Source of the DNA: Octopus sinensis
Lineage: Eukaryota
DNA length: 64,000 nucleotides
Reading direction: 5' to 3'
NCBI RefSeq assembly: GCF_006345805.1
Contig: NC_043024.1
Span: 7,316,001 to 7,380,000, forward strand
This document shows, piece by piece, positions 1-64,000 of this stretch. Made by a program: the position numbers and the translations under genes. A model generated the notes under the pieces. That model had not been told where the DNA came from and ran no database searches. It worked only from the letters and a program-made list of their open reading frames with translations. The first letter of the stretch is position 1; every line of letters begins with the position of its first letter.

Positions 1-13546: not shown

Positions 13547-13879
13547 ATATATATATTTATATATATACATATGTATATATACATATATATATATTTATAT
13601 ATATATATATATTTATATATATATGTATATATATATATATATGTATATATGTATATATATATATATGTATATATGTATATATTATATATGTATATATGTA
13701 TATATGTATATATGTATATATATATATGTATATATGTATATATATATGTATAATATGTATATATATATGTATATGTATGTATATATTATGTATGTGTATA
13801 TATATATATATATATATATACATATATACACATACATGTATACACATATACATGCACACACACATATATATATATACAT

Positions 13880-13931
<52 letters not shown>

Positions 13932-13975
13932 TCACACACACACACCCACATATGTGTATATATATATATATATAT
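13416..13975. repeat. Long (TA)/(TG)/(CA) microsatellite block
   Basis: Near-continuous alternating purine-pyrimidine dinucleotides. Confidence 0.95.
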
Positions 13976-15461
13976 TCTTTCTTTTACTTGTTTCAGTCAT
14001 TTGACTGCGGCCATGCTGGAGCACCGCCTTTAATCGAACAAATCGACCCCAGGACTTATTCTTTGTAAAGCCTAGTACTTATTCTATCGATCGATTCTTT
14101 TGCTCAACCGCTAAGTTACGGGGGACATAAACACACCAACATCGGTTGTCAAGCGATAGTAGGGGACAAACACGGATACACACACACACACACACACACG
14201 ATGGGCTTCTTTCAGTTTCCGTCTACCAACTCCGCTCACGAGCCTTTGATCGGCCCGAGCCTATAGTAGAAAACACTTGCCCAGTGGGACTGAACCCGGA
14301 ACCATGTGGCTGGTAAGCAAGTTACTTACCACACAGCCACGCCGGCGTAAACACACACACACATACACACAGCTTTTACTTGTTTCAGTCATTGGACTGC
14401 GGCCATGCTGGGGCACAACTTTGAAGGGTTTAGTCGAGCGAATCCACCCAGTGCTCGTAAGCTTATCTGTTTGTTTGTTTGTTTTTTTTAGTCTATCTTA
14501 TTCTTTTGGCCGAAACGCTGTTAGTGGGACGTAAACAAACCAACAACGGTTGCCAAATTTTCTAACGCATAAAAGTAAACAGGGAAATATTTACGAAAAC
14601 TTATTTTTAAAATTAAAATAAAATTGAAAAACTGATTCTTTTATTTGTTTCAGTCATTTGACTGTGGCCATGCTGGAGCACCGCCTTTAGTCGAGCAAAT
14701 CGACCCAGGACTTATTCTTTGTAAGCCTAGTACTTATTCTATCAATCTCTCTTGCCGAACCGCTAAGTTACGGGGACGTAAACACACCAGCATCGGTTGA
14801 AGGGGGGGGGGACAAACACGGGCAAACATATATGTATATACGTATATAGGGCGGCGAGCTGGCAGAAACGTTAGCACGTCGGGCAAAAGGTGTAGCCGTA
14901 TTTCGTCTGCAGTTACGTTCTGAGTTCAAATTCCGCCGGGGTCGACTTTGCCTTTCATCCTTTCGGGGTCGATAAATTAAGTACCAGTTATGCACTGAGG
15001 TCGATGTAATCGACTTAATCCGTTTGTTTGTCCTTGTTTATCAAAGAAACATATATGTATATACGACGGGCTTCTTTCAGTTTCCGTCTACCAAATCCAC
15101 TCACAAGGCTTAGGTCGGCCCGAGGCTATAGTAGAAGACACTTGCCCAAGGTGCCACGCAGTGGGACTGAACCCGGAACCATGTGGTTGGTAAGCAAGCT
15201 ACTTACCACACAGCCACTCTGTAATTATTTTATTCTTTTACTTGTTTCAGTCATTTTGACTGCGGCCATGCTGGAGCACCATCTTACTCTCTTTTACAGG
15301 AATTGTATGGATTAGCTAAAGTATACCACGTTGTTCTCTCTTTACTCCGCAAGGGTGGCATTCAATAATGCTTAATGAAATGATGTAAAAGACTCTACCT
15401 ATATCGTCATATCTCCCTCACAAGCAGAGAAATATCTAAAATGGCTTGTCAGACAAAATGG

Positions 15462-15879
15462 GGATCTTTTCGGTTTGAACGGCAGTTTATTCTAGCGGTG
15501 TCATATGAAATTGTCACCCATAATTATGACCCTAGTATCGATCTATTGCATTTCAATCTGTTTTAGGGTTAGGGTTAGGGGTGGGAGAAGGGTACCTTTT
15601 TTTTCTTCACAAATGTAAATAAACCCAATCTGTTTCTTAAACGAGGGACATGTTCATACGGCACAGAATGTTTTCACCTCAATAGACATCATTGATTGGC
15701 TGACATTGCAGAAATTGAAGAAAAAAAACAACAAATATCTTACAAACTATAGAATTTTCTCAATAAAGCCAAGAGAAAAAAATGTTTTATAAACACATTC
15801 TACCAGTATACGAAGTTTAAAAGTGTTTAGTTACGTGGAAATTATTTTTAAAAAACTGCCGTTCAAACCGAAAAGATCC
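15462..15879. mobile_element. Merlin-like MITE (GGATC-type TIR), 8-bp TSD, with (TTAGGG)n
   Basis: Perfect TIR GGATCTTTTCGGTTTGAACGGCAGTTT; TSD CAAAATGG at 15454-15461 and 15880-15887; near-identical to 8150-8556. Confidence 0.85.
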
Positions 15880-16745
15880 CAAAATGGAAAAGGTGATGCC
15901 CAGAGGGAGATGCGCTGGAACAGTCACTCTGACAAACGGGATTCCCATTTGTGGATAGCTATCTCCGCTCCGAAAGTGGTGAGCAGGGATATGGTCCGGG
16001 GGGCGAGATTGCTCGAGGTCTCCACTGTCACAGGTTCAACCATAAACCTGTTAAAGAGCAGCCGATACTTTAACAGTTAGCCCTTCTCAACCTGACGTGC
16101 ACCGGAGCCTAGGCTGGTAGCTGAACGGACCAAGTTATCGCCGGAAAACGTGTCACAGCATGTGGCATCCGAGATGAGGCGCCTATCACCACGCAACGGG
16201 AAAATTGTCACACCGTCAGGCCTTTTACCGTTCCTCGATTTTGCATTGCTTTAGTTTTTTTTACACGCGTAACAATTAAATTGATTTAACAATTAAGAAA
16301 AAAAATTTAGGGTTAGGGTTAGGGTTAGGGGGGAGGTTTAGGGTTAGTTACAGGATGTTGTCTCAGTTTTAGACGTAGCAAATGATTTTAGCTCAAAAGA
16401 GAGCATAGGATTGGTTTAAATTCGAAAAATTAAACTTCGTTAAACAAACAAATTACAATTTTCTCAAGAAAGCCAAGAGAAAAAAATATTTTATTTTGAC
16501 ACATTCTACCAGTATACGAAGTTTTAAAGTGTTTAGTTAACTAGAAATTGTCTGCCGTTCAAAAGGAAAAGATCCTCTGGCTCCAGCTGGGGAGGGAAGC
16601 CTGCAGCGTCTAGGCCACCATGCTTTATGATCTCGTTAAGAACGCACGGTGTAGAAGGCAGCCTGCACTGTTATTTATTTACTAATTTGTTATTGCTAGA
16701 AGACATGCGTTGCTGGCTTTTATTGATTTTGAGAGTAGTTCTGTG

Positions 16746-16794
16746 GGATCTTTTCGGTTTGAACGGCAGTTTTTAGTTCAAACCGAAAAGATCC
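16746..16794. mobile_element. 49-bp minimal derivative of the GGATC-TIR MITE
   Basis: GGATCTTTTCGGTTTGAACGGCAGTTTTTAGTTCAAACCGAAAAGATCC flanked by GTTCTGTG and GTTCTGTA. Confidence 0.75.
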
Positions 16795-17189
16795 GTTCTG
16801 TATTAATGCATGAGCAGACAGGGCAGTTGTTTAGGGTCCTCACGGATCTAGAGGCAATAGGTATTTGTTCCACCTATTGCAACAGTTTCACGTTGCGTAT
16901 TCGGTCCAACAAGGATGCCCGTTGTTATTTCTACTGTCTGTTTTGGTATTCGAGTCATTGCCGAGAAATTTGGAGATGTTGAGGGTTGTACCGGCATACA
17001 GCTTAGGGCATGAGAAGGCAAGTCTATGCGAGCCGGCGACTTCTGCCGTTAAGCCGAGAGCCTAGTCAAGGTGGTCAGGATCTAGTTCGATTCAGATCCC
17101 AGTGTGTAAAAACTAGGTCATGATCAGGATGACCAGTTTCACACAGAACTGGTTGAAAAGAAAGTGTTCCTGAAAAGTTGGACAGAAAT

Positions 17190-17476
17190 ATGAGAGGTAT
17201 ACTTGCCATCTCAATATGGCTAACCATTAAGGGTGGGTGTTACTGTAGCTTGTAGCCACAGGAGAACATCGTCTCCAGCTGGCTTTTGGCACACTTTCTG
17301 TGCCCTTAAGGTATTTGCAAGGGCACAGGAAGGATGACCTCCCTTTGCAAATACCATAAGGGCACAGATAGTGTGCCTAAAGCCAGCTGGAGACGATGAT
17401 CTCCTGGGGCTAAAAGCTACAGTAACACACCCCTCTTAGTGGTTAGTCATATTGAGATGGCAAATATACCTCACAT
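17190..17476. repeat. GC-balanced foldback element (arms about 130 bp)
   Basis: GAGGTATACTTGCCATCTCAATATGGCTAACC...GTATTTGCAA is mirrored by TTGCAAATACC...GGTTAGTCATATTGAGATGGCAAATATACCTC. Confidence 0.85.
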
Positions 17477-18295
17477 TGTCGTGCAGTTACTGTTTATACC
17501 TTGTTCAGAGATTTATTATTGGACAGAAATAGTTAACATATAAATCGCTTCGATAGTGTACTATAACGTCTGTCAGTCGCACCTTGCACAAATGAATATC
17601 TGATATGTTCTTTTGCTTTTTGTTAAAGAGATAGGTTCCCAGTGGCATAGCTGAAGTAAGTAGAAGGCTGTCTTAACGGATTTATAGGACCCTGGAAAAA
17701 TCAATGAGCTGGGCCCTATAGTACTTATTTTTTGTCAGCAAGCCAGAAGATACATGGATTAGAATCGGGCCCTTGTAGCCGCGAGGCCCCGGGGCAATTT
17801 CCCAGTGTCCCCATGTCTGGGGCGGCCCAATCTGGGAAACGTTTGTATGGTAGCAATACTTCTGGGCCTGTTGTGTAAACTTTATAGGCTTGAGGGCACG
17901 GAAGGGGGCGAAAAACTCAAGGGCTATTCCGGGCAAAACACACTTTAGCTACGCGACAGCAAGTTCCGCTGGTCGGGCGATAGTCCGCAACCAATAACCA
18001 CCCCAGTCCGTCGGGATACCGTGGCTGATGATATGCATCATCTATGGACATTCCTGTGAATGTTAAGACTCCTCTTTGACAAGTGGAGACTTGGGTCGGG
18101 TGTTTGGTACCTGAAATGCTACCAGGTCGCTCATTGCAGTCAATCAGCCAGAAAATGAAGTTAGTGAATGCATTCTATAAAGGACTAGGAGAGGAGAGAA
18201 GCAATAATAACTTCTCAATGCCTCAACGACGATGATCTAAGAGGTCCCAGAAGAGACCGCTTAGATCATTCCTCGTCGATGACTTCAGATTAGAG

Positions 18296-18496
18296 CAGTG
18301 GTTTTCAACCAGGATTCCGCCAGTACAGTCCAGGGGTTCCGAAAGAAGTTACAAAACTGCTAAAATCGGCAGTAATTTTTAATTCTCCTGTGCAGATATG
18401 TGTGCATAAAACTATTAAATTATTGCACAGGGGTTCCTCGAGCCAGTGGAATGTTTCCTTGGGGTTCCGCTCCAGCAAAACGTTTGAAAAGCACTG
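18296..18496. mobile_element. hAT (Charlie-like) MITE
   Basis: TIR CAGTGGTTTTCAA / TTGAAAAGCACTG; perfect 8-bp TSD GATTAGAG. Confidence 0.9.
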
Positions 18497-19225
18497 GATT
18501 AGAGATTATGAAGATTCTTCGACAGTTCTAGACCTGGTAGTGCAACATGGGGCTTTACCTGTTCTGGATAAACTCCGCAGCCATGGTCATGTTAAAGTGG
18601 GGAGACGAAACGCATCCAACACGTACTCTGTTCAGGAGCCGCGTTTTGCTGGTTTGGGAGTTTATGTTGAACAACTGTTATCACGTGCGTGATGGGTCCA
18701 GCTATCAGTTGAGTTTATCGTAAAGGTGATCCCACCTCTACCCATTCATCTTGCTTCAGCAACGAAAAGTGTGGGCTATCTTCCGACTTTGCCTTTCATC
18801 CTTTCGGGGTCGATAAATTAAGTACCAGTTACGCACTGGGGTCGATGTAATTGACTTAATCCATTTGTCTGTCCCCTTTATGTTTAGCCCCTTGTGGGCA
18901 ATAAAGAAATATATCTTCCTCGATTTGGTAGCTACAGCAAATGAAATTCTCTGGTGAACACAGGGACAGGTTGAAAGATTCTAGAGCAGAGCTTTTCCTC
19001 TTGGGCCAATTCCCCACCAACACCATCAAATTCTTTAGCACTCAATCGGAGAAGATGACGAGGGTAGAAAAGGAGAAGATGCTCTCGAATTAAAGTTATG
19101 AAAAATGGATAAAAGTGGGGAGAATGACGTGGCTACAAGAAGCCACTCTAACAAACAATGCGGCTGTAGGGATGGTGCTAGAGAAAAATGGTAATGTTAG
19201 TGTGCGAGGGTAATCTAGGACTTTG

Positions 19226-19532
19226 GGTACTACTAGAGAACAGTGGTCCCGGTGCGCGCGCTCGCATACTCGCGCTAGTCGTGACTACTCGATCCTTACT
19301 TTGTGTTTTTGTGTGTTATTTACTTTGTTTAATAAATTATTTACTTTGTGCTTTTGTGTTTTATTTACTTTGTTTAATAAAAATTATTTACTTTGTGTAA
19401 AAAAAATTATTTATTTTGTGTTTTATTTACTTTGCTAGGTAGTCGTTGTAGGATCGACTAGTCACGACTAGGTAGTGTGGATGCGCGATTACACGTGTGC
19501 GCGCACCGGGACCACTGTTCGCTAGTAGTACC
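19226..19532. mobile_element. Merlin-like MITE (GGTAC TIR)
   Basis: 32-bp TIR GGTACTACTAG(A/C)GAACAGTGGTCCCGGTGCGC; perfect 8-bp TSD GGACTTTG. Confidence 0.85.
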
Positions 19533-20588
19533 GGACTTTGAAGTCCCGTTTTCATTACACCATTATTTTAAATTATTATTTGTTGTCTTCATTGTTAAAA
19601 TCGATGTAAATCTTTCACTGGATCTTCTTTATTCTTTTCAAGTTTGTAGTCGCCAACTTCATGAGGGATACCTGTACAATAGTGCTCAGCTACCAACTGA
19701 TTCTATACCAATTCTTTTCGAAATTCTAAGTTTCATTTTGAAGATCTTCTCCTTTCTGCTGCGAATTTTTTAAAATATTAAATTCTGATACGATCATAAT
19801 GCATACCATCTCGAAAATATTTGCAGAACATTTCATTTAAAAAATATCTATTTTTCTGAAAGTTACAAAGAAACAAAGACGAGCGGTGGGGGCACGTTTG
19901 TGTAGGTATGCCCACCATGGACCCTTGCCTTTGTGACCGAAAACAAAAAATATACTCTTTTACTCGTTTCAGTCATTTGACTGCGGCCATGCTGGAGCAC
20001 CGCCTTTTAATCGAGCAAATCGACCCCGGGACTTATTCTTTTGTAAGCCCAGTACTTATTCTATCGGTCTCTTTTGCCCAACCGCTAAGTAACGGGGACA
20101 TAAACACACCAGCATCGGTTGTCAAGCAATGCTAGGGGGACAAATACAGACACACACACGCATATATATATATGTACATATATACGACGGGCTTCTTTCA
20201 GTTTCCGTCTACCAAATCCACTCACAAGGCTTTGGTCGGCCCGAGGCTATAGTAGAAGACACTTGCCCAAGGTGCCACGCAGTGGGACTGAACCCGGAAC
20301 CATGTGGTTGGTAAACAAGCTACTTACCACACAGCCACTCCTGCGCCCATCATTATTATTACTTGACATTCAGTATCGCGAATTGTCCTTAAAGCAAGTG
20401 TTTAGTTAGGCAATATATAGGCAAAATTATCAGAGCATCGGATAAACTATTTTTCTTCATTCATTAATTAAGGTTTTTTTTTTTTTTTAGTTCAAATCCC
20501 TTCATTCATTCGGGAAAGATAAACTGAAACACCAGTCGAACCCTGGAGTCAATTTAACCGACTAATCCCTTCCCAAAAGTTTATAATC

Positions 20589-21010
20589 GGCGATCTTTCG
20601 TCTCTAGTAGACCTTTCCGTCGATTTCCGTGAAAAAATTTTTTTTTTTTACATATGGGCTTGCGGGAACTTTTGAAGTAATGAGAGCGAAAGAGACTAAG
20701 AGAAAGCGATTGTATGACGGGGGAAGTTCTTTTGAAGTTACCGTGCATGGGAAGCATTGATGTACATGTGTGTGTGTGTGTTTGATGGGGTGTGGGAGAC
20801 AGAAAGTATGTTGTGTAAGTGAAGTGCTTCTGTTAGTGTGTGTGAAGAGACGGAGTAATGTGTGAAAGAAAGAGATAACTGAATTTTTTTACTCGGTGTA
20901 TGTGTATATGTATGTATATTACTTCAAAAGTTCCCGCAAGCCCATATGTAAAAAAAAAAAAATTTTTTACAGAAATCGACGGAAAGGTCTACTAGAGACG
21001 AAAGATCGCC
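20589..21010. mobile_element. Merlin-like MITE (GGCGATC TIR, about 90 bp)
   Basis: Long TIR GGCGATCTTTCGTCTCTAGTAGACCTTTCCGTCGATTTC...; perfect 9-bp TSD TTTATAATC. Confidence 0.85.
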
Positions 21011-21240
21011 TTTATAATCTTATGTCTACGCTAGAAATAATAATTATAATTAAGAAAATATTTTTTAATTGATTGTCGTAAGAGCAATATCTATTTATGG
21101 CACTCGTTTCTATGTGACAAACAGGATTCTATTTCACTTTTTTCTGATTGGTCAATTAATATGTCTGTTCGTTTTTAATATTTCGATTCTGTTCAACTCG
21201 GAATGCAACGGAATGTGTGTGTTTGCGCGCGCTGGACAGA

Positions 21241-22550
21241 AGAAAGAGAACGTTTGTGTTTGTATGTGTGTGTGTCATAGATTTAGGCGGCGTGCTGGCA
21301 GAAACGTTAGCGCGCCGGGCGAAATGCTTAGCGTTCTGAGTTCAAATTCCGCCGAGGTCAACCTTGCCTTTCATCCTTTCGGGGTCGATAAGAAAAGAGA
21401 ACGTTTGTGTTTGTATGTGTGTGTGTCATAGATTTAGGCGGCGTGCTGGCAGAAACGTTAGCACGCCGGGCGAAATGCTTAGCGTTCTGAGTTCAAATTC
21501 CGCCGAGGTCACCTTGCCTTTCATCCTTTCGGGGTCGATAAGAAAAGAAACGTTTGTGTTTGTATGTGTGTGTGTCATAGATTTAGGCGGCGTGCTGGCA
21601 GAAACGTTAGCACGCCGGGCGAAATGCTTAGCGTTCTGAGTTCAAATTCCGCCGAGGTCAACCTTGCCTTTCATCCTTTCGGGGTCGATAAGAAAAGAGA
21701 ACGTTTGTGTTTGTATGTGTGTGTGTCATAGATTTAGGCGGCGTGCTGGCAGAAACGTTAGCACGCCGGGCGAAATGCTTAGCGTTCTGAGTTCAAATTC
21801 CGCCGAGGTCAACCTTGCCTTTCATCCTTTCGGGGTCGATAAGAAAAGAGAACGTTTGTGTTTGTATGTGTGTGTGTCATAGATTTAGGCGGCGTGCTGG
21901 CAGAAACGTTAGCACGCCGGGCGAAATGCTTAGCGGTATTTCGTCTGCGTTACGTTGTGAGTTCAAATTCCGCCGAGGTCGACTTTGCCTCTCATCCTTT
22001 CGGGGTCGATAAATTAAGTACCAGTTACGCACTGGAGTCTATGTAATCGACTTAATACCTATGTCTGTCCTTGTTTGTCCCCTCTGTGTTTAGCCCCTTG
22101 TGGGTAATAAAGAAATAGGTATTTCCTCTGTCGTTACGTTCTGAGTTCAAATTCCGCCGAGGTCAACCTTGCCTTTCATCCTTTCGGGGTCGATAAATAA
22201 AGTATCAGTTTCGCACTGGGGGCGATATAATCGACTCAATCCCTTCGTCTGTCCTTGTTTGTCCCCTCTATGTTTAGCCCCTTGTGGGCAATAAAGAAAT
22301 ATATATATTTAGGCAGCGAGCTGGCAGACACGTTAGCGCGCCGGACGAAATGCTTAGCGGTATTTTGTCTGCCGTTACGTTCTGAGTTCAAATTCCGCCG
22401 AGGTCGACTTTGCCTTTCAGCCTTTCGGGGTCGATAAATTAAGTACCAGTTACGCACTGGAGTCTATGTAATCGACTTAATACCTATGTCTGTCCTTGTT
22501 TGTCCCCTCTGTGTTTAGCCCCTTGTGTGTAGTAAAGAAATATATATATT
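21241..22550 (+). repeat. Tandem array (150-bp period) of SINE2 5' part plus flank, followed by SINE2 multimer
   Basis: Units start at about 21241, 21391, 21541, 21691 and 21842; the fifth continues into a full SINE2. Confidence 0.9.
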
Positions 22551-24132
22551 TAGGCATTCCTTCGATATACCTCGACAAAACTAAGACACTTCACTTTGGG
22601 TATTTCCGTGGAAGCAAATAACAGTTCGATTCTGTTTTCTGCTTGGAAATTTGCGGAGTTTACATACACACATGAAACAAATAAGAACAAATATGCAAGG
22701 CTGTTTTTTTCTTCTAGGGTTTGTGTTAGGGTTAGGGGTGGGAGAAAAGGGTTTCTCTCTCTCTCTCTCTTTACTATTTTACTTGTTTCAGTCATTTGAC
22801 TGCGGCCATGCTGGAGCACCGCCTTTAAATCGAGCAACTCGACCCCGGGACTTATTCTTTTGTAAGCCCAGTACTTATTCTATCGGTCTGTTTTGCCCAA
22901 CCGCTAAGTAACGGGGACATAAACACACCAGCATCGGTTGTCAGGCAATGCTAGGGGGACAAACACACACACGCATATATATATACGACGGGCTTCTTTC
23001 AGTTTCCGTCTACCAAATCCACTCACAAGGCTTTGGTCGGCCCGAGGCTATAGTAGAAGGCACTTGCCCAAGGTGCCACGCAGTGGGACTGAACCCGGAA
23101 CCATGTGGTTGGTAAACAAGCTATTTACTACACAGCCACTCCTTCCTGTTACCTTCTGTTACCTTTAGAAATGTAAACAAAGCCGCTTCCGGTACTTACG
23201 GTACCTATACCGAAGGATCGCCTTAAAATGGTATCTTTATTACGATCATGATGATCTTATATAGAATGGGACAATACAGGACAAACAAAAACAAAAATGT
23301 TACATGATTTCGAATGATTTAGATATTAAAAATTTACTTAAAAAGTATTTTATATACCGATTAAATTTTCCTTTAACTAGAACTTTTTTAAAATTAAAAC
23401 TAAATCAGAGATCGAACCCGGCTGCCTATAAAGCCCAGCAACGATCTTTTCCTTTCATCAATGATTAATATTTCTTTACCACCCACAAGGGGCTAAACAC
23501 AGAGAGTACAAACAAGGGCAGACAAACGGATTAAGTCGATTACATCGATCCCCAGTGCGTAACTGGTACTTAATTTATCGACCCCGGAAGGATGAAAGGC
23601 AAAGTCGACCTCGGCGGAATTTGAACTCAGAACGTAACGGCAGACGAAATACCGCTAAACATTTCGCCCGGCGTGCTAACGATTCTGCCAGCTCACCTAA
23701 GATGGGTTACTAACACCCACCTTTCTCATCACATCCTTCCATCGTTTCCCGTATTCTCTCGGTGGCAGGGTCCTCCTCTCCAACCAAGGATCGCCTTAAA
23801 ATGATACATTGCTGGCATAATTTCGTTATATCTATACTCCACAATCCACAGAAATACCCAAAGTAAAATGTCTCGACCATGTCGAGCTATATCGAAAGAA
23901 TGCCTATATTTTTTAATTCTTTTACTTGTTTCAGTTATTTGACTGTAGCCCTGCTTGAGCGCCGCCTTCAATGGCTTTTTAGTCGAAGAAATCGAGCCCA
24001 GACCTTATTCTTTGTAATCCTAGAACTTATTCTATCGGTCACTTTTTACGGGGACGTAAATACACCACCATCGGTTGTCAAGCGATTTTGGTGGGGGTCA
24101 AACGCAGGCACAAAAAAAAACATAAATGTATG

Positions 24133-24293
24133 GGCGTAACTTCGGTATAAGTACCGGATACATTTCAAGAAAGTGTTTTTTTTATATATATGGAGGTGGG
24201 GGGGGGGTAAGATTAGGGGTGGGAGAAAAGGGTTTCTCTTATCTTCAGAAATGTAAACAAAGCCACTTACGGTACTTATACCGAAGGATCGCC
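24133..24293. mobile_element. Short degenerate Merlin-like MITE
   Basis: TIR GGCG(TAA/ATC)CTTCGGTATAAGTACCG; flanks AATGTATG and AATATATG. A related, SINE-interrupted copy lies at about 22553-23222. Confidence 0.6.
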
Positions 24294-24479
24294 AATATAT
24301 GTATATAATAAGGAATAATTTGGACAAATAAGTATAGAAGTTGATTAGTGTGTTTAAATGTTTAGTAGGTTGTCATCCGCAGTTATGGTACACTTCCATT
24401 GGATCCACTTCAGGAACTCTGCAGGTAACAATATTAATTAACAGGAGATGGATTCGGTATTAAATCTTTATTCTATGTA

Positions 24480-25633
24480 CAGGAGTTGGACAAAATAATG
24501 GAAACACCTAGCATCATAACATCGTAATTTTTAAATATCTATTAAACCATCAAAAGCTTGTTTATTTTTATGTTTTTGATTTATTAATAGTGTTGCTTAA
24601 TATCTTTTTCTAAAATTGATGTTTCTTTAAAATTCATTAAAATGACAGGTCTATCGGACTTTCAAAGCGGTCAAATTGTTGGTGCTTGTATGGCCGGCGC
24701 TAGCGTAATGTAAACAACTGAAATGTTTGGTGTATTAAGAAGTGCTGTCTCGAAATTAACGACAGCTTTTGAGAAAGAGGGAAAAACCACCTCACCGAAA
24801 CAAAACTCCGGAAGAAAACCAAAACTTTCAGATAGGGAACGTCGGATTCTTACGCGAATTGTTAGAAAGGATCACAAAAGTACAGCTTCCAAAATTACTG
24901 CAGAGCTTAATGACCACCTTGAGAACCCAGTTTCCACAAAAACTGTTCACCGGGAGCTGCACAAAGCTGGATTTCATGGGAGGGCTGCAATCAGAAAACC
25001 ACTACTTTCAAAAACAAATGTTGCAAAAAGCATTTAGAGTTGGAGTAAAAACCTATAGAATTGGTCCCTAGAGCAGTGGAAGAATGTTATTTTCTTGGAC
25101 AAGTCAACCTGTACCTTATTTCCAACCACTGGCCAAGTATGTGTGTGGAAACAGCCCAAAGAAGCATTTGACACAGACTACCTTCTTCCAAGTGTTAAAC
25201 ATGGAGGAAGATCTGTGATGATCTGGGAGAGCTATATCTTGAAAATCTGCTGACCCAATGGCTTCCCTTCATGGCAGAATTAATAGTCAAGGCTATTTAA
25301 GCATTTTATCTGATCAAATTCATCCTATGGTTGCAGAACTGTTTCTGGAGGGAAACACAATCTTTCAGGATGATAATGCACCAATTCATGCAGCTAAAGT
25401 TGTTACTGAATGGCACGAGGAACATTCTAGTGAAGTTGAACATCTTATCTGACCACCACAGTCCCCAGATCTCAATATCATTGAACATTTATGGTGCATG
25501 TTAGAAAATCAAGTAAGGAGTCGATATCCTCCACCATCATCACTACAAGAGCTGGAGACTGTTTTAGTTGAAGAATGGACAAAAATTCCTTTGGAAATAA
25601 TTCAAACTTTGTACAAGTCCATACCTTGTAGAA
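24480..25633 (+). mobile_element. Tc1 transposon, inactive, right end truncated
   Basis: TA|CAGGAGTTGGACAAAATAATGGAAACACC left TIR; ATG at 24642 (MTGLSDFQSGQIVGA); HTH region SGRKPKLSDRERR; DDE motifs FQDDNAPIH and SPDLNIIEHLW; multiple stops and frameshifts. Confidence 0.9.
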
Positions 25634-25882
25634 ACATAAACACACACAAAATGATGGGCTTTTTTCAGTCCCAGTCTATCAAGTCCACTCATGAGGTTTA
25701 GTGGCAGCTCAAGGCTATAGTAGAAGACACTTGCCACAGTTGTCACACATTGGGACTGAACCGAGAACCATGTGGTTAGAAAGCAAACTTCTTATCACCC
25801 AGTCTATATGTGATAACTTAAGTTAGATAACAGATATTTTCAGCAAAAGATTGACCCAGGCCATGTCTAACTTAATAGAACC

Positions 25883-26298
25883 TATTTCTTTACTACCCAC
25901 AAGGGGCTAAACACAGAGCGGACAAACAAGGACAGACAAACGGATTAAGTTGATTATATCAACCCCAGTGCGTAACTGGTACTTATTTAATCGACCCCGA
26001 AAGGATGAAAGGCAAAGGCGACCTTGGCAGAATTTGAACTCAGAATGTAGCGGCAGATGAAATACCTATTTCTTTATTACCCACAAGGGGCTAAACACAG
26101 AGGGGACAAACAAGGACAGACAAACGGATCAAGTGAATTATATTAACCCAAGTGTGTAACTGGTACTTATTTAATCGACCCCGAAAGGATGAAAGGCAAA
26201 GTCGACCTCGGCAGAATTTGAACTCAGAATGTAGCGGCAGATGAAATACCGCTAAGCATTTCGCCCGGTGTGCTAACGTTTCTGCCAGCTCACCGCCT
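25883..26298 (-). mobile_element. SINE2 dimer with 17-bp TSD
   Basis: TSD TCTAACTTAATAG(A/T)ACC at 25866-25882 and 26299-26315. Confidence 0.85.
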
Positions 26299-27303
26299 TC
26301 TAACTTAATAGTACCACCTAAAAGTCCACTCATGAGGTTTAGTGTCAGTTCAAGGCTATAGTAGAAGGCACTTGCCACAGTTGACACACATTGGGACTGA
26401 ACCGAGAACCATGTGGTCAGAAAGCGAACTTCTTATCACTCAGTCTATATGTAATAACTTAAGTTAGATAACTGAGATATTTTCAGCAAAAGATTGACCC
26501 AGGCCATGTCTAACTTAATAGAACCATCTGATAGGATCTGTTAAGTCATTTTAAAGTCAAGTTTTTGCTGTATCATGACCCATTCAAGTAGGGGCTTGTT
26601 GACTGAGATGTATCAGCTTATCTGATACCTTTGAACAAATTTGTCCAGGTTTCATTTGAAGGTGATGGGTTCTTTTTCTTCTTTGCTTTGTTTCGAGAAA
26701 TAGAGCAGGGCTTACTCTTTTTTTTTATTCTTTCTACTTGTTTCAGTCATTTGACTGTGGCCATGCTGGAGCACCGCCTTTAATCGAGCAACTCGACCCC
26801 GGGACTTATTCTTTTGTAAGCCCAGTACTTATTCTATCGGTCTCTTTTGCCGAACTGCTAAGTAACGGGGACATAAACACACCAGCATCGGTTGTCAAGC
26901 AATGCTAGGGGGACAAACACAGACACACAAATGCATATATATATATAGATATATACGACAGGCTTCTTTTCAGTTTCCGTCTACCAAATCCACTCACAAG
27001 GCTTTGGTCGGCCCGAGGCTATAGTAGAAGACACTTGCCCAGGGTGCTACGCAGTGGGATTGAACCCGTAACCATGTGGTTGGTAAACAAGCTACTTACC
27101 ACACAGCCAAACCGTTATAGTGAATTTAAATGTTGTAAGCCTGAATTGTATAAGGGGTATATGGAATGTGGCCCCCAGCTTTGGATGACCTCTGAATCTA
27201 ATGTTAAGGTCATTTGGTCAATACTGGTGGTATATTCTCCACATTGTACAAATGATGTAGTGCTTATGGCAGTGCTGGAAAGAATAATGATTCGATGCTT
27301 TAA

Positions 27304-27897
27304 CCCTTTCGTGACCAACCCGACTGAAACCGGCTCTGGCTCTGAGTACAAATGTCTTGTTTTCATAAGTTTTGTATTAAAATCTTCCACCAAACCTTAG
27401 TCACAATTTATGTTCCTAATACTAGCTTAATATCATTATTAACTAAGTTATTTTACTAAATTCTTTGTTATATTTAAAATTAATTGAAAGAAACACAGAG
27501 CATCTCAACAGAAATATGGTGACAAAAGGGTTAAAATATATAATAGAGAAACAATTCTTAACCCTTTTGATACCAACCCAGCTGAAACAGCCTCTGGTTC
27601 TGAGTACAAATGTCTTGTTTACATAAGTTCTGAATTAAAATCTTCCACCAAACCTTAGTCACAATTTATGTTCCTAATGCTAGCTTAATTAAAATAACTT
27701 AGTTAATAACGATATTAAGCTAGTATTAAGAACATAAATTGTGACTAAGGTTTGGTGGAAGATTTTAATTCAGAACTTTTGAAAACAAGACATTTGTACT
27801 ATACATAAACTAAGTTATTTTACTAAATTCTTTGTTATATTTAAAATAAATTGAAAGAAACACAGAGCATCTCAAAATAAATATGGTAACAAAAGGG
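27304..27897. mobile_element. Two piggyBac-like MITEs (27304-27530, 27562-27897); the second has an internal inverted duplication
   Basis: TTAA|CCCTTT...AAAGGG|TTAA termini; inverted arms 27603-27689 and 27714-27800. Confidence 0.85.
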
Positions 27898-28168
27898 TTA
27901 AGGTGGTCCCAATAATCAAGATCTGTCCTGCCCTTTATTTTTTTTAGTACAAGACTTGGAAAAATAAAATTTGCTTGATTAAACCAGTCTAGGCAGTGCC
28001 CCAGAATGGCCATAATCCAATGGCCAAAACAAGTAAAAGATACAAGAGAAAAACATTTAAAAAAAAAAATTTGCACCTATAGCACAGTTGTCTCACCTGT
28101 CCAAGACTTTCAAGTGCATGCATGAATATTTAGATGTAGGCATATAATAAGACATGTTTTGATTTTTA

Positions 28169-28377
28169 CTAGCTTTTTATGAAATGGGGCCACTCTTTTA
28201 TGATATTATACAAATCGGATCCTGGGCATTCTGTGTCTCCCAAATTGCGATGCCCTACAAGGATATAATTGTCACTGATTTGTCCCTTGTTGAGCGAACA
28301 TTTTATCATTTCCTTCAACGATTCTATTGCCTCTGTAGTGGGTTCTTCATTCATAAAATTGCCCAGCAAACAAATTC
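28169..28377 (-). CDS. PGRP: PGRP-A last coding exon (amidase domain C-terminus)
   Basis: ctag|GA ATT..., encodes (G)ICLLGNF...GHRNLGDTECPGSDLYNIIKEWPHFIKS*; contains the Zn-ligand His (GHR) and Cys (CPG). Confidence 0.95.
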
Positions 28378-29329
28378 CTAGAAAAGTGAAACAAACAGAA
28401 ATCTTTGTAGAATTTTGAATACATACTTAATTGCATATATATATATAAAAAAAATAATAATAATGAAATTATTGTATACAGTGCTCAGGTGCACCACAAC
28501 TTGTCAGAAAGTGCATATAGAGTATATGCAGTAATGTACAAATGTCTGGAAAGCGAACAATGTATATATATATACATAATTTTAAAAAGTGTACATTTAA
28601 ACACAAAAGAAAACTACCCTTTAAAAAGTAATTTTTACATGCTAGAAATAGCAGCCAACACGGCCAGAACCACAATTTAATAGCAATTTTCGAAGGGATT
28701 GAAAAATAAAAACTTTTACCTTGTTATTTATTATCGGTTATACCATGGTTTCGAAATTTCTTTAGCAAACAATATTATTTGCCATCCTTTAATAGGTAAT
28801 TTTGCAAAACAATATTATTGCAAGGCGAAGTTCTCATCAGTAACCAGCCTCAATAACTAACTTATAATTCAGAGACAAGAACACGTGTTCCGTGTATATA
28901 TATATATATATATATATACAGAGAGAGAGAGAGAGATTAAAAGCTGAACTGAAAAGGCAAACGGTTTAGCAGGACTTGACAAGGATATTAAATTTAGCTA
29001 GATAATAAAAAGGTATTCATTGCCTCTAATGGCTGTTTCTAGAATATCCCAGCTTAGAGAGGCATTCACGACATCACCAGTTCAAGTACAGCTTAAAGTG
29101 GAATTTTAGTGACATAACAATTTGAGCACTCAGAGGGCATGCCTCTTCATTTCTTGAGTAAGCTGAGGGTCTGCCTTTATTATTTTCTGAAACAAAGATT
29201 ATACAGAGTTAGCAAAAAATGCAGCAATGACCCAGAAAAGGTATGTCCTCAAATATCTTACGCACCCTGTATGTATGTGTGTGTGTGTGTGTGTGTATAA
29301 AATATAAGGGAGTACAGAAAATCTCCTGG

Positions 29330-29525
29330 CTTTAAGGGTATCATGAAAGGCCTGGATGGCAACCCAACCTTCTGAGTTCTTTTGCAAGGCTTAGAAAAAC
29401 TGAAGGACTGCTGCAATAAGTGTGTGAACCTGAAAGGGGAATATGTTGAATAAAATCATAATTAACAGATCCTCCTGTATTGTCTTTTACCTGAAGCCAG
29501 GAACTTTTTAGCACACCCTTGTACA
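29330..29525 (+). mobile_element. Mariner 3' end fragment, shared position with PGRP-B last intron (about 48380-48655)
   Basis: Ends ...GAATATGTTGAATAA...CCAGGAACTTTTTAGCACACCCTTGTA; both copies are followed by GATTGTCA..ATATATAT. Confidence 0.6.
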
Positions 29526-29559
29526 CAGATTGTCACATATATATGGTTCTCTGGCACAT

Positions 29560-30335
29560 AAAAGAACCATCCAAATGTGGCCATTGCCAGCGTCGGCCCG
29601 ACTGGCCTCCATGCTGGTGGCATGTAAAAAGCACCATCCAATTGTGGCCGTTGCCAGCCTCATCTGGCCTCCGTGCTGGTGGCACGTAAAAAGCACCATC
29701 TGATCGTGGCCATTTGCCATCCTCGTCTGGCACGTAAAAAGCACCATCTGATCGTGGCCATTTGCCATCCTCGTCTGGCACGTAAAAAGCACCATCTGAT
29801 CGTGGCCATTTGCCATCCTCGTCTGGCACCTGTGCTGGTGGCACGTAAAAAGCACCATCCGATCGTGGCCATTTGCCATCCTCGTCTGGCACCTGTGCCG
29901 GTGGCACGTAAAAAGCACCATCTGATCGTGGCCATTTGCCATCCTCGTCTGGCACCTGTGCCGGTGGCACGTAAAAAGCACCATCCGATCGTGGCCGTTT
30001 GCCAGCCTCATCTGGCACCTGTGCCGGTGGCACGTAAAAAGCACCATCCGATCGTGGCCGTTTGCCAGCCTCATCTGGCCTCCGTGCTGGTGGCACGTAA
30101 AAAGCACCATCCGATCGTGGTCGTTTGCCAGCCTCATCTGGCACCTGTGCCAGTAGCACGTAAAAAGCCCCCACTACACTCATGAAGTGGTTGGCGTTAG
30201 GAAGGGCATCCAGCTGTAGAAACATTGCCAGATCAGACTGGGCCTGGTGCAGCCTTCTGGCTTCCCAGACCCCAGTTGAACCATCCAACCCATGCTAGCA
30301 AGGAAAGCGGACGCTAAACGATGATGATGATGATG
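29560..30335 (+). repeat. RTE 3' UTR fragment expanded into a 39/63-bp minisatellite with (GAT)n tail
   Basis: Unit GTGGCACGTAAAAAGCACCATCCGATCGTGGCC...CTGGCACCTGTGCCG; same sequence as the 3' end of the LINE at 53507-56107. Confidence 0.85.
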
Positions 30336-30391
30336 ACACACACATACACACATCCATTACAAGCACACTGACAAGCATAAAAGAGACTTAC

Positions 30392-30505
30392 CAATTGATT
30401 TAGAATTATAGTGTTTAGTATGAGCACCCTCAACTGACCAACCACGGCCTTCGTAGACGACACCATTTCCACCAATCAGGAAGTTGTAACCAATATTCAC
30501 AAAGT
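30392..30505 (-). CDS. PGRP: PGRP-A middle domain exon
   Basis: 114 nt, phase 1/1, gaag|...G|gtaag; encodes (D)[37 protein letters not shown](G). Confidence 0.95.
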
Positions 30506-30712
30506 CTTCATACACCAATAGTACATGCAATGGTGACAGTATAGGTGAGAGAAAAACAACAAAAAGGAAATAGATAAATGAAAAAAAAGAATGGAATATA
30601 AAGAAAAAAATTCAAAAGTTCTCATGTGCGTGGCACCATGGGCAAGTGTCTTCTACTATAGCCTTGGGCTGACCAAATCCATGTGAGTGGATTTGGTAGA
30701 CAGCCCGTTGTA

Positions 30713-30771
<59 letters not shown>

Positions 30772-31319
30772 ATGTGTGTGTATATGTTTGTGTGTCTGTG
30801 TTTGACAACCGATGCTGGTGTGTTTATGTCCCCGTAACTTAGCACTTTGGCAAAAGCGACCAATAGAATAAGTACTAGGCTTCCAAAGAATAAGTCCTGG
30901 TGCTGATTTGCTTGACTAAAAGGCAGTGCTCCAGCATAGCCGCAGTCAAATGACTGAATCAAGTAAAAGAGACCCGAGTAATGACATACATACATACATG
31001 CATGCATGCAAGCGAGCTAACAGACAAAAACAAACAAACAAACAATAGGCTTCTTTCAGTTTCCTTCGGCTGAATCTACTTGGTCCAGTCTATAGTAGAG
31101 GACAGTTGCACAGGTCCCATGTTTTCAAAACTGCATGGTTAAAAAGCAAGTTTCCAAGCGCCCCCCACCCCCCGGCGTTGTGCTCATGTGTATGTACGTG
31201 TATGTACATATGAGTGAGTTTCGTTTGTCCTCCCCCCACCACTTCACAACTGGGTGGTTAGTTTATCTACGTCCGCATAACTTAGCTGTTCGGCAAAAGA
31301 CACCGTTAAAATAAGTACT

Positions 31320-32100
31320 TATTTCTTTACTACCCACAACGGGCCACACACAGAGGGGACAAACAAGGACAGACAAAGGGATTAAGTCGATTATATCGAC
31401 CCCAGTGCGTAACAGGTACTTATTTAATCGACCCCGAAAGGATGAAAGGCAAAGTCGACCTCAGTGGAATTTGAACTCAGAACGTAGCAGCAGACGAAAG
31501 ACCTATTTCTTTACTACCCACAAGGGGCTAAACACAGAGGAGACAAACAAGGACAGACAAAGGGATTAAGTCGATTATATCGACCCAGTGCGTAACTGGT
31601 ACTTAATTTATCGACCCCGAAAAGATGAAAGGCAAAGTCGACCTCGGCGGAATTTGAACTCACAACGTAACGGTAGACGAAATACCTATTTCTTTACTAC
31701 CCACAAGGGGCTACACACAGAGGAGACAAACAAGGACAGACAAAGGGATTAAGTCGATTATATCGACCCAGTGCGTAACTGGTACTTAATTTATCGACCC
31801 CGAAAAGATGAAAGGCAAAGTCGACCTCGGCGGAATTTGAACTCACAACGTAACGGTAGACGAAATACCTATTTCTTTACTACCCACAAGGGGCTACACA
31901 CAGAGGAGACAAACAAGGACAGACAAAGAGATTAAGTCGATTATATCGACCCAGTGCGAAACTGGTACTTAATTTATCGACCCCGAAAGGATGAAAGGCA
32001 AAGTCGACTTCATCGGAATTTGAACTCAGAACGTAACGGCTGGCGAAATACGGCTACGCATTTCGCCCGGCGTGCTAACGTTTCTGCCAGCTCGCCGCCT
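31320..32100 (-). mobile_element. SINE2 tetramer with 17-bp TSD
   Basis: Four units of about 182 bp; TSD CCGTTA(A/G)AATAAGTACT at 31303-31319 and 32102-32118. Confidence 0.85.
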
Positions 32101-32699
32101 TCCGTTAGAATAAGTACTACGCTTAAAATAACAGTCTATGGACATCGGGTAAAGGGAGAGAACTCTATCTTTTAATTATATCCTTTTCATTTCAATTCTT
32201 CTCTTTCCCTCTCAGTCTCAGTCACTGAGTGTGTATGCGTCCGTGAGAATGCCAGTATGTGTTTGTGTGTGTGAGTGCGTGTGCGCGTGTGTATGTTTGT
32301 GTGAGAGAACGTGTGTATATGCGTGTATGTGTTTGCGTGTTTTTGTGTGTATAAGAAAGTGTATGTATGAAAGAGTTCATGCGGGTGTATACGTTTATAA
32401 GTCTGTGCGCGTGTGTATATATGTGTGAGTGAAGGTGTGCAGGTGCGTGCGCATGTGAGTGCGTGCGTGCGCGCATATGTGTGTGTGTGTGTGTCAAAGA
32501 TAGAGTGTACGTATATGTGCATGAGAGTGCATATGTGTCTGTGTGTGTGTGTGTGTGTATGTATAATGGTATGTATGTGTTTCTTTAGTACTAAATGGTC
32601 TATCTCTAAAAATAAGCCATCACAAAAACAACCAGGTCTAATTGCACTCAACCCATTTCTCTCTCTCTCTCTCTCTATCTCCTGCTCTCTTTCTGTATA

Positions 32700-33292
32700 T
32701 AAATTGGCAGACACCCATAAAATTATTAACCATCTTACAAACAATAACTCTGAGCACCTTTTCAAACTACACCCGTCAAACACCCGTGGACAATCTCAGG
32801 AAGCATGGAAGTTTTGAAGGATGCAGTGCTCCGACAACAAACAACTGATGCCGGCAGTTTGTTCCATGTTTCAGCAAGATGGTTAATTATCAATTATCAA
32901 CCATCTTACTAACAATAACTCTGAGCACCTTTTTCAAACTCCACCTGTCTAACACCCATGGACATATTTACAAAGTCAGAAAACAGCACAGCTCCCATGA
33001 CTTTCGGAAACATTTTTTCATGCTAAGAGTTGCTGAAGCATGGAACAAACTGCCAGCATCAGTTGTTAGTTGTCAGAGCACTGCATCCTTCAAAACTTCC
33101 ATGCTTTCTGAGATTCGCCAACACTACACCTGATTTTCTCCCCTCTATACACACAAGCAAGCATGTATCTGACTTATATACTGTTCACTTCCCAGACATT
33201 TGTACATAACTGCATATACTTTATACGCACTTTCTGACAAGTTGTGGTGCACCTGAGCACTGTATGTAATAATTTCATTATTATTATTATTT
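32700..33292 (+). mobile_element. CR1-type LINE 3' fragment with internal inversion
   Basis: ORF end FRKHFFMLRVAEAWNKLPASVV; (ATT)n tail; inverted segment at 32795-32877. Confidence 0.8.
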
Positions 33293-33410
33293 AAAAATAT
33301 ATATGTTAGAAGGTTTTGAGATGATGTACAGGTATTTTACATTAGAAGAAATGAGGTACTCAGAAATTCGGATGGTTTTATATTTACAGATATTTATTTG
33401 TATATTACAT

Positions 33411-33469
<59 letters not shown>

Positions 33470-34349
33470 GGTTTCGAGATGATGTACAGGTATTTTACAT
33501 TAGAAGAAATGAGGTACTCAGAAATTCGGATGGTTTTATATTTACAGATATTTATTTGTATATTACATGTTTGTATACATCATATAACATATATCATATA
33601 TCATATATTACATATTTGTATATACATACGTATACATGCATTCATAATCACACACACACACAGATGTGTGTGTGTATGTGCGCACGCTCTTGTATGCAAG
33701 CAAACTCTACCCATCTGCAGTTTCCTAAAACAATGCAGAAAGATTTCTGTTGGCGTTACAGAATAACGCTTTTGTTTCTGTGCATGACAACCTGCAATTA
33801 AGCTCTCTGTCTATTCTATGTTTTTATATAAACTCAAAGCTGTAACAAAGACAAGACAAAGTTATATTGATTTTTTCCCGGGGCAGAACATCCTCTCATT
33901 TATTCTCTCCTTTACTTGTTTCGGTCATTTGACTGCAGCCATGCTGGAGCACCACCTTTAGTCGAGCAAATCGACCCTGGGACTTATTCTTTTGTAAGCC
34001 CAGTACTTATTCTATCGGTCTGTTTTGCCGAACCGCTAAGTGACGGGGACATAAACACACCAGCATCGGTTGTCAAGCAATGCTAGGGGGACAAACACAG
34101 ACACAAACACACACACACATACATATATATATATACATATATACGACAGGCTTCTTTCAGTTTCTGTCTACCAAATCCACTCACAAGGCATTGGTCAGCC
34201 CGGGGCTATAGCAGAAGACACTTGCCCAAGATGCCACGCAGTGGGACTGAACCCGGAACCATGTGGTTGGTTAGCAAGCTACTTACCACACAGCCACAAT
34301 GTATACATATTGATACTTTATGGTTTATATATATATAAAAGCACTTGTG

Positions 34350-34663
34350 CTAATGTCATGTAAAAAGCACCCAGTGCATTCTGTAAAGTGGTTGGCATTA
34401 GGAAGGGCATCCAACCATAGCAACCCTGTCAAAACAGACAACTGGAGCCTGGTGCAGCTCTCCGAGCTCACCAGCTCCTGTCAAACCATCCAACCCATGC
34501 TAGCATGGAAAATGGATGTTAAATGATGATGATCATGATGACGATGATGATGATAATGATGATGATGATGATGATGACGATGACGACGACGACGATGATG
34601 GTGATGATGGTGATGATGGTGATGATGATGATGAGGAGGAGGAGGAGGAGGAGGAGGATGAAT

Positions 34664-34700
<37 letters not shown>

Positions 34701-34803
34701 GGATGATGATGAGGATGATGATGATGATGATGATTATGATGATGATGATGATGAGGATGATGAGGATGATGAAGATGATGATGATGGTGATGATGATGAT
34801 GAT
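34350..34803 (+). mobile_element. RTE 3' fragment with expanded (GAT)n tail abutting PGRP-A splice donor
   Basis: ...CCATGCTAGCATGGAAAATGGATGTTAAAT followed by about 280 bp (GAT/GAC/GAG)n. Confidence 0.85.
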
Positions 34804-34811
34804 TTACTTAC

Positions 34812-34987
34812 CTCTTTTATCCATGTGATTGCTCTGGATACTCCGCACTAACTTGTCACAATCCTCAGTTGTGGTGCAGCTCCCAGTAGCTGAATGATGG
34901 ACAACGAAATACTCGACAGGGACCTTCAGTTGTGTCACTGATTTTGGTTTTCTGGCACCCCACTCAGTCCGATTCCGTATAATTGGG
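34812..34987 (-). CDS. PGRP: PGRP-A first domain exon (5' boundary uncertain)
   Basis: Encodes PIIRNRTEWGARKPKSVTQLKVPVEYFVVHHSATGSCTTTEDCDKLVRSIQSNHMDKR; G|gtaag donor; first AG acceptor tttcaag (phase 2). The ORF stays open upstream to an ATG at 35055. Confidence 0.9.
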
Positions 34988-35325
34988 CTTGAAACAATAA
35001 GAATGCAAATAAATAAATAAATAAAAATACAAATAAAAACAAAAAAGATAGGCATGGCTGTGTGGTAAGAAGCTTGCTTTCCAATTGCATGGTTCTGGGT
35101 TCAGTTCCACTGTGTGGCACCTTGGGCAAGTGCCATCTACTTTAGCTTTGGGCCAATCAGAGCCTTGTGAGTGGATTTTATAGATGGAAACTGAAAGAAA
35201 CCTGTGTGTGTGTGTGTGTGTGTTTGTCTCCATTATCAATTGACAACCAGTGCTGGTAAGTTTCCATGCACATAACTTAGTGGTTCAGCAAAAGGAGATG
35301 ATAGAATAAGTACCAGGCTAAAATA

Positions 35326-35366
<41 letters not shown>

Positions 35367-35369
<3 letters not shown>

Positions 35370-35665
35370 GCGCAGTGGCCCAATGGTTAGGGCAGCGGCC
35401 TTGCAGTCGAAGGATAGTGGTTTCGATTCCCAGACTGGGTGTTGTGAGTGTTTATGGAGCGAAAGCACCTAAAGCTCCACAAGGCTCCAGCAGGGGGTGG
35501 TGGTGATCCCTGCTGTACTCTTTCGCCACAATTTTCTCTCACTCTTTCTTCTGTTGGCCTGCTCACTTAGCTAGCGGGGTGGCATCATTTGAAGGCGAAG
35601 CGCATTGTGACTAGCGATGTGTAGCAACATCTGATGGCTTGGTCAGTTACGGTGGTCACAGTGAT
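35367..35665 (+). mobile_element. tRNA-derived SINE family 3 (internally deleted); longer copy at 60205-60720, relative at about 4410-4660
   Basis: A-box TGGCCCAATGG and B-box GGTTTCGATTCCC followed by a non-tRNA body shared between copies. Confidence 0.8.
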
Positions 35666-36323
35666 ATATATATATATATATATATATATGTATAAGGATG
35701 AAAAGGAACACACAAGTTGATATATATGAAAAAACAAGTCAGGATAGAAAATGCTAAAATAATTTTATAAAGAACATTTCAGTACCAGTTTCAGTCATTT
35801 GAGACCTTTTCAACTGTAACAATTAAATAATTAAATTTAGAAAAATTAAAAGAAAAGATTTTTCAAAAGAATATTTGTATAGTGTTCAAATATAAGTGGC
35901 ATTTTCCTTGTTTCTGCCTGTTTCTGTCTCTCTAGAATTCACAACGACCTCGAACCCACAAGAGTCATTGGCTGGGTCTGAAATCTGACCAATGGTAACC
36001 TATATTCCAACAAAGTTTGCAGGTGCCGAAGGATTTTAGGCATCTCCAAAGGGCCCCAGGCATTGTCCAAGTATTGCAACTACATAGCAAGACAGGCAAG
36101 ACGAGAGACCTGAAGACCTGAGAATTTGTCCTGCTCAGAATAGTTCAAGCTAAATTGCATTCTGCTTCCTTCTGGTGACCATCCTGTCTTTTTTTTTCTT
36201 TTTATAATGAATCTCTTTACCTTTTTTTAGTTTTTTTTTTTTAACTGTTCATGTGACAATGTAGAATTCTTCTTCAGTGAAAATTTTGAAGAAAATGGTA
36301 ACATTTGATTTGGAATCACTTAC

Positions 36324-36378
36324 GTTTCGGAGGACATTTCATGGATTTGAGATCAACTCTTGGAATTATGAGCCTTCC
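36324..36378 (-). CDS. Candidate upstream 55-nt exon of PGRP-A (GRLIIPRVDLKSMKCPPK)
   Basis: ttttcag|...C|gtaagtg, open in phase 0 to 1; conserved in the PGRP-B copy. Confidence 0.55.
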
Positions 36379-36453
36379 CTGAAAATTTCAAAAGGATATT
36401 TCAAAGACAACAACAACAACAACAACACTTATAATCCTCCTCCTCCTCTTCCT

Positions 36454-36484
<31 letters not shown>

Positions 36485-37732
36485 ATCATCATCGTTTAAT
36501 GATGTCCGCTTTCCATGCTAGCATGGGTTGGACGGTTTTGACTGAGGGCTGGTGAACCAGATGGCTGCACCAGGCTCCAATCTTGCTCTGGCAGTGTTTC
36601 TACGGCTGGATGCCCTTCCTAATGCCAACCACTCCGAGAGCACAGTGGGTGCTTTTTACGTGCCACTGGCACAGGGGCCAGTCAGGCGGTACTGGCAATG
36701 ACCTCGCTCAACAACTGATTTCTTTTATTGGCCACAAGGGTACAAGACATGGAGAACAATATCAAAGGACGACTTACAACACACAAAAACAAAACAAAAT
36801 TAAAATTACATCGATCAAACTGAGATGACTACCACATTAACGGTAATAATAGGATATTTACCATAAATCCTCGGTAAATCCTTGGGCAAGTGTCTTCTAC
36901 TATAGCCTCGGGTCGACCAAAGCCTTGCAAGTTGATTTGGTAGACGGAAACTGAAAGAAGCCCGTCGTATATATGTATATATATATATATGCGTGTGTGT
37001 GTTTGTGTGTGTGTTTGTGTGTCTGTGTTTGTGTGTGTGTTTGTGTGTCTCTGTTTGTCCCCCTAGCATTGCCTGACAACTGATGCTGGTGTGTTTACAT
37101 CCCCGTTACTTAGCAGTTCGGCAAAAGAGACTGATAGAATAAGTACTGGGCTTACAAAAGAATAAGTCCTGGGGTCGAGTTGCTTGATCAAAGGCGGTGC
37201 TCCAGCATGGCCACAGTCAAATGACTGAAACCAGTAAAACAGAGAGATTTGTATTTGATTTTGGCTATACTCTTTTACTAGTTTCAATCATTTGACTGTG
37301 GCCATGCTGGAGCACCGCCTTTAATCGAGCAAATCAACCCCAGGACTTATTCTTTGTAAGCCTAGTACTTATTCTATAGGTCTCTTTTGCTGAACCGCTA
37401 AGTTACAGGGACGTAAACACACCGGCATCAGTTGTCAAGCGATGTCGGGGAGACAAACACAGACACACAAACATATACACACACACACACATATAGGTAT
37501 ATACGACGGGCTTCTTTCAGTTTCTATCTACCAAATCCACTCACAAGGCTTTGGTCAGCCTGAGGCTATAGTAGAAGACACTTGCCCAAGGTGCCACGCA
37601 ATGGGAATGAACTTGGAACCATGTGGTTGGTAAGCAAGCTACTTACCACACAGTCACTCCTGCACCTATGAAACGTAAAGACAGATGAAATACCGTTAAG
37701 CATTTCGGCCAGCATGCTAACGTTTCTGCCAG

Positions 37733-37774
<42 letters not shown>

Positions 37775-38182
37775 TCATCATCGTCATCATCATCATCATC
37801 GTTTAACATCCGTTTTCCGTGCTAGCATGGGTTGGACAGTTCGACCGGGGATCTGGGAAGCCAGGATGCTGCACCAGACTCCAGTCTGATCTGGCAGTGT
37901 TTCTACAGCTGGATGCCCTTCCTAACGCCAACCACTCCATGAGTGTAGTGGGTGCTTTTTACGTGCCACCCACACAGGTGCCAGTGAAGGTGGCGCTGGC
38001 ATCAGCCACGTTTGGATGGTGCTTTTTACGTGCCACCGGCACAGAAACCAGGCAAGGCGGCGCTGGCATATATAATAAATATAATGTATATACAGATGTT
38101 ATAATATATAGATAATAATATAATATATATATATATATATTTATATATGTAGGCATGATCATATCTATGTAAATGAAAGTAA

Positions 38183-62949: not shown

Positions 62950-64000
62950 GTACACCACAGAGGTGATATATGCATTCACTACTTCTGCTCAGGTAACGGA
63001 CAAAAACGGGAAGGCAAAACTTGCCCCATGATAAAAATTGCAGGAAACACAGATACAGAACGACTTTATCTGCCAAGAAAAGAGGGAGGCCGTGGACTTT
63101 TACAACTGGCAATAACAGTGAAGATTGCTACAATTGGCCTAGACACCTACCTGAAAAACTCTGAGGACTGGATGTTAAAACTTGTCTCAAAACATTAAAA
63201 CAAGAAAGCATCATACTCAGTAACAAAACAGGCAAAGGAATATCTAAGTGAATTCCAAATACAACAAATTCCGGAATTAGAGATAAACATACAAGAAACA
63301 GGCACAGAAAAAGCTAAGCGCATGAAAACCCGTGCTAAATCTGCGGCCTTAGATATTCTGAATGATAAATGGCAAGAAAAACCTCTCTATGGCAAATACC
63401 CTCCAGTGCTTGAAAATGATCACATCTCACTCTTCTGGAACTTCACCATTCAAACTGACAGAAAGATAGACGAGAATAGGCCAGACATCATATTGAAAGA
63501 CTTCAGACAAAAATCATGCCTCCTCATTGATATGACTGTCCCAATCGATATGAACATATCTGTCAAGACCTACCAGAAACTGAGCAAATATAAAGATCTT
63601 GAAATAGAAATTAGCAAAATGTGGAACCTGAAGACTAAAACAATGCCTGTTGCCATAGGTGTCCTGGGAATGATAGAAAAAGGGGCTGATTGCTACGTAG
63701 CTCAGATACCAGGAAACCCCAAAATGGTAGAAATTCAAAAGATAGTGCTCATGGGAACTGCTCATATCCTACGCAAAATACTTCCTATGTAATCTCAAGT
63801 TTTAAAACAAACATAATTTTCTTATGGTTTCTTAAACATTCTCTAGAACAACACTATGTACAAAACCAAATATATGGCACACTAGGCATAACACCAACAT
63901 GAACTCCAACTTGTTGTCTCTTGAGGTCTCTGGGTGAGACTTGGAGCCAACTTGTACAAATGTAAAGCAAAAGTCAAACATAAAATAATAATAATAATAA
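62950..64000 (+). mobile_element. R4/Dong-like non-LTR retrotransposon 3' end with restriction-like endonuclease
   Basis: ORF 63322-63792: FWNFTIQTDRKIDENRPDIIL...LIDMTVP...KLSKYKDL...PVAIGVLG; (TAA)n tail at the window end. Confidence 0.85.

What the first reader, a model, noticed from the sequence alone, without database searches (positions are those of the whole stretch)
34812..35060. PGRP-A: 36-nt deletion breaks the ancestral frame, while a SINE-edge ATG supplies an in-frame hydrophobic leader
Seen: relative to B, A lacks 36 nt at the exon start, including B's acceptor and the N-terminal Cys. The first AG becomes phase 2, so splicing from the phase-1 55-nt exon gives a frameshift (..QLYGIGLSGVPENQNQ*). 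The three domain exons nevertheless remain stop-free. A true ATG at 35055, at the edge of a SINE1 head, opens an uninterrupted frame MPIFFVFICIFIYLFICILIVSS-PIIRNRTEW, derived from the old polypyrimidine tract. B has an in-frame TGA at the equivalent place. Inference: possible de novo signal peptide from intron/SINE sequence making A secreted. T-rich DNA encodes hydrophobic residues by chance, so this may be coincidental. A phase-1 cryptic acceptor (aaatcag|TG) could also rescue the frame.
Basis: partly seen in the sequence, partly recalled or inferred. Interest (0 to 1): 0.75.

Follow-up and report, generated by a model that had tools for sequence, protein, structure and literature searches.

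The report
Octopus PGRP paralog with rewired start
An octopus immune gene copy really did lose its old splice site through a 36-base deletion, but the greasy "leader" upstream is most likely just intron. The copy can be read in frame by ordinary splicing from a start codon hidden in the previous exon, so this is a modest gene-structure curiosity rather than a newborn secretion signal.

Summary
The window is Octopus sinensis chromosome CM016886.1, with the gene on the minus strand. PGRP paralog A lacks 36 nt that B has, including B's phase-1 acceptor. The next AG (34989-34988) is phase 2, so the ancestral frame breaks. The ATG at 35055 opens MPIFF...VSS in frame with the domain.

The deletion and the ATG are also in the O. 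vulgaris and O. bimaculoides orthologs, so both are real and old.

The functional reading is not supported:
- An open frame across such a T-rich tract is expected 44% of the time.
- Its five interspecies changes are all non-synonymous.
- It has no charged N-region and a 26-residue uncharged run, so it resembles a membrane anchor more than a signal peptide.
- All three public annotations treat it as intron.

Two annotations use this start, giving a leaderless 170-aa amidase-type PGRP. The acceptor is also in frame with two GT donors in B's last exon; RefSeq fuses B and A.

Whether A is still functional is unresolved (dN/dS 0.36-0.49, not significant). No RNA data were available here.

The parts
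36324..36378 (-). A's 55-nt exon (ttttcag|GGAAGG...CGAAAC|gtaagt). In the ancestral frame it reads GRLIIPRVDLKSMKCPPK and ends in phase 1.
   Evidence: Frame shown by O. vulgaris proteins P0002/P0003.
36335..36337 (-). ATG in a different frame of the 55-nt exon (ATG TCC TCC GAA AC = MSSET). An in-frame TGA lies upstream in the same exon. This ATG is the annotated CDS start of the A ortholog in O. bimaculoides and O. vulgaris.
36340..36342 (-). ATG of the ancestral frame (the M of SMKCPPK), 5 nt upstream of the MSSET ATG and out of frame with it. It is lost in A of O. vulgaris (ACA) and O. bimaculoides (AAG). It is present in O. sinensis A inside a B-to-A gene-conversion tract.
34988..35055 (-). 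The 'leader': the last 68 nt of the intron, made of the polypyrimidine tract and the AG acceptor (34989-34988). It is open in the domain frame from ATG 35055-35053.
   Evidence: Treated as intron in RefSeq XP_036370400.1.
35055..35294 (+). tRNA-like SINE copy, antisense to the gene, with its head at 35055. It sits at the same place in B, C and all orthologs, so the insertion predates the duplications.
34989..34990 (-). Junction of the 36-nt deletion (B 59351-59316 is absent). It is flanked in B by TTTCATG / CTTTATG microhomology.
34812..34987 (-). A's first PGRP-domain exon (176 nt), starting C CCA ATT ATA CGG. It needs 2 nt from the upstream exon.
30392..30505 (-). A's second PGRP-domain exon (114 nt)
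28169..28377 (-). A's third PGRP-domain exon with stop TAG 28171-28169
59316..59351 (-). The 36 nt of B that A lacks: in-frame TGA (59351-59349), tandem acceptors (catgAG, gagaAG|59344) and the first 29 exon nt
47309..47339 (-). End of B's last exon. It holds two GT donors (exon ends 47339 and 47312) that are in phase with A's acceptor, and the non-canonical RefSeq junction (exon end 47309).
62324..62378 (-). B's 55-nt exon. It lies inside a 434-bp tract that is 97.7% identical to A's (35994-36427).

Best explanation
The interval 34812-35060 is the first PGRP-domain exon of tandem paralog A (34987-34812) plus the last 68 nt of the preceding intron. That intron end is a polypyrimidine tract abutting an antisense SINE.

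Before O. sinensis/O. vulgaris and O. bimaculoides split, a 36-nt deletion between short direct repeats removed the ancestral phase-1 acceptor. The surviving AG needs 2 nt from the upstream exon. That phase happens to match an ATG already present in another frame of the 55-nt exon; it is a by-product of the conserved Lys-Cys codons AAA TGT.

The most likely product is therefore MSSET|PIIRNRTEW..., a 170-aa leaderless, hence cytosolic, amidase-type PGRP. It contains the complete fold but has lost the signal peptide, the Cys-rich N-terminal module and the N-terminal Cys.

The hydrophobic ORF from ATG 35055 is a chance by-product of T-rich intron sequence.

Shown: the anatomy, the phases, the age of the deletion, and the three annotations.
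Inferred: that the MSSET ATG is really used and that A is still functional. The confidence given is for the whole statement; that 34988-35055 is ordinarily intronic I hold at about 0.9.
For: Route to an intact ORF:
- The MSSET ATG plus the first AG gives an uninterrupted 513-nt CDS.
- This start is the annotated CDS start of the A ortholog in O. bimaculoides (XP_052833059.1, MSSETIRNRTEW) and in O. vulgaris (CDS start L002:38309).
- RefSeq on this very genome starts A's exon at 34987.

Age and loss of the old N-terminus:
- The deletion and the ATG at 35055 are shared by three species and absent from all four non-A paralogs.
- No exon-1 or promoter relic lies between B and A in O. vulgaris (16.6 kb without gaps) or in the window.

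Hints that the MSSET frame is maintained:
- The acceptor moved by exactly 6 nt in the O. sinensis/O. vulgaris lineage (CATG to CAAG gained an AG; AAGC to AATT lost one), which preserves the MSSET phase.
- The out-of-frame upstream ATG is lost in A of both O. vulgaris and O. bimaculoides, by different substitutions.

The protein looks complete:
- Residues 4-168 align end to end with solved PGRP domains.
- Pfam Amidase_2 scores 86.5 bits against a cutoff of 26.
- H35, Y70, H144, T150 and C152 are retained.

Other:
- dN/dS since the deletion is 0.36 (Nei-Gojobori counting method) to 0.49 (maximum-likelihood codon model).
- An A-type second domain exon sequence, spliced to a first domain exon, was in the O. 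vulgaris hemocyte transcript used for qPCR (PMC4199593).
- Cephalopods are known to have an intracellular PGRP, the nuclear EsPGRP1 (PMC3349304).
Against: - No RNA evidence was accessible here.
- The likelihood-ratio test against dN/dS = 1 is not significant (p = 0.11).
- Exon divergence (9.5%) equals flanking non-coding divergence (9.8%). Intactness of the first and second domain exons is only mildly improbable under neutrality: P(no stop) 0.39 times P(no indel) about 0.25.
- The three annotations disagree on the upstream partner.
- The O. vulgaris model for B ends in A's 55-nt exon. This suggests the exon is reached by read-through from B, where the MSSET ATG would lie 29 nt after a long ORF's stop.
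- In O. sinensis a gene-conversion tract has put an out-of-frame ATG back 5 nt upstream.
- O. bimaculoides still shows an open signal-peptide exon upstream of its A ortholog, though that assembly is gappy.
Confidence: 0.5

Rival explanations
1. A is a decaying relic with no protein product. It lost its acceptor and, in O. sinensis and O. vulgaris, its signal-peptide exon. It is transcribed only as the tail of read-through RNAs from B, and its exons have not yet picked up a stop.
For: - Exon divergence between O. bimaculoides and O. sinensis (9.5%) equals the flanking non-coding rate (9.8%).
- dN/dS is not significantly below 1.
- The family as a whole has dN/dS of 0.5-1.0 between paralogs.
- The O. 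vulgaris B model terminates inside A's 55-nt exon.
- There is no exon 1 or promoter relic upstream of A.
- The three pipelines give three incompatible models.
Against: - All three domain exons are intact here, and the first two domain exons are intact in three species, after a divergence of dS about 0.2. The joint neutral probability is about 0.1 for those two exons alone.
- All catalytic and zinc-binding residues are kept.
- dN (0.07) is lower than dS (0.20).
- The acceptor shift is frame-preserving and the upstream out-of-frame ATG was lost in two lineages.
Confidence: 0.25
2. A is the second domain of a conjoined B-A protein. Read-through transcription from B, with splicing from a donor in B's last exon directly to A's acceptor (skipping the 55-nt exon), gives a secreted tandem two-domain PGRP. 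RefSeq annotates it this way for this genome.
For: - XP_036370400.1 (481 aa, 'peptidoglycan recognition protein 3') equals B plus A of the window exactly, joined ...HFIKKIM-Y-PIIRNRTEW.
- Two canonical GT donors (exon ends 47339 and 47312) are in phase with acceptor 34987.
- The same AT|GTAAAA donor is present in O. vulgaris B.
- Multi-domain PGRP predictions are common in the protein library.
- A has no promoter or exon 1 of its own in this lineage.
Against: - The only junction that reproduces the RefSeq protein has a non-canonical intron start (AAAATT). This looks like a forced join of tandem paralogs.
- Both canonical donors are weak.
- The O. vulgaris annotation joins B to the 55-nt exon instead, which stops the frame (...EGS*).
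- A's 55-nt exon keeps perfect splice sites in three species.
- O. bimaculoides RefSeq models A on its own.
Confidence: 0.15
3. An alternative start site in the intron or SINE, or intron retention, lets ATG 35055 initiate translation. That would add a de novo hydrophobic N-terminus, acting as a signal peptide or membrane anchor, to the intact PGRP domain.
For: - The ORF is real and continuous with the domain.
- It is open in all three A orthologs and closed in every non-A paralog.
- The ATG arose on the A branch from ACG, a CpG transition.
- The ATG context GCCATGC has a purine at -3.
- O. bimaculoides would keep the ancestral Cys just after the leader.
Against: - Chance expectation is 0.44 for the open frame and about 0.08 with an ATG.
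- There are 4 replacements and 0 synonymous changes between species, and 92% of random changes would keep the frame open.
- It has no n-region charge, a 26-residue uncharged run, 5 K/R right after, and Pro at +1 of the VSS|P site. It is therefore not signal-peptide-like, and by the positive-inside rule the domain would face the cytosol.
- An out-of-frame ATG lies 36 nt upstream (35091).
- No close relative among 1.84 billion representative proteins aligns to residues 1-21.
- The exact 83-aa ORF is not on record.
- All three annotations treat it as intron.
Confidence: 0.05
4. The ancestral frame is rescued through the cryptic phase-1 acceptor aaatcag|TG (exon start 34937). This gives ...KCPPK-LTQLKVPVEYF...
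For: The junction is in frame and reads through to the normal stop.
Against: - It would remove PIIRNRTEWGARKPKSV, the conserved RxxWGA start of the fold that every solved PGRP domain contains.
- It lies 50 nt beyond the first AG.
- A has no signal-peptide exon in O. sinensis or O. vulgaris.
- O. vulgaris A has no ATG in that frame of the 55-nt exon.
- No annotation uses it.
Confidence: 0.03

Closest known systems
Public gene models of this locus: RefSeq XP_036370400.1 (O. sinensis 'PGRP 3'), RefSeq XP_052833059.1 (O. bimaculoides 'PGRP 2'), and the submitter annotation of O. vulgaris (CAI9741612.1, CAI9741613.1 and a 910-aa model)
   Same: All use the domain exons described here. All enter A's first domain exon at the first AG (34987) or its O. 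bimaculoides equivalent. Two of them start at the MSSET ATG.
   Different: They disagree on the upstream partner: B's last exon, the 55-nt exon, or read-through into a downstream TPR gene. None records the 36-nt deletion, the frame switch or the acceptor shift. The RefSeq B-A junction is non-canonical.
Full-length secreted octopus PGRPs (paralogs B and C; about 270 aa) and Euprymna EsPGRP5 (253 aa with a signal peptide, PMC3349304)
   Same: The same three domain exons and splice phases, the same amidase residues, and 68-76% identity.
   Different: A lacks the acceptor, 12 N-terminal codons including the Cys, and (in O. sinensis and O. vulgaris) the signal-peptide / Cys-rich exon 1.
Intracellular PGRPs: Euprymna EsPGRP1 (nuclear; PMC3349304) and Drosophila PGRP-LE (from my own knowledge)
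   Same: A single PGRP domain without a secretion signal. This is what the MSSET model predicts for A.
   Different: Localisation of A is untested. A descends from a secreted paralog through a splice-site deletion, not from an old intracellular lineage.
Tandem two-domain PGRPs (mammalian PGLYRP3/4; from my own knowledge) and conjoined read-through genes
   Same: The RefSeq model has two PGRP domains in one chain. In-phase GT donors exist in B's last exon.
   Different: The annotated junction is non-canonical and no transcript evidence was available. The two domains are neighbouring genes 12 kb apart.
De novo signal peptides or transmembrane segments from non-coding, T-rich or transposon-derived sequence
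   Same: T-rich DNA read in frame gives a hydrophobic stretch, and an ATG arose by a point mutation.
   Different: Only one nucleotide of the ORF is SINE-derived. There is no sign of selection, no signal-peptide architecture and no transcript that contains it.

Membership tests
PGRP / type-2 amidase (Pfam PF01510 Amidase_2) | Domain match above the curated threshold | tested here: met
   86.5 bits against a cutoff of 26, residues 28-154 of the 170-aa model
PGRP / type-2 amidase (Pfam PF01510 Amidase_2) | Complete fold, alignable end to end with solved PGRP domains | tested here: met
   Residues 4-168 align to 4z8i, 1sk3, 1oht, 1sxr and others, E down to 1.5e-49
PGRP / type-2 amidase (Pfam PF01510 Amidase_2) | Zn-binding His/His/Cys plus catalytic Tyr and Thr (roles known from T7 lysozyme and PGRP-LB; my own knowledge) | tested here: met
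   VVHHS (H35), GYNF (Y70) and GHRNLGDTECPG (H144, T150, C152) are aligned to the same motifs in 4z8i. Also kept in the O. vulgaris and O. bimaculoides orthologs for the first two domain exons.
PGRP / type-2 amidase (Pfam PF01510 Amidase_2) | Peptidoglycan binding or amidase activity | not testable with these tools
   Needs recombinant protein
Cleavable Sec-type signal peptide (the proposed leader) | Positively charged n-region | tested here: not met
   0 K/R before the hydrophobic run; the paralogs' true signal peptide has 1
Cleavable Sec-type signal peptide (the proposed leader) | Hydrophobic core of about 7-15 residues | tested here: not met
   26-residue uncharged run with Kyte-Doolittle hydropathy (19-residue window) of 3.43; B/C signal peptide has a 14-residue run and 1.49
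Cleavable Sec-type signal peptide (the proposed leader) | c-region with small residues at -3/-1 and no Pro at +1 | tested here: inconclusive
   V-S-S|P fits -3/-1 but puts Pro at +1. S|SP is possible. No SignalP was available.
Cleavable Sec-type signal peptide (the proposed leader) | Encoded in a mature mRNA | not testable with these tools
   No RNA data. All three annotations place it in an intron. The exact ORF is not on record.
Transposon exonisation / de novo coding segment | Transposon-derived nucleotides contribute coding sequence | tested here: not met
   SINE copies end at 35055, so only the A of the ATG is SINE-derived. The rest is the old polypyrimidine tract.
Transposon exonisation / de novo coding segment | Purifying selection on the new segment | tested here: not met
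   5 nt differences between O. bimaculoides and O. sinensis give 4 replacements and 0 synonymous changes. 92% of random 5-substitution sets keep the frame open.
Conjoined two-domain PGRP (B-A) | In-frame junction between canonical splice sites | tested here: inconclusive
   The RefSeq junction is non-canonical. Two canonical but weak GT donors are in phase. No junction reads were available.

The most novel reading that the evidence does not exclude
The intronic ATG at 35055, born by a CpG transition on the A branch next to a SINE head, is used from an alternative start site. It would then give the orphaned PGRP domain a de novo N-terminal hydrophobic segment, acting as a membrane anchor or signal, conserved as an open frame in three Octopus species.
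Probability: 0.05. Interest if true: 0.7.

Novelty: new member of a known kind. Interest (0 to 1): 0.27.

Why it matters
If the MSSET route is real, this is a clean, datable example of how one small deletion can turn a secreted immune amidase into a cytosolic one. The deletion switches the splice phase onto a start codon that already lay hidden in another frame of the upstream exon. That adds to the known range of PGRP localisations in cephalopods.

In practice the locus is an annotation problem: three pipelines give three incompatible models. It also shows that hydrophobic ORFs across polypyrimidine tracts should not be read as signal peptides without RNA evidence.

Tried and rejected
- Homolog search with the first domain exon alone returned only one protein, so the word index is not exhaustive.
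- Exact look-up of the 83-aa leader ORF found nothing on record.
- At first I took the MSSET frame to be the ancestral one.
- Selection tests were indecisive. Nei-Gojobori dN/dS is 0.36. The maximum-likelihood estimate is 0.46-0.49, with a likelihood-ratio test p of 0.11. The neutral simulation gives P of about 0.1 for intact first and second domain exons.
- The third domain exon of the orthologs could not be compared. In O. bimaculoides it lies in an assembly gap, and in O. vulgaris beyond the fetched locus, where the structure also differs.
- The exhaustive representative search found no close relative covering the leader. Only distant PGRPs whose own signal peptides align loosely did so.
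- The 910-aa O. vulgaris product could not be retrieved, so its exact first junction is inferred from phase.
- The qPCR primers in PMC4199593 proved to be chimeric. The forward primer matches C's first domain exon and the reverse matches the A-type second domain exon. They are therefore only weak evidence that A is expressed.

Full report
**Source and layout**

The window is 100% identical over 45,832 nt to Octopus sinensis GCA_006345805.1, chromosome CM016886.1. It is 95-98.7% identical to the syntenic O. vulgaris locus (L002) and about 87-90% identical to O. bimaculoides (L001).

Two tandem PGRP paralogs lie on the minus strand.
- A: 55-nt exon 36378-36324; three domain exons (d1-d3): d1 34987-34812, d2 30505-30392, d3 28377-28169.
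- B: 55-nt exon 62378-62324; d1 59344-59138, d2 50259-50146, d3 47522-47308.

O. vulgaris has a third paralog, C, upstream (L003). An assembly gap lies between A and B at 39791-39890.

**Checking the observation**

Aligning A with B shows that A lacks 36 nt (B 59351-59316). The full-length O. vulgaris proteins P0002 and P0003 have three parts: a signal peptide plus Cys-rich exon 1, the 55-nt exon (...GKLIIPRVDLKSMKCPPK) and then Q|DTVLRYNALCPSIRSRAEW....

The missing segment holds B's two tandem AGs and the first 29 exon nt. It is flanked in B by the short direct repeats TTTCATG / CTTTATG, as expected for a slippage or microhomology deletion.

In A the first AG (34989-34988) leaves one nucleotide before a codon boundary. 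The ancestral frame therefore runs ...KCPPKPQLYGIGLSGVPENQNQ*. The three domain exons are open and end at the usual stop.

ATG 35055-35053 opens MPIFFVFICIFIYLFICILIVSS-PIIRNRTEW. Many SINE copies in the window end exactly at 35055, so the ATG straddles the head of an antisense tRNA-like SINE. B has an in-frame TGA.

**Age and polarity**

The A orthologs of O. vulgaris and O. bimaculoides carry the same deletion and the same CAGCCATGCC. B of both species, C of O. vulgaris and a fourth paralog in O. bimaculoides all keep the 36 nt and read CAGTCACGCC. The deletion is therefore real, is derived, and predates the split of these species (synonymous divergence dS about 0.2). The ATG arose on the same branch by an ACG-to-ATG (CpG) transition.

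The Cys codon lies just 3' of the deletion. It is still TGC in O. bimaculoides. In O. sinensis and O. vulgaris it became AGC, and that same T-to-A change created the present AG.

**Is the leader more than chance?**

- The 66 nt after the ATG are 64% T. 44% of shuffles have no in-frame stop. About 8% of comparably T-rich windows in this 64 kb are open with an in-frame ATG upstream; that count includes overlapping windows and the tract itself.
- Between O. bimaculoides and O. sinensis the leader has 5 nt differences. All are non-synonymous (I>V, C>L, L>H, S>C). 92% of random sets of five substitutions would leave it open.
- Its architecture is not that of a cleavable signal peptide. It has no K/R before a 26-residue uncharged run, a Kyte-Doolittle hydropathy (19-residue window) of 3.43 and five K/R in the next 15 residues. 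The true signal peptide of B/C has a 14-residue core and a hydropathy of 1.49. Pro would sit at +1 of VSS|P. By the positive-inside rule (established knowledge) such a segment would more likely leave the PGRP domain in the cytosol.
- An exhaustive HMMER search of 1.84 billion representative proteins found no close relative that covers leader residues 1-21. The exact ORF is not on record.

The phase-2 acceptor is not orphaned.

(i) The 55-nt exon contains a second ATG (36337-36335) in another frame, a by-product of the conserved AAA TGT (Lys-Cys) codons. An in-frame TGA lies upstream of it. Spliced to the first AG it gives MSSET|PIIRNRTEW...FIKS*, a 513-nt CDS. This ATG is the annotated CDS start of the A ortholog in two annotations:
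- O. bimaculoides: XP_052833059.1, MSSETIRNRTEW; L001:10001.
- O. vulgaris submitter annotation: L002:38309.

(ii) Two GT donors in B's last exon (exon ends 47339 and 47312) are also in phase with 34987. RefSeq for this very genome fuses B and A into XP_036370400.1 (481 aa), joined ...HFIKKIM-Y-PIIRNRTEW. The only junction that reproduces that protein has a non-canonical intron start, AAAATT.

(iii) The O. vulgaris model of B ends ...NVIKEEGS*. Its stop lies inside A's 55-nt exon, reached from the internal donor GA|GTGGCC. This implies read-through from B into A.

All three annotations thus treat 34988-35055 as intron.

**Hints that the MSSET route is maintained**

- O. bimaculoides uses cccaag|C ATA CGG. 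In O. sinensis and O. vulgaris that AG is lost (AAGC>AATT) and a new AG lies exactly 6 nt upstream (CATG>CAAG). This adds Pro-Ile in frame.
- The ancestral-frame ATG lies 5 nt upstream of the MSSET ATG, where it would be an out-of-frame upstream start. It is lost in A of O. vulgaris (ACA) and of O. bimaculoides (AAG). In O. sinensis it is back, inside a 434-bp tract that is 97.7% identical between A and B while the flanks are about 80% identical. That pattern indicates B-to-A gene conversion.
- O. vulgaris and O. sinensis have no trace of a signal-peptide exon or its promoter between B and A. The gappy O. bimaculoides assembly still shows one.

**Is A functional?**

The 170-aa model covers the entire PGRP fold: residues 4-168 align to solved structures and Pfam Amidase_2 scores 86.5 bits. 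It keeps H35, Y70, H144, T150 and C152.

For O. bimaculoides versus O. sinensis/O. vulgaris, an interval that is entirely post-deletion, dN/dS is 0.35-0.36 by Nei-Gojobori counting. By maximum likelihood it is 0.46-0.49, with a likelihood-ratio test p of 0.11.

Exon divergence (9.5%) equals flanking non-coding divergence (9.8%). The chance of no stop (0.39) and no indel (about 0.25) in d1 plus d2 under neutrality is about 0.1. This leans towards constraint but does not settle it.

In the O. vulgaris hemocyte study (PMC4199593) the reverse qPCR primer matches the A-type d2 exactly. The 119-bp amplicon equals the spliced d1-d2 distance. However, the forward primer matches C, so this is weak evidence of expression.

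**Verdict**

My weights are:
- Leaderless MSSET protein: 0.5.
- Non-functional relic: 0.25.
- B-A fusion: 0.15.
- Cryptic acceptor at 34937: 0.03. It would delete the conserved RxxWGA start of the fold.

That 34988-35055 is ordinarily intronic I hold at about 0.9. RNA junction counts would decide among these. Nothing in this work called for a referred step.

Noticed in passing
window 35994-36427 vs 61995-62426: A 434-bp tract covering the 55-nt exon and the start of the next intron is 97.7% identical between A and B, while the flanks are about 80% identical. O. vulgaris A keeps A-specific bases there. This looks like recent B-to-A gene conversion in O. sinensis. It restored an out-of-frame ATG at 36342.
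   Followed up: partly
window about 36323-36230 (A) and 62323-62230 (B); L002, L003, L001 equivalents: The first 90-100 nt of the intron after the 55-nt exon are almost invariant across paralogs A, B and C and across three species. That is far more conserved than the exons. It could be a splicing or regulatory element or a conversion hotspot.
   Followed up: no
window 36710-36810 and 62762-62889; L001 9466-9566 and 9805-9899: A roughly 100-nt block lies 330-430 nt upstream of the 55-nt exon and contains GTAAGT and AATAAA motifs. It is 93-95% conserved between O. bimaculoides and O. sinensis, in both A and B, and is tandemly duplicated in O. bimaculoides.
   Followed up: no
window 47309 / 34987 (RefSeq XP_036370400.1): The RefSeq B-A fusion needs an intron that starts AAAATT, which is non-canonical. 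Canonical GT donors 3 and 30 nt upstream would also be in frame. The model may be a forced join of tandem paralogs.
   Followed up: yes
L002 47664-47744 and 45590-47591 (O. vulgaris): O. vulgaris has a second A-type d2 (second domain exon) copy 2.9 kb downstream of A's d2, plus about 2 kb with no counterpart in O. sinensis. Its annotation runs A on into a 910-aa product with TPR hits from a downstream gene.
   Followed up: partly
window 34523-34803 and about 58936-59130: A long (ATG/CAT)n trinucleotide microsatellite, about 94 units in A, starts 8 nt after the d1 donor in both A and B.
   Followed up: no
window 29602-30168 and 31316-32051: There are tandem repeats in A's introns: units of 48-63 nt (about 6 copies) and 183 nt (4 copies, 94% matches).
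   Followed up: no
window 39791-39890: A 100-N assembly gap lies between A and B. The matching O. vulgaris interval (L002 about 27958-32354) is about 4.4 kb, against about 1.4 kb here.
   Followed up: partly
window 53521-54697 (+) and 56895-57548 (-); 44939-45286 (+): Reverse-transcriptase-like ORFs (YTDD motif) of a retroelement lie inside B's d1-d2 intron. A mariner-like transposase N-terminal fragment lies between A and B.
   Followed up: no
PMC4199593 Table 2 vs L003:17239, L002:44738: The published O. vulgaris PGRP qPCR primer pair is chimeric between paralogs. The forward primer matches C's d1 exactly and the reverse matches the A-type d2 exactly. The reported PGRP expression may therefore mix paralogs.
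   Followed up: yes
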